Virus record (IMG/VR): IMGVR_UViG_3300028024_000002 | Location: 1-37,908 of that record | Reading direction: 5' to 3' (one strand) | Source: a virus | Length of the DNA stretch: 37,908 bases | Shown here: positions 1 through 37,908 of the stretch, one piece after another | Position numbering within the stretch: position 1 is the stretch's first letter | Layout: each line of letters starts with the position of its first letter | The notes under the pieces: model-generated | Told to the model about the DNA's origin: nothing | Database searches by the model: none | Seen by the model: only the letters and a program-made list of their open reading frames with translations | Position numbers and translations under genes: made by a program

Positions 1-127
1 GCCGCCAACCACAACCCGAAATGGAGGGCTAGGTTAGCGACGGCCAGCAGCGCCCGATCGGTGACCAGCTGCATGCTCAGTCTCCGATCCGCAGCTGTGC
101 GAGCTCGTCTTTCAGGTGCTGCAGCTT
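1..127. repeat. Left copy of the exact 127-bp terminal direct repeat (circularisation overlap)
   Basis: Bases 1-127 are identical to 37782-37908, read base by base. The repeat contains the 3' end of the CDS at 77-565 and the start of the small ORF at 37739-37855. Confidence 0.95.
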
Positions 128-565
128 GTTTTCGAGATCGCCCAGCGCGGCATCGATCGCGGCCGATTGCTGCCAGTCGCTGCCCGGTGCCAGGACCTCG
201 GCAACAACCGCCGCGCCATGCAGGCGCCAAGCGCGCAGCAGGTACTTGGCATAGGGTGCGTGGCCCTGCAGCCAGCCCTCCGCCGTCCGGACTTCGACAT
301 CAAAGGCCCGCGCGATTTCCTTCGCGCTGACATGGCGCCGGCGCAATGCCGCCGCCCATCGCGCGCCGATGGCACTTTCATCCTGCAAAGTGACCGTATT
401 CTGGCCCATGGCTTTCTCGCCTCTCCCGCTCCAGATTTGGAAACGGATCGAGGGTTGGCCCGGCCTTTGATCAGCGACGACCGTCAACGGTAAGGGCAGC
501 TGGCGGGTCGGGGCAGCAACCCCGCCCGCCGGCACAAGGAAACCGAAAAGATCACGTTCAGTCAT
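77..565 (-). CDS. Early-operon protein with a putative HTH (VSAKEIARAFDVEVRTAEGWL) and a C-terminal coiled-coil-like tail; alternative start at 409
   Basis: ATG at 565 is preceded by GAGG 8 nt upstream. The internal ATG at 409 is preceded by GGAGAGG. GC3 is high. It is the second gene after the Cro-like gene. Confidence 0.6.
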   Translation of the reverse strand: MTERDLFGFLVPAGGVAAPTRQLPLPLTVVADQRPGQPSIRFQIWSGRGEKAMGQNTVTLQDESAIGARWAAALRRRHVSAKEIARAFDVEVRTAEGWLQGHAPYAKYLLRAWRLHGAAVVAEVLAPGSDWQQSAAIDAALGDLENKLQHLKDELAQLRIGD

Positions 566-588
566 GACGCAACCTCGCCGACGAGGGG

Positions 589-621
589 CCGGCCGGCCGA
601 GGGGAGTGCTCGGCCGGCCGG
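589..621. promoter_or_regulatory. Perfect 13-bp GC-rich stem-loop (CCGGCCGGCCGAG-N7-CTCGGCCGGCCGG) between the Cro-like gene and the next gene
   Basis: Arms 589-601 and 609-621 are exact reverse complements. No U tract follows on either strand, so it is not a canonical intrinsic terminator. Confidence 0.6.
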
Positions 622-673
622 AAGCGACCCGGCATCGTCACAGGCCGGGCCAGTGGGGAGAGAGATGAGAGGA

Positions 674-916
674 TCACGCCGCATGCGCCGCCTCCGGGGC
701 GGCCGGCGTAACGGCATCGGCCGCGCGACCGTAGAAGTGCGCGGCCGTCACGTACCCTTCCGTGACCTCGGCGATGCGGTCCATCACGTCGGGTCGCGGG
801 ATTACACCCTTGTGTATGTAGCGGTGGATCTGCAGGCGCGTGCGCCCAATGCGGCGGCCGAACTCGGCAAGCGGCATGTCCTTTTGGGCGATCCATTCCT
901 TCAGTCGCTGACACAT
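674..916 (-). CDS. Cro/YdaS-like HTH transcriptional regulator, first gene of the early (minus-strand) operon
   Basis: 80 aa. HTH segment is MPLAEFGRRIGRTRLQIHRYIHKGVIP. It is divergent from the XRE repressor gene across an operator-containing 116-bp spacer. Confidence 0.7.
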   Translation of the reverse strand: MCQRLKEWIAQKDMPLAEFGRRIGRTRLQIHRYIHKGVIPRPDVMDRIAEVTEGYVTAAHFYGRAADAVTPAAPEAAHAA

Positions 917-946
917 GAGCAGTCCCGGAACTAGGTTAAGTCATAG

Positions 947-975
947 AAGTATCTTTAACAGATACTTTTCGTCAA
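947..975 (-). promoter_or_regulatory. Sigma70-like promoter of the Cro-like operon with operator O1 in the spacer
   Basis: On the minus strand: TTGACG (975-970), a 17-nt spacer, then ATACTT (952-947). The palindrome AGTATCT-TTAAC-AGATACT lies at 948-966. Confidence 0.55.
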
Positions 976-1006
976 GACCTAGTATCCTAAACGGGTCCTG
1001 CGCCAT

Positions 1007-1023
1007 GTATCTTGTAAGGATAC
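1007..1023. promoter_or_regulatory. Operator-like palindrome O2 (GTATCTT-GTA-AGGATAC), 10 nt upstream of the XRE repressor start
   Basis: 6 of 7 arm positions are symmetric, with the same half-site as O1, O3 and O4. A half-site GTATCC also occurs at 982-987. Confidence 0.5.
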
Positions 1024-1032
1024 ACTGAGGGC

Positions 1033-1368
1033 ATGGACAGCAAGCTCAGACAGATGCGGAAGGCTCGGGGGGTCTCTCAGGAGGACCTTGCCGATGCGAT
1101 CGGCGTAAAGAAGGCCGCGATTTCAAAGTATGAGCTGAAGAAGGCCCATCCCACCATTGACCGGCTTAAGCAGATTGCCGATTTCCTGCAGTGCCGCCTC
1201 TCAGATCTGATTGAAGACGACAACGAAGATCCAAAGGCCGAGCGCATGCTGGCGCTCTTCCGCGAGCTGCCGCCGGAACAGCAGGATGCAATGTTACGAC
1301 TTGCTGCTTCGATGGCGGAACCAGCCGGAACAGCTGGCAATCCCGTCAGCAAAAAAACAGGCACCTGA
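1033..1368 (+). CDS. XRE-family HTH repressor (CI-like position; no S24 peptidase domain)
   Basis: 111 aa. HTH_3 signature is MRKARGVSQEDLADAIGVKKAAISKYELKKAHPTIDRLKQIADFL. RBS GAGGG precedes the ATG. Confidence 0.75.
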   Translation: MDSKLRQMRKARGVSQEDLADAIGVKKAAISKYELKKAHPTIDRLKQIADFLQCRLSDLIEDDNEDPKAERMLALFRELPPEQQDAMLRLAASMAEPAGTAGNPVSKKTGT

Positions 1369-1487
1369 TGAGCGCCAAAAAATTTTGCCTCGCTCTACAA
1401 CTGTCAGTTCTGCACAACAGCGTATGCTGACTTTATTGCGTGTAATTTCTGTCTCTAACCTGTCCCAAGACGCGAAAGTATGTCGAA

Positions 1488-1907
1488 ATGTTTCTGCGAA
1501 TGATGATTAAGCCCCTCGCCGCCCTTCTTCTCCTGGCCGGCTGTGTCAGCAGCCACCAGGCCAACCAGGACATACAGGGGCGAGTTGTGGGTCTGTCGGT
1601 CGACGATTTCGTCATGCGTTATGGACCGCCCTATAGCCGCTATGACATGGCGGACGGGCGGAAGGTTTATCGCTGGGGCTATGATCGGGGCACCTACACC
1701 ACGCCGGCCGTCACCACGGGCGCCCTTACAGATACCGGGGACGGAACCCTGGTGTATGACGCGCAAACTGTGGGCGGCGGCACCAAGCACCAGGGCTGCG
1801 ACATTCAGTTTACCGCCGATCAGGCGGGCAAAATCGTCGAGGCGCATGCCGTCCGCGACAGCCTGGGTGTCTGGACAACGTCCTATTGCCATGAATTCTT
1901 CGACTAA
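1488..1907 (+). CDS. Lipoprotein (moron next to the repressor)
   Basis: 139 aa. The signal peptide carries the lipobox LLAG|C (MFLRMMIKPLAALLLLAGC). The flanks are low-GC. Confidence 0.7.
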   Translation: MFLRMMIKPLAALLLLAGCVSSHQANQDIQGRVVGLSVDDFVMRYGPPYSRYDMADGRKVYRWGYDRGTYTTPAVTTGALTDTGDGTLVYDAQTVGGGTKHQGCDIQFTADQAGKIVEAHAVRDSLGVWTTSYCHEFFD

Positions 1908-1920
1908 TCGCCTCACGATG

Positions 1921-1937
1921 GTATCTTATTAAGATAC
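1921..1937. promoter_or_regulatory. Operator O3, perfect palindrome GTATCTT-ATT-AAGATAC
   Basis: 7/7 symmetric arms. It lies 33 bp centre-to-centre from O4. Confidence 0.55.
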
Positions 1938-1943
1938 TTTCTC

Positions 1944-1972
1944 TTGACGTGTAGTATCTTCAAAAGATACTT
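1944..1972 (+). promoter_or_regulatory. Sigma70-like promoter with operator O4 in the spacer, upstream of the second XRE gene
   Basis: TTGACG (1944-1949), a 17-nt spacer, then ATACTT (1967-1972). The perfect palindrome AGTATCTT-CAA-AAGATACT lies at 1953-1971. The geometry is identical to the promoter at 947-975. Confidence 0.55.
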
Positions 1973-2002
1973 TGCCTTCGTCACAACCGATGGAGGCAAC
2001 CA

Positions 2003-2491
2003 GTGGCACATCACAAAAATCTCGCGAAGCCCGCCCGGAAATCCTCTGGCCGTATGGCCAGCCAGGGCTTACCCAACCCGGTCGATGTCTATGTCGGCCA
2101 GCGCATAAGGCTGCGCCGCACCCTGCTCGGCATGAGCCAGGAAAGCCTTGGCGAAGGCATCGGCCTCACCTTCCAGCAGGTCCAGAAATACGAGCGCGGC
2201 ATGAACCGCGTATCGGCCTCGCGCATCATTGATCTCGCAAGCCAGCTGCAGGTCGCGCCGGCCTATTTCTTCGATGAGATGCCGGCGGCAATCGCCGCCA
2301 ACTCGCCCGCGCACCTGCTCGGCAAGGCGCCAGATCTTTCGCCCATCGAACGGGATCCGGCGACCACCAGGCGCTGCCTGGAGCTCGTGCGCTACTTCAA
2401 CGCTATCAGCGATCCAACGGTCCGGAAGGCACTCTATGCGGCCGTCAAAGCCGCTGGCGCCGCGAATGTCGTTCGCGAAGGTGCGCTATGA
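2003..2491 (+). CDS. XRE-family HTH regulator of the type common in alphaproteobacteria
   Basis: The GTG start at 2003 is preceded by GGAGG at 6 nt. HTH_3 core is VGQRIRLRRTLLGMSQESLGEGIGLTFQQVQKYERGMNRVSASRI. A possible alternative ATG lies at 2054. Confidence 0.75.
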   Translation: MAHHKNLAKPARKSSGRMASQGLPNPVDVYVGQRIRLRRTLLGMSQESLGEGIGLTFQQVQKYERGMNRVSASRIIDLASQLQVAPAYFFDEMPAAIAANSPAHLLGKAPDLSPIERDPATTRRCLELVRYFNAISDPTVRKALYAAVKAAGAANVVREGAL

Positions 2492-2772
2492 GCGGTTATC
2501 GCTTCGACCAGGTCGGGCGGGCGGGCAAGTATCTGACCCGCTTCCTGATCCGGTGCTGCGTCTCGGGTGATGCCATCGCCTCGGCGCTGCGCCTCAAGAA
2601 CCGCGACGGCAGTTTCCGCTTCACCCTGCATCGCAACGGCGGCGTCATCGGCACCTTCGAGGGGCCAGACGAGGAGCAGCTGCGCGACCAGGCGCTGAAC
2701 GCGGCCGCGGCCGCCGATGAGACGGCGCAGCTGCAGGGCCGTCGCCCCCGCTACCAGAGGGCGCCCGCATGA
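2488..2772 (+). CDS. Hypothetical protein
   Basis: 94 aa. It has an ATGA overlap with the upstream gene and high GC3. Confidence 0.6.
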   Translation: MSGYRFDQVGRAGKYLTRFLIRCCVSGDAIASALRLKNRDGSFRFTLHRNGGVIGTFEGPDEEQLRDQALNAAAAADETAQLQGRRPRYQRAPA

Positions 2773-2978
2773 GCGCCGACATCATCCCCGCCCGCCCGCC
2801 CGCCGCCGTGCGGCTGCGCCTCGCCAATGAGGGTGAGCCGCTGCTGGTGACGGGCTTCTCTCTCGAAGACGGCCGGCTCGCCGTGCAGCTCCCGCTGCGG
2901 GGCATGGGCGACTGGCTCAAGGAAAACAAGTTCAGCTGGGTCACTGGCTCGAACGGCATCTGGACGAGGTCTATATGA
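2769..2978 (+). CDS. Hypothetical protein
   Basis: 69 aa. ATGA overlaps occur at both ends. Confidence 0.55.
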   Translation: MSADIIPARPPAAVRLRLANEGEPLLVTGFSLEDGRLAVQLPLRGMGDWLKENKFSWVTGSNGIWTRSI

Positions 2979-4483
2979 ACGCACAAACCCCTTACGATCG
3001 CATCATGGCCGACATCGAAGCGGCGAAGCTGTCAGTTTCGGCGGCCTGCACTAGCGCCGGCCTGGCCCGGAACACGCTCTCCCAGGCCAAGAGCCAGGGC
3101 GGCAAGCTCAGCCTGGACACCATCACCGCTTTTGCCGGCTTGCTGAAAAAGCCGGTCGGTTATTATCTCGGCGAGCCGGCCGCGGCGGCGAGCTCCGTTC
3201 CGGCAACGGCACGCTTCGACATGATCACCCCCTCGCCGCGCAATCCGCGCAAGCACATCGACGATGAAAGCTTGCGCGGCCTGGCGGAGAGCATCGCGGC
3301 CGACGGCATACACCTTCCGCTGCTGGTCCGCATGAACCCGGCCGGGCAGGAGCTTTATGAGATCATCGCCGGCGAGCGCCGTTGGCGGGCTGTGCAGCTG
3401 TTGATCAGCGAGGGCCGCGCCGGCAACGACTACGAGCTGCCAATTAAGCCCATCCACCCCTGCGACGATCGGCGCGCCCTGGAGATCGCTGTCACCGAGA
3501 ACGTTGCGCGCAAGGACATGACGCCTTGGGAAGAAGCCCAGGCGTTCGCCAGCCTGGTCGCCGCCGGCGCCAAGGTGGAGGAGATCGCCAAGACCGTTGG
3601 CCTGGTCGCTCGCACGGTGCAGAAACGCCTGCGGCTGGTCAACGATCTGGCGCCGGAAGTGCAGCAGGCCCTCGCCGCCGGCACCATCAGCGTCGAGATC
3701 GCCAATATCTTCGCCAGCGATTGCCCGAAGGAGCTGCAGGCCGAGGCTCTGGAGGACTTCGCTAATATCATTGGCAGCATGAGCGCGGTCAACTTCAAGA
3801 ACCAGCTCACCTGGTTCATCAACAACAATACTGCCGACGATGACGACAGTGACGATGGCGATGAGATCGAGAGTAAGACATCGTCGCGGTCAGCGCCGAA
3901 GCAGACCAAGAAGCAGTCAGCAGCCGAGGCCCTACGGAAGCTTCGAGCTGATAAGGCTGCAGCAACAGAAAACGCGCTGGCGCAAAAGATCGCCGGCGCC
4001 AACGATATCGCGCTACGCCTATGGATGATGTCAGTCATTGCGCACTATTCGCACGACCTGCCCACCACCCTTGAGGCCAGCGACGGCATCCCCGTACATA
4101 TCATCGAGCAATTGCCGGCCGAGTTCCGCAAGCAGTTCCAGGATGAAGCCGACGGCTACGTCTCGAACACCGCCGAGGCACTGGGTGGATTTCGGCAGCT
4201 TCGCGAAGATGCCGACCTGATCAGCATCTGGCACTGGCTCGCCGATATCGACATGGCGATCATCAAGAGTACGTTCTGTCATTGGGTCGCGAATTCAATC
4301 AGCCTGCAGCTGCATCGCCGCGGCAACTACAGCGGCTTCGATGGCGTCGACCCGCTGACCTTGGACCTTGCCGAGATTTGTCATGTCGAAATCCCGGCCG
4401 AGATCCTCCCACCCCAGGTTGACCTGGAGGAGGCGATCGCCGGCAAGCCGGAAAAGGCGGGCAAGAAGAAGGGGGCGAAGTGA
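2975..4483 (+). CDS. ParB N-terminal-domain (ParB/Srx, CTP-switch type) protein with an N-terminal HTH and an acidic linker
   Basis: 502 aa. It carries the ParB box ITPSPRNPRKH and the GERRWRA motif. The N-terminus has an XRE-like HTH. An acidic run NTADDDDSDDGDEIE is present. No ParA gene is in the genome. Confidence 0.75.
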   Translation: MNAQTPYDRIMADIEAAKLSVSAACTSAGLARNTLSQAKSQGGKLSLDTITAFAGLLKKPVGYYLGEPAAAASSVPATARFDMITPSPRNPRKHIDDESLRGLAESIAADGIHLPLLVRMNPAGQELYEIIAGERRWRAVQLLISEGRAGNDYELPIKPIHPCDDRRALEIAVTENVARKDMTPWEEAQAFASLVAAGAKVEEIAKTVGLVARTVQKRLRLVNDLAPEVQQALAAGTISVEIANIFASDCPKELQAEALEDFANIIGSMSAVNFKNQLTWFINNNTADDDDSDDGDEIESKTSSRSAPKQTKKQSAAEALRKLRADKAAATENALAQKIAGANDIALRLWMMSVIAHYSHDLPTTLEASDGIPVHIIEQLPAEFRKQFQDEADGYVSNTAEALGGFRQLREDADLISIWHWLADIDMAIIKSTFCHWVANSISLQLHRRGNYSGFDGVDPLTLDLAEICHVEIPAEILPPQVDLEEAIAGKPEKAGKKKGAK

Positions 4484-4710
4484 TGCAGGAACTTCTACCG
4501 CGGAAGGACGAGCTCGGCATGTGGCGCGACTGCGGGCGCCGTATCGGCCGCGAGCGCGCCATGGTCGACCGCACCAGCAACAAGGTCAAAAAGCCCGAAG
4601 AGCTGTGGATCCCGGAGGGCGCACATCCAGCATGGATTGAGGGCCTACGCGAGGGCTATCTGGCCGAGATCACACAGGACCCCAGCTATCCGCGCACGGA
4701 GGACATCTGA
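4483..4710 (+). CDS. Hypothetical protein
   Basis: 75 aa. It has a TGATG overlap with the ParB-like stop. A GTG at 4480 is an alternative start. Confidence 0.55.
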   Translation: MQELLPRKDELGMWRDCGRRIGRERAMVDRTSNKVKKPEELWIPEGAHPAWIEGLREGYLAEITQDPSYPRTEDI

Positions 4711-5114
4711 TGAGGTTGCCGACCGAGCGAGAGTTCCATCTGTTTCAGGACGATCTCGCCGAGTGGCGCCGGGAGATGCGGAAGCAATACGGCTGGCGCG
4801 CCGGCTTACGCCTGGAACGCGGCGCCGATCGATACGGCCGCGGCTTGCTGCTCTACCGACATTGGCCCTTCTGTTTGTGCTGGGCATGGATCGTCCGTTT
4901 GACCTACGTCACTGAGCCGGCCGTCAGCCGCAAATGGTGGCGCCGCTATCACTACCGCAACAACAGCGGCGTGCAATGGGGCGTCGGTATTGGCAACTGG
5001 TCGCTGACCTATAGCTCGCAGAAGAACGACCAGTGGATGGTTGGCGGCAATCATAGCGAGCGCGCCCTGGCCTATCTCCACGACAAACTGACGAGGAGCA
5101 ACACCCATGCCTGA
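4710..5114 (+). CDS. Hypothetical protein (Trp/Tyr-rich)
   Basis: 134 aa. TGATG coupling and high GC3. Confidence 0.6.
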   Translation: MRLPTEREFHLFQDDLAEWRREMRKQYGWRAGLRLERGADRYGRGLLLYRHWPFCLCWAWIVRLTYVTEPAVSRKWWRRYHYRNNSGVQWGVGIGNWSLTYSSQKNDQWMVGGNHSERALAYLHDKLTRSNTHA

Positions 5115-5379
5115 TCTGGAGAAAGTCGGCCGCGTCGCGTTGCGCCAGGAAGGTCAATGGTGGGTCGCCTATTACGCTCTGCCCGGCACCATGACCGGGG
5201 CACTCACCCTCGGACGCATCCGGCTGGCGCCGGCGATGGCGAACCCGCGCGTCAAGGAGCTGTTCATCGAGACCATGCGCGAGCTGGTCGCCGACATCAT
5301 CGAGAGCAAGACCGGGATCCGCCCCATCTGGAAGACGCCAGAGGAAGCGCCCGAACACGAGAAAGCGGGGAACGCATGA
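5107..5379 (+). CDS. Hypothetical protein
   Basis: 90 aa. It overlaps the upstream gene by 8 nt. Confidence 0.6.
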   Translation: MPDLEKVGRVALRQEGQWWVAYYALPGTMTGALTLGRIRLAPAMANPRVKELFIETMRELVADIIESKTGIRPIWKTPEEAPEHEKAGNA

Positions 5380-5720
5380 GCTTTTATAAGAACGCTGTTT
5401 GTCGCGGCGCATGGGCACTTGGCACGGCCTGCGGCATCTGCGAGCGGTGCGAGGAGATGACCGCTCTCCAACGTGTTGAGAATGGCCGGCGCAGACGTAA
5501 CGAGCAGCGCCTCGCGGCCGCCGCCGATCCCTGGGGACATGCCGAGACCCTTCGCTGGCACTGGCTTCGACGCAAATCTGATGGCGCCCTCCGCATCGCC
5601 TGGCATCAAAGTGGAGATTGGAGGATATCCGACCTCATCGCGCGCACGACATGGCGAACAGACAAACAAACCCGGGACCATTACGACTACGTTTGTCCGG
5701 TCCAGTTGCCGGAGGCTTGA
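5376..5720 (+). CDS. Hypothetical protein with a Cys-rich N-terminus (CxxxxxxxxCxxCxxC)
   Basis: The internal ATG at 5376 of track ORF 5157-5720 forms an ATGA overlap with the upstream stop. The part upstream of 5376 looks like off-frame shadow. Confidence 0.55.
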   Translation: MSFYKNAVCRGAWALGTACGICERCEEMTALQRVENGRRRRNEQRLAAAADPWGHAETLRWHWLRRKSDGALRIAWHQSGDWRISDLIARTTWRTDKQTRDHYDYVCPVQLPEA

Positions 5721-5723
5721 GCT

Positions 5724-5945
5724 ATGCGTGAATTTTTCCGAGACCTTTGGGAGGCGATCACGACACCGCCCGGCCAGGTATACCTGGAGATGCAGCGTGA
5801 GCGCATAAAGACGATGGAATACGTTTGGCGCCAGCAACGGCGCGCCGAGATGCGGGCGACGCCGCCTCAGAAGATGGAGGCGGACGACCTCTACGGCCGG
5901 CGCTACATGATCGCCGCCAATATCGGCATCGAGGAGGCCGCATGA
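5724..5945 (+). CDS. Hypothetical protein
   Basis: 73 aa, lying in the operon. Confidence 0.55.
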   Translation: MREFFRDLWEAITTPPGQVYLEMQRERIKTMEYVWRQQRRAEMRATPPQKMEADDLYGRRYMIAANIGIEEAA

Positions 5946-6226
5946 CCGACCGCACCCTCCTTGACCGCTCGGCCGTCGCCCGCAAGCTTGGGATCACCGT
6001 CGAGAAATTCTATCGCCAGCGCCCCGACCTGGAGGCCGAGGGTTTCCCGGCGCCGGCAATCGGCCGCATGAGCGGCGCCCGCTGGGATCCGGTGGCGATC
6101 GATCGCTGGCTCGATCGCAAGCTGTCGACGCCGGCGCCGGCCGCCAGCGGGGCCGGCAAGGTCGAGGATTGGGGCGCCGAGCTCGATCGCAACGCTGCGG
6201 CCCTCGCCGCTGGCCGGCGGCGCTGA
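5942..6226 (+). CDS. xis: Excisionase/AlpA-like (MerR-type HTH_17) DNA-binding protein
   Basis: The internal ATG at 5942 forms an ATGA overlap. The motif is LLDRSAVARKLGITVEKFYRQRPDLEAEGFPAP...RWDPVAIDRWL. It lies upstream of int. Confidence 0.6.
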   Translation: MTDRTLLDRSAVARKLGITVEKFYRQRPDLEAEGFPAPAIGRMSGARWDPVAIDRWLDRKLSTPAPAASGAGKVEDWGAELDRNAAALAAGRRR

Positions 6227-6546
6227 TGTACCGGGCGCGCGGCAAGTCCCTCGTCTTTCAGGTCCTGCGCGAGCTCGTCATCGGCCTCGCCGACAACGTG
6301 CAGGACCTGGACGAGGCCTTGCGCGTGAACCGCGCCTATATCGACGAGCTGCGCGAGACCGACATCGATTTATGGAACGCGCTGAAGGAGCAGACGCAGA
6401 CCTTGCGACAGCGCATGCGATCGGCCAGCCACTTGACGCCGGCCAGCGGGCCGGCGCGTAATTTCGGGACACCAGCGCCGACCTATGCGGTCGGCCGACA
6501 GAGGGACGGCTGGGATGGCCAGGATCAAGGTTCGCTATTTCGTTGA
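6226..6546 (+). CDS. Hypothetical protein overlapping the integrase start
   Basis: 106 aa from the ATG at 6226 (TGATG coupling). Its 3' end overlaps int by about 32 nt. Confidence 0.45.
   Translation: MYRARGKSLVFQVLRELVIGLADNVQDLDEALRVNRAYIDELRETDIDLWNALKEQTQTLRQRMRSASHLTPASGPARNFGTPAPTYAVGRQRDGWDGQDQGSLFR
6460..6471 (+). promoter_or_regulatory. Copy of the 12-mer AATTTCGGGACA, 44 nt upstream of the int start
   Basis: It matches exactly the copies at 30318-30329, 30339-30350 (minus strand) and 32208-32219 (plus strand). Confidence 0.5.
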
Positions 6547-7747
6547 GAAGCCCGGCAAGGATGGGACGCGTTATTTCTGGCAGCCGTCCAAGACCCTACG
6601 TGCCATGGGCTGGCAACCGGAGCGCCTGGCCGACGATCGCGACCAGGCGATCCTGCGCGCCGGCGAGCTCAACAAGCGCCTCGACGCTTGGCGGAAGGGC
6701 GAGGTAGCGGCCGGGGCGGCAGCGGCCGCCAGCGAGGCTCCGGCGCTGGCGGCGAAGCCCGGCAGGACAGCCCCCAGCCAGCCGCCGATCCCCGGCAGCG
6801 TCCGAGATCTCATCATCCGCTATAAGCAGTCACATCGTTACACCGAGCTCGCCGACAAGACCCGCTACGAATACGACGCCAACATGCGCGTCATCGAGAC
6901 ATGGGCATCGGACGGCCGCGCGCCCGTCCCGTCGATCGGCCCGGCCCGCGTCCAGGCGCTTTATGAAAGCCTGCGGCAACGCACGCCCTCGAAGGCGGCC
7001 GCCGTGATCGGCATGTTGCGCATTCTGCTCAAGCACGCGATCCGCTTGGAATGGGTCAAGATCAACGCGGCCGAGGATCCCGGCATCCAGGGCCGACCCT
7101 TCGCCGGCAAGCTGTGGCCGATCGATGCCGTCTCGCTGTTTATCGAGACCGCCGACCACATGGACTATCATTCGGTCGGCACCGCCGTCGCGATCAACTT
7201 CTGGATCGGCCAGCGCGAGGCCGATGTGCTGGGCTTGAAGCGCAGCAGCTATCGCGACAACACATTCTATGTGAAACAAAAGAAGACCGACGCCCGCATA
7301 GCCGTGCCGCATTCCCCCTGGCTTGGCGAACGCATCGAGGCCGAGCTCGCCAACCAGGCGCGGCGCAAGATCGAGGGCGCGACATATCTGCTGATCTGCG
7401 AAAAGACCGGCCAGGCCTGGAATGGCGACACCTTCCGCCATACCTTTGCCGAGATCCGCGCAGCCGCGGCCCTGGAATGGCCGAGCTTCTTCCTGGAGGA
7501 TGACAGCGAAGTGCCGATGGATAAGCTGTGGTTCATGCACCTGCGCCACACGGCAGTCACCGAACTCGCGATCGCCGGCTGCACCATCCCGGAAATCGCC
7601 AGCATCACCGGCCACACGATCAAGAGCGTCTATCAGATCCTGGAGCGCTATCTTGTCACCAACTCCGCCTTGGCCAAGGTCGCCATGGCGAAGCGCCTGC
7701 AGATGGATACCGAGATCGTGGCGCTGATGGAGGGGGCGGGCAAGTGA
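6515..7747 (+). CDS. int: Tyrosine recombinase / phage integrase
   Basis: Box II motif is MHLRHTAVTELAIAG, with the catalytic Tyr context GHTIKSVYQILERY. ATG 6515 is preceded by GAGGGA. An alternative ATG lies at 6485. Confidence 0.9.
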   Translation: MARIKVRYFVEKPGKDGTRYFWQPSKTLRAMGWQPERLADDRDQAILRAGELNKRLDAWRKGEVAAGAAAAASEAPALAAKPGRTAPSQPPIPGSVRDLIIRYKQSHRYTELADKTRYEYDANMRVIETWASDGRAPVPSIGPARVQALYESLRQRTPSKAAAVIGMLRILLKHAIRLEWVKINAAEDPGIQGRPFAGKLWPIDAVSLFIETADHMDYHSVGTAVAINFWIGQREADVLGLKRSSYRDNTFYVKQKKTDARIAVPHSPWLGERIEAELANQARRKIEGATYLLICEKTGQAWNGDTFRHTFAEIRAAAALEWPSFFLEDDSEVPMDKLWFMHLRHTAVTELAIAGCTIPEIASITGHTIKSVYQILERYLVTNSALAKVAMAKRLQMDTEIVALMEGAGK

Positions 7748-7797
7748 TGGCGCGTGTTTGCATGAGCGGCGCCTTGTAACCGGCAACGGAGAGTGAA

Positions 7798-8061
7798 ATG
7801 GATTACATTGATGTCTTCCGACGCCTTCACCAGGCGGTGTCAGCAGCGGACCCAAGCCTCACCAGCGAGGCGCCGATCCTGCTGTTGCCGAGACCAGACT
7901 TGGCTCATCGCCTGCTGGAGCAGCTTTTTACGGAGACGGGGCCGCTGGTGTTTCAGCCCAGGAGCGCGGTCAAAACGATCGACGATGGCGGCGTGCCTTA
8001 TCGCCAGCTGGAAATATTTGGCATCAAGGTGCGCTGGCCGCGCGCCGGCGAAACAGCTTGA
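7798..8061 (+). CDS. Hypothetical protein (cargo gene 1 between int and attP)
   Basis: 87 aa. RBS GGAGAG is present. GC is slightly lower than in neighbouring genes. Confidence 0.55.
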   Translation: MDYIDVFRRLHQAVSAADPSLTSEAPILLLPRPDLAHRLLEQLFTETGPLVFQPRSAVKTIDDGGVPYRQLEIFGIKVRWPRAGETA

Positions 8062-8062
8062 G

Positions 8063-8293
8063 ATGACCGGTACCAAGCATGAGGACCCGGTGCCTTACAT
8101 CCCGGAGCATCACGCGACGCGCAGCGAGCGCGACGATATCCTGCGGCAGCAGATCGGCCATGAGGCCGTCGAGTGGTTGCTGCCCGGATTGCAGCCCCTC
8201 CTCGACTGGTTTGTCGATGCCAGCGAGGCGGAGATCGTCGAGCTCGAAAACGCGATCGGTGGCGTTCTCATCGATCGGATATCGAAACGCTGA
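8063..8293 (+). CDS. Hypothetical acidic protein (cargo gene 2)
   Basis: 76 aa from the internal ATG at 8063, which lies 1 nt after the upstream stop. Confidence 0.5.
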   Translation: MTGTKHEDPVPYIPEHHATRSERDDILRQQIGHEAVEWLLPGLQPLLDWFVDASEAEIVELENAIGGVLIDRISKR

Positions 8294-8299
8294 CTGGCG

Positions 8300-8316
8300 C
8301 GCGAACGCGGTTCGCG
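8300..8316 (+). terminator. Short stem-loop CGCGAAC-GCG-GTTCGCG after the last plus-strand gene
   Basis: The 7-bp stem is perfect. No T tract follows, so terminator function is uncertain. Confidence 0.3.
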
Positions 8317-8333
8317 AACACCCCTGGAACGAA

Positions 8334-8365
8334 AAGTTGGACATCCAACTTTCACAAAGTTGGAC
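8334..8365. promoter_or_regulatory. attP arm repeats: palindrome AAGTTGGA-CA-TCCAACTT plus a second AAGTTGGAC
   Basis: AAGTTGGAC occurs at 8334-8342 and 8357-8365, with a third copy at 8553-8561 on the other side of the core. Confidence 0.5.
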
Positions 8366-8435
8366 AGCCGATCCGGTTCCGCTATTGTTCCGCCTACAGA
8401 CTTCTAAATTATATAATGATTTCAATGGGAAAAAA

Positions 8436-8481
8436 TGGTGCCGTTGAAGGGAATTGAACCCCCGACCTACTGATTACGAAT
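8436..8481 (-). other. attP core: 46-nt copy of the 3' half of a tRNA-Thr(CGU), from anticodon loop to CCA. It is not a complete tRNA gene.
   Basis: The reverse complement is ATTCGTAATCAGTAGGTCGGGGGTTCAATTCCCTTCAACGGCACCA. This parses exactly as position 31, the anticodon loop TTCGTAA, the 3' strand of the anticodon stem, the variable loop AGGTC, the T arm GGGGG-TTCAATT-CCCTT, the acceptor 3' strand, the discriminator A and CCA. No matching 5' half lies upstream. The flanks are AT-rich. Confidence 0.75.
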
Positions 8482-8510
8482 GTGTCGGAAGTCGTTATTT
8501 TTCAACACCT

Positions 8511-8561
8511 TGTCAGACTCCACTCTGTCAGACTTTGTCGAACTTCTGTCAGAAGTTGGAC
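8511..8561. promoter_or_regulatory. attP arm repeats: three copies of TGTCAGA(C/A), the palindrome AACTTCTG-T-CAGAAGTT, and a third AAGTTGGAC
   Basis: TGTCAGAC is at 8511-8518 and 8526-8533, and TGTCAGAA at 8547-8554. The palindrome is at 8541-8557. Confidence 0.5.
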
Positions 8562-8576
8562 GTTTCTTTAAGGCCT

Positions 8577-8795
8577 CTAGCGCAGCTTTGCAACCCACAT
8601 ATCCATGGGAGGCCGGCGCAGGCAGCGGGTACAGCGCATGCGCTCCTTGATCGCCACGACCGGAAACTGTGCCTTCAGCTTCCGGTGCAGCTGAGACTGC
8701 GTTACATGGCCCCGATGGCCGCAAATGCAGTTCCCGACGATATACTCGTCTCGCTCCAGGTCCGCGAGGGTCGCATTTTCAATCCGCCGGCGCAT
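8577..8795 (-). CDS. Small Cys/His-rich hypothetical protein (CxCxH..H ... CxxC), the last gene of the minus-strand block next to attP
   Basis: 72 aa with coding-like GC3. A weak RBS GAGAA precedes it. Confidence 0.45.
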   Translation of the reverse strand: MRRRIENATLADLERDEYIVGNCICGHRGHVTQSQLHRKLKAQFPVVAIKERMRCTRCLRRPPMDMWVAKLR

Positions 8796-8866
8796 GGACT
8801 TGTTCTCATTACGTTCTCGCCATGGAACGCTGCCCGGCCGGCGGAGTCAAGAGATCGGCGGGCGCC

Positions 8867-9214
8867 CTATTTCAGCACGAGCCAAACCAGAAGCAGCAGT
8901 AGGACCAACATCACCAGGCACAGCAGCTTGACCGCCCGCTGCGCGTCGAGGCGATCCCATTCGCTCGCTAGGTTCTTCAGGTTCTCATAGATGATGTGCG
9001 GCCACTGGTACCACCTGGCGGCCGCCATCTCCTCGGCGAAGCGCCGGAAATGCGGATCCATCGCCGGCACGAGCCAGCCGAAGAGGCCGTTATCGCGCGT
9101 CCGGTCCTGCGCATCGCTGCCGAACCAGAAGCCATAGACCATCCAATAGCCACCGCCGGCAGCGGCGGCCAGGAACGCCCATGGCAATAGCAGCAGTTTC
9201 AACCAGGCCTTCAT
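8867..9214 (-). CDS. Membrane protein with N- and C-terminal hydrophobic segments, coupled to the o-spanin gene
   Basis: 115 aa. The hydrophobic segments are LLLLPWAFLAAAAGGGYWMVYGFWF and LLCLVMLVLLLLLVWLVL. It has an ATGA overlap with the gene at 9211-9525. Confidence 0.6.
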   Translation of the reverse strand: MKAWLKLLLLPWAFLAAAAGGGYWMVYGFWFGSDAQDRTRDNGLFGWLVPAMDPHFRRFAEEMAAARWYQWPHIIYENLKNLASEWDRLDAQRAVKLLCLVMLVLLLLLVWLVLK

Positions 9215-9525
9215 TGCCCCGCCCTCTCCGCTTGTGGGTGATAGATACGATTGATCGCCCGGATCTTGTCCGAGCTGCAGGCCCAGGCCGATCGATAACG
9301 GTTGACCAGGCCCATCAGATCAACATCGGTCTTGATCTCAGCCGACGACCAGGCCGGCTCGTCGCACGGCCGCAACAGGCTGTCCGGCAGATCGCGATAG
9401 ACCGCGACGGTCTTAATGACCGACGGCAGGGGCTGCAGGGGCGGCTGGCCTGCCCTCTCCGCGCATGCCGCCAAGGACATCGAGCACAATAGGGCCAAGA
9501 GGCCGGACTTGATCGGGATGCGCAT
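9211..9525 (-). CDS. o-spanin (outer-membrane lipoprotein spanin subunit)
   Basis: 104 aa. The lipobox is SLAA|C. The N-terminal mature region is proline-rich. The gene starts inside the 3' end of the i-spanin gene in another frame. Confidence 0.65.
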   Translation of the reverse strand: MRIPIKSGLLALLCSMSLAACAERAGQPPLQPLPSVIKTVAVYRDLPDSLLRPCDEPAWSSAEIKTDVDLMGLVNRYRSAWACSSDKIRAINRIYHPQAERAGQ

Positions 9526-9898
9526 TTGCCCTCGCTTTCAGTGCGTCTAGCTGGTTGTTGAGGTCGGAGATCTCCGCGGCTTGCTGCTGCGCCGTCTCGT
9601 CGGCGATCGACTGCGCCTTGGCGAGATCGGCCGTCTGGCGCGTCAGCTGGGCCGCCTGGTCGTCAATGACGCCCTGCATGTCGGCGGCGGATTTCTGCCA
9701 GCGCAACACATCCACGGCGAGCGTGTCAGCTCGATCGCGAAGCGTGCCGATCGTCTCCTGCGCTGCATGCAGGCGGGCGCTCTGGATCCAGGCGAAGCCG
9801 CCGAGGCCGATGACGGCAACGGCCACGATCGCCCATGGCAGGATCTTCTTGATGGTCATGCCGCCCACCTGGGCGGCCACTGGTGCCAAGAAAGCCAT
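9413..9898 (-). CDS. i-spanin (N-terminal TM plus coiled coil)
   Basis: The TM segment is ILPWAIVAVAVIGLGGFAWI, followed by a long Q/A/D-rich helix. ATG 9898 has GAGGGG upstream. The ATG at 9916 is the alternative start. Confidence 0.65.
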   Translation of the reverse strand: MAFLAPVAAQVGGMTIKKILPWAIVAVAVIGLGGFAWIQSARLHAAQETIGTLRDRADTLAVDVLRWQKSAADMQGVIDDQAAQLTRQTADLAKAQSIADETAQQQAAEISDLNNQLDALKARANAHPDQVRPLGPIVLDVLGGMRGEGRPAAPAAPAVGH

Positions 9899-9950
9899 TT
9901 CATCCCCTCGCTTCATTCTGGCGGTGTGACGAGCTCTGCAGCGGCCGCCA

Positions 9951-10520
9951 TCACGGCAGCGCCTCCATCATCTGCTGCCACTGCGCGATGCGAGACACAT
10001 AGGTCAGCGTTTCGCGCGCATGGTCGCCGGTGACGAGAGGCAGGCAAGGCACGACGGTCGACCAGGCCGGGGCGCCGGGACAGAGCCGCAACGCCTTCCG
10101 GATGTTGCCGGCGCCGGCGTTATAGGCCGCCTGAGCCATCTTGTGGCGCTCCGGGTCGGGCCAGGCCCGCCAGTCGGCGAAACGCCGCTGCTGCGCCATG
10201 TAAAGCGCGCCGCCATAGATCGCCGGCTCCACGTCATAGGCGGAAGCCTCACCAATCTGCAGCTGCGGCAGGATCTCGCGCCAGGTCCCGGGCATGATCT
10301 GCGCCAGGCCGGCGGCACCGACCGGCGACTTGGCGGCCGGGTTCAGCTTGCTTTCCTGGTAGAGCTGCGCCTTCCAAGCCTGCGCGCGCGGATAGTCCGG
10401 CCAATAACGCAGGACCGCCCGCGCGATCAGCAGGTCGTACTTAGCTGAAAAAGATGGCGGCTGCGCCCAGGATGCAGAGCCCCAGCCAGCGGTTACCCAA
10501 ATAGCGAGCGACAGCGCCAT
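9951..10520 (-). CDS. Lytic transglycosylase (SLT domain) endolysin with an N-terminal signal/SAR-like segment
   Basis: The SLT motif is YQESKLNPAAKSPVGAAGLAQIMPGTW. The start was chosen at the internal ATG (MALSLAIWVTAGWGSASWA). The part of the track ORF upstream of it looks like shadow. Confidence 0.8.
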   Translation of the reverse strand: MALSLAIWVTAGWGSASWAQPPSFSAKYDLLIARAVLRYWPDYPRAQAWKAQLYQESKLNPAAKSPVGAAGLAQIMPGTWREILPQLQIGEASAYDVEPAIYGGALYMAQQRRFADWRAWPDPERHKMAQAAYNAGAGNIRKALRLCPGAPAWSTVVPCLPLVTGDHARETLTYVSRIAQWQQMMEALP

Positions 10521-10677
10521 TGCCTTTGCGAATTTCACCCCAGGCCTCCTTGAAGTTGATGCCGGCGCGGCGGTCGAGGATCCGGGAATAGGCCCACACG
10601 CAAAAGCAGCCGCCGCCGAAAACCAGCGCCTTGCCGACATATCCCCGGACTTGTTCATCACTCAGTAGCTCGTTCAT
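10441..10677 (-). CDS. Two-TM small membrane protein, putative holin/pinholin
   Basis: 78 aa from the internal ATG at 10677, which is preceded by GGAGGGG and forms an ATGA overlap upstream. TM segments are ALVFGGGCFCVWAY and WLGLCILGAAAIFF. Confidence 0.55.
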   Translation of the reverse strand: MNELLSDEQVRGYVGKALVFGGGCFCVWAYSRILDRRAGINFKEAWGEIRKGNGAVARYLGNRWLGLCILGAAAIFFS

Positions 10678-10961
10678 GGGTCGACCCCTCCTCTGTTGAT
10701 AGCGGTGCTGGCCTGATTGATGTTTGTCTTGCGTGCCTGCGCGTCTTCCAGGCGATCGATCCGCCGCAAAGCATCCTCCATCTTTGAGGCGTAGACGGCT
10801 TGGTTGAGCAGCACCTGGTCGATCGCCTTGCCCTGCTCTTTGAGGTCCGACCAAGCGGTCGCGCCGATCGCCGTCAGGATCGGCAACGAGAACCGCGCGA
10901 CCAGCTTCACCCAGGCATTGTCGGCCGCTTGCTCCGCGCGCTTGGCGAGATCGCCCGACAT
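10674..10961 (-). CDS. Single-TM protein with a coiled-coil tail (holin/antiholin candidate)
   Basis: 95 aa from the ATG at 10961, with GGAGGTGG upstream and TGATG coupling. The TM segment is FSLPILTAIGATAW. Confidence 0.5.
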   Translation of the reverse strand: MSGDLAKRAEQAADNAWVKLVARFSLPILTAIGATAWSDLKEQGKAIDQVLLNQAVYASKMEDALRRIDRLEDAQARKTNINQASTAINRGGVDP

Positions 10962-11407
10962 CAACCCACCTCCGGCCAAGCGAAGGCCGGCAAGCTTTCA
11001 ATAAAATCGTCAATCGTCGGTTGCTCGATCTGCCCGGAAACGACGAGCGCAAGCTGCTGCGCTGCATATTCCCAGACCTGATCACGCCATACCGACAGCG
11101 CGTTCGCTTCCGCCTTGAACTTTGCGTTCGTGCTATTGGCGTAGCTGCAGGCCGATACAATGTTGTCGTAATCCCGCTCCTTAGCCTTGTCGTCTAGAGC
11201 ACCGCCGATCGCTACTCGGTAGTCTTCGATGCTGGGCGGTGGCGGCGGCGGTGGCATGACGTAATTGCCGCCGTCGAATAACCAGTTGACCCCGACATCG
11301 TCCGGCGCGTCGTCGCGCACCTGTGTCATCAGGTCCTCATGCAGTACTGGCATCTCCGCAAATAATTCCACGACGCGACCGGCATCTATACGAACGATCT
11401 TGCTCAT
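10961..11407 (-). CDS. Putative tail-fibre assembly/chaperone-like protein
   Basis: 148 aa from the ATG at 11407 (RBS GAGG), immediately after the fibre gene. It contains a poly-Pro run. The N-terminal part of the track ORF is shadow. Confidence 0.45.
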   Translation of the reverse strand: MSKIVRIDAGRVVELFAEMPVLHEDLMTQVRDDAPDDVGVNWLFDGGNYVMPPPPPPPSIEDYRVAIGGALDDKAKERDYDNIVSACSYANSTNAKFKAEANALSVWRDQVWEYAAQQLALVVSGQIEQPTIDDFIESLPAFAWPEVG

Positions 11408-11414
11408 GTTGACC

Positions 11415-12746
11415 TCACGCATATTCGAAGATGACAACAAGGCCAGTCCCGCCATTGCCACCGGCAACGATAGGCGTTGTGGCATTGTAAGCACCGATGC
11501 CACTCGCACCGCCGGCGCCGGAATTCGGGTCGGCGCTATAGCCGGCCGTCGCGGTAACTGAGTTGGCCTGAGCCCCAGCGCCACCAAAGGGACCGGCTCC
11601 GCGGGCGCCTGGCATCGTTTGGGTCCCTGTTCCGTATGCGTTGAACATCGGGCAGCTGTCACCGCGCAAATTGATGTCGCCACCGCTACCGATGCCACCA
11701 ACTCCGACCGTGCCGGTTACGCCCTGACCTTGGCGCCCCACGCCGCCGGCTCCACCGGTCGCACTGCACCAAGCTCCAAATGATGACGTCCCGCCTGCTG
11801 ATCCCTGCGCAATAGCCGCGTTGGATGCGCCGCCGCCCGCCGCTCCAACGGTCACGGTCTCGGCCGCAGCAAGCGCTGAGGTTAAGATTTTCTTGATAGC
11901 GCAGCCACCGCCCGCGCCAGATTGTGCCCCGCCATAGAGCGATGCCATACCTGACGTGCTGCCTGCGCCTCCGCCTGCGCCCAGCACATAAATGACAACG
12001 AAGCTGCTGGCCATGTTCTTGTTGTAAGTACCGCTGGCGGTATAGACGACGACATTCAAAAGGCGACCGGCCGTAATGCCCGTCAGGTTGGCGCCATTAA
12101 CAGCGGGCAACTTACCAGCCGCATCAAGCTGCACCACGTTGTTTGCCGCTGTGCCAACATTTTGCGTAGCAGCGCTTCCCAAGCCGATGGCGTTTCGCAT
12201 GGACGCATCGGTCGTAAGGGCTGCGCCCCAGCCACCATTCGCCCGCGACACAGGCAAGGGGATGTCGGCGGTGCCGTAGAGCTTGTTGACCAAGCCGGAC
12301 CCATCATCGGCCCAGCCCAGTAGCTTGCCGGCTTCCGGCGTCACCTGCAGAGAAACGCTTCCGGTGACTGTCGGGCTCAGGCTGATGCAACGCGACACAC
12401 CGCGAAGGATCTGCTGGCAAATGGTGGTCAGCTTGTCGAAGGCCCGCTCGACGACACTGCTCGGAAACTTGTCACCAGCCGGAAACACCGCCGTCTGGGT
12501 CGCCGGCGTATTGCGTTCCAGGATGACGTTCTTCACACCAACGGCCGGGGGCACGGGGATCGTCACGTTGCCACCTGTCGGAACCCCGACATTGCTAACC
12601 GTGTAATCGGCGGTCAGCGTCTTAGTGACGCCATCGACGATGACCACCATATCCTCGGCGGCATAGATAATGTTGTCATACGGGAAGATGGTCGTTACAC
12701 CATCGCCGTTATATTCCCACCGCGAAGTTGTGTCCGTTGTCGACAT
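11415..12746 (-). CDS. Tail fibre protein with a glycine-rich C-terminal domain
   Basis: 443 aa. The N-terminus YNGDGVTTIFPYDNIIYAAEDMVVIVDG is typical of podovirus fibre/adaptor N-termini. The C-terminus has GAGGGAG/GGAGGVG runs. Confidence 0.7.
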   Translation of the reverse strand: MSTTDTTSRWEYNGDGVTTIFPYDNIIYAAEDMVVIVDGVTKTLTADYTVSNVGVPTGGNVTIPVPPAVGVKNVILERNTPATQTAVFPAGDKFPSSVVERAFDKLTTICQQILRGVSRCISLSPTVTGSVSLQVTPEAGKLLGWADDGSGLVNKLYGTADIPLPVSRANGGWGAALTTDASMRNAIGLGSAATQNVGTAANNVVQLDAAGKLPAVNGANLTGITAGRLLNVVVYTASGTYNKNMASSFVVIYVLGAGGGAGSTSGMASLYGGAQSGAGGGCAIKKILTSALAAAETVTVGAAGGGASNAAIAQGSAGGTSSFGAWCSATGGAGGVGRQGQGVTGTVGVGGIGSGGDINLRGDSCPMFNAYGTGTQTMPGARGAGPFGGAGAQANSVTATAGYSADPNSGAGGASGIGAYNATTPIVAGGNGGTGLVVIFEYA

Positions 12747-12755
12747 GGCGTTCCC

Positions 12756-15700
12756 CTACTGCACGTCAAAGATACGGCGCTGCCCCATTTCCTTGCGGCG
12801 CATGCGCTCCTGCCGCGCGAGATAGCCGGGCGAGGCTGCCTCGTGCAGGCTGTTCAAGATCAGGAAGTCGAGAGCCGGCCGCGCATACCACATGTTCAGC
12901 AGCGGCACGTTCTGCAGGAAGACATTGAGGGCATCGCCGGCACGGGCATCGCCGTCGCGTGCGTGCATGGCGAGGTTGAGGAGATTGGAAGCAGCACCGA
13001 GGGTCGGCCCCGCCACTGTCTCCAGCGGCCCATTGCCGAAGCGCGATGCCTGACCGAATAGGAAATCGCCATAGATACCGCCGCCGCCCCCTTGTGCCAG
13101 CGCCGCCAGGATCGTCTTGGGATCGGTCGGATCGCGCGGCGGCCACCAGCCGCGCAGGATGTCTTTCGCGGTCATCGACAGATAGCCGGCAATGGTGAGG
13201 CCGACGATCAGATGGCCGATATGGCCGCTGTTGTTGAGGATCCGCGCCGGCAGGCTGCCGCCCTGCCCGCCACTGATGGCGCGGCCGAGGACGCGATTGG
13301 TAAAGGCGATTGGGTAGCCCTTGAACTGGCCGATGAAGCGCGCCGCCTCGCCCCAGAATGAGCCCGGCCGCAGCCCCCAATACAGCATCCGCCGTGCTTG
13401 GTCGTCGGTCTCAATGACGGCGAAATTCATCTCGTCGGCGAAATAGCGGCGGACCGACAGCTCCAGATCATAGCGCTCTCCGTCGCGCCGCCGCGCCAGC
13501 CAACCGTCAAACTTTGCCTGTCGATCGGCCATCACCTGCGCCGGCACGGGGACTTCCCGGCCGAACTGCTTCATGGTCGCCTGGCCGAGCTTGAAATGCG
13601 CCTTGGCCTCCGCGATGTCGGCCGCGGGGATCAGGGTATCGATGACGTGGTCGGGAAGGTCGCGGATCCGGTCGCCAGTCACATAGACGTTGCCGTTTTG
13701 CGCCCGATACTGCGCTTGGCGCAGTGCGTCCCACCGCTCGGCCGTGATGCCGTGCAGCGACAGGCCGTGGCGGAAGCGAGCCTCCAGCTTGGAAAAAGCG
13801 GTATCCACCTTCGATCCCATATAGGCCGACAGGATGCGGGCGCCGGCGGAACGCTGCGCATCGGTCCAGCGCGTGAGGCCGCTCCAGCGGAAGCCCCATT
13901 CCATCGCCTTCGACATGACACCGGGAACACTGTCGCCCGCGACATGCGGACTGAGGACATGGCCGATCAACCCGTCATAACCCTCGCCGATCAGATAGGC
14001 GAGCTCGCGCTCGAAGCCCTGGCCGCGGCCCTTGACGCTCTCGACCAGCTGGTCGGCATAGCTCTTGAACAGCGGCTTGCCGTGGAAATGCAGGTTAGCG
14101 GCACCCGTCACCACATCGGACATGGAGGAGACAACGGCCGCCATTAGCTTCGACATGCTTTGCCAGGCGCGAATGCTGCTGCCGATCCGGGCCGCCGTGA
14201 GATTTTCCGGTGCCAGGGTCAGGCCCCGCACCTCGGCAAGGGCGCTGGCGATCCGGCCATGGCCGTCCGTCGTCAGGGCGCGGATTTGGCCCTGCTTCGC
14301 CGCATCGGGGATCCGCTTGTCGTTGCGGATGCGCAGCTGCAGGCTGTCCATCAAGCCGGACAGCATGACCTCCGGATTTGGGCCGAGGATCTGCATCTGT
14401 GACGCCAGGCGCGCGGCGCGCTGTTGATGCGCGATCATCGAGGTCACGACGTTGCCATGGCCGAACTGGCGGTTATAGGCCAGCCAATCATCCGCCGATT
14501 TGAAGTGCAGCACCCGGTGGCGCTCCAGGGTTCGGGCAAGGTTGGCGGGGCCGGTAAATTCGCCCTTCTGGGCCGCAGTGATGGTGCTGTCGCGGCCGGT
14601 GACGATCGTGCGGTAGGCCTGGCGCAAGAATTCCACCGGATCGTCGATCGCCTTGCGCAAGTCGCCCCGCTGCAGATCCAGCTGCTTTTGCTGGTCGCGC
14701 AGGCTTGATCGCCGCTTGTCGGCCGCATCGCGGCGGGCCTCGACCTCGGCACGCTGATCCGGCAGCTGCTTGCGCTCAGCCTCGATCTTGGCGAGCGCGC
14801 CGTCGATCCGGTCGATCACGTCATGCGCCTGGTTGGCCTTGCGGCGCAACCGGTTGAGGCCGACGGTGTTCTCGCTCGCGGCGCCCTTCAGCCTGCCTGG
14901 CTGGCTGCGCCGCAGGGCATCGCGAAGTTCCGGCCGGGCCGAGACCTGGCGCTCGATGTTGCGCATCAGATAATCGGCCTGCTGATCCGGATCTACGACC
15001 ATGGCGTCCTTAGTGCCAAGATCGCCCTCGCGCGCCTGCTCGACCATGACGGTGGCAAGATCGTCGACATGCTCGGCCTTGTTGAACGGCGCATCCCGCT
15101 CGTCCTCGACGAAGCCCTTGAAATGCTCCCATAGCTCTTTCCGCGCCGCTGCGTCGATCTCGCCCCGTTCCAGCTTGAGGCCGTACTCAAACAGCCGCTC
15201 GTGCCAGGCATCGGTGAATTCGACCTGCCGGCTTTCAAACTGGATCTTGCGGGGAGCGATCGACGACTTGCCTTTGGGGTTGCTGTTGCGCAGGGCCTTG
15301 GCGGCCGCCTTCAGGCGCGCACGGTTGCCGGATAGCCGCTGCAGGGTCGCACCATATTCGCCCTGCCGCTCCTGCAGCCTTGCATCAGCAATCGCCCGCC
15401 GGCGCTGCAGGGCCTCGGCACGCCCGGCCAGCAGGGTCTCGCGGTCGTCGATTGCCTCCAGTCCTTGGCTCAACAGCCGCACCGATTTGTCCGCCGCCTC
15501 CAGATCAGCCGTCACGCGCTCATGCTCGGCCGCCAGGGTATCGATGCGCGCCTGGTCGCGGCCAAAGGTGCGGTCCATGTCGAGGCGCGGCAGGATCGCC
15601 TGCACCCATTCGCTTTCGGTAGCACCCAGCAGCTTGTGCGGGTCATGTACCTGCGGCCCGGCCCAGCCATCCAGCTTACCAATCGCGGCACCCATGCGGT

Positions 15701-16286
15701 TCAAGTCGGTCCGGGACAGTTCGGCGAAGGTGGCGAAAGTCCGCGCCATCCATTGCGCGTCCTGGTTCTTGGTGACGCCCGGCTTGCCGCCTTGGCGCAA
15801 CTCGAACATCTCGCGGACGATGTCGTCGGCAAAGGTACTGTCGCCCAGCATGCGCTCGATATGCGGCCGCTCGCGCTGGATGGTTGCCAGCATGTCGCCG
15901 ACGAAGCGGCTCTCGAAGGCGAGGCGCGTCGCCGACACTGAGACGCGGCCGGAGGCAATACCCTTGGCCGTGCCTTCCAGCACCGCCAGCACCGCGCGGG
16001 GATAGCTGAGCCCGCTGGCGACATGGTCGGCGATGGTGCGCTCCAGCCTGTCCCGCACGATCGCATTGAGCGCGGCATGCTTACGCTGCAGCGCCGCCGC
16101 GATCTTGGCCTTCTGCCCCTCCTCGCGCGCCAGCTGGCGCAGCCGGCGGTCCAGCTGGTCGATCTTGCCCTCTGCGGTCAGGCGGTCGCGATAGCCCTGG
16201 ATCTTCTCGAAGACCTGTTCCAGATCCTGGTCGCTGATATTCGGCGCGACGCGCCGGACGATATCGATACATTCCTGCGCGCTCAT
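12756..16286 (-). CDS. Large internal virion/ejection protein (T7 gp16 position) with a C-terminal hydrophobic segment
   Basis: 1176 aa from the ATG at 16286, which has an ATGA overlap and GAGGG upstream. It is long and helical, with the segment IGHLIVGLTIAGYLSM near the C-terminus. Confidence 0.65.
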   Translation of the reverse strand: MSAQECIDIVRRVAPNISDQDLEQVFEKIQGYRDRLTAEGKIDQLDRRLRQLAREEGQKAKIAAALQRKHAALNAIVRDRLERTIADHVASGLSYPRAVLAVLEGTAKGIASGRVSVSATRLAFESRFVGDMLATIQRERPHIERMLGDSTFADDIVREMFELRQGGKPGVTKNQDAQWMARTFATFAELSRTDLNRMGAAIGKLDGWAGPQVHDPHKLLGATESEWVQAILPRLDMDRTFGRDQARIDTLAAEHERVTADLEAADKSVRLLSQGLEAIDDRETLLAGRAEALQRRRAIADARLQERQGEYGATLQRLSGNRARLKAAAKALRNSNPKGKSSIAPRKIQFESRQVEFTDAWHERLFEYGLKLERGEIDAAARKELWEHFKGFVEDERDAPFNKAEHVDDLATVMVEQAREGDLGTKDAMVVDPDQQADYLMRNIERQVSARPELRDALRRSQPGRLKGAASENTVGLNRLRRKANQAHDVIDRIDGALAKIEAERKQLPDQRAEVEARRDAADKRRSSLRDQQKQLDLQRGDLRKAIDDPVEFLRQAYRTIVTGRDSTITAAQKGEFTGPANLARTLERHRVLHFKSADDWLAYNRQFGHGNVVTSMIAHQQRAARLASQMQILGPNPEVMLSGLMDSLQLRIRNDKRIPDAAKQGQIRALTTDGHGRIASALAEVRGLTLAPENLTAARIGSSIRAWQSMSKLMAAVVSSMSDVVTGAANLHFHGKPLFKSYADQLVESVKGRGQGFERELAYLIGEGYDGLIGHVLSPHVAGDSVPGVMSKAMEWGFRWSGLTRWTDAQRSAGARILSAYMGSKVDTAFSKLEARFRHGLSLHGITAERWDALRQAQYRAQNGNVYVTGDRIRDLPDHVIDTLIPAADIAEAKAHFKLGQATMKQFGREVPVPAQVMADRQAKFDGWLARRRDGERYDLELSVRRYFADEMNFAVIETDDQARRMLYWGLRPGSFWGEAARFIGQFKGYPIAFTNRVLGRAISGGQGGSLPARILNNSGHIGHLIVGLTIAGYLSMTAKDILRGWWPPRDPTDPKTILAALAQGGGGGIYGDFLFGQASRFGNGPLETVAGPTLGAASNLLNLAMHARDGDARAGDALNVFLQNVPLLNMWYARPALDFLILNSLHEAASPGYLARQERMRRKEMGQRRIFDVQ

Positions 16287-19200
16287 CCCGCCCTCGCTAC
16301 ACACGCCGCGGCGGCATCGAGGCCGGCCGCGTATTCATCCGCCTGCGCCGCCGCCGCATCCGCGTCGCGAATGGCGTTCACCTCATCCGGCCGCAACCGG
16401 CTCTCGATCTGCTTCAAGGCCGCCGCTTCGTCGAAATCGCCGCTCTCGCTGTCGATGCCGAGCTCGCGCGCCAGATCTTCCAGGCCGCCGGCGGGCTGTT
16501 CGATCCGCGCGGCGGCGGCCGCGACTTCCGGATCCGCTGGCAGATCTGGCGCGGTTGCCGTGCTCAGCTGCTTTCCCTCGGCGCCGCGCGCCGTCGCCAG
16601 GATGTCCCGTGCCGACAGCGCCTCGCCGAACAGGCGTGGGCCGGCAAGGTTCATGCTGGCCTGGTCGACATAGCGGCCGAGCCCGATGCGCAGCTTCTCC
16701 TGGCCGACCGCGCGTGACAGGTTCTCGCCATACATCAGCTGCAGGAAGGCGCGCACCTCGGCCGATCGCGGGTCGAACATGTCCATCTGATCGGCGAGGT
16801 CGCGCAGCTTCGCGCCGGTATCGCGGGCGCGCCGGATCATGCCGACCGCCTGCATCAGCGCGACCGTCTGGTCCATTTCCGGGATGATGTCGCCGATCGC
16901 CGCTGCGACGCGCAGCTTGACCCAATCCGGCGCCAGGTCGGTCAGGGCCTTGCCGATCGTCCGCATATTGTCGTCGGTGCTTTCCAGCAGCCCGCCGATC
17001 AGGTGGGGATCCTCATAGGCCCGCGCCAGCAGGGCCGCCTGCAGGCGCCGCACGCCATCTTGCGAGAGCCGCCCCTGCGCATCGACCAGGGCGCCGCGTT
17101 CTGCCGCCGGCACGGTCTCCAGCCAGCTCCGGACAAAATCGCGGTTGCCGGCGGCGCCGATGTCGCCGCCGCTCCACAGGTCAAAGATCTCGTTTGGCAG
17201 GTTGCGGGCGTCGGACTGCGCCCGCTCAGCGGCACCCATGGCGAGCGTGGTACGGTCATTTGCCTCGCGCGCGAGGGCGGCGCGGTCTTCCAAGGAGAGA
17301 TCGCCGAGGCGCCGGCGGATCAGAATGGGCTCTTTCATGCCGTCGATGGCAAAGCCCTGGTCCTTCAGCCAAGCACGATAGGCCGCGGCCGTCTGCAGGC
17401 CCTCGGCATAGGCGCGGCGGATGGCGAGCGTGCGGCCATTGCCGCTTTCGACGATGTTGTCACCACCGACGATCGGGGCGCCGTCGCCGGCGGCGGCTGT
17501 GCGGCCCAGCAGCTCGGGATCCAGGCGCGCGGAAATGTCCGCGATCTGCGCTGCAGATGCGGCCCGGCCGCGGTCGCGCGGCTGCAATTCGGCGGGGAAA
17601 GCGGGATTTACGGCGAGTTCGCCGTTATGGCTGGTAACGAGCGACGCCGCATCGACCACCTCATAGCGCACCGGCACACGCCGGCCGGCCGAGGTGACGG
17701 CGACGGATTGACGGGCTAGGGTTTGGGTTTGCCCGCCGGCTTCAGATCGGCCACCACTTCGCGCAGGGCCTTCAGCTGGTAGTGATCCGTCGAGGCGTCG
17801 AGATCCAGGAACATTTGATCCGGGGCCGTCTCCGCCGTCGGGGTCGTGTCGTTGGCTACCTTTTTCGACGAGGGCCGGGCTGGACCCCCGGGGAACGTCG
17901 TTCGAGTATCGGGCATAGCTGTCTGCCTCCGATTTTAAGGCCTCATAAGTCCGGATAGGCGCATCGCCGACGGACCGCACATACTCAGGATCGACGAAGC
18001 GGCCTTCCTCGCGGAAGCGCTTGATCGCACGGTTAACGGCCTTTTCTGAGGGAATTTCGGCCAGGACGAGATGAACATCGTAACCTGCCTGCTTCAGAAG
18101 GTGGATACGCTCGCGGATATTGTCAAGCGTTTTTCCAACCAGGGGCAGCACCAGGTTGTCGCCGGAGCGCACCGCCCGGGCCAGGACACCGGCCGCGATC
18201 TGGTCGCTCTCCTGGTGGACGGCCATCGCGCCGAGCCCGCCCTGGAACTCTGGCAGCTGCGCCTTGGCCGCGTCGCTGTCGACGATCAAGGCCCTATACT
18301 GCGCCGCCAGGGGATCCGCGATGGTGCTCTTGCCGGCGGCCGGCGGGCCAAGGACGATCACCGCCTGGCGGTTCTTGGCGCCGGCGCCCTCCCCGTACAG
18401 CCGGTCCGTCAGCGACGCCCGCAGCTGGTCGCGCTCCGGCGTCGAGACGGCGATCGTCTGCTGCATGGCCCGCGACTGGCTTTGCGCGGCGATCACATCG
18501 GCCGGCCAAGGCTCACCCGGTCGCCAGACCATCTCCTCGGCATTGCTGACCTTGCCGCGCAGGCTGTCGGCTGCGGCGACCGCATCCGGGGCCAGCCCGA
18601 CCGGCCGGCCTGCCGCGAGGTCGCCTGCCGCCTGCGACAGCAGATCCGCGGCTGCTTGCCGCCCGCCCATGTCATCGACGGCGCCGTGGCCGCGCCAGGC
18701 TTCCCAGCCGCCATGCGCGCCGCCAGCGGCTGCCCCGAACAGGCCGGAAAAGGCGATATCCATCGCCGCCTGCGTAAAGGTCGTGTCGTCGCCGAACTGC
18801 CGCTTGCTGGGGATCAGGTAGGGTTCCGACGCCGCCGTACCGGCCGCGGCCTCCCCGCCCTGCACGACGGCGCGGCCCAGCACCTTGCCGGCGGTCGGCC
18901 CCAGGAAGCGCGCCATGCGGGCAACGACTGCGGCCTTGGCGACAGGGCCGGCAAGAGGGATGAAGTTGACGGGATCCGGCGCACCGCCCAGGAGCTCGGC
19001 GCCAAAACCCAGGACCGAGCGCGCACCGTAGGGGCTGCGGTCGATCAGGTAGCGGCGATAGGCATTCTCGTCGAAGGCATCAGCCTTGGCCTGCGCGCGG
19101 GCGACGGTCATCCGGTTGTCGAACGGAACGCCGTCACGGTAATAGGGCGACTTCTTCCAATCGTCCTCGCTCAGCAGCGGCACATCTGTCCGCACCATGC

Positions 19201-19420
19201 GCGGCGGGCCGCGATGCACACCCTGCGTCGGGTCGACCATGCGGTCGTCATTGGGGATAGCGACGTTCGCTTGACCCTGACCAAGGGTCGAATTCCACCA
19301 ACCTTCGCGCAGCTTAGAGCCTAGATAGTCGCCGATCGGCGTTTGAAAATTCTCGACCTCCGACAGGCGGTCGAAAACGTCGGAAGTGCTGACGGAAGGG
19401 AAAGGCTGCAGGTCGCTCAT
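16283..19420 (-). CDS. Polyvalent internal virion protein with a zeta-toxin/AAA_33-like P-loop kinase domain and a possible ParB/Srx-like module
   Basis: 1045 aa. Walker A is VIVLGPPAAGKST, followed by LIVDSDAAK and then GYDVHLVLAEIPSEKAVNRAIKRFREEGRFV. The downstream module reads ELQPRDRGRAASAAQI...VESGNGRTLAIRRAY. The frame anomaly at 17716-17916 is reported in the findings. Confidence 0.65.
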   Translation of the reverse strand: MSDLQPFPSVSTSDVFDRLSEVENFQTPIGDYLGSKLREGWWNSTLGQGQANVAIPNDDRMVDPTQGVHRGPPRMVRTDVPLLSEDDWKKSPYYRDGVPFDNRMTVARAQAKADAFDENAYRRYLIDRSPYGARSVLGFGAELLGGAPDPVNFIPLAGPVAKAAVVARMARFLGPTAGKVLGRAVVQGGEAAAGTAASEPYLIPSKRQFGDDTTFTQAAMDIAFSGLFGAAAGGAHGGWEAWRGHGAVDDMGGRQAAADLLSQAAGDLAAGRPVGLAPDAVAAADSLRGKVSNAEEMVWRPGEPWPADVIAAQSQSRAMQQTIAVSTPERDQLRASLTDRLYGEGAGAKNRQAVIVLGPPAAGKSTIADPLAAQYRALIVDSDAAKAQLPEFQGGLGAMAVHQESDQIAAGVLARAVRSGDNLVLPLVGKTLDNIRERIHLLKQAGYDVHLVLAEIPSEKAVNRAIKRFREEGRFVDPEYVRSVGDAPIRTYEALKSEADSYARYSNDVPRGSSPALVEKGSQRHDPDGGDGPGSNVPGSRRLDGSLPAEGPARSGGRSEAGGQTQTLARQSVAVTSAGRRVPVRYEVVDAASLVTSHNGELAVNPAFPAELQPRDRGRAASAAQIADISARLDPELLGRTAAAGDGAPIVGGDNIVESGNGRTLAIRRAYAEGLQTAAAYRAWLKDQGFAIDGMKEPILIRRRLGDLSLEDRAALAREANDRTTLAMGAAERAQSDARNLPNEIFDLWSGGDIGAAGNRDFVRSWLETVPAAERGALVDAQGRLSQDGVRRLQAALLARAYEDPHLIGGLLESTDDNMRTIGKALTDLAPDWVKLRVAAAIGDIIPEMDQTVALMQAVGMIRRARDTGAKLRDLADQMDMFDPRSAEVRAFLQLMYGENLSRAVGQEKLRIGLGRYVDQASMNLAGPRLFGEALSARDILATARGAEGKQLSTATAPDLPADPEVAAAAARIEQPAGGLEDLARELGIDSESGDFDEAAALKQIESRLRPDEVNAIRDADAAAAQADEYAAGLDAAAACVARAG
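17716..17916 (-). CDS. Embedded +1-frame ORF (66 codons) inside the polyvalent protein gene; status unresolved (overprinted gene, frameshift product or ancestral frame)
   Basis: The ATG at 17916 has GGAGG 9 nt upstream. By my count GC3 is about 81% in this frame against about 42% in the host frame over 17716-17860. It ends at TAG 17716. Confidence 0.4.
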   Translation of the reverse strand: MPDTRTTFPGGPARPSSKKVANDTTPTAETAPDQMFLDLDASTDHYQLKALREVVADLKPAGKPKP

Positions 19421-21540
19421 GGGTAATACCCTGGCGTCTGCTCGATCTCGGATTGCGCCTTATCAAGCTCCTCTCGGTGCTTCTTGGCGGCGTCCATCAC
19501 CTCCTGCAGGCTCCAGACGCGCGGGTTGCCATCGGCGCCGGCGACGGCCTTGCCGGTCCCCGGCTCGATCAGGACGAAGCCATTGCCCGAATTGATCCAG
19601 ACGCCCCGGGTCACGGTCGGCTTGAGGTGATAGGCCTCCCACTGCCGGGCGGCAGCCTTGTCGGTCGGCCGATCAGCTTCGAGCAGTTGCGGGATCGCGC
19701 TCTCACGCAGATACGCAAAGCCCTCCTCCAGCTTATCGGCGTCGGTTCCTTTGGCGACGACGACCTGCGCCAGGTCATCGACACTCACCGGCTCCAGATG
19801 ACCGAACAGGTCGGCATAGCTGGTCGTATCGGCCTTATCGAGGCCGGCGGCCGATCGCGCCCGCACCACATGCTCCAGGTCGGCGCTGTCCGCCTCGATA
19901 CGCTGGTCGTAGGCAGCGTCGCCGGTCAGTTGGTATTGCTTCGCCAGCACCCCGCCGATGCCATCGCTATAGGCGTCATGCGCCTGCTTGCGGATCGTTT
20001 TGACATCGTCGTCGGTCAGCACTGCCTTTGCCGGCGGGGCCGACAGTTCACCCAAGACCCGGCGGGCAACAGGGACGCGGCTGGGATCATCGCGCACCAT
20101 GTCGAGCGCCCGGCGCACACTCTCCGGCAGCTTCGCCGCCTCCAGCTGTGCGAGCGCCTGGCCCGCCTGGTCGCCCGGCAGCTGCAGCAGCTGCGCGACG
20201 AGCCCGAATTTTTCATCCGGCGTCGTCGCCGAATTGAACCGCTTCACGAACTGGTCAGCCTCATCCGGCTTGAACACCGGCACATCGACGCCATAGGTCG
20301 CCTTGGCCCGCGTCACCGCCTGCATGCGCGCCTGCACCTGGTCGGGTTTGGAGAAATCCAGCTGGGTGTGCGGCACCACGCCCTGCGCCTCGGCCCAGGT
20401 CAGGGGATCCTGCTTGATCTGGTCGACGACGCGGCCCAGCACCTTCTCGCCCGTTTGAACGCGATTGGCGAGTGCGGCGGCCATGACCGGATTGTCGGCC
20501 TTGGCGGCATCCTGTTGTGTCCGCTTGATCTCCGTCAGGATATCGGCCGGCGCCATCTTCAGCAGGTTGGTGGTCCAGCCGAGATCCGCCTTGGCCTGCT
20601 GCAGCGTGCCCGCCGTCTTCGGGTCCAGCTTGTTTGCGCGTGAGACCAGGTCGTCGAAGCCGGCATAGACCGTGCCATCCCGCAGCGCCGTCAGCGCGAA
20701 ACTCGCCTCGGTGTGCAGATCCGCAACAGCCGCTCGACGATCGGCTTCGGCCAGGCGCTTTTGCTGTTCTGCCTCGGCCTCGCGCCGGTGCAGCTCAACC
20801 ATATTGTTATTGACCAGCGCATTCTTGCTGTCGGCCGAGAGATAGCCGTCGAACTTGCCGCTCGCCAGCATCTCCTTCGCCTTGTTCGGGTCTGTCTCAT
20901 TCAACCCCTCGAAGGCCGCTTGCGTGATGCCGTAGCGCGCGATCTGCCGCTGCCGCTCCTTCTCCGCCGGCGCCAGGCTCGATGCCTCGATCGCGCCCTC
21001 GGCAACACCGATCGCCTTTGGCAGACTGCCGAAATTGGTACGAACGCCGTTCGCCTGCAGATTGACCACGTCGCCGATATCACCGGCCTGCTTGTCGAGG
21101 CGGCTTTTCGCCTCGAAGGCCATGGAATGGCTGGCAATGTTCCCGCGCAGATCCGCGAAGCGCATCTCTATCCAAGGCCGCGCGCTCTCAGGCGCTGATG
21201 CGACCCGCTGCTTCACATCTTCGTCAAAGCCCTCCAACATACTCTTGGTGAAATCCGGCGCGCCGACAGCCGCATTATTCTGCGCGTCGATCATCTTCTG
21301 CTGCCAATCGATCTCAGCCTGCGAATAGGCCTTGGCTGCTGTTACGGCGTCTGACTTCTCACGCTGCCGCTGCGCCGCTTGGTTCGCCTGTTGCAGATCG
21401 CCGCTGATATCCGACCCGGCCTGGCTGATGGCGCCAAGGACGGATCCAGCAGCGCTGCTGCCGACATCGATCCGCGCAGCAGTGCCCCCACTGCCAGGCC
21501 CCGGTCGGTCACCAAGTTCATCCCATGTCGGAAGCCGCAT
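19417..21540 (-). CDS. Internal virion protein (T7 gp15 position)
   Basis: 707 aa, helical and coiled-coil rich. It has an ATGA overlap with the downstream gene. Confidence 0.6.
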   Translation of the reverse strand: MRLPTWDELGDRPGPGSGGTAARIDVGSSAAGSVLGAISQAGSDISGDLQQANQAAQRQREKSDAVTAAKAYSQAEIDWQQKMIDAQNNAAVGAPDFTKSMLEGFDEDVKQRVASAPESARPWIEMRFADLRGNIASHSMAFEAKSRLDKQAGDIGDVVNLQANGVRTNFGSLPKAIGVAEGAIEASSLAPAEKERQRQIARYGITQAAFEGLNETDPNKAKEMLASGKFDGYLSADSKNALVNNNMVELHRREAEAEQQKRLAEADRRAAVADLHTEASFALTALRDGTVYAGFDDLVSRANKLDPKTAGTLQQAKADLGWTTNLLKMAPADILTEIKRTQQDAAKADNPVMAAALANRVQTGEKVLGRVVDQIKQDPLTWAEAQGVVPHTQLDFSKPDQVQARMQAVTRAKATYGVDVPVFKPDEADQFVKRFNSATTPDEKFGLVAQLLQLPGDQAGQALAQLEAAKLPESVRRALDMVRDDPSRVPVARRVLGELSAPPAKAVLTDDDVKTIRKQAHDAYSDGIGGVLAKQYQLTGDAAYDQRIEADSADLEHVVRARSAAGLDKADTTSYADLFGHLEPVSVDDLAQVVVAKGTDADKLEEGFAYLRESAIPQLLEADRPTDKAAARQWEAYHLKPTVTRGVWINSGNGFVLIEPGTGKAVAGADGNPRVWSLQEVMDAAKKHREELDKAQSEIEQTPGYYP

Positions 21541-21552
21541 GCCGAATGCCCC

Positions 21553-22047
21553 TTACGTCTTCCCGCCGCCGAGTTGCGGCGACGGATCGACATTGGATCC
21601 GTAGTAATTGTCATAGACTGAGGTCCCGCCACTCAGCAGTTTGGCGCCGCTCTTGACCAAGCCGCTGGCGAGATAGTTTCCGGAGTCCATGCGGTCGATG
21701 GCGGCTTGGCTTCTCAGCTTCGCCTCATCGGCTGTGGCGCTATGCTGGATCATCAGCGCGTCGAGCTCCGACTGGCCGGCAGTCTCCTCCATCACCAGCA
21801 GCGGGGAACCTTCGAGATCTAGGCCGCTCGCGCCAACCTGTGCGCGCTGCGTCGACAGCAGGCGCCGCGCCCGGTCCTTCACCTGCTGCGTCTGGTAGTC
21901 CGCTTCCTGTTGCCGGGCGGTTGCCTCGTTGTCCGCCACCTGCGCGTTGTATTTCGCCTGGTTGCTGGACTGCACTGCCGTCATGGCGGTGCCAGCGGCG
22001 GCGGCAACAATCGCGGCAATTGCGGCAGCCTCTTCGATCCCTGTCAT
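21553..22047 (-). CDS. Internal virion protein (T7 gp14 position) with an N-terminal hydrophobic helix
   Basis: 164 aa from the ATG at 22047, which forms an ATGA overlap with the GNAT stop. The hydrophobic helix is AAAIAAIVAAAAGTAMTAV. Confidence 0.55.
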   Translation of the reverse strand: MTGIEEAAAIAAIVAAAAGTAMTAVQSSNQAKYNAQVADNEATARQQEADYQTQQVKDRARRLLSTQRAQVGASGLDLEGSPLLVMEETAGQSELDALMIQHSATADEAKLRSQAAIDRMDSGNYLASGLVKSGAKLLSGGTSVYDNYYGSNVDPSPQLGGGKT

Positions 22048-22520
22048 GCCGCCTCCTCGCTTAATGCCGGACACGGAGCAACCCGGGCGTAGAGATAGTG
22101 ATCGTTGCCTGCGGGGTCATAGGCGGTCGCCTTGCCCTCGACCTTGAAGCCCAGCACATCCATCCAGCGGCAACCCTCGCCATGGCCGGCAAGAACGGTG
22201 GCCTCTATCCGCCGATAGCCCATGTCATGGGCCAGCTGCAGGATCCGCTGCACTTCGCGAGTAATCTTCACCCAGGCTGAGCGTGGCATCCGCCGATCGA
22301 TCAGTGACCAAGCCACGGCGCGGCCTTGCCATTGCGGCTTAATACCCGCGCAGCCGACCACCAGGTCGCCCGCCACCGCCGACCAGCTAAGTTCCGGCTC
22401 TTCCAGATACTCGCCATAGCCCTCGCGGCTCAACCAGCGCTGCACCGATCGCTGCGCCTGCTGCAAATCCATGTAATCGAGGTCATGCGCCTGGAACGGG
22501 CGAAAGCGAATGTCATTCAT
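22044..22520 (-). CDS. GNAT-family N-acetyltransferase
   Basis: 158 aa. The GNAT-like core is GCAGIKPQWQGRAVAWSLI...ILQLAHDMGYRRIEATVLAGHGEGCRWMDVLGF. It is translationally overlapped on both sides within the structural operon. Confidence 0.6.
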   Translation of the reverse strand: MNDIRFRPFQAHDLDYMDLQQAQRSVQRWLSREGYGEYLEEPELSWSAVAGDLVVGCAGIKPQWQGRAVAWSLIDRRMPRSAWVKITREVQRILQLAHDMGYRRIEATVLAGHGEGCRWMDVLGFKVEGKATAYDPAGNDHYLYARVAPCPALSEEAA

Positions 22521-24537
22521 CGGAGGTCACCACGCGCGGATAGAGCGACAGCACGGTCATCGGCAGCGGCTGGTCCTGGACGATCATCATGTCGCCGGTC
22601 GTGTCGTAATCGCCGGGGAAGTCGACAACGTTGTCACCAGAGAGAAGCGGCATCGGATGATCCATCGGCGCATCCGGATCGCGGTCCTGATTGACCGGCT
22701 CCCGATTGACGTCATCCCGGCCCAGCCAACCCAGCAGCGAGCGCAGCATGCGAACGATGACTTTGCTGATGATCTTAGTCTTGCCCTGCGCCGTGCCTTC
22801 GGCCTGGCCGGCCTCCAGCGGCATCGGCTTCAACCGCGAAACGAACTGCAAGCCGACATGGACCGTGTTGGCGGGATAGTCGAGCTCGACCTTGCCGCCG
22901 ACGACCTGCTTTTCCGGATGGACCGCGCCGTCCGTTAGGATCTGCACCGTCTCGCCTTCCAGATGGTCCAGGCCGGTGAGCTCGGTCACCGCAACATTGG
23001 GGTCACTGTAAGACAGACCGCAGTCGACATAGAATGCATCGGCCTGGTTGCCGCCCAGAGGCAGCGGATCTTCCAGCACTTCGACGTACCGCTTGACCTG
23101 GCCGTTGATCGTGCGACGGACGATCAGCCAGACCTCATCCGATCCGCCGGACCCTGGGATGGTCGCAACACTTTCAACGAAAGCATCACCCCCCAGGATA
23201 TGCCGGTGCCAGGCCGTCACCTGCTGCTCCGCGATATGCGTGCAGGCCGCCAACTGCCCGTCACTCCGGACTGCCCAGATGATGCTGAATGGCTCCGACT
23301 GATAGGCCATTTCGACGATGCCGGGGCGCGTCGCCTGCTCGGCAAGCAAGGTCAGGTCTTCCGCCTTGTAGCTGTCGGTCTCGAAGCTGTATTGCTCCTT
23401 CATGATCTTTCGGCCGAGCAGCTGCAGGAACACCGCGGCATCGTCGATCAGAACCGGCATGATGTTCGCGCACCGGCGCCTCGTGTGCGGCCGGGCTTTG
23501 GCATTCGTGGGGGTCAACGCGCTGGAGGCCGTATCCGCCTGGATGATGAACTCGGCGCCCCGCGTGCCGGCGACCAGGACGCGCATGGAAGCCAGCCACG
23601 AGATCTTGGCGACCCGGTCGAAGCCGAGCGAGAAAGCCAGTGGATCCCCGTCGGTCGTACCCGGCGTGAAGTTCTCAAAATCGCCTGTCTTGGACCCGTC
23701 GATCCGCTGCGGCCGCTCGACGGTGGAACTGCCGAAACACAGGCGCTCCTCATGGAACGTGTCAGATCCTGGCCAGCCGGCATAGTCCGACCACAGGCCC
23801 ATGCGCCACGTCGTAGCCGCCGTCGTTGCCGCAAAAGCCGTCTTCACATCGGCATGCACCTGCGTCGCGCTGTCGACCGTCGTAATCTTCGCATAGCCAT
23901 AGGCGGCACCGTTCTTGATCCGGATCAGCCGGCCCACGTCTCCCGCCTGGAAACCCAGACCGCGATTGATCCCGGTCACCGCCGATGCGGTAATCGTGAT
24001 GTTGGCGCCATTGGTGGCTGACGGTATCATCGTCGTGGTGGTGACGTTTTCGTCGAGATACGGCCCGTCGATGAAATCGATCGCCGTTAGGGTCCAGGCC
24101 GCATGCCCAGTGCGGGTCAGCTTGCGCGGCCCATATTTCGGATGAACGACATACATCACGTCGTTCGATTGGCACCACTTCAGCAGCGGGATATCCGCCG
24201 TCTTGTAAGGCGTCGCGATCTCATAGATCGCACCGCCGCCAGTCAGGATCTGCCCCTTGTTCATGTAGAAGCGGAAATAGAGATTGCCCGCCTCGATGAT
24301 GTATGCCTGCTCGTCCGAGAACTCGAAATTGATTGCGCGGCCGCGCTGGGTCGAGTCCTTGACCTCGGCAATGAAGCGCGTACCGCCGCGGCGTTCGGCC
24401 GGCCCCAGCGCCAAACACAGGAAGTTCTCGCAGATCTGCGAGCTGTTGTAGTAGCGCGATTGATCCGTTCGCCCGTTGAAATACGGGCTGGCCTCGCCGC
24501 CGGTAAAATTGGTGAGGGCTGGTGTCGCCTTCGGCAT
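22513..24537 (-). CDS. Tail tubular protein B (nozzle, T7 gp12-like)
   Basis: 674 aa. The N-terminus is LTNFTGGEASPYFNGRTDQSRYYNS, and the gene follows the gp11-like gene. Confidence 0.7.
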   Translation of the reverse strand: MPKATPALTNFTGGEASPYFNGRTDQSRYYNSSQICENFLCLALGPAERRGGTRFIAEVKDSTQRGRAINFEFSDEQAYIIEAGNLYFRFYMNKGQILTGGGAIYEIATPYKTADIPLLKWCQSNDVMYVVHPKYGPRKLTRTGHAAWTLTAIDFIDGPYLDENVTTTTMIPSATNGANITITASAVTGINRGLGFQAGDVGRLIRIKNGAAYGYAKITTVDSATQVHADVKTAFAATTAATTWRMGLWSDYAGWPGSDTFHEERLCFGSSTVERPQRIDGSKTGDFENFTPGTTDGDPLAFSLGFDRVAKISWLASMRVLVAGTRGAEFIIQADTASSALTPTNAKARPHTRRRCANIMPVLIDDAAVFLQLLGRKIMKEQYSFETDSYKAEDLTLLAEQATRPGIVEMAYQSEPFSIIWAVRSDGQLAACTHIAEQQVTAWHRHILGGDAFVESVATIPGSGGSDEVWLIVRRTINGQVKRYVEVLEDPLPLGGNQADAFYVDCGLSYSDPNVAVTELTGLDHLEGETVQILTDGAVHPEKQVVGGKVELDYPANTVHVGLQFVSRLKPMPLEAGQAEGTAQGKTKIISKVIVRMLRSLLGWLGRDDVNREPVNQDRDPDAPMDHPMPLLSGDNVVDFPGDYDTTGDMMIVQDQPLPMTVLSLYPRVVTSDE

Positions 24538-25100
24538 CAGTACCTCGACGCCAGCAATTCGGAGTCCGGCAGCTCCTCCGGCGTCCCCTCCATGGCATCG
24601 ACCGATCGGGCCTCGCGCAAGGCCAGCTCGTAGGCCTTCCGCGCTTCATCTGTCCGCGCGGCGCTGGTGGTGACGCGGTAGCAGATCAGGTGCGCCAGCT
24701 TCATGCCGATCGCCTCGGACAGCAGCGCATCCATGTCGGCTTCGCCAATCCTGCCGATATACCAGCCGCGGAGCGGCGCGGAGACGTTGGTCAGGATCTG
24801 GCGCCCCTCGACTTTGAAGCGCGCATTCTTCTCCAGCAGGCGATAGACCCGTAGGCAGTAAGGATCTGTCGGCAGGTTATAAGCGTAGGTGAACTCGAAG
24901 GCTGGTTGCGCACCACCGACCGGCAGCGAGAAGCGCTTGGTCGCACAGTTCCATGGATGCGAGCGAAGCACCGCATCGCGTGCAGTGGCATAGCGCGCGA
25001 GACACGTCTTCGCGTTCTTACTGCCGTCGTTGATGTCGTTGATCTCTGCAGCCCCCAGGCTGATCAGGGCGATGTTGCAGATCTCGGTGCTCGACGCCAT
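24537..25100 (-). CDS. Tail tubular protein A / adaptor (T7 gp11-like)
   Basis: 187 aa. The N-terminus is ICNIALISLGAAEINDINDGSKNAKTCLARYATARDAVLRSHPW. Confidence 0.65.
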   Translation of the reverse strand: MASSTEICNIALISLGAAEINDINDGSKNAKTCLARYATARDAVLRSHPWNCATKRFSLPVGGAQPAFEFTYAYNLPTDPYCLRVYRLLEKNARFKVEGRQILTNVSAPLRGWYIGRIGEADMDALLSEAIGMKLAHLICYRVTTSAARTDEARKAYELALREARSVDAMEGTPEELPDSELLASRY

Positions 25101-25126
25101 GCCTTGCCCCCTTTATGCCGCCTGGT

Positions 25127-25158
25127 CCCCGCGCCAACCGCGAACGGCGTGCGCGGGG
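25127..25158 (-). promoter_or_regulatory. Stem-loop CCCCGCGC-N16-GCGCGGGG between the decoration-like gene and the tail genes
   Basis: The 8-bp stem is a perfect GC stem. No U tract follows. Confidence 0.35.
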
Positions 25159-25180
25159 TGCCCCAGGGCGGGCAGGATGA

Positions 25181-25612
25181 TCAGTCGAGGACGTAGGTGG
25201 CATGGCCGCGCAGAACGCCGCCGGCCTGCCAGCCCGCAGTGCTGACGGTCGCCACAAGGGTCGTCTCCGCCGTCATCACGTCACCGACATTGGTAGCCAC
25301 GTCGGCCGCGAAGCTGCCGTTGCCGGCCGCCGCGATGCTAGTGGCTGCCAGATACTTTCCGGCGGTGCCCGCGACGCCGATCTGCAGGGCGCCGGTGCCG
25401 CCCATCGCGCTGTTGGCATAGCGGCCGCCGAGAAGGCGGGCGCCCAGCGGCAGGGTGCAAAGGTCGACAGTGTCGTTGAGAGCGATACCGCCGGCCGGGA
25501 CGGTGTAATCGAAATAGGCGACGCGGATGCGGCCCTTCAGTTCGTCCGGCGCAAGCATTTTCGGCGGTACGTTGGTACGCTTGGTCTCTTGAACGCTTTT
25601 GTAAGCAGCCAT
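25181..25612 (-). CDS. Putative capsid decoration/cement or minor structural protein
   Basis: 143 aa, immediately after the major capsid gene. RBS is GGAGA. It is Gly/Ala/Thr-rich and looks beta-rich. Confidence 0.45.
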   Translation of the reverse strand: MAAYKSVQETKRTNVPPKMLAPDELKGRIRVAYFDYTVPAGGIALNDTVDLCTLPLGARLLGGRYANSAMGGTGALQIGVAGTAGKYLAATSIAAAGNGSFAADVATNVGDVMTAETTLVATVSTAGWQAGGVLRGHATYVLD

Positions 25613-25651
25613 GATCAGGTCTCCAGTAGCTGTGTCTCAGGAAGGCGATAA

Positions 25652-25668
25652 GAGGCGCAGAGCGCCCC
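25652..25668 (-). terminator. Terminator-like hairpin abutting the major capsid stop codon
   Basis: The minus strand reads GGGGCGC-UCU-GCGCCUC, followed by UUAUCG. The U tract is weak. Confidence 0.4.
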
Positions 25669-26559
25669 TTACACGCTCTCGTCGCAGTCGCAGACGACGA
25701 TCTTCTCGTCCTCGATGCGGGTGGCATCCATCGACATGGTCACCAGCAGCTGCGTGGCGTTGCCCTTGTCACGACGCGGCCCGATGTCAACCGTCACGTC
25801 CTCGCCGACCGCAAGGCCAATCGCACCCTGTGCACCGAAGATGCAGCGGCGGATATTGCCGGTCTTCTTCAGGCGCTCGATGCGGGTGAACTTGAAGTTC
25901 AGGAAGGTATCGATCTTGCCCTCGGACAAAGCCTTGACCGAGTTGTAATCGGCTGACTTGATCTCTGTCGTGTTGAGGAGGTTCGTGATCTCGTGCGATG
26001 CCACATAGGCATTGCGCGGGATATCATCGTCGACCTCGTTGCCATCCAGGATCTCCTTGATGATGAGGAGCTTGGCCAACGTCATGCCAGTATTGGCGCC
26101 GGTGACATTCACCGCGACGATCTGGTTGGCGGGCAAGGCGATCGGCGTTGCCGCATTGTCTTCGTCGATCGCATATGAATTGGCATCCGACGCGGCGATG
26201 ATCAGATCGTCTTTCTGGCGGTTGGCCGCTGCGATCGCGTTCTGCATGTACTTGCCCTGCGGATCCGCGATCATCCGCATCACGTCCTGCTTATCCAGCA
26301 GGTGCGGCAACTCGAAATCGGCAAGGGTGATGCGGCGACGAGAATGCGGAACTTCGACGACACCGGTGTCCTGGTGACGCGACGTGCGGCGCTGCATGCT
26401 GACCTGGCCGATGCGGTCGAAGTAGCCGAAGCGGCCGGCAAGCATGTCGGGATCGGTCCGGCAGAGGCTGAGCATGCGGGCGTCTTTCTGCTGCGAGAGC
26501 ATGATGAAGTCGCCGGCGAAACGATCCACAAATCCAACGGGAACGGTACTCTGTTGCAT
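25669..26559 (-). CDS. Major capsid protein
   Basis: 296 aa. It has a strong RBS (GGAGGG), lies after the scaffold gene, and is followed by a hairpin. The sequence character is that of podovirus HK97-fold capsid proteins. Confidence 0.75.
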   Translation of the reverse strand: MQQSTVPVGFVDRFAGDFIMLSQQKDARMLSLCRTDPDMLAGRFGYFDRIGQVSMQRRTSRHQDTGVVEVPHSRRRITLADFELPHLLDKQDVMRMIADPQGKYMQNAIAAANRQKDDLIIAASDANSYAIDEDNAATPIALPANQIVAVNVTGANTGMTLAKLLIIKEILDGNEVDDDIPRNAYVASHEITNLLNTTEIKSADYNSVKALSEGKIDTFLNFKFTRIERLKKTGNIRRCIFGAQGAIGLAVGEDVTVDIGPRRDKGNATQLLVTMSMDATRIEDEKIVVCDCDESV

Positions 26560-26756
26560 GGTGCCCTCCTAGAGCGAAGCCGGAATTTCCAAATCCGGCG
26601 GGGTTGTCGCTGAGATCGGAGGGGTTGCCCGCCGAGGCCGCCCGGAAAACCGGACTCCTCACGGACCCACTGCCTGGACGGTGTCGCCCGTCTTCGGCGG
26701 CCTGAAAGCCTCAGGCCCGGCACCGGACCCGACGCCGAAGCGCCGGGTTGCCCGGA
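26560..26756 (-). other. 197-nt highly structured non-coding spacer (capsid mRNA leader)
   Basis: At least five hairpins form on the minus strand. They include CCGGG-CAA-CCCGG, GCCTGA-GGCTT-TCAGGC, GTCCGG-TTTT-CCGGGC and GCCGGA-TTTGGAAAT-TCCGGC. Confidence 0.5.
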
Positions 26757-27701
26757 TCAGTTGGCCGCAGCACCTTTGGCAAGTGCATACAGGGCATTCA
26801 TGTGTGCCTGCATGTCCTTGTAGCCTTCGGCTTTGCGGTTGACGTAAGGATGGTTCGGATCCTTCGCCGCTTCAGCGCGGATCCGCTTGATTTCTGCATC
26901 GGCTTGCGCGGGCGTGGTTATCGGCTGCGTTCCGGCACCGCCGCCCTTGAGGCCTTCCAACTGGCCATCTTCGCTGATATTCGCGCCGACCTGTGCGAAA
27001 GCCTTTGCCAACACCGGATTGTCGAGCAGATAGGTGCCATCGCTGAGCCTGATCCCGCGGGCATCAGCAAGCTCCTTGCCGAACACAGATTTGACCGCGC
27101 GATTGGCGAGATCCAGCTTGGCGTCATATTCGCCACCCCAGTCCTTGCGCAGGCTTGCCTCTCCAGCCTTGGCGAACTGATCGGCATGAGCGTTGAGCGC
27201 CTTCACTTCCTCTGCCCGGACCGCCGCATAGGACTGCATCGCGCCGACCACCTGGCTGTTGCTGAGGCCAAGCTTGTGGAGCTCCGGCAGCATTGCCTTC
27301 TGCGTCGCCTCGCTCCAAGGCACGCCATCCGGCACCTTGAAGTTGGCGAGATCGTATTTGTCAGCGCTGTCCGGTCGGCCGAGCTTGTTATACACGGTCG
27401 CCCACTCTTCCGGCTTGGCATCGGCGCCCGGGATCGCGATCGCGCGGCCGGCGAAGCTTTCGAGCTCGGTATAGCCCTTGGCCATGTCGGCCGGCGATTT
27501 CCAGCCCTTGGTCTGGACGAGCTGCTGGTGCGGTTCGAAGCCTTCGCCCCATACGTTGCCGCCACCGCCCGCGGGCGGATTGCCGCCGCCGCCCGCCGGC
27601 GCGTTGCCACCGCCGCCGTCCCCGCCACCTTCCGGTGCCATACGGGCCACACTCCACAACGTCGCGAAAACCCAATCGCCACCGATACGGAAACGGGTCA
27701 T
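26757..27701 (-). CDS. Scaffolding protein
   Basis: 314 aa, helical and acidic, with an N-terminal Gly-rich repeat (PAGGGGN twice). It lies between the portal-proximal genes and the capsid gene. An alternative start lies at 27641. Confidence 0.65.
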   Translation of the reverse strand: MTRFRIGGDWVFATLWSVARMAPEGGGDGGGGNAPAGGGGNPPAGGGGNVWGEGFEPHQQLVQTKGWKSPADMAKGYTELESFAGRAIAIPGADAKPEEWATVYNKLGRPDSADKYDLANFKVPDGVPWSEATQKAMLPELHKLGLSNSQVVGAMQSYAAVRAEEVKALNAHADQFAKAGEASLRKDWGGEYDAKLDLANRAVKSVFGKELADARGIRLSDGTYLLDNPVLAKAFAQVGANISEDGQLEGLKGGGAGTQPITTPAQADAEIKRIRAEAAKDPNHPYVNRKAEGYKDMQAHMNALYALAKGAAAN

Positions 27702-27925
27702 TCGTCACCTTCCGGTCGGAGCGGCGGCTTCGCGGCCGCCAGGAAGGCGTCAGCCGCTGCGATCGCGTCGGCCGCCACCTTCTGCTCGGCGTGGCTGTAG
27801 CCACCCTTCCGCTTCAGCAGCAGCGCGCGTTGGGCCTCGACATAGTCGACAAACAGACTGCTCGGATCCTTGCGGTCCGGGCGGTCCGTCGGCGCGGCCT
27901 CGGATTTCTGGTCGGGCTTGGCCAT
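27698..27925 (-). CDS. Hypothetical head-module protein
   Basis: 75 aa from the ATG at 27925. Confidence 0.5.
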   Translation of the reverse strand: MAKPDQKSEAAPTDRPDRKDPSSLFVDYVEAQRALLLKRKGGYSHAEQKVAADAIAAADAFLAAAKPPLRPEGDE

Positions 27926-27929
27926 GGGC

Positions 27930-28139
27930 TCAGGCCTCCAAATCCGCGGCAGCCCTGGTCGCCGCATCGACCAGGGCTTGCTCCTCTGACGGAAAGCCGC
28001 TCATACCGGCAAGCGCCGCGGCGATCAGCTTCAGAGCCTTGCGTGCCGCCACGTCGACAGCCGGCTTTGGCAACGGAATGCGCGTCGTCTTGGCTGCCGC
28101 CGATTTCTTCGCGGCCTTAGCTGCCGGTTTCTTGGCCAT
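27930..28139 (-). CDS. Hypothetical Lys/Ala-rich (histone-tail-like) small protein
   Basis: 69 aa from the ATG at 28139, which is preceded by GGAGG. The N-terminus is MAKKPAAKAAKKSAAAK. Confidence 0.5.
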   Translation of the reverse strand: MAKKPAAKAAKKSAAAKTTRIPLPKPAVDVAARKALKLIAAALAGMSGFPSEEQALVDAATRAAADLEA

Positions 28140-28401
28140 CGATAGCCTCCTCTGGCTCGTTGGAAAGGCGGATGAGCTCGTCATCGCTCATGCCGCAAAT
28201 GCTCGCGATGCGCAGCCCAACGCGGCGCACGCCGTCATTGAAGCCGGTCATGATGGGGTCACCTGGCACCACGACGGCGTTGCGCACGTTGCAGAACTTC
28301 AGGAGGTCCGCCAGGACCACCTTTCCTTCCGGGGTCCCGAAAACCTGGCGATAGAGATGCCTGCGCCGGAACAACAGTTGGAAGCGGTCACGCAGCCGCA
28401 T
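28117..28401 (-). CDS. Bbp19-like conserved phage protein
   Basis: 94 aa. The motif is YRQVFGTPEGKVVLADLLKF...GFNDGVRRVGLRI. I recognise the family from memory only. Confidence 0.5.
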   Translation of the reverse strand: MRLRDRFQLLFRRRHLYRQVFGTPEGKVVLADLLKFCNVRNAVVVPGDPIMTGFNDGVRRVGLRIASICGMSDDELIRLSNEPEEAIDGQETGS

Positions 28402-30028
28402 CGGCGCCTCCCGCTTGCATGGCCTTCAGGGCTGGCAAGGCGCGAACGGCATTCGCGGCGGTTTCAATACCTTCCATCGCCTGCTTCTGCTGCAATGCCT
28501 GGGCCTGCGCTTGCTGCCGCGCTTGGCGCATCTCGCCGACCTTATCGGTGTCGCGCATCCAATCCTTGGGCAGACCGAGAGCATCCGCCGTATCCCGATA
28601 GGCAAGATCCGCATCCAGGTTGTCCGCCAGCGCCTGATCCATCTGCACCATAGGCGCGGTGATCTCATTGAACTGCGCCAGGGCGCGAGCTCGCGCGACA
28701 CGCTGGCTCTTGACCGCCGGCGAAACATACTCGATGACGAGTGTCTGCCCCTGCAGCTCGGTCGGCAGCGGCAGGAAGGCGCCGCCGCGCATCATGATGC
28801 CGAAAACCCGCTCGATCATGACTTCCAGGTCTTCCAGCATCAGCCGGCCCGTATAGGGGCTAAGGATCCGCTGGTTTTCGTCCGTGACCTGCAGCACCTC
28901 TGTCGCTGTCATCCGGTCCTTGCGGATCATCTGGATAACCGGCTTCAAGAAAGCATTGTCGATGCGGGTGCGGACGCCCTGCATGATCTCCTCGCCGATA
29001 TCGGGGCGGCCACCGGTCAGCAGCGCCTTGATCGGGTCGATCGAGTAGGTTCCCGAGCGATAGTAGGTAATGCCATTGGCATTGGAGCGGATCGGGCCGA
29101 CGACGCCGTCATCGGCGACCATCAGGGGCGGATCGATCATCTTCTCGCCGCCACGGATAGTGACCTTCATGGTCCGCTGCAACATCCTTACATCGGCCAG
29201 GGCTTTCATGCCGCAGCCGCGGCCGTAGACCTCATCCGCGCGCTTGGTCCAACGCGGCGTCGAATAGGGCATTTCCTGAAAGCCGCCCTCGTCGATCATG
29301 TGCTTGTCTTCGACGCAGACATACTCCGAGCCCATCGGCATATTGAGCCGATCGCGCTTGCCGCTATCCAACAATTGGCGGGGCTCGACCGCGTGAATAA
29401 AGCGGAACTGTGTCTCTTCTTTTTTCGGGTCGCTCGCTGCTTCCTGGACTTTGGCGCCGCACTTGCGCCCCCACCGCCCAACTGCCTGCCGCGCCGACAG
29501 CTTGAAATCGCGATAGACCTGGTCGACTTTTCCATCTGCATTTTCGGCGAGCAACAGCTGGCGCAACGGCACGCTGTTGAAGATGATGCCGCGTCCGGGC
29601 CGATCGGCGATGAAACCGCCAGCAGTACCCATACCGGTCACATCCAGGTACTTCTCATGCTGCGCGGTGGAGAACCCGCCGCGGCCGCTGCGAAACACCT
29701 TGTTCATGCGACCGGCGGCATCTTCCAGCCAGAAGGCTACGTTGGCAGATCTGTTCAGCTGCTCGTTCGCAGCGCGTAACCCAAAGAAATCATCCCATGA
29801 GGGCGTCAGCGTGGAGACGATGGTCGCGGCCAGCAACTCGTGCGCCGTCTCGCCGGAGTTGTCGAGGACCTTGTCGTTGGACTTCTGGCCCAGCGTCTCG
29901 ACGCGATTGACCGCCATCGCGAGCGGATAGATGAAATCGCGGACTTCCTGGCAGTGCTGAAGATAGACCCCTCGATCGGCCTGCATACGATCCGCCTTGG
30001 CGATGATGTCCCGGATGCGGTCGCTCAT
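28388..30028 (-). CDS. Portal (head-to-tail connector) protein, podovirus type
   Basis: 546 aa. The size, the position after terL, and the N-terminal region CQEVRDFIYP...LDNSGETAHELLAATIVSTLTP all fit. Confidence 0.75.
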   Translation of the reverse strand: MSDRIRDIIAKADRMQADRGVYLQHCQEVRDFIYPLAMAVNRVETLGQKSNDKVLDNSGETAHELLAATIVSTLTPSWDDFFGLRAANEQLNRSANVAFWLEDAAGRMNKVFRSGRGGFSTAQHEKYLDVTGMGTAGGFIADRPGRGIIFNSVPLRQLLLAENADGKVDQVYRDFKLSARQAVGRWGRKCGAKVQEAASDPKKEETQFRFIHAVEPRQLLDSGKRDRLNMPMGSEYVCVEDKHMIDEGGFQEMPYSTPRWTKRADEVYGRGCGMKALADVRMLQRTMKVTIRGGEKMIDPPLMVADDGVVGPIRSNANGITYYRSGTYSIDPIKALLTGGRPDIGEEIMQGVRTRIDNAFLKPVIQMIRKDRMTATEVLQVTDENQRILSPYTGRLMLEDLEVMIERVFGIMMRGGAFLPLPTELQGQTLVIEYVSPAVKSQRVARARALAQFNEITAPMVQMDQALADNLDADLAYRDTADALGLPKDWMRDTDKVGEMRQARQQAQAQALQQKQAMEGIETAANAVRALPALKAMQAGGADAAA

Positions 30029-30031
30029 CGC

Positions 30032-30235
30032 CTATTGTCCCAACAGGGTCTTCTTGCCGAGGTTGGGGTCCGTGGTGTCGCCTTGCGTGCCGGTTACCAG
30101 CGTGGCCGCGCGACCGCGAGCCTGCTGTGCCGCCAGTTGCTCCTTGCGGCGCGCCTCTTCCACCGCAGGATCCTCCTCCGTTGGCGGAGGGGTCGGCTTC
30201 TTAGGCTTTGGCGGTCCACTGAAGACGGCACCCAT
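30032..30235 (-). CDS. Small Pro/Lys-rich hypothetical protein upstream of the portal gene
   Basis: 67 aa. RBS is AAGGGA. Confidence 0.55.
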   Translation of the reverse strand: MGAVFSGPPKPKKPTPPPTEEDPAVEEARRKEQLAAQQARGRAATLVTGTQGDTTDPNLGKKTLLGQ

Positions 30236-30317
30236 GGGCTTCCCTTGGTCTCGGCAACGATCAAAGATGAGCTAGCCCATGCTTGGGATCGGCGGCGCGC
30301 GAAGTCCAGTTTGCCGC

Positions 30318-30351
30318 TGTCCCGAAATTCAACTATTTTGTCCCGAAATTC
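30318..30351 (-). promoter_or_regulatory. Two direct copies of GAATTTCGGGACA spaced 21 bp apart
   Basis: The copies are at 30318-30330 and 30339-30351 (plus strand TGTCCCGAAATTC). They straddle the stop codon of the small HTH gene, upstream of the operon containing the 67-aa gene and the portal gene. Confidence 0.55.
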
Positions 30352-30520
30352 GCGCGTGGCCGCGCTGCCATGCCTCATGCAGCTTCGACCGGCTCATCTG
30401 ATAACGGTCCTGCAGCTCCTTCCACAGGTCGCCGGCGCCACGCGCCTTGACGATCTCGATCTCATCATCGGGGGTCAGCTTGCGCGGCCGGCCGCGTCGC
30501 CGGCGACGATCAGTCTGCAT
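30329..30520 (-). CDS. Small HTH DNA-binding protein (resolvase/terminase-small-like HTH)
   Basis: 63 aa from the internal ATG at 30520, which overlaps the terL 3' end by 11 nt. The motif is RGRPRKLTPDDEIEIVKARGAGDLWKELQDRYQMSRSKLHEAW. Confidence 0.55.
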   Translation of the reverse strand: MQTDRRRRRGRPRKLTPDDEIEIVKARGAGDLWKELQDRYQMSRSKLHEAWQRGHARISGQNS

Positions 30521-32126
30521 AGGCTTGCCTCTCGCCGTAATGTTGCTGGGAACTCTCAGGATAGTCCTCGTCATAGGCGCGCGTTTGCCTTGGGGCTTCG
30601 CTGCTCCGCGCATCGCGCCCCATTGCCGCCCGATATTCACCGCCGCCGAGTAGCCCGTATTGCAGGGCATCGTGGACGTGGCTGAATTCGTTTTTGTCCG
30701 GCAGGTCGCTGAATTTCTCGCCGTCCGCCGCCTTGATGCGCTTGAAGCGATAGCCGGAGTTGAAGCCCTTGCGCAGCACTTTGCAGGTGGGAGAGATCAG
30801 CAGGCCAGGCTGGCCATCGATCAGCCGGGACAGTGGCAGCCGGACCGCCTCCAACCGCGGCGTGAGGGAGTTGCTGGGCGCTTGGCGGAACGGGATGCGC
30901 GTGCGGGATCCCATGATCTGCAGCCAGTTCTGCTCATCGGTCGGCGATCGCGCGCTGGCCGACGGGTCGCCATAGGCTTCGACCGCGCCCTCGTCAGCAC
31001 GCAGCCAGTCGATGCCGCCGGTCCCGCCGCTCGCCCATGCGCGATACCGGGAGGCGAGCAAGGCCGTCAGGAGCTCACTGAATTTCATCGCGCCCATGCC
31101 AGTCGCTGGTGCGATCAGCTCGTCCAGCGCGCGCCATTGCCCATTGGGCATCCGCTGCAGGATGACGATCGCCGGCGTGAGGCCCGCATCGGCGCCGATG
31201 TAGAGCTTCAGACCACGCACTGGCTCCAGGGGTTCCGGCGACACATGGAGCTCGTCATTGAATTCCTCGTAAACCGGCTGGCCGTCGCGGCTGGCGCCCC
31301 ACTGGTTCAGCACCATGCGGCGGATGTACCAGGCCGGTTGCCCAAAGATCTGCTGACCGTAATAGCCATTGACCAGGTTCTTCAGGTTCTCCGCTGCCGG
31401 GTTCACCACGTAGCGGCCGCCCGGCATCTTGATCATGGCGCCCGGCTGCTGGAAGAAGGCGAGCGGCGGCTGGCCACCGATATCGATCCCGAGCTCGTCC
31501 AGCATCTCCTGCGTCACGGGATTTTCCACGAGCTCGTCATACAGCCAGTGCTCGGTATCCGGCGCGTTGAAGTCCAGCCAGACGCCGCGCCACGATGCAC
31601 CGGCAAAACCCGCGCCGGCATCGACGGCGGGATAGCGGCCCACGCGACCGCGAACATATGTCAGCGTCTCACGCGCCTGCTTGTCTGCCTCGTTCATGTA
31701 GGCGCCGGTGCCTTCCCAGCCCGGCATGACATCGGCGGCGCTGTTGTCGCCGAGGCCGATGAATTCGACGATGATCTCCGCAGTCGTTTCGTCCGGCAGC
31801 TTGAACTCGACCGTATGCGTCGCCGGCGATCCGGCCGAGCCACCGACGAAACGACCGAAGCTTTCCGGGACCCACTTCTTCCAGCTGGGGATCGTCGTCT
31901 TCTCAAGCTGGCGGTAGGTGTCGCGGATGACCGCGAATTTCGTTCGCCGAACCCGGTCGCGCGGATGCGGTGCCTGGCGCATGCCGCGATACAGCATGTC
32001 CATCAGGCAACCGCCTGTCTTGCCGGAACCCACCGGCCCCATGATGCCGCGGATGAAAGCATCGGATGCCAGGAAGCGAGCGGCCACCGGACCCGACGGC
32101 GCATAGGCCATGAAGGGCGCACTCAT
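30510..32126 (-). CDS. terL: Terminase large subunit
   Basis: Walker A is MGPVGSGKTGG. The size is 538 aa from the ATG at 32126, which is preceded by GGGGGGAGG. A C-terminal nuclease-sized region is present. Confidence 0.85.
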   Translation of the reverse strand: MSAPFMAYAPSGPVAARFLASDAFIRGIMGPVGSGKTGGCLMDMLYRGMRQAPHPRDRVRRTKFAVIRDTYRQLEKTTIPSWKKWVPESFGRFVGGSAGSPATHTVEFKLPDETTAEIIVEFIGLGDNSAADVMPGWEGTGAYMNEADKQARETLTYVRGRVGRYPAVDAGAGFAGASWRGVWLDFNAPDTEHWLYDELVENPVTQEMLDELGIDIGGQPPLAFFQQPGAMIKMPGGRYVVNPAAENLKNLVNGYYGQQIFGQPAWYIRRMVLNQWGASRDGQPVYEEFNDELHVSPEPLEPVRGLKLYIGADAGLTPAIVILQRMPNGQWRALDELIAPATGMGAMKFSELLTALLASRYRAWASGGTGGIDWLRADEGAVEAYGDPSASARSPTDEQNWLQIMGSRTRIPFRQAPSNSLTPRLEAVRLPLSRLIDGQPGLLISPTCKVLRKGFNSGYRFKRIKAADGEKFSDLPDKNEFSHVHDALQYGLLGGGEYRAAMGRDARSSEAPRQTRAYDEDYPESSQQHYGERQAYAD

Positions 32127-32362
32127 GCCTCCCCCCCGCTCGACCTGGAACCCGCGCCCTGACCCGCTCCCCGGCCCCGGGGGTGTCCCGCGGATCCAAT
32201 CGCCCAAAATTTCGGGACAGCGCGTTCCCTGGGGGCGGGCAAAGGGTCAGGCTCGGCTTGGGGGGTGCCGGCCTCCGACGCGCCGGTCCAGGCCGCGGCG
32301 ATCACGACCGGCCCGGCTGCCGCCTGGATCCCGCGCGAGTGCAGCAGCTGGTCGCCGCTCAT
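32123..32362 (-). CDS. Hypothetical protein between terS and terL
   Basis: 79 aa. ATGA overlaps occur at both ends. GC3 is high in the first half. Confidence 0.45.
   Translation of the reverse strand: MSGDQLLHSRGIQAAAGPVVIAAAWTGASEAGTPQAEPDPLPAPRERAVPKFWAIGSAGHPRGRGAGQGAGSRSSGGEA
32208..32219 (+). promoter_or_regulatory. Inverted copy of the 12-mer AATTTCGGGACA, forming a TGTCCCG...CGGGACA inverted repeat with 32184-32190
   Basis: It is an exact 12-mer, on the opposite strand relative to the pair at 30318-30351. Confidence 0.5.
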
Positions 32363-33024
32363 TCGCCACCGTCCCGCTGATCCGCAATCAGCGGCTCGCT
32401 AGCCGCAACCGCTTGATCTGCCTGCGCTTTCGGCTCGCTGTCCAACTGCGGCTGTCCAACTGTGGCCTGATCGATCAGGCTAACTTCTTGATTTTGCTTG
32501 CTTCCCGGAATGACCTCGACGGCGGACAGATCCATCACCTGGCCGTCGACGCCACCGCCCGCCATCATCACGAATAGCCGCGGATCCACGAGGTTCAGCG
32601 TCGGCAGGTCGCCCCTGACGGCGATCTCCACCGGCATCTTGCCGTGCAGGTACGGCGCCAGCTCGGCCGCCGCCTTCACCTGCAGGCCATAGGCGTCCAG
32701 CTTGTTGCAGCCGAGCTCGCCAGCCAGGTCGGCCACCGGCCGGCTGTACGTCTCCGCCAGCATCTCCAGCGGCGATCGGTACTTGGACAGCAGGTAGCGC
32801 GCCCAATCGGTGGTGCGCTTGTTCGGCGCGCCTGCCGGCCGCCCTGGCCCGTTGCGTGGCGCCTGCAGGACCGCTTGGCGCTGCGTGCGATCGAGCGGCA
32901 GCTGGTCGACCTGATCTGCCGGCAGCAGCGGCAGCTGCAGCGCCGGCGAGGCCGGCGCATCGGCACCATCGGCGGTCGCCGCGACGGCCGACGCGAGGCC
33001 GGCGGAGAAATCGTCGCCAGCCAT
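32359..33024 (-). CDS. terS: Putative terminase small subunit
   Basis: 221 aa from the ATG at 33024 (the track uses TTG at 33027). It is the first gene of the packaging operon. The motif is GRPAGAPNKRTTDWARYLL. Confidence 0.55.
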   Translation of the reverse strand: MAGDDFSAGLASAVAATADGADAPASPALQLPLLPADQVDQLPLDRTQRQAVLQAPRNGPGRPAGAPNKRTTDWARYLLSKYRSPLEMLAETYSRPVADLAGELGCNKLDAYGLQVKAAAELAPYLHGKMPVEIAVRGDLPTLNLVDPRLFVMMAGGGVDGQVMDLSAVEVIPGSKQNQEVSLIDQATVGQPQLDSEPKAQADQAVAASEPLIADQRDGGE

Positions 33025-33034
33025 CAATATCCGC

Positions 33035-33298
33035 CCAATATTTTATTGGTTAGGCGCCGCGTTAGGTCGCGGTTAGGCGCCGAGCGATCACCAAGCCATT
33101 GAAAGAGAGCCATCTATTTCCCTCTATCTATTAAACCTAACGAACTAACCATCTAACTACTTGTCTGCCCTGATGCGTGCGCGTGTGTGCGTGTGCATAA
33201 AAGGGAGACTTGGTTAGGCGGTTAGACGGTTAGCCCCGCTGCATCCCTTTGATGCGACACACAAACCGCCTAACCGAATTCCTAACCATGGCCTAACC
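33035..33298. repeat. Iteron field: 12 GGTTAG(G/A/C)C-type repeats in four triplets, plus an AT-rich segment and an alternating purine-pyrimidine tract
   Basis: Direct copies are at 33048, 33061 and 33071. Inverted copies (CTAAC) are at 33137, 33145 and 33153. Tandem direct copies are at 33212, 33220 and 33228. Inverted copies (CTAACC) are at 33270, 33282 and 33293. Further copies are at 33389 and 33534. The palindrome CCAATA-TTT-TATTGG is at 33035-33049. Confidence 0.7.
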
Positions 33299-33390
33299 AC
33301 CCGCACCCGGTGACGCCGAGGCGCCAATCGCCGGCCGCGTTTCATGCCGGCTACGCCACTGGGTCGGGGTCAGGGACAACAAGGCCATGG

Positions 33391-35355
33391 TTAGAGCGCT
33401 CCCGGGCCAGGGTCGGGGCGATCGCCGGCATCGGATCGTGCGGCGTCGGCCGCGCTCCGGTCCCTCGCCTCGACGACCTCATACACTTGCGCAGCACCGA
33501 GGGCCGGCGAGGAACCTGCGGCCGACCCGTCTTGGTTAGGCGGGCTTCCGCCCGCTGGCAGGCAAACGGAGAGGGGCAGAAGGGTCGCCTTCGAGGTGCA
33601 GCCGAACCACAGAGCCTTGGTCGGCACGCGATGCGGCAAGCGGCGTAGCGACTGCACCCAGACGCCTTGAGCACCAGGCCGTGCGCCCCACTGCGTCCCC
33701 TCGAATAGCTTTGCGAGGCCGCGGTGGACGTTGGCAACGGCAAGCCAGGGATCGCCCTCGACCTGAACGATCTTGAGGCCGACCTCCTGCAGGATCTTGT
33801 TTGCATTCTCGCGGCGATCGGCATCCAGGCCATCCTCTTTGCCGGCGACGCGGCCGATCCAGCGGCCGATCGGATAGCGCTGGCGATCGTGCGGGTTCTC
33901 CAACACGGTCGAGAGCAGATACCCAAGGCAGGATTTCTCGTCAGTGAGATCGCTTTCGATCTCCGCCAGGGTCGAGGCCTGCAGCTTCTTCTGCCACGCT
34001 TCGAGGCTGTCGCTGTCGGGCTCGTGGTCGTAGAGCAACAGATCTGCCATCGCGAGGAGCGTGCCGAAAACGTCCTGGCCGCGCGCACTATGGCCGGCCT
34101 GCCCCATCGCTGCGCGATATGCTTCGATCGTCGCCGGCGCGCGGTGCCAGTTGTCGACCAGGCGCCGCAGCAGCTTGGCGCCGAGATCGCCCATGCGCCT
34201 CGGCGTCACCACCGGCGGCGCTTGGTCTGTCTTCAGCTGGTCGAGCTCCAGGATCGCCATGCGGCTGCGATCCTGCGGCAACAGCGGCGGGATCAGGATC
34301 GAGGTGAACAGGAAGCACGAGCGCACGGTGAACTGTGCGGCCTCGTGGTCCTGCCCGCCACGGATCGCGAGCGATCCGCTGGCCGCATCACGCGCCAGCT
34401 TGATCAGCTGGCCCATTTTGCGATTGTCTTCCTCGGCCTCAGCCTCATCGATCGCGACGGGCAAAGAAGCGTGCTTGAGGATCTGCCGGACAGCCGCCGC
34501 CGTTGCATCGCTCGTCTGCAGCATGCCGTTGTCACCGAAGATCCATTGCACGGCCTTCTGCAGGCTGGACTTGCCGGTACCGAAGCCGCCGGTTGTCCAG
34601 GCGAGCGCGCGCCAGGGGCTGGCGCCGCCGGCCATGGCATTGCCGATCCAGCCGAGCAACAGATAAGGGTCGATGTCCTTGCGGCGCCAGTTCCAGGTCT
34701 TGAAGATGTCCAGCACTTCATCGGCGGGCGATTTCTTGCCACCCGCCATGGGCTGGGGTTCGGGATGAGGCCGCAGGCTGGGGCTCGCAGTGGGATACAC
34801 CATCTTGCCAACCAAGCCGGGATCGCGCTCTTGCCACCAACGACCGGGAGCAGGCTTGCCATCGGCTGGGACGATGATCAGCCGGTCGCCAGCATGAAGG
34901 ATCAGCTCCCCGTCCGGACCGGCCCAGGCGCCGGCGCCACGCACGCGCTCTTGCGGCGACCAGACGCCACACACCGCGGCGGTCGCCATCAGATTTTCGG
35001 CCGCGAGCTCCGGCTTCCAACCGGTGACGTACCACTTGTTTTCGTCCTCATCGAACTTCTTGCGCGGCCAGAAGTCGTAGAGCAGTTCGGTGCGCCGGCC
35101 GAACAGCGATTGCACGTTGAGGCGGCTATGATCCTTCGCCTTCAGCACGCGAAGCTGGCCGAGTTGATCGAGATAGAAAAACAGCTCGTTGCTGACGCCG
35201 AGCGGGACAACCGGGCACGTCGGCGGCAATTCCGGGTCTTTCGCCTTTGGCTCCCCTGGCGCGCCTTCGTTGTCCGCCGGCGGCGCCTCGCGCGTGATCT
35301 CCTCTGCGTTGTCGTGCATGGAGCGCAGCTGATCGATGCCATCGGGGCCGCTCAT
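33391..35355 (-). CDS. SF3-type replicative helicase (P4-alpha/DUF927-like)
   Basis: 654 aa. Walker A is TTGGFGTGKSS and Walker B is LPVAIDEAEAE. Confidence 0.75.
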   Translation of the reverse strand: MSGPDGIDQLRSMHDNAEEITREAPPADNEGAPGEPKAKDPELPPTCPVVPLGVSNELFFYLDQLGQLRVLKAKDHSRLNVQSLFGRRTELLYDFWPRKKFDEDENKWYVTGWKPELAAENLMATAAVCGVWSPQERVRGAGAWAGPDGELILHAGDRLIIVPADGKPAPGRWWQERDPGLVGKMVYPTASPSLRPHPEPQPMAGGKKSPADEVLDIFKTWNWRRKDIDPYLLLGWIGNAMAGGASPWRALAWTTGGFGTGKSSLQKAVQWIFGDNGMLQTSDATAAAVRQILKHASLPVAIDEAEAEEDNRKMGQLIKLARDAASGSLAIRGGQDHEAAQFTVRSCFLFTSILIPPLLPQDRSRMAILELDQLKTDQAPPVVTPRRMGDLGAKLLRRLVDNWHRAPATIEAYRAAMGQAGHSARGQDVFGTLLAMADLLLYDHEPDSDSLEAWQKKLQASTLAEIESDLTDEKSCLGYLLSTVLENPHDRQRYPIGRWIGRVAGKEDGLDADRRENANKILQEVGLKIVQVEGDPWLAVANVHRGLAKLFEGTQWGARPGAQGVWVQSLRRLPHRVPTKALWFGCTSKATLLPLSVCLPAGGSPPNQDGSAAGSSPALGAAQVYEVVEARDRSAADAARSDAGDRPDPGPGAL

Positions 35356-35729
35356 GACCGGCCTGCCTTACGGTCGAGACGTTCGATTTCAGCGATGATG
35401 AGGGCGCCGGCACGCACCAGGTCGCGTCGGCGATCCTTGGGCTTGAGCCAACGAGGAGCCCATGGCCACATCTGCACAACGATCGACGTGAAACCGCGCA
35501 TGATCCCATACACCGCGCCGCGATGCGCTTCGCGTTCATCCTCCGTTGGCAGCGATGCCATGTAGGCATACGAGGCGGCGGCCCTAGCCATCTCGCCGGC
35601 GGAGTGGCTGTCGTCATGGCTGATATCCCAGCCTTCTCGACGGATCTGCCCGTACCGCTCTTCGAGCAATTCCGACGCGATCGATAAGCTCACCCCCTGT
35701 TGCTCGTCTGGGATGTTATCGGGCTTCAT
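35352..35729 (-). CDS. Conserved hypothetical protein between the primase and helicase genes
   Basis: 125 aa. ATGA overlaps occur at both ends. The motif is GWDISHDDSHSAGEMARAAASYA...WPWAPRWLKPKDRRRDLVRAGALIIAEIERL. Confidence 0.55.
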   Translation of the reverse strand: MKPDNIPDEQQGVSLSIASELLEERYGQIRREGWDISHDDSHSAGEMARAAASYAYMASLPTEDEREAHRGAVYGIMRGFTSIVVQMWPWAPRWLKPKDRRRDLVRAGALIIAEIERLDRKAGRS

Positions 35730-36871
35730 ACACTCCCCCTACTCTGCTGGTCTTGCTGCGCCATCGACGCCAGCTGCATCACCTCATTCGGGTCCTTGAC
35801 GCCCTGCGGCGGCACGGCGATCCGGACGCGCTTGCCCTGGTTCAGCTGGTTGTCGATGACACGACGGAAATCGAGATCGGCTTGACTGCCGGGTTCATCG
35901 TTCTGTTTCCAAAAGCGCACGCCCTCGACCTGGTCCGGGAAGCGCAGGCCCCCCATGTTCGAGATCGAGACGCCGGCACCGACACGCAGCTCCGGCATGG
36001 CGATCGCCACCGACAGCGCATCCTCGATGCCTTCGGTCACATCGATCCACACACCCGACTTGCACTCGCGCAGCTTCCGGCCCGGCTTGATCTCGCCCGT
36101 CTCCGGCTCTACGCGAAAGCCATTCCAGAGACGGATCAGTCCGCCGCGATAGGCGCCATAGGCCATCTTCGGCTTCTCAAGCGGCGCCTTGGTGACGCGG
36201 CCGCCATTGTGTTCCTGCAGCCAGGTGCGATGCACGCCCAGGAATGCCCCATCCATACCGACGATCGGCGCCAGCATTGCCGGCCACTTGATGCCGCTTT
36301 CCTTGTTCCAGAGACCCGGATGGAAACGCAGCGCCCGCAGCGGGAATGGCAGGCCGCGCACATTGAGGCCGCGGCCGAGGAGGTATTGCTCGACCGGCGA
36401 GCCCAGGACCTCGGCCTGCGCTGCGAGGTACATACGATGCGCGTCGCCGCGTTTCTTGGCCGCTTCCTTCTCGGCGTCTTCGTCGCGCCGTTCCTGCTGC
36501 TCGACCGCCCGTCTGGTCTTCTTCAGGCTGTCGGGATCCGTGCCATCAAGGCCGAGCCAGCCGCGCGCCCATTTGAGCGCCTGGACATTGTCGCCGTTGA
36601 ACCACAGCGCCGCGGTGAAAGACAGCGGAGTCCAGGCGCGGCGATCGCCGCCAAAATCCTTGACCAGGCCCTTGAATTGCCCGTCGATCGCGACACGGAA
36701 GCTGCCGAGATGGCGATCGTTGCGCAACGGATTGAAGGCGACGAAATCAGTGCCGTCGACGTGGCCGCGAAGCTCCCATTTCTCGACGAGCTCACGGATG
36801 CGGCCGCGCATCATGTCGGAGATCTGGTCGACCGAGTGAAGATGATTGCGCGCCTCCTTCATGCGGCTCAT
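35726..36871 (-). CDS. Toprim-domain DNA primase
   Basis: 381 aa from the ATG at 36871 (ATGA coupling). The Toprim Glu context is VWIDVTEGIEDALSVA and the acidic motif is WKQNDEPGSQAD. Confidence 0.7.
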   Translation of the reverse strand: MSRMKEARNHLHSVDQISDMMRGRIRELVEKWELRGHVDGTDFVAFNPLRNDRHLGSFRVAIDGQFKGLVKDFGGDRRAWTPLSFTAALWFNGDNVQALKWARGWLGLDGTDPDSLKKTRRAVEQQERRDEDAEKEAAKKRGDAHRMYLAAQAEVLGSPVEQYLLGRGLNVRGLPFPLRALRFHPGLWNKESGIKWPAMLAPIVGMDGAFLGVHRTWLQEHNGGRVTKAPLEKPKMAYGAYRGGLIRLWNGFRVEPETGEIKPGRKLRECKSGVWIDVTEGIEDALSVAIAMPELRVGAGVSISNMGGLRFPDQVEGVRFWKQNDEPGSQADLDFRRVIDNQLNQGKRVRIAVPPQGVKDPNEVMQLASMAQQDQQSRGSV

Positions 36872-37173
36872 AGACGAGCCTCCAGGCCGCAAGCCTTCAG
36901 TGCGCGGTAGAGCAGATCATAAACGCCGCGCTTCTGCCGATGATGGCCCTCGACGCCGACGACCATGATCTCTTCGTCTTCGTGACCGACCTGCACGCGG
37001 CCCTTGCGCCATGCCGCCTTGAGCGATCCTGCGAACGGTGGCGTCTTCTTCAACACCACCACGTAGTCGCCGAGTTCTAGCGTGCCGCCGACATTCGCGA
37101 TCTCGATCATACCGATCGTTCGCGCCTTGCTCTCGTCACCACCTGGTAGAAGGTCGATCGTGCAACGTATCAT
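36868..37173 (-). CDS. Hypothetical protein
   Basis: 101 aa from the internal ATG at 37173 (RBS GAGG). The upstream part of the track ORF reads as off-frame shadow. Confidence 0.5.
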   Translation of the reverse strand: MIRCTIDLLPGGDESKARTIGMIEIANVGGTLELGDYVVVLKKTPPFAGSLKAAWRKGRVQVGHEDEEIMVVGVEGHHRQKRGVYDLLYRALKACGLEARL

Positions 37174-37177
37174 CGCC

Positions 37178-37516
37178 TCACCGCAGATCAGCACGCGACA
37201 TCCAGGCGTGCTCGCCGCCGATGCCAAGGGTTGCGATTGCTTCGTCGAGCTGCGACCCGACCTTGTCTTGCCGCACCACGGATAGGACCTCATCAACGCC
37301 GGCACGGGAGGCAGGCAAGTCGAGGCGGGACGCCTGCAGTGCCCGATGGCACGCCACCAGCAGCTGCTGATCGTGCCGGCCCGGCAAATCCGTCGGCTTG
37401 GTGGCGTCGACCGCATTGCGAAGGCGCAGAAGATCGCGGTCGCTGGTGTCCGCAGATCCGTGCGCGAAATAGAACGCCGCAAGCATCAACTCGGTACGAG
37501 GTGTGAGCCTGGTCAT
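37178..37516 (-). CDS. Hypothetical protein
   Basis: 112 aa from the internal ATG at 37516, which forms an ATGA overlap with the upstream stop. Confidence 0.5.
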   Translation of the reverse strand: MTRLTPRTELMLAAFYFAHGSADTSDRDLLRLRNAVDATKPTDLPGRHDQQLLVACHRALQASRLDLPASRAGVDEVLSVVRQDKVGSQLDEAIATLGIGGEHAWMSRADLR

Positions 37517-37746
37517 CGCTGCACCGCCTTGCACTCCAGCGCCAAGTTCAGCAGCTGCTGCGCGTACCAGATCGCCTTGTCCGGACTGATGCCCTTGAGA
37601 AGCAGCTTGCCGTCGCACGACAACAGACACTCGATGCTGCCGCCGTCTTCGGCGCGGCGCGGATACAGATACCCGGGCGAGACGATCGGACCGGAACCAC
37701 GAACGCCGTTCGCATCATTCACCAGCTGCAGCTGCGGCTCAGCCAT
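37513..37746 (-). CDS. Hypothetical protein
   Basis: 77 aa in the early operon. Confidence 0.55.
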   Translation of the reverse strand: MAEPQLQLVNDANGVRGSGPIVSPGYLYPRRAEDGGSIECLLSCDGKLLLKGISPDKAIWYAQQLLNLALECKAVQR

Positions 37747-37855
37747 TTGCCTGCCTCCGCTCTTGCCGCCGGCGAAGATGCGCCGCCAACCACAACCCGA
37801 AATGGAGGGCTAGGTTAGCGACGGCCAGCAGCGCCCGATCGGTGACCAGCTGCAT
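37739..37855 (-). CDS. Unlisted 38-codon ORF encoding a small hydrophobic-then-basic peptide (MQLVTDRALLAVANLALHFGLWLAAHLRRRQERRQANG)
   Basis: The ATG at 37855 (equivalent to position 74) has GGAGA 6 nt upstream. Only 2 nt separate it from the stop of the CDS at 77-565. Its own stop overlaps the downstream ATG by 8 nt. GC3 is about 79% by my count. It is below the 60-aa cutoff of the track. Confidence 0.45.
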   Translation of the reverse strand: MQLVTDRALLAVANLALHFGLWLAAHLRRRQERRQANG

Positions 37856-37908
37856 GCTCAGTCTCCGATCCGCAGCTGTGCGAGCTCGTCTTTCAGGTGC
37901 TGCAGCTT
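37782..37908. repeat. Right copy of the 127-bp terminal direct repeat
   Basis: Identical to 1-127. The segment 37858-37908 duplicates the C-terminal codons of the CDS at 77-565. Confidence 0.95.

Follow-up and report, generated by a model that had tools for sequence, protein, structure and literature searches.

A putative small gene in the +1 frame, overprinted on the linker between the zeta-kinase and ParB domains of a phage internal-virion protein

Introduction

Large proteins of phages and conjugative elements that combine many domains have reportedly been described as polyvalent proteins by Iyer, Burroughs, Anand, de Souza and Aravind in 2017. To our knowledge, that description is one of single-frame multidomain proteins, and embedded second-frame genes are no part of it. 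A small gene inside a larger phage gene is found in the Rz/Rz1 spanin genes (of lambda; 18.5/18.7 in T7), the inner gene being read in the +1 frame. Rz1 has about 60 codons and its own internal start and ribosome-binding site, and its product is a lipoprotein rich in proline, which carries a signal peptide and a lipobox cysteine; Rz and Rz1 are both made, and they cooperate. Phage structural genes can also give rise to isoforms by programmed frameshifting, examples being T7 10A/10B, the tail chaperones G/GT and the +1 shifts of Listeria phage PSA. Programmed frameshifting in general is the subject of a review (PMC5009743), and two further reviews deal with genes overprinted on disordered regions in phiX174 and in RNA viruses (PMC8227390, PMC6195259).

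Here, we analyse a locus in a viral sequence of 37,908 nucleotides (IMG/VR record IMGVR_UViG_3300028024_000002), and we refer to this whole stretch as the window. A gene for a large virion protein, which we call the host gene, contains a small open reading frame in its +1 frame. The host product is like the polyvalent proteins in being large and virion-packaged and in carrying a string of effector domains that includes Zeta_toxin and ddrB-ParB. The small ORF is like Rz1 in that it is read in the +1 frame and lies wholly within a longer phage gene, its expression being predicted here; unlike Rz1, it has no signal peptide, no lipobox cysteine and no proline-rich lipoprotein character, and the host gene, unlike Rz, is that of a virion-delivered kinase and not a lysis gene.

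With respect to frameshifted genes, the likeness is that a shift would result in short and long C-terminal isoforms, and that one relative has the two frames fused (locus L088). Unlike in T7 10A/10B, G/GT and PSA, neither a slippery site nor a stimulator is conserved, and the second frame has a conserved ATG. As in the overprinting of phiX174 and RNA viruses, both frames are selected and one of the two products is disordered and of low complexity. The present locus differs in that it is the linker of a roughly 1000-aa multidomain protein that is disordered and the small embedded protein that is ordered, and in that members of the family occur in phages from several bacterial phyla. By analogy, the frame with the genome-like codon bias is probably the older of the two.

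Results

Layout of the locus

Three large genes follow a T7-type portal and capsid as a block, the host gene being one of them; its product is, by its Pfam matches, an internal-virion (ejection-type) polyvalent protein with zeta-kinase and ddrB-ParB domains (Table 1). Zeta_toxin is matched over aa 350-496 of the protein (E 2.8e-14), AAA_33 is matched as well, and the Walker A motif of the zeta domain, GPPAAGKS, is invariant. An AlphaFold2 (AF2) model places strands at residues 501-506 and 516-522 of the zeta fold, and the final strands of this fold, with the segments YARYSN and ALVEKGS, overlap codons 1-20 of the embedded ORF. The linker that follows, which includes GSQRHDPDGGDGPGSNVPGSR, is modelled without secondary structure at a pLDDT of 30-38, and the protein is structured again from aa 571. 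The host ORF, the +1 ORF from its ATG to its TAG, the GGAGG motif with its spacing and the A5 run had all been listed in a sequence-only reading of the window, and each of them was reproduced at the positions given in Table 1.

Table 1. Coordinates of features in the host gene and the embedded ORF (positions in the window)
Feature	Position	Strand	Description
Host gene	16283..19420	-	open over 1045 aa; from the ORF list
Zeta-kinase fold	17855..18523	-	aa 300-522; AF2 pLDDT >90; Pfam-supported
GGAGG SD-like motif	17926..17930	-	9 nt upstream of ATG 17916
Embedded +1 ORF	17716..17916	-	66 aa and TAG; MPDTRTTFPGGPARPSSKKVANDTTPTAETAPDQMFLDLDASTDHYQLKALREVVADLKPAGKPKP
ATG of embedded ORF	17914..17916	-	from host codons TAT/GCC (Tyr-Ala of YARYSN)
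A5 run	17861..17865	-	host GAA AAA GGT; +1 AAA AAG; candidate slip site
Disordered host linker	17714..17848	-	aa 525-569, G/S/R/P/D-rich, between zeta and ParB; overprinted
FLDLD acidic-hydrophobic motif	17797..17811	-	counterpart of family [FY]-D-[YL]-[DE]; from alignment
Predicted amphipathic helix	17743..17796	-	embedded aa 41-58, STDHYQLKALREVVADLK
ddrB-ParB domain	17309..17689	-	Pfam PF18763, E 7.9e-36, aa 578-704; frame 0, downstream of overlap

The sequence of the embedded protein includes KVANDTTPTAETAPDQMFLDLDASTDHYQLK and ALREVVADLK. When it was modelled alone from the single sequence, AF2 gave the helix of Table 1 with low confidence (pLDDT about 68). In a relative (locus L086), the counterpart of this helix, DYHQLEALREAVEQLE, is located past the stop codon of the host frame and hence is coded in a single frame there. 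Neither the +1 peptides nor their profile gave a credible match in Pfam, PHROGs or a PDB profile search, and all aligned +1 peptides lack a cysteine, a hydrophobic N-terminus and a lipobox. The host gene had no matches to GenBank phages by megablast, and tblastn with the zeta segments of the window and of a marine clade retrieved only relatives at about 30% identity, from haloviruses, Bacteroides phages, cyanophage PSS2 and mycobacteriophages. In cyanophage PSS2 and in DAC19, the +1 frame is full of stops, and these searches yielded no cultured phage in which the ORF is annotated.

Composition of the two frames in the window

Between 17860 and 17716, the host frame had been said to lose the look of coding sequence, with a GC3 (the GC content of third codon positions) of 20/48, and we obtain the same count. 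For the +1 frame, the high value that had been taken as a mark of a genuine gene was obtained as well (39/48 including the stop); a value of about 0.8 is by itself not diagnostic, since all +1 runs of the host gene have a GC3 of 0.75-0.80. This is because position 3 of the +1 frame is position 1 of the host frame. The actual anomaly lies in the host frame, where GC3 collapses to 0.30-0.45 and the GC content of position 2 rises to about 0.7. Over 48 codons, host GC3 reaches its minimum of 0.40 at codon 518, the lowest value among 2796 windows of codons from the host gene and its two large neighbours (the minima of the neighbours being 0.60 and 0.69), and the overlap is the one place in the host gene at which GC3 over 30 codons falls below 0.5. 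The other +1 runs of the gene coincide with normal host GC3 and have junk-like translations, and none of them is a counterpart of the second embedded ORF of marine relatives that is described below. In the window by itself, the +1 frame stays open in 85% of shuffles that exchange synonymous host codons. The significance of its openness comes from the homologues, not from the window alone.

The +1 ORF in relatives

Of 66 distinct IMG/VR loci, which have GC contents of 0.33-0.68, 62 contain a +1 ORF of 52-110 aa that begins at the same host codons; two of the remaining four are interrupted by the end of a contig. The ORF is also found in 13 of 14 loci from bacterial genomes, which belong to several phyla and extend the range of the family up to 74% GC; cultured hosts with copies are Roseococcus thiosulfatophilus RB-3 and Gordoniibacillus kamchatkensis VKM B-2647. 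The position of the ORF at the 3' end of the zeta-kinase domain is conserved, and the ORF is kept in a locus with reversed domain order, ParB then zeta (L085). Beyond the overlap, frame 0 re-enters a conserved ParB or C-terminal domain in the relatives.

Among the closer comparisons, homologous +1 ORFs are present in two loci, L001 and L002, and the window ORF matches that of L086 at a BLASTP E value of 5e-13. L001 comes from an independent Logan assembly; its protein is 70% identical to that of the window, and it shares both the A5 run and the two-frame layout. A search with a degenerate DNA pattern for FDYDAAEER matched six IMG/VR contigs, three of which were loci already in the set. Gene callers overlook the family almost entirely: searching 5.8 billion predicted proteins with a profile built from the small protein yielded 2 entries, and when the window ORF was scanned against the full set of 1.84 billion representatives, there was one true match. 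Conservation of the ORF nevertheless extends from AT-rich marine phages to prophages with 74% GC. In the marine clade the host frame is conserved as well, as LLEG.DLRLRRGG. A second conserved +1 ORF, about 1.1 kb upstream, was observed in that clade.

Constraint on both frames

The openness of each frame was assessed given the protein of the other. In synonymous shuffles with the host protein kept, the probability that the +1 frame is open was 0.000-0.03 in AT-rich loci, and in these loci no more than one other +1 run of the gene exceeds the embedded run in length. Given the +1 protein, the median probability of an open host frame was 0.002 (0.003 for L002). Where the host residue is encoded by synonymous codons, third-position identity of the host frame amounts to 237/307 in the core of the overlap versus 4227/7969 outside of it; the Cochran-Mantel-Haenszel (CMH) z for this synonymous constraint is 8.5, with the same direction in 13 of 14 independent pairs. 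The pair of the window and L001 alone has no such excess of synonymous identity (10/16 versus 0.64).

Codon choice in the host frame likewise preserves residues of the +1 frame. Valine, isoleucine and leucine codons of the host frame have the form nTC in 61 of 68 cases, and their third positions are more conserved than their first. In two columns, host arginine is held as CGA or AGA (32/36 and 34/37), which preserves aspartate residues of the +1 frame; host glycine is GGA in 42/47, and in AT-rich genomes AAC exceeds AAT by 59 to 7 and GAC exceeds GAT by 41 to 4. Furthermore, when profiles were built with one clade left out at a time, real +1 peptides scored 25-64 bits and peptides from host-synonymous shuffles scored 0-10 bits, such that in each of 12 clades 0 of 300 shuffles matched the real score. 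The window peptide scored 4.6 bits versus -0.3 +/- 2.9 for its shuffles, 10 of 300 of which reached 4.6.

In the comparison of the window with L001, the numbers of differences at host positions 1, 2 and 3 are 4/2/10 over the first 60 nt and 25/12/13 thereafter, the pattern changing at about the A5 run. The sequence-only reading had named a concentration of substitutions at host third positions as the sign that would count against the +1 frame; the differences past the A run are concentrated at host first positions, which are third positions of the +1 frame, an outcome that favours the claim. In the core of the overlap, identity to L001 is 0.52 for the +1 product and 0.35 for the host product, the latter being 0.70 over the whole gene.

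A further set of loci has lost the host frame and retained the +1 frame. In L061 the host frame has ended (..SGTNI*L*GCRRKG*) and the +1 ORF continues, and in L086 a host TGA is followed by 58 more +1 codons with a GC1/2/3 of.79/.47/.71; here, the embedded ORF is called as a gene by the JGI caller. L005, L098 and L101 belong to this set as well. The openness of each frame given the other, the synonymous constraint, the codon choice and the profile scores show across the family that both frames are maintained by purifying selection.

Start signals

In 76 loci, an ATG is present at the position of ATG 17916 or two codons upstream, in the context GAT/GGN. In the aspartate column at the start, GAT outnumbers GAC by 52 to 4, compared with 16 to 12 in the upstream aspartate column (Fisher P 2e-4); an ATG would arise by chance in about 65% of cases given the host residues, and its presence alone is uninformative. 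Most loci have a +1 stop 0-6 codons upstream of the ATG, and in the pooled family, divergence at host position 3 falls from about 0.5 to 0.28 over the ten codons past the ATG. Purine runs resembling Shine-Dalgarno (SD) motifs are found 7-12 nt upstream of the ATG across the family. The SD/anti-SD duplex of the window has an energy of -9.5 kcal/mol versus -6.0 in synonymous shuffles (P 0.16), and the family mean is -7.2 versus -5.9, which is modestly stronger than in shuffles (median P 0.275). For the clade of the window, the use of ATG 17916 is putative, since the first 60 nt of the ORF display host-type constraint only.

Weighing the explanations

The reading that we favour, with a probability of about 0.7 and from sequence comparison, is that 17716-17916 is dual-coding, and that a gene with an ATG and a GGAGG of its own would be embedded there and overprint the disordered linker between the zeta and ParB domains. 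It was the first of three explanations offered by the sequence-only reading, and family-wide conservation of the +1 frame, the purifying selection on that frame and the lack of predicted structure in the linker bear it out. The second, a sequencing or assembly artefact or a very recent 1-nt change in the A run that fused two ancestral genes, had its attraction in the homopolymer at the frame switch, where loss of a single A would put kinase and +1 tail into one frame. The A5 run and the two-frame layout recur in the independent assembly of L001, though, and the layout exists without an A run in L002, in L086 and in dozens of further loci, in all of which frame 0 runs on into the conserved ParB or C-terminal domain; the low probability of an open host frame given the +1 protein, for L002 as for the family, likewise goes against a fusion. 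As a general explanation, a recent indel is refuted by this recurrence across loci, and we consider its remaining probability for the window negligible. It is also very unlikely that the open +1 frame is a mere by-product, with no +1 protein, of a linker without L/I/V/M codons, of a conserved host motif (LRLRRGG in most relatives) or of an RNA element that constrains synonymous sites. Such an origin would be in keeping with the frequent openness of the shuffled window and with the conserved host frame of the marine clade. It does not account for the rarity of open +1 frames in AT-rich loci when the host protein is kept, for the far poorer match of host-protein-keeping shuffles to the +1 profile, for the nTC columns in which third positions outdo first positions, or for the persistence of the +1 ORF, free-standing and with coding-like composition, after the host frame has ended.

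Programmed +1 (or -2) ribosomal frameshifting, by which ribosomes translating the kinase would slip into the +1 frame, is the most serious competitor, even if we regard it as improbable. In the window, the slip would take place at GAA AAA GGT with tRNA-Lys re-pairing on AAG or AAA; slipped ribosomes would produce a 567-aa kinase with an ordered helical tail, and unslipped ones the 1045-aa kinase-ParB protein. The A5 run common to the window and L001, the switch of selection between the frames at about this run, and the phase of the +1 ORF, which never varies relative to the kinase, all speak in its favour. So does L088, where the tail module is fused in frame 0 to the C-terminus of the kinase and the +1 frame is broken by stops; its tail matches the +1 peptide of L005 by BLASTP with 10/20 identities (E 5e-5). 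L088 is the single fused case among more than 90 loci examined, and the fusion would fit a C-terminal extension reached by frameshifting and a fusion of interacting partners equally well. On the other side, no shift site is conserved (the place of the A5 run holds GAA GAA TCC in L002 and GAA GAA GGC in L086), and the marine clade has neither a homopolymer nor a known +1 motif at the junction. Given the +1 stops just before the ATG in most loci, a shift could not take place ahead of the ATG, and it is at the ATG that the codon-choice constraint of the +1 frame (M-A-T-x-K-S-T-T-T) and the drop in synonymous divergence start in the pooled family; in the clade of the window alone, +1 constraint begins about 60 nt past the ATG. 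The SD-like motif is at initiation spacing, unlike the 3 nt by which the SD of the prfB frameshift is spaced, and the host stops in L005, L061 and L086 lie at differing places relative to the +1 motif. Of the three explanations offered at the outset, the overprinted gene is well supported, the homopolymer fusion is refuted, and frameshifting is disfavoured, for want of a conserved shift site and on account of the separate conserved ATG, with the L088 fusion and the switch near A5 left on its side.

Discussion

If an embedded gene is the correct reading, frame 0 would encode the last two strands of the zeta kinase and then the disordered linker leading into ddrB-ParB, and the +1 frame would encode a separate protein of 66 aa, from ATG 17916 behind GGAGG to TAG 17716. 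Independent initiation at the internal ATG would take place as it does in the case of Rz1 within Rz. Embedded residues 1 to about 20 may be no more than a polar passenger segment dictated by the codons of the kinase, and the working part of the protein may consist of FLDLD (FDYD in most relatives) and the amphipathic helix behind it. The family, as we picture it, would be embedded at the 3' end of such zeta-kinase domains in many podovirus-like phages and prophages.

With respect to a possible function, the small protein is a candidate partner for phage-injected kinase domains, and it may bear on how such toxins are kept harmless inside the producer. It is conceivable, and we propose it only tentatively, that it binds the kinase domain that it overlaps and serves as an antidote or chaperone, such that the kinase would be harmless or assembly-competent in the producing cell. 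Indirect hints in this direction are the in-frame fusion in L088 and the unbroken association with the zeta domain, which holds for the reversed order in L085 too and is partly forced by the physical overlap. The precedents that we have in mind are epsilon/zeta, PezA/PezT and AvrRxo1/Arc1, in which a zeta-type kinase is neutralised by a small helical protein encoded beside it. AvrRxo1 resembles the host protein as a kinase that is delivered to other cells, and in the absence of Arc1 it is described as poisoning the cell that makes it (PMC4938570). The present locus is like these three systems in that a small helical partner would be encoded alongside a zeta-type P-loop kinase. It is unlike them in that the partner overlaps the 3' end of the kinase in another frame and is not a separate neighbour, and the +1 peptides have no homology to epsilon, the C-terminal domain of PezA or Arc1 in Pfam, PHROGs and the PDB.

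The fuller proposal is doubtful and seems to us rather unlikely: the zeta kinase that the virion delivers would be controlled by an antidote or chaperone whose gene occupies a second frame across the 3' end of the kinase domain itself. A literature search found no papers linking zeta toxin with polyvalent or internal virion proteins, and a general search on overlapping genes returned nothing on this locus. Were the proposal true, it would be a toxin-antidote architecture of which we know no earlier description. Recombination would then be unable to part toxin from antidote as the domain moves between polyvalent virion proteins, hidden embedded genes may be a regular feature of giant effector genes, and the small proteins would make up a class of phage products that gene finders nearly always miss.

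Apart from the question of function, dual coding changes how this virion effector is to be annotated, as two products would be read from 17716-17916. It also bears on the origin of overlapping genes, since an ordered small protein and a disordered linker between two domains can come to share one stretch of sequence, whichever of the two was overprinted on the other.

The host gene and its element

The host gene stands in the middle of a set of three large genes that follow a T7-type portal and capsid, and its protein carries the Pfam domains Zeta_toxin (aa 350-496, the kinase) and ddrB-ParB (aa 578-704). The gene's position marks its product as a polyvalent protein of the internal-virion or ejection type, encoded by a podovirus-like element. 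The element also encodes an integrase and ParB, and it is probably temperate or plasmid-like. In an AF2 model of the host protein built with 20 homologues, the kinase fold (aa 300-522) is confident (pLDDT >90), residues 525-569 are unstructured (pLDDT 30-38), and the ParB domain follows from aa 571. By these borders, the embedded +1 ORF covers 20 codons over the kinase's last two strands and then precisely the disordered linker.

In nearly all these host proteins, whatever domains stand upstream, a conserved helix lies near the C-terminus, and after it comes a single Cys, 2-8 residues from the end (window 16283-16330, ..AAACVARAG; relatives GYCVK*, EGCVA*, SRCPI*, LRGCLN.., KDCLL*).

Features of the window and of related loci (L numbers)
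Feature	Source	Coordinates	Strand	Details
Host ORF (frame 0)	window	16283-19420	-	1045 aa, no internal stop
Embedded +1 ORF	window	ATG 17916 to TAG 17716	-	66 aa
GGAGG	window	9 nt upstream of ATG 17916	-	sequence
A5 run	window	17865-17861	-	sequence
ParB_N/HTH_ParB protein	window	2975-4483	+	opposite strand to T7-like structural genes
Phage integrase	window	6485-7747	+	opposite strand to T7-like structural genes
+1 peptide	window			MFLDLDASTDHYQLKALRE
+1 peptide	L001			MFRDLEASTDHYQIKAMRD
+1 peptide	L002			TFVDLDAITDKIQLVGMR
Second +1 ORF	L024	2296-2569		
Second +1 ORF	L022	2353-2602		
Second +1 ORF	L046	2395-2647		
Second +1 ORF	L047	2389-2638		
Second +1 ORF, further loci	L019, L032, L034, L037, L045, L048, L056, L017			

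The +1 ORF recurs across the family

The sequence-only reading had seen an anomaly in the codon usage of 17860-17716, and its GC3 counts were reproduced (20 of 48 codons in the host frame, 39 of 48 in the +1 frame counting the stop). The host-frame collapse stands: over 48 codons, host GC3 goes down to 0.40, lower than in any other of the 2796 windows across this gene and the two large genes beside it (minima 0.60 and 0.69), and within the host gene 30-codon GC3 falls below 0.5 only in the overlap. The +1 GC3 of about 0.8, by contrast, does not by itself serve as a sign of coding, since it is seen in all +1 runs of the gene. The anomaly consists of the host GC3 collapse and a rise at host position 2.

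The nearest proteins to the host product are P0002 (70% identity) and P0004 (47%), and the DNA that encodes these two (L001 and L002) has the same layout with a recognisably conserved +1 peptide. A zeta-domain alignment, used as query without bias to the +1 frame, gave 177 IMG/VR relatives; 80 of these were retained. In 62 of 66 distinct viral loci, an intact +1 ORF (52-110 aa) starts at the same host codons, GAT GGN or TAT GCN, and two of the other four loci are cut by a contig end. The ORF is also found in 13 of 14 bacterial-genome loci (at least 39% identity), which include Alphaproteobacteria, Clostridia, Geobacteraceae, Dehalococcoidia and Longimicrobiales as well as two cultured isolates, and in L085, where ParB precedes zeta. 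The cultured phages PSS2 and DAC19 have distant zeta genes whose +1 frame is riddled with stops; the ORF is thus specific to this zeta-domain family.

The earlier suggestion of a recent or artefactual homopolymer change does not survive: the same layout is found in assemblies made independently, some with the A-run and some lacking it, frame 0 enters conserved domains again past the overlap, and indels keep both frames, as in the 15-nt difference between L121 and L002.

Selection on both frames

In AT-rich loci, +1 openness is improbable in synonymous shuffles that keep the host protein (P 0.000-0.03), and the +1 ORF is the longest or second longest of about 80 +1 runs; for the window alone, P is 0.85. 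Host openness in shuffles that keep the +1 protein has a median P of 0.002 (window 0.19, L002 0.003). Both frames are maintained, the openness of each being improbable given the other's protein.

In the overlap core, host synonymous third positions match in 237/307 comparisons, versus 4227/7969 outside (CMH z 8.5); of the 14 independent pairs behind these figures, 13 point the expected way. At V/I/L columns the codon is nTC in 61 of 68 cases (most of these genomes being AT-rich), so that a +1 Ser is kept although the host residue varies. Arg columns use CGA or AGA (32/36 and 34/37) and encode the +1 Asp residues of FDYD, Gly columns use GGA (42/47), and AAC outnumbers AAT (59 vs 7) as GAC does GAT (41 vs 4). 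Host codon choice, on this pattern, preserves +1 residues.

Scored against leave-clade-out profiles, the real +1 peptides reach 25-64 bits and the synonymous-shuffle peptides 0-10, with 0/300 shuffles attaining the real score. The window clade is more divergent than the others: the window scores 4.6 bits (shuffles -0.3 +/- 2.9; reached by 10/300) and L002 9.1 bits (2/300).

Furthermore, the +1 ORF outlives its host frame. In L061 the latter has decayed to ..SGTNI*L*GCRRKG* with the +1 ORF intact, and L005, L098 and L101 likewise retain the ORF without the host frame. In L086 the host frame ends at a TGA and the +1 ORF runs 58 codons longer with coding-like GC1/2/3 of.79/.47/.71; this free-standing part (DYHQLEALREAVEQLE), annotated as a gene by JGI's gene caller, is the counterpart of the helix of the window ORF (E 5e-13 between the two ORFs).

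Host-frame conservation with changes at host third positions had been named as the pattern that would speak against a +1 gene, and the comparison of the window with L001 came out for +1 selection. Over the first 60 nt past the Tyr codon the pattern is of host type (4/2/10 differences at host positions 1/2/3), whereas in the remaining 144 nt the differences (25/12/13) concentrate at +1 third positions. In the overlap core, host identity is 0.35 (gene-wide 0.70) and +1 identity 0.52.

How the +1 frame is reached

We favour an embedded gene with its own start, at a probability of roughly 0.7, in line with the earlier idea of a small gene overprinted in a disordered linker, for which both the two-frame selection and the AF2-unstructured linker speak. 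The ATG stands at a fixed place (GAT 52 vs GAC 4 at its Asp, compared with 16 vs 12 for an Asp further upstream), a +1 stop lies 0-6 codons before it in most loci, and host third-position divergence, 0.44-0.53 upstream, is down to 0.28 over the ten codons following it. Purine-rich SD-like runs occur at initiation spacing (window motif -9.5 kcal/mol), the family mean differing modestly from shuffles (-7.2 vs -5.9 kcal/mol).

Ribosomal frameshifting that joins the +1 tail to the kinase, as also envisaged from the sequence alone, seems unlikely. In its favour, +1-type selection in the window clade can be seen only from near the A-run on, and L088 (JGI 3300056583 contig, 333-2102), syntenic with L005, is the one relative that carries the tail module in frame 0 at the kinase C-terminus behind a 38-aa basic linker, its +1 frame being stopped (tail FKDLASMTENAL vs FKDLATLTETAL, E 5e-5). 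Against it, there is no conserved shift site, the A5 run is confined to the window and L001, and host stops fall at differing places relative to the +1 motif. Whichever route leads to the +1 frame, the in-frame fusion in L088 argues that the tail module works with the kinase domain. In both L088 and L005, the next gene's ATG overlaps the stop codon that ends the tail module.

The small protein

The predicted +1 protein starts with a polar segment rich in Ser, Thr, Pro and Lys, whose make-up is forced by the overlapping kinase codons. Next come an acidic-hydrophobic motif, [FY]D[YL][DE] (FLDLD in the window), and an amphipathic, often basic helix (41-58 in a low-confidence AF2 model of the window peptide alone). 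The family has no match in Pfam, PHROG or PDB families; a profile search of 5.8 billion predicted proteins returned 2 entries only, and a full phmmer scan one true relative, also an embedded copy. Given that it always accompanies the zeta domain, that its tail is fused to the kinase in L088, and that there are the precedents of epsilon/zeta and PezAT, where a zeta kinase has a small partner, and of AvrRxo1/Arc1, we tentatively propose that it could be a kinase-binding antidote or chaperone. In the AvrRxo1/Arc1 pair, a delivered zeta-like kinase is toxic to its producer when the small partner is missing (PMC4938570).

The ORF tolerates internal duplications: in L101 (Clostridiales MAG), EIL.DETPLMTVEDEARWAARAARRKAEKQN occurs twice where the host frame is stopped, and in L002 the motif DLDAITDK is repeated as ELEAITDK.

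Other possible dual-coding stretches, and novelty

AT-rich (marine-type) relatives carry a second conserved +1 ORF of 63-115 aa about 1.1 kb upstream of the first, with the consensus M(A/P)KRSRSSK ... LS.LS(E/D)EQL..A....LA.LDALSM(L/I)RRK, an ATG preceded by AGGAG- or AAAGG-like runs and a P of 0.000-0.04 for openness given the host protein; the window gene has no counterpart. In most relatives (for example L024, L019, L068), though not in the window, the host-frame linker conserves LLEG.(D/E)LRLRRGG (alignment columns 60-80), which resembles ubiquitin's LRLRGG tail and could mark where these polyvalent proteins are processed; the Arg and Gly codons of this motif are the ones that the +1 frame holds at CGA and GGA. 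Downstream of a distant zeta domain in Halovirus HCTV-5 (L091, KC292027.1, ~71700-72050), the annotated frame is Arg/Gly-rich (..RDREQRGQRRAGASAPGRERSGDSG..) and the +1 frame gives an acidic, halophile-like peptide (..NNEDNDAPERPPPDASAAEIQEWMDESFSYALAEGTEPKDE*) with no ATG seen; this may be an analogous dual-coding region.

The literature that was searched has nothing on this embedded family. Embedded +1 genes in phage genes are already known, as with Rz1 in Rz; the present case, however, is a broadly conserved family, almost never reported by gene callers, within a virion effector.

Follow-up and report, generated by a model that had tools for sequence, protein, structure and literature searches.

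A gene in the ejection cluster of a temperate podovirus encodes a zeta-toxin-family kinase domain joined to a DdrB-type ParB domain

Zeta-toxin-like kinases were described by Iyer et al. (2017, J Bacteriol, PMC5512222) within injected polyvalent proteins, in phages as MuF fusions, and DdrB-like ParB domains were also named there as constituents of polyvalent proteins (PMC5512222). The role that these authors assumed for the zeta-like kinases was a weakening of the cell wall via cell-wall precursors (PMC5512222). In zeta itself D67 is the catalytic base that deprotonates the acceptor hydroxyl (PMC3062530). UDP-GlcNAc is bound by the GTXR motif, in which T118 contacts the beta-phosphate and R120 the UDP phosphates, and further contacts are made by E100 (ribose 2'-OH) and T128 (uracil). 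PezT with a T-to-V change at the threonine of GTXR is nontoxic (PMC3062530), and the UDP-sugar in ng_zeta1 is bound rotated by 180 degrees (PMC5923241).

The zeta fold is also used by AvrRxo1, a Xanthomonas type III effector, i.e. an injected NAD 3'-kinase that phosphorylates a nucleotide cofactor and not a UDP-sugar (PMC5087710). DdrB is one of the co-ejected Dar proteins of phage P1, an antirestriction system, and 39 unique DdrB peptides were found in the P1 head proteome (PMC9024508). The 1293-aa product of gene 114 of the halovirus HCTV-5 (KC292027) is annotated as a 'zeta toxin and ParB nuclease domain protein', and its gene sits in the head-morphogenesis module beside the portal, ART and MuF genes.

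The window analysed here, i.e. the whole stretch of 37,908 nucleotides of the IMG/VR record IMGVR_UViG_3300028024_000002, represents a podovirus with terminase, portal, capsid, tail tube, ejection protein, fibre and lysis genes, and the presence of an integrase and a repressor marks it as temperate. Pfam detects Zeta_toxin, AAA_33 and ddrB-ParB in one of its products, which has 1045 aa; a zeta-family kinase and a DdrB-ParB domain, two disparate effector domains, are thus found in a single polypeptide. A full-length homologue with 70% identity (P0002) is encoded in a syntenic phage. We regard the product as a putative multidomain ('polyvalent') internal-virion or ejection-slot protein, a reading that is supported indirectly. 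The layout of the gene is as follows.

16283..19420, minus strand: complete ORF, 1045 codons and stop (ORF list)
18464..19420, minus strand: N-terminal module, aa 1-319, Gly/Ala-rich, predicted to be mostly helical (BLASTP)
17846..18463, minus strand: zeta-toxin-family P-loop kinase domain, aa 320-525 (Pfam, profile search, AlphaFold2, Foldseek)
17714..17845, minus strand: Gly/Pro/Ser-rich linker, aa 526-569, predicted to be disordered (composition, model)
17291..17713, minus strand: DdrB-type ParB/sulfiredoxin-superfamily domain, aa 570-710 (Pfam, tblastn, model)
16706..17290, minus strand: helical extension accompanying the ParB domain, aa 711-905 (tblastn, PHROG)
16283..16705, minus strand: acidic helical C-terminal tail, aa 906-1045 (common to P0002 and P0003)

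Since the 2017 study (PMC5512222) had already reported zeta-like kinases in polyvalent proteins, the 1045-aa protein adds to a known class, and the idea of an injected zeta-like kinase is less novel than the initial annotation of this region had assumed. It resembles the polyvalent proteins of that study in joining unrelated effector domains, in being the product of a late virion gene and in its predicted delivery with the DNA. The carrier, in contrast, is not MuF, a portal protein or an N4-type RNA polymerase but an unannotated N-terminal module in the ejection slot of a T7/epsilon15-like podovirus.

The identity of aa 320-525 as a zeta-toxin-family P-loop kinase domain was confirmed by profile and structure comparisons. 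The stretch at 17860-18440 for which the initial annotation had proposed a zeta-toxin/AAA_33 kinase corresponds to aa 328-520 and falls within these limits. Both families that it had suggested searching for were matched: Pfam Zeta_toxin (PF06414) at aa 350-496 with E=2.8e-14 and 53.5 bits, the curated gathering cutoff being 22.3 bits, and AAA_33 with E=1.9e-9. A direct phmmer search of PDB sequences finds zeta (1gvn) and PezT (2p5t), both with E near 1e-3, and a profile built from 29 clade sequences finds zeta at 6.6e-11, PezT at 5e-6, the polynucleotide kinase Pnkp1 at E=6.2e-7 and AvrRxo1 only marginally at E=0.04. The AlphaFold2 model of the domain has a pLDDT of 94.6 and a pTM of 0.89, and in Foldseek it is closest to zeta/PezT, the folds that the initial annotation had proposed for comparison. 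The best 12 PDB neighbours are zeta, PezT and AvrRxo1 (E=1.8e-10 to 1.9e-6, TM 0.69-0.77); ranks 1-8 are taken by 1gvn, 3q8x and 2p5t, i.e. zeta/PezT (E=1.8e-10 to 2.6e-9, TM 0.69-0.77), and ranks 9-12 by AvrRxo1 (TM 0.70-0.74, E=7e-7). Polynucleotide kinases align over about 160 columns, versus about 210 for zeta, PezT and AvrRxo1, with TM values of 0.54-0.60 when normalised by the query; for the bacterial ones these are 0.58-0.60, or 0.68-0.71 when normalised by the target. PHROG families named 'polynucleotide kinase' are matched weakly.

The likeness to zeta and PezT (1gvn, 3q8x, 2p5t) thus extends over the same fold, and the Walker A lysine, D67/D383 and R158/R468 are kept, whereas the sequence identity is just 15-19% and the kinase domain here is embedded in a 1045-aa protein of the virion module. 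The motifs that we consider below lie at the following positions.

18326..18349, minus strand: Walker A P-loop GPPAAGKS, aa 358-365 (zeta and PezT alignments)
18263..18280, minus strand: DSDAAK, aa 381-386 (zeta and PezT alignments, clade statistics)
18206..18223, minus strand: clade-specific motif AVHQES, aa 400-405 (alignments, clade statistics)
18128..18145, minus strand: PLVGKT, aa 426-431, aligned with zeta E116-GTGR-T121 (alignments)
17999..18031, minus strand: arginine cluster RAIKRFREEGR, aa 464-474 (alignments, clade statistics)

All three sequence strings on which the initial annotation was built are present in the 1045-aa ORF, namely VIVLGPPAAGKST at aa 354-366, LIVDSDAAK at aa 378-386 and GYDVHLVLAEIPSEKAVNRAIKRFREEGRFVDPEYV at aa 446-481. 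Residue conservation was computed over 362 members of the kinase clade. K364 aligns with zeta K46 and PezT K45 and is a lysine in 360/362 members; D383 aligns with zeta D67 (PezT D66) and is an aspartate in 361/362. R468 aligns with zeta R158, and both R464 and R468 occur in 362/362 members, R474 in 354/362. Overall K364, D381, D383, K386, R464 and R468 are each kept in at least 360 of the 362 sequences. We infer that either R464 or R474 is the equivalent of zeta R171, and the equivalents of the AvrRxo1-type catalytic Ser/Thr and Asp are present as S365 and D383. Since the phosphotransfer apparatus is complete (K364, D383 as the general base, R464, R468, R474), transfer of the gamma-phosphate of ATP is to be expected.

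The substrate side is different. The GTxR motif (zeta G117-T121) aligns with L427-V428-G429-K430-T431, with zeta E116 replaced by P426, T118 by V428 and R120 by K430, i.e. the UDP-GlcNAc-binding motif is not kept. Where zeta has GTxR the clade has [K/L/R]-V-G-x: position 426 is a proline in 96% of the members, position 428 is V/I/L in 97% and T in just 2.8%, and position 430 is variable. By sequence alignment alone, zeta E100 corresponds to A410 and T128 to R438, and the clade varies in both columns. On the other hand, the clade has invariant residues of its own with respect to zeta/PezT (H402, E404, S405, N422 and P426), among which H402, E404 and S405 are at least 97% conserved and are without counterpart in zeta/PezT. 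With GTxR replaced (V428 for T118), UDP-GlcNAc is probably not the substrate, although the rotated UDP-sugar of ng_zeta1 means that the loss of GTxR does not strictly exclude a UDP-sugar. With the UDP-GlcNAc-binding motif not conserved, the caution of the initial annotation about the substrate was justified. The absence of GTxR across a clade whose catalytic residues are kept in at least 97% of the members is a new point beyond the 2017 description.

The fused DdrB-ParB domain had been overlooked in the initial annotation. Pfam PF18763 matches aa 578-704 with E=7.9e-36 and 123 bits, the domain is modelled at a pLDDT of about 80-91, and tblastn relates it to P1 DdrB, P7 and Piluca. The homology goes beyond the Pfam domain: aa 568-902 are 34% identical to aa 26-379 of P1 DdrB, i.e. 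to its N-terminal third, and comprise as in P1 the DdrB-ParB domain together with the helical extension. The tblastn coverage with respect to P1 and Piluca is aa 559-940, and phrog_5143 and phrog_2299 together cover aa 567-902. P1 DdrB has no kinase but has a C-terminal zincin-like metallopeptidase, and the 1045-aa protein is the reverse on both points; neither an HExxH nor an HxxEH motif was found anywhere in it, and Pfam gave no match to a peptidase family. P1, a myovirus, moreover relies on another packaging scaffold (DarA/Hdf). The linker that precedes the ParB domain (G+A+P+S = 0.57) is modelled at a pLDDT below 50 without secondary structure, and its length differs among the homologues. 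The C-terminal tail likewise has a low pLDDT in the AlphaFold2 model.

The same two domains are combined in the HCTV-5 protein (R4TLX6), with which the kinase model has a TM of 0.84. HCTV-5 differs in being a tailed virus of archaea; its kinase is just 27% identical, and both the carrier and the genomic slot are different.

The gene order around the kinase gene is tail nozzle, a phrog_308 protein, gp14-like protein, a 707-aa product, the kinase gene, the pilot-like phrog_684 protein and the tail fibre. The neighbours that are relevant to the argument are given below.

22513..24537, minus strand: tail nozzle (tubular tail protein B), which opens the ejection cluster (phrog_376, E=4e-201)
21553..22074, minus strand: gp14-like internal virion protein (phrog_418, E=3.3e-26; weak Pfam T7_gp14 match, E=0.0015)
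19417..21540, minus strand: 707-aa gene in the gp15 position, upstream of the kinase gene (position, ATGA overlap)
12756..16304, minus strand: 1182-aa pilot-like/ejection virion protein, downstream of the kinase gene (phrog_684, E=6.6e-145)

The placement of the gene among ejection-protein genes, which the initial annotation had pointed out, is borne out on both sides, with the gp14-like and gp15-position genes upstream and the pilot-like gene downstream. The stop codon of the 707-aa gene and the start codon of the kinase gene share an ATGA, and the likely ATG of the pilot-like gene at 16286 overlaps the kinase-gene stop codon in the same manner (ATGA). BLASTP relates the 1182-aa product to the 'pilot protein' of Piluca, which is epsilon15 gp17-like (E=3e-31). 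Neither Pfam nor PHROG assigned the 707-aa product to a family; its counterparts, 710 to 764 aa long, are syntenic in the loci L001, L002, L003 and L033. The slot of the kinase gene recurs in L001, L002, L003, L004 and L033, and 43 of 80 viral loci have a pilot-like gene as the immediate downstream neighbour of the gene for the kinase protein. Position and operon are those of the podovirus ejection genes (T7 gp14/gp15/gp16; epsilon15 gp15-17 as annotated in Piluca), and the flanking genes are homologous to gp14-like and pilot-like proteins as in podoviruses. T7 has three ejection proteins with a transglycosylase on gp16, whereas this phage has an extra gene between the gp15-position and pilot-like genes, with kinase and ParB as its cargo.

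The N-terminal 319 residues are the part of the protein that all occupants of this slot have in common. In BLASTP aa 4-323 match P0003, which has the N-terminal module and ParB without the kinase; aa 22-551 match P0004, which has the module and the kinase without ParB; aa 16-298 match P0005 and aa 8-240 match P0033 (1575 aa). In P0006 the domain order is ParB and then kinase. The same slot in related phages is thus filled by the kinase alone, by ParB alone or by both, and the two domains are exchangeable cargo of the slot protein. The module itself presumably serves as a carrier, i.e. as a virion-incorporation module common to same-slot proteins with different cargo. It has no Pfam match and no match in GenBank phages, and a GenBank phage search found no sequence homology of the 1045-aa protein to T7 gp15 or gp16. 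The sole PHROG match of the N-terminal 320 aa is a weak one to phrog_342, 'internal virion protein with endolysin domain' (E=3e-5). AlphaFold2 models the module at a pLDDT below 50, and a classical transmembrane helix is absent, since the maximum hydropathy is just 1.23.

The kinase clade at large is extensive, with 1557 clusters at a cut-off of E<=1e-30. Zeta_toxin was matched in all 35 viral homologues scanned with Pfam, and all clade members on viral contigs (80/80) are embedded in proteins of 315-3919 aa, the median length of the top clade representatives being 1302 aa. The kinase is almost always found inside large multidomain proteins with the domains of polyvalent proteins, and co-occurs with LPD38, LPD3, ART-PolyVal, ddrB-ParB, MuF, MuF_C, PBECR3, NUDIX and lysozyme-type domains. 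It directly adjoins DdrB-ParB in 13 of 132 clade representatives, giant proteins included; as this pairing is seen in just about 10% of the clade, a functional coupling of both domains is not required. A literature search returned no experiment on any member of the clade. Neither epsilon nor PezA, the antitoxins sought, is encoded beside the kinase gene, which distinguishes it from zeta/PezT, no small ORF was found in an intergenic gap, and PADLOC gave no match. A standalone homologue, 52% identical, lies among cellular metabolic genes without a partner gene. We note that the absence of an antitoxin gene and this partnerless homologue speak against an obligatorily lethal enzyme.

The explanation that we favour, with a probability of roughly 0.6, is a modular, cargo-carrying ejection protein whose kinase acts on a substrate other than UDP-GlcNAc in host takeover or counter-defence. 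The virion module is arranged as in T7, epsilon15 and BPP-1, and the protein would be synthesised late, its gene forming a single translationally coupled operon with those of the remaining ejection proteins. Its N-terminal part of about 320 aa would steer it into the capsid core with the gp14-like, gp15-position and pilot-like proteins, where it would be packaged and then released into the newly infected cell together with the DNA. The support for an internal or ejected place of the 1045-aa protein in the virion is indirect but consistent: its ejection neighbours are joined to it by ATGA overlaps, the slot is conserved and its C-terminal half is homologous to P1 DdrB. In the new host the phosphate would be passed to a hydroxyl of a substrate that is available when infection begins. 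Given the lack of GTxR and the clade's own invariant H-x-E-S and P-x-V-G motifs, we expect above all another small molecule of the nucleotide type as substrate and, with less probability, the end of a nucleic acid on which the kinase and the adjacent ParB domain would act jointly. In both cases the activity would not kill the cell but would promote host takeover or counter-defence.

This reading has to be weighed against the cell-wall role assumed by Iyer et al. (2017), in which the injected kinase would phosphorylate UDP-GlcNAc or UDP-MurNAc like zeta, PezT and ng_zeta1, and local peptidoglycan starvation would ease DNA entry or, with a late and abundant protein, aid lysis. Among solved structures zeta and PezT are the nearest relatives by sequence as well as by fold, UDP-sugars are the targets of all characterised bacterial zeta toxins (PMC3062530, PMC5923241), and ng_zeta1 illustrates that a UDP-sugar can be bound in another mode. 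Peptidoglycan hydrolase domains also occur in related slot proteins or their neighbours, i.e. SLT (in L004), GH108, and lysozyme or glucosaminidase fusions. Nevertheless we consider this role unlikely: GTxR is missing, the V/I/L found at the T118 position in 97% of the clade is a substitution that detoxifies PezT, and R120, E100 and T128 are not kept. The standalone homologue is tolerated without an antitoxin, the few injected molecules would presumably face a large UDP-GlcNAc pool, and an injected cell-wall poison would be expected to harm the lysogeny of a temperate phage.

It seems to us quite improbable that the domain is a polynucleotide 5'-OH kinase of a Dar-like antirestriction or repair function, with phage DNA entering the cell or RNA cleaved by the host as its substrate and the DNA-binding DdrB-ParB domain as its partner in cis. 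Such a kinase would agree with the match to Pnkp1 (E=6.2e-7, better than that to PezT), with the weak PHROG and Foldseek similarities to polynucleotide kinases, with the adjacency to DdrB-ParB in HCTV-5 as well as in 13/132 representatives, and with the place of P1 DdrB in an antirestriction system. The small-molecule kinases zeta, PezT and AvrRxo1, however, are clearly better structural matches, 90% of the clade members lack ParB, and the slot is also filled by kinase-only proteins; the D-x-x-K/R and Arg motifs in common do not discriminate, as they belong to this kinase fold in general. We would be more surprised still if the protein were not injected at all, i.e. if it were a late cytoplasmic or assembly enzyme, or a prophage toxin for addiction or superinfection exclusion, encoded in a structural operon. 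Such a role is compatible with the indirect nature of the packaging argument, with an N-terminal module in which no homology to known ejection proteins is recognisable and with the classical membership of zeta toxins in toxin-antitoxin systems. Against it stand the ATGA coupling to ejection-protein genes on both flanks, a slot conserved in very divergent podoviruses, and the lack of both an antitoxin gene and a PADLOC match. Furthermore, the homologue of the fused DdrB domain is proven to be packaged in the head, and the MuF, portal-associated and LPD domains that accompany the clade kinase are typical of virion-packaged proteins.

A bolder reading of the clade kinase can be modelled on AvrRxo1, which makes 3'-NADP. 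AvrRxo1 (4z8q) is a zeta-fold kinase with a TM of about 0.72, the similarity being one of fold in the model, and, unlike the phage kinase, it is delivered by type III secretion and has a chaperone/antitoxin partner. By this analogy the clade with the H-x-E-S/P-x-V-G signature might be a pre-made, virion-delivered counter-defence kinase that phosphorylates a free ribose hydroxyl of an immune nucleotide signal or of an NAD-derived precursor, a speculative proposal that we hold to be improbable as it stands. If it were true, Thoeris, CBASS or Pycsar signalling would be neutralised as the DNA enters, ahead of all phage gene expression, and the capsid-delivered phosphorylation of immune signals would be a new anti-defence mechanism beside sponges and phosphodiesterases.

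The window is approximately a complete temperate podovirus genome. The plus strand carries an integrase, a repressor-like gene and a ParB-like gene, and a long minus-strand block encodes primase, terminase, portal, a protease-like protein, major capsid protein, tail tubular protein A, nozzle, ejection proteins, tail fibre, endolysin and spanin. The gene of the 1045-aa protein is found in the ejection part of this block, where the gene order is as follows.

nozzle, phrog_376
22044-22520, minus strand, 158-aa protein, phrog_308 'internal virion protein'
gp14-like protein, phrog_418 at 3e-26, Pfam T7_gp14 match weak
707-aa protein
16283-19420, minus strand, 1045-aa protein (ORF list)
1182-aa protein, phrog_684 'virion structural protein'
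tail fibre

Phage T7 has three genes (gp14, gp15 and gp16) where the present podovirus has four in the corresponding place. The 1182-aa protein and a product of Alcaligenes phage Piluca are homologues (E=3e-31); in the annotation of the Piluca authors, the latter is a pilot protein of the epsilon15 gp17-like kind. The initial annotation had placed the 1045-aa gene among ejection genes of the T7 gp14/15/16 type, and the gene order, the phrog matches and the pilot homology show this to be correct. Start and stop codons overlap (ATGA) at both junctions of the gene, which is therefore translationally coupled to both neighbours. The 12000-36000 segment of the window gave zero megablast matches against 50,697 phage genomes and the whole 1045-aa protein has no close relative among the genomes compared; the nearest named genome context is a Roseococcus prophage.

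Two further genes of the window deserve mention. The 158-aa phrog_308 protein has a sub-threshold match to GNAT acetyltransferases (E=0.066), and Piluca has an annotated N-acetyltransferase at the equivalent position; the two proteins showed no sequence similarity on comparison. The 158-aa protein may be a second enzyme cargo of the ejection cluster. A 502-aa ParB-superfamily gene (2975-4483, plus strand; phrog_4715 'ParB-like partition protein', E=1.5e-31) is found in the early/lysogeny region, adjoining the repressor-like and integrase genes. Since the 1045-aa protein carries a DdrB-ParB domain, the phage has two unrelated ParB-fold proteins.

The 1045-aa protein can be divided as follows.

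aa 1-319, N-terminal module
aa 320-525, kinase
aa 526-569, Gly/Pro/Ser-rich linker, predicted to be disordered
aa 570-710, DdrB-ParB domain (Pfam PF18763 match at aa 578-704)
aa 711-905, helical extension travelling with the ParB domain
aa 906-1045, acidic helical tail

A zeta-toxin-like kinase had been proposed at 17860-18440, i.e. aa 328-520 of the ORF, and the three strings quoted in its favour are all present: VIVLGPPAAGKST at aa 354-366, LIVDSDAAK at aa 378-386 and GYDVHL...DPEYV at aa 446-481. The proposal holds in profile searches, where Pfam Zeta_toxin (PF06414) matches aa 350-496 with E=2.8e-14 and 53.5 bits (curated cutoff 22.3) and AAA_33 with E=1.9e-9, as well as at the level of the fold. 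The AlphaFold2 model of aa 320-525 has a pLDDT of 94.6 and a pTM of 0.89, and zeta and PezT chains take the first 8 places among its PDB neighbours (E=1.8e-10 to 2.6e-9, TM 0.69-0.77). Neighbours 9-12 are AvrRxo1 (TM 0.70-0.74), followed by adenylate kinases and polynucleotide kinases. Against PDB sequences, the single sequence finds zeta (1gvn) and PezT (2p5t) at about 1e-3, and a profile built from 29 homologous domains (A1) finds zeta at 6.6e-11, Pnkp1 at 6e-7, PezT at 5e-6 and AvrRxo1 at 0.04. NCBIfam gave only sub-threshold P-loop matches, and PADLOC zero matches. Because the Pfam, PDB-sequence, A1-profile and model-fold matches all agree, the zeta-family kinase domain is real and far above chance.

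The next domain after the kinase, absent from the initial annotation, gives an even stronger Pfam match (ddrB-ParB, PF18763, E=7.9e-36, aa 578-704). In tblastn searches, aa 559-940 are approximately 34% identical to DdrB of phages P1, P7, D6 and related phages, and 37% identical to phage Piluca. The matched part of P1 DdrB is residues 26-379, i.e. its N-terminal third. Unlike P1 DdrB, the 1045-aa protein has no HExxH metallopeptidase motif, and without the metallopeptidase and with an extra kinase it is not a P1 DdrB orthologue. The full-length AlphaFold2 model, based on a 10-row alignment, is confident only in the ParB region and at aa 80-130 (mean pLDDT 51, pTM 0.28). Weak phmmer matches (E=0.008-0.01) link the Gly-rich segment FSGLFGAAAGGAHGGWEAW (18602-18775, minus strand; aa 216-273) to the part of influenza haemagglutinin HA2 that contains the fusion peptide. 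This may be a low-complexity chance match or a membrane-active segment of an ejection protein; with a maximum hydropathy of 1.23 it does not reach the level of a classical transmembrane helix.

The relatives of the protein vary in a modular fashion. The nearest, P0002, is 70% identical over the full length and occupies the equivalent slot; its contig, syntenic and 33 kb long, also has genes for a T7-type portal and Bbp19. P0004 (712 aa) consists of the N-terminal module and the kinase only, and P0003 (946 aa) of the N-terminal module and ParB only, its alignment to the 1045-aa protein omitting residues 324-543. The N-terminal approximately 300 aa are common to P0003, P0004, P0005, P0033 and P0154. 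In P0006, from a Roseococcus thiosulfatophilus prophage, ParB precedes the kinase and the gene follows that of an SLT-bearing 1019-aa protein. We read the slot protein as a putative carrier module with exchangeable cargo, the carrier function being suggested by the exchange pattern only. The N-terminal module had zero tblastn matches in GenBank phages and a single match in a database of 5.8 billion proteins, a low yield probably due to its Gly/Ala-rich sequence overwhelming the word index.

The size of the kinase clade was estimated with HMMER, by searching the A1 profile against 1.84 billion cluster representatives (clusters at 50% identity). The profile matched 9372 proteins at E<=1e-3, 5693 at <=1e-10 and 1557 at <=1e-30, so that the clade comprises at least 1557 clusters at the last threshold. 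The best 150 matches are mostly large proteins (median 1302 aa, maximum 6889 aa). A single peptide pattern retrieved 162 IMG/VR contigs, and in all 80 of the 80 kept the kinase lies within an ORF of 315-3919 aa. In a Pfam census Zeta_toxin was found in 35/35 diverse representatives, and the only recurrent partners in these were LPD38, ART-PolyVal, ddrB-ParB, MuF_C, LPD3, PBECR3 and glucosaminidase. Fusions to MuF, NUDIX, GH108 and lysozyme were also seen among the kinase homologues. Domains of this set are the hallmark of what Iyer et al. 2017 called polyvalent proteins.

In viral contigs the clade is most often found in the ejection-protein slot of small podoviruses, since at 43 of the 80 viral loci the kinase protein has a phrog_684-like pilot gene as its immediate downstream neighbour, and at 52 at least one marker of this podovirus virion module is present. 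A marine contig of approximately 36 kb (L033) has the order nozzle, gp14-like, 764 aa, 1217-aa kinase protein, pilot-like, fibre. In deposited phage genomes, matches to the kinase were confined to haloarchaeal tailed viruses (approximately 28% identity) and a few mycobacteriophages. Kinase and DdrB-ParB occur together in 13/132 representatives, usually adjacent, i.e. the pairing is recurrent and not obligatory, and the pair behaves as a two-domain supermodule in approximately 10% of the clade. Six giant polyvalent proteins of 2153-4866 aa (P0166, P0178, P0186, P0197, P0220 and P0262) have the kinase followed by DdrB-ParB after 33-80 residues, collinear with residues ~286-902 of the 1045-aa protein at 29-40% identity.

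One peptide pattern also found the clade in 135 GTDB species-representative genomes (loci L092-L171), including Oscillospiraceae, Lachnospiraceae, Bacteroidota, Geobacteraceae, Dehalococcoidia, Vibrio, Treponema and others, and among the alphaproteobacteria Roseococcus, Rhodobacter and Methylobacterium. Standalone members exist as well. Two phage contigs with an SU10-type portal (L090, 6679-13357, and L091) carry a 375-aa member directly after the portal gene, followed by CsgF-like, CsgG-like, FecR-like and CHASE2-guanylate cyclase genes, all within the phage contig and unusual as phage cargo. In two metagenomic contigs of 101 kb and 55 kb (L088, 4412-5104, and L089) a 230-aa kinase, 52% identical to the phage domain, directly follows a purU-like gene (ACT and formyl transferase domains), with luciferase-like, amidase, acyl-CoA dehydrogenase and TIM proteins as neighbours. 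No phage genes and no antitoxin were found around it; from this cellular context it follows that the clade also has cellular members, which are apparently non-toxic.

The conservation of the putative catalytic residues was counted across 362 clade members.

Conservation of kinase residues, numbered as in the 1045-aa protein
K364, 360/362
D381, 361/362
D383, 361/362; equivalent of the zeta catalytic base D67 (PMC3062530)
K386, 360/362
R464, 362/362
R468, 362/362; corresponds to zeta R158
R474, 354/362

On sequence grounds, this K/D/R set is what one would expect of a working phosphotransferase. The substrate pocket is a different matter. Zeta binds UDP-GlcNAc through a GTXR motif (G117-T121), in which T118 contacts the beta-phosphate and R120 the UDP phosphates, while E100 contacts the ribose and T128 the uracil. 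A PezT variant with T replaced by V at the GTXR threonine is nontoxic (PMC3062530). In the sequence alignment this motif falls on L427-V428-G429-K430-T431. At position 428, 97% of the clade have V, I or L and just 2.8% have T; position 430 varies, and an invariant proline stands in place of zeta E116. The positions of E100 and T128 are also variable (A410 and R438 in the 1045-aa protein), and the clade has near-invariant residues of its own, H402, E404, S405, N422 and P426. UDP-GlcNAc, the substrate assumed in the literature, finds no support in the conserved pocket residues. The zeta fold accepts other substrates, given that ng_zeta1 transfers phosphate to the 4'-OH of UDP-MurNAc, with the binding mode turned by 180 degrees (PMC5923241), and AvrRxo1 makes 3'-NADP (PMC5087710). 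Because of this, and because the zeta substrate-binding residues are lost, we conclude that the domain is a member of the zeta kinase family and probably not a UDP-GlcNAc 3'-kinase in the strict sense.

A small nucleotide other than UDP-GlcNAc is our tentative choice of substrate, at somewhat less than even odds. A UDP-sugar seems unlikely, to about the same degree as some other substrate or an inactive kinase, and a nucleic-acid end is slightly less probable again. A toxin-antitoxin module can be rejected, since no antitoxin gene was found beside the 1045-aa gene among the ORFs, at both junctions or by PADLOC, and the gene is part of a structural operon. The missing antitoxin also argues against a cell-killing role, as does the 52%-identical 230-aa standalone homologue that sits without a partner among cellular metabolic genes. 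Among viral structures, the kinase model is matched best (TM 0.88) by BFVD A0A6J5LTH6, a 1134-aa protein of an uncultured Caudovirales phage that bears the UniProt name 'Anti-CBASS protein Acb1'. The name, if correct, would tie the clade to anti-signalling domains. Pfam shows Zeta_toxin alone, and no Acb1-type domain, in seven similar viral proteins of ~1100 aa, and we give the link no weight.

We put the probability that the 1045-aa protein is packaged in the virion at about 0.8. This prediction is based on the operon membership and translational coupling with ejection-protein genes, on the conservation of the slot across divergent phages, on the association of the clade with MuF and portal-adjacent positions, and on the experimentally characterised homologue P1 DdrB, which was identified in P1 heads by 39 unique peptides (coverage 59.5%; PMC9024508) and, like the other Dar proteins, is an internal protein co-ejected with DNA (PMC12810830). 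We propose that the protein would be produced late, loaded into the capsid core via its N-terminal module and ejected together with the DNA. The kinase would then phosphorylate a hydroxyl of a nucleotide-type small molecule, not UDP-GlcNAc, in the service of host takeover or counter-defence, and the ParB domain may act on or near the incoming DNA, like the P1 Dar system.

Parts of this picture are not new. Virion-delivered polyvalent proteins with zeta-like kinase or DdrB-ParB domains have been in the literature since 2017, when Iyer et al. defined the DdrB-like ParB domain in late phage genes and proposed that the zeta-like kinase weakens the cell wall, aiding DNA entry (PMC5512222). A fusion of the two was annotated already in 2013 in halovirus HCTV-5, whose gene 114, a 'zeta toxin and ParB nuclease domain protein', lies between portal/ART/MuF genes and the capsid gene. 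In the literature searched we found no experiments on the kinase clade and no zeta-like kinases tied to anti-defence. What appears to be new is that the commonest home in viral contigs is the ejection slot of podoviruses with a T7/epsilon15-like virion module, on a distinct N-terminal carrier; the clean exchange of cassettes in that slot; and clade-wide residue statistics that contradict the assumed UDP-GlcNAc specificity.

Taken alone, the 1045-aa gene is a further example of the 2017 computational theme of capsid-packed multidomain effectors injected with DNA, and its architecture would not surprise a specialist. Its interest lies in the scale of the kinase family and the gap in knowledge about it. 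As kinase only, ParB only or both can occupy one slot, this podovirus lineage is convenient for investigating how ejection proteins are loaded with cargo. The question of which substrate such a very abundant injected enzyme acts on is tractable and worth pursuing: the answer would reveal what a phage must phosphorylate in the first seconds of infection, and it could reveal new counter-defence or takeover chemistry.
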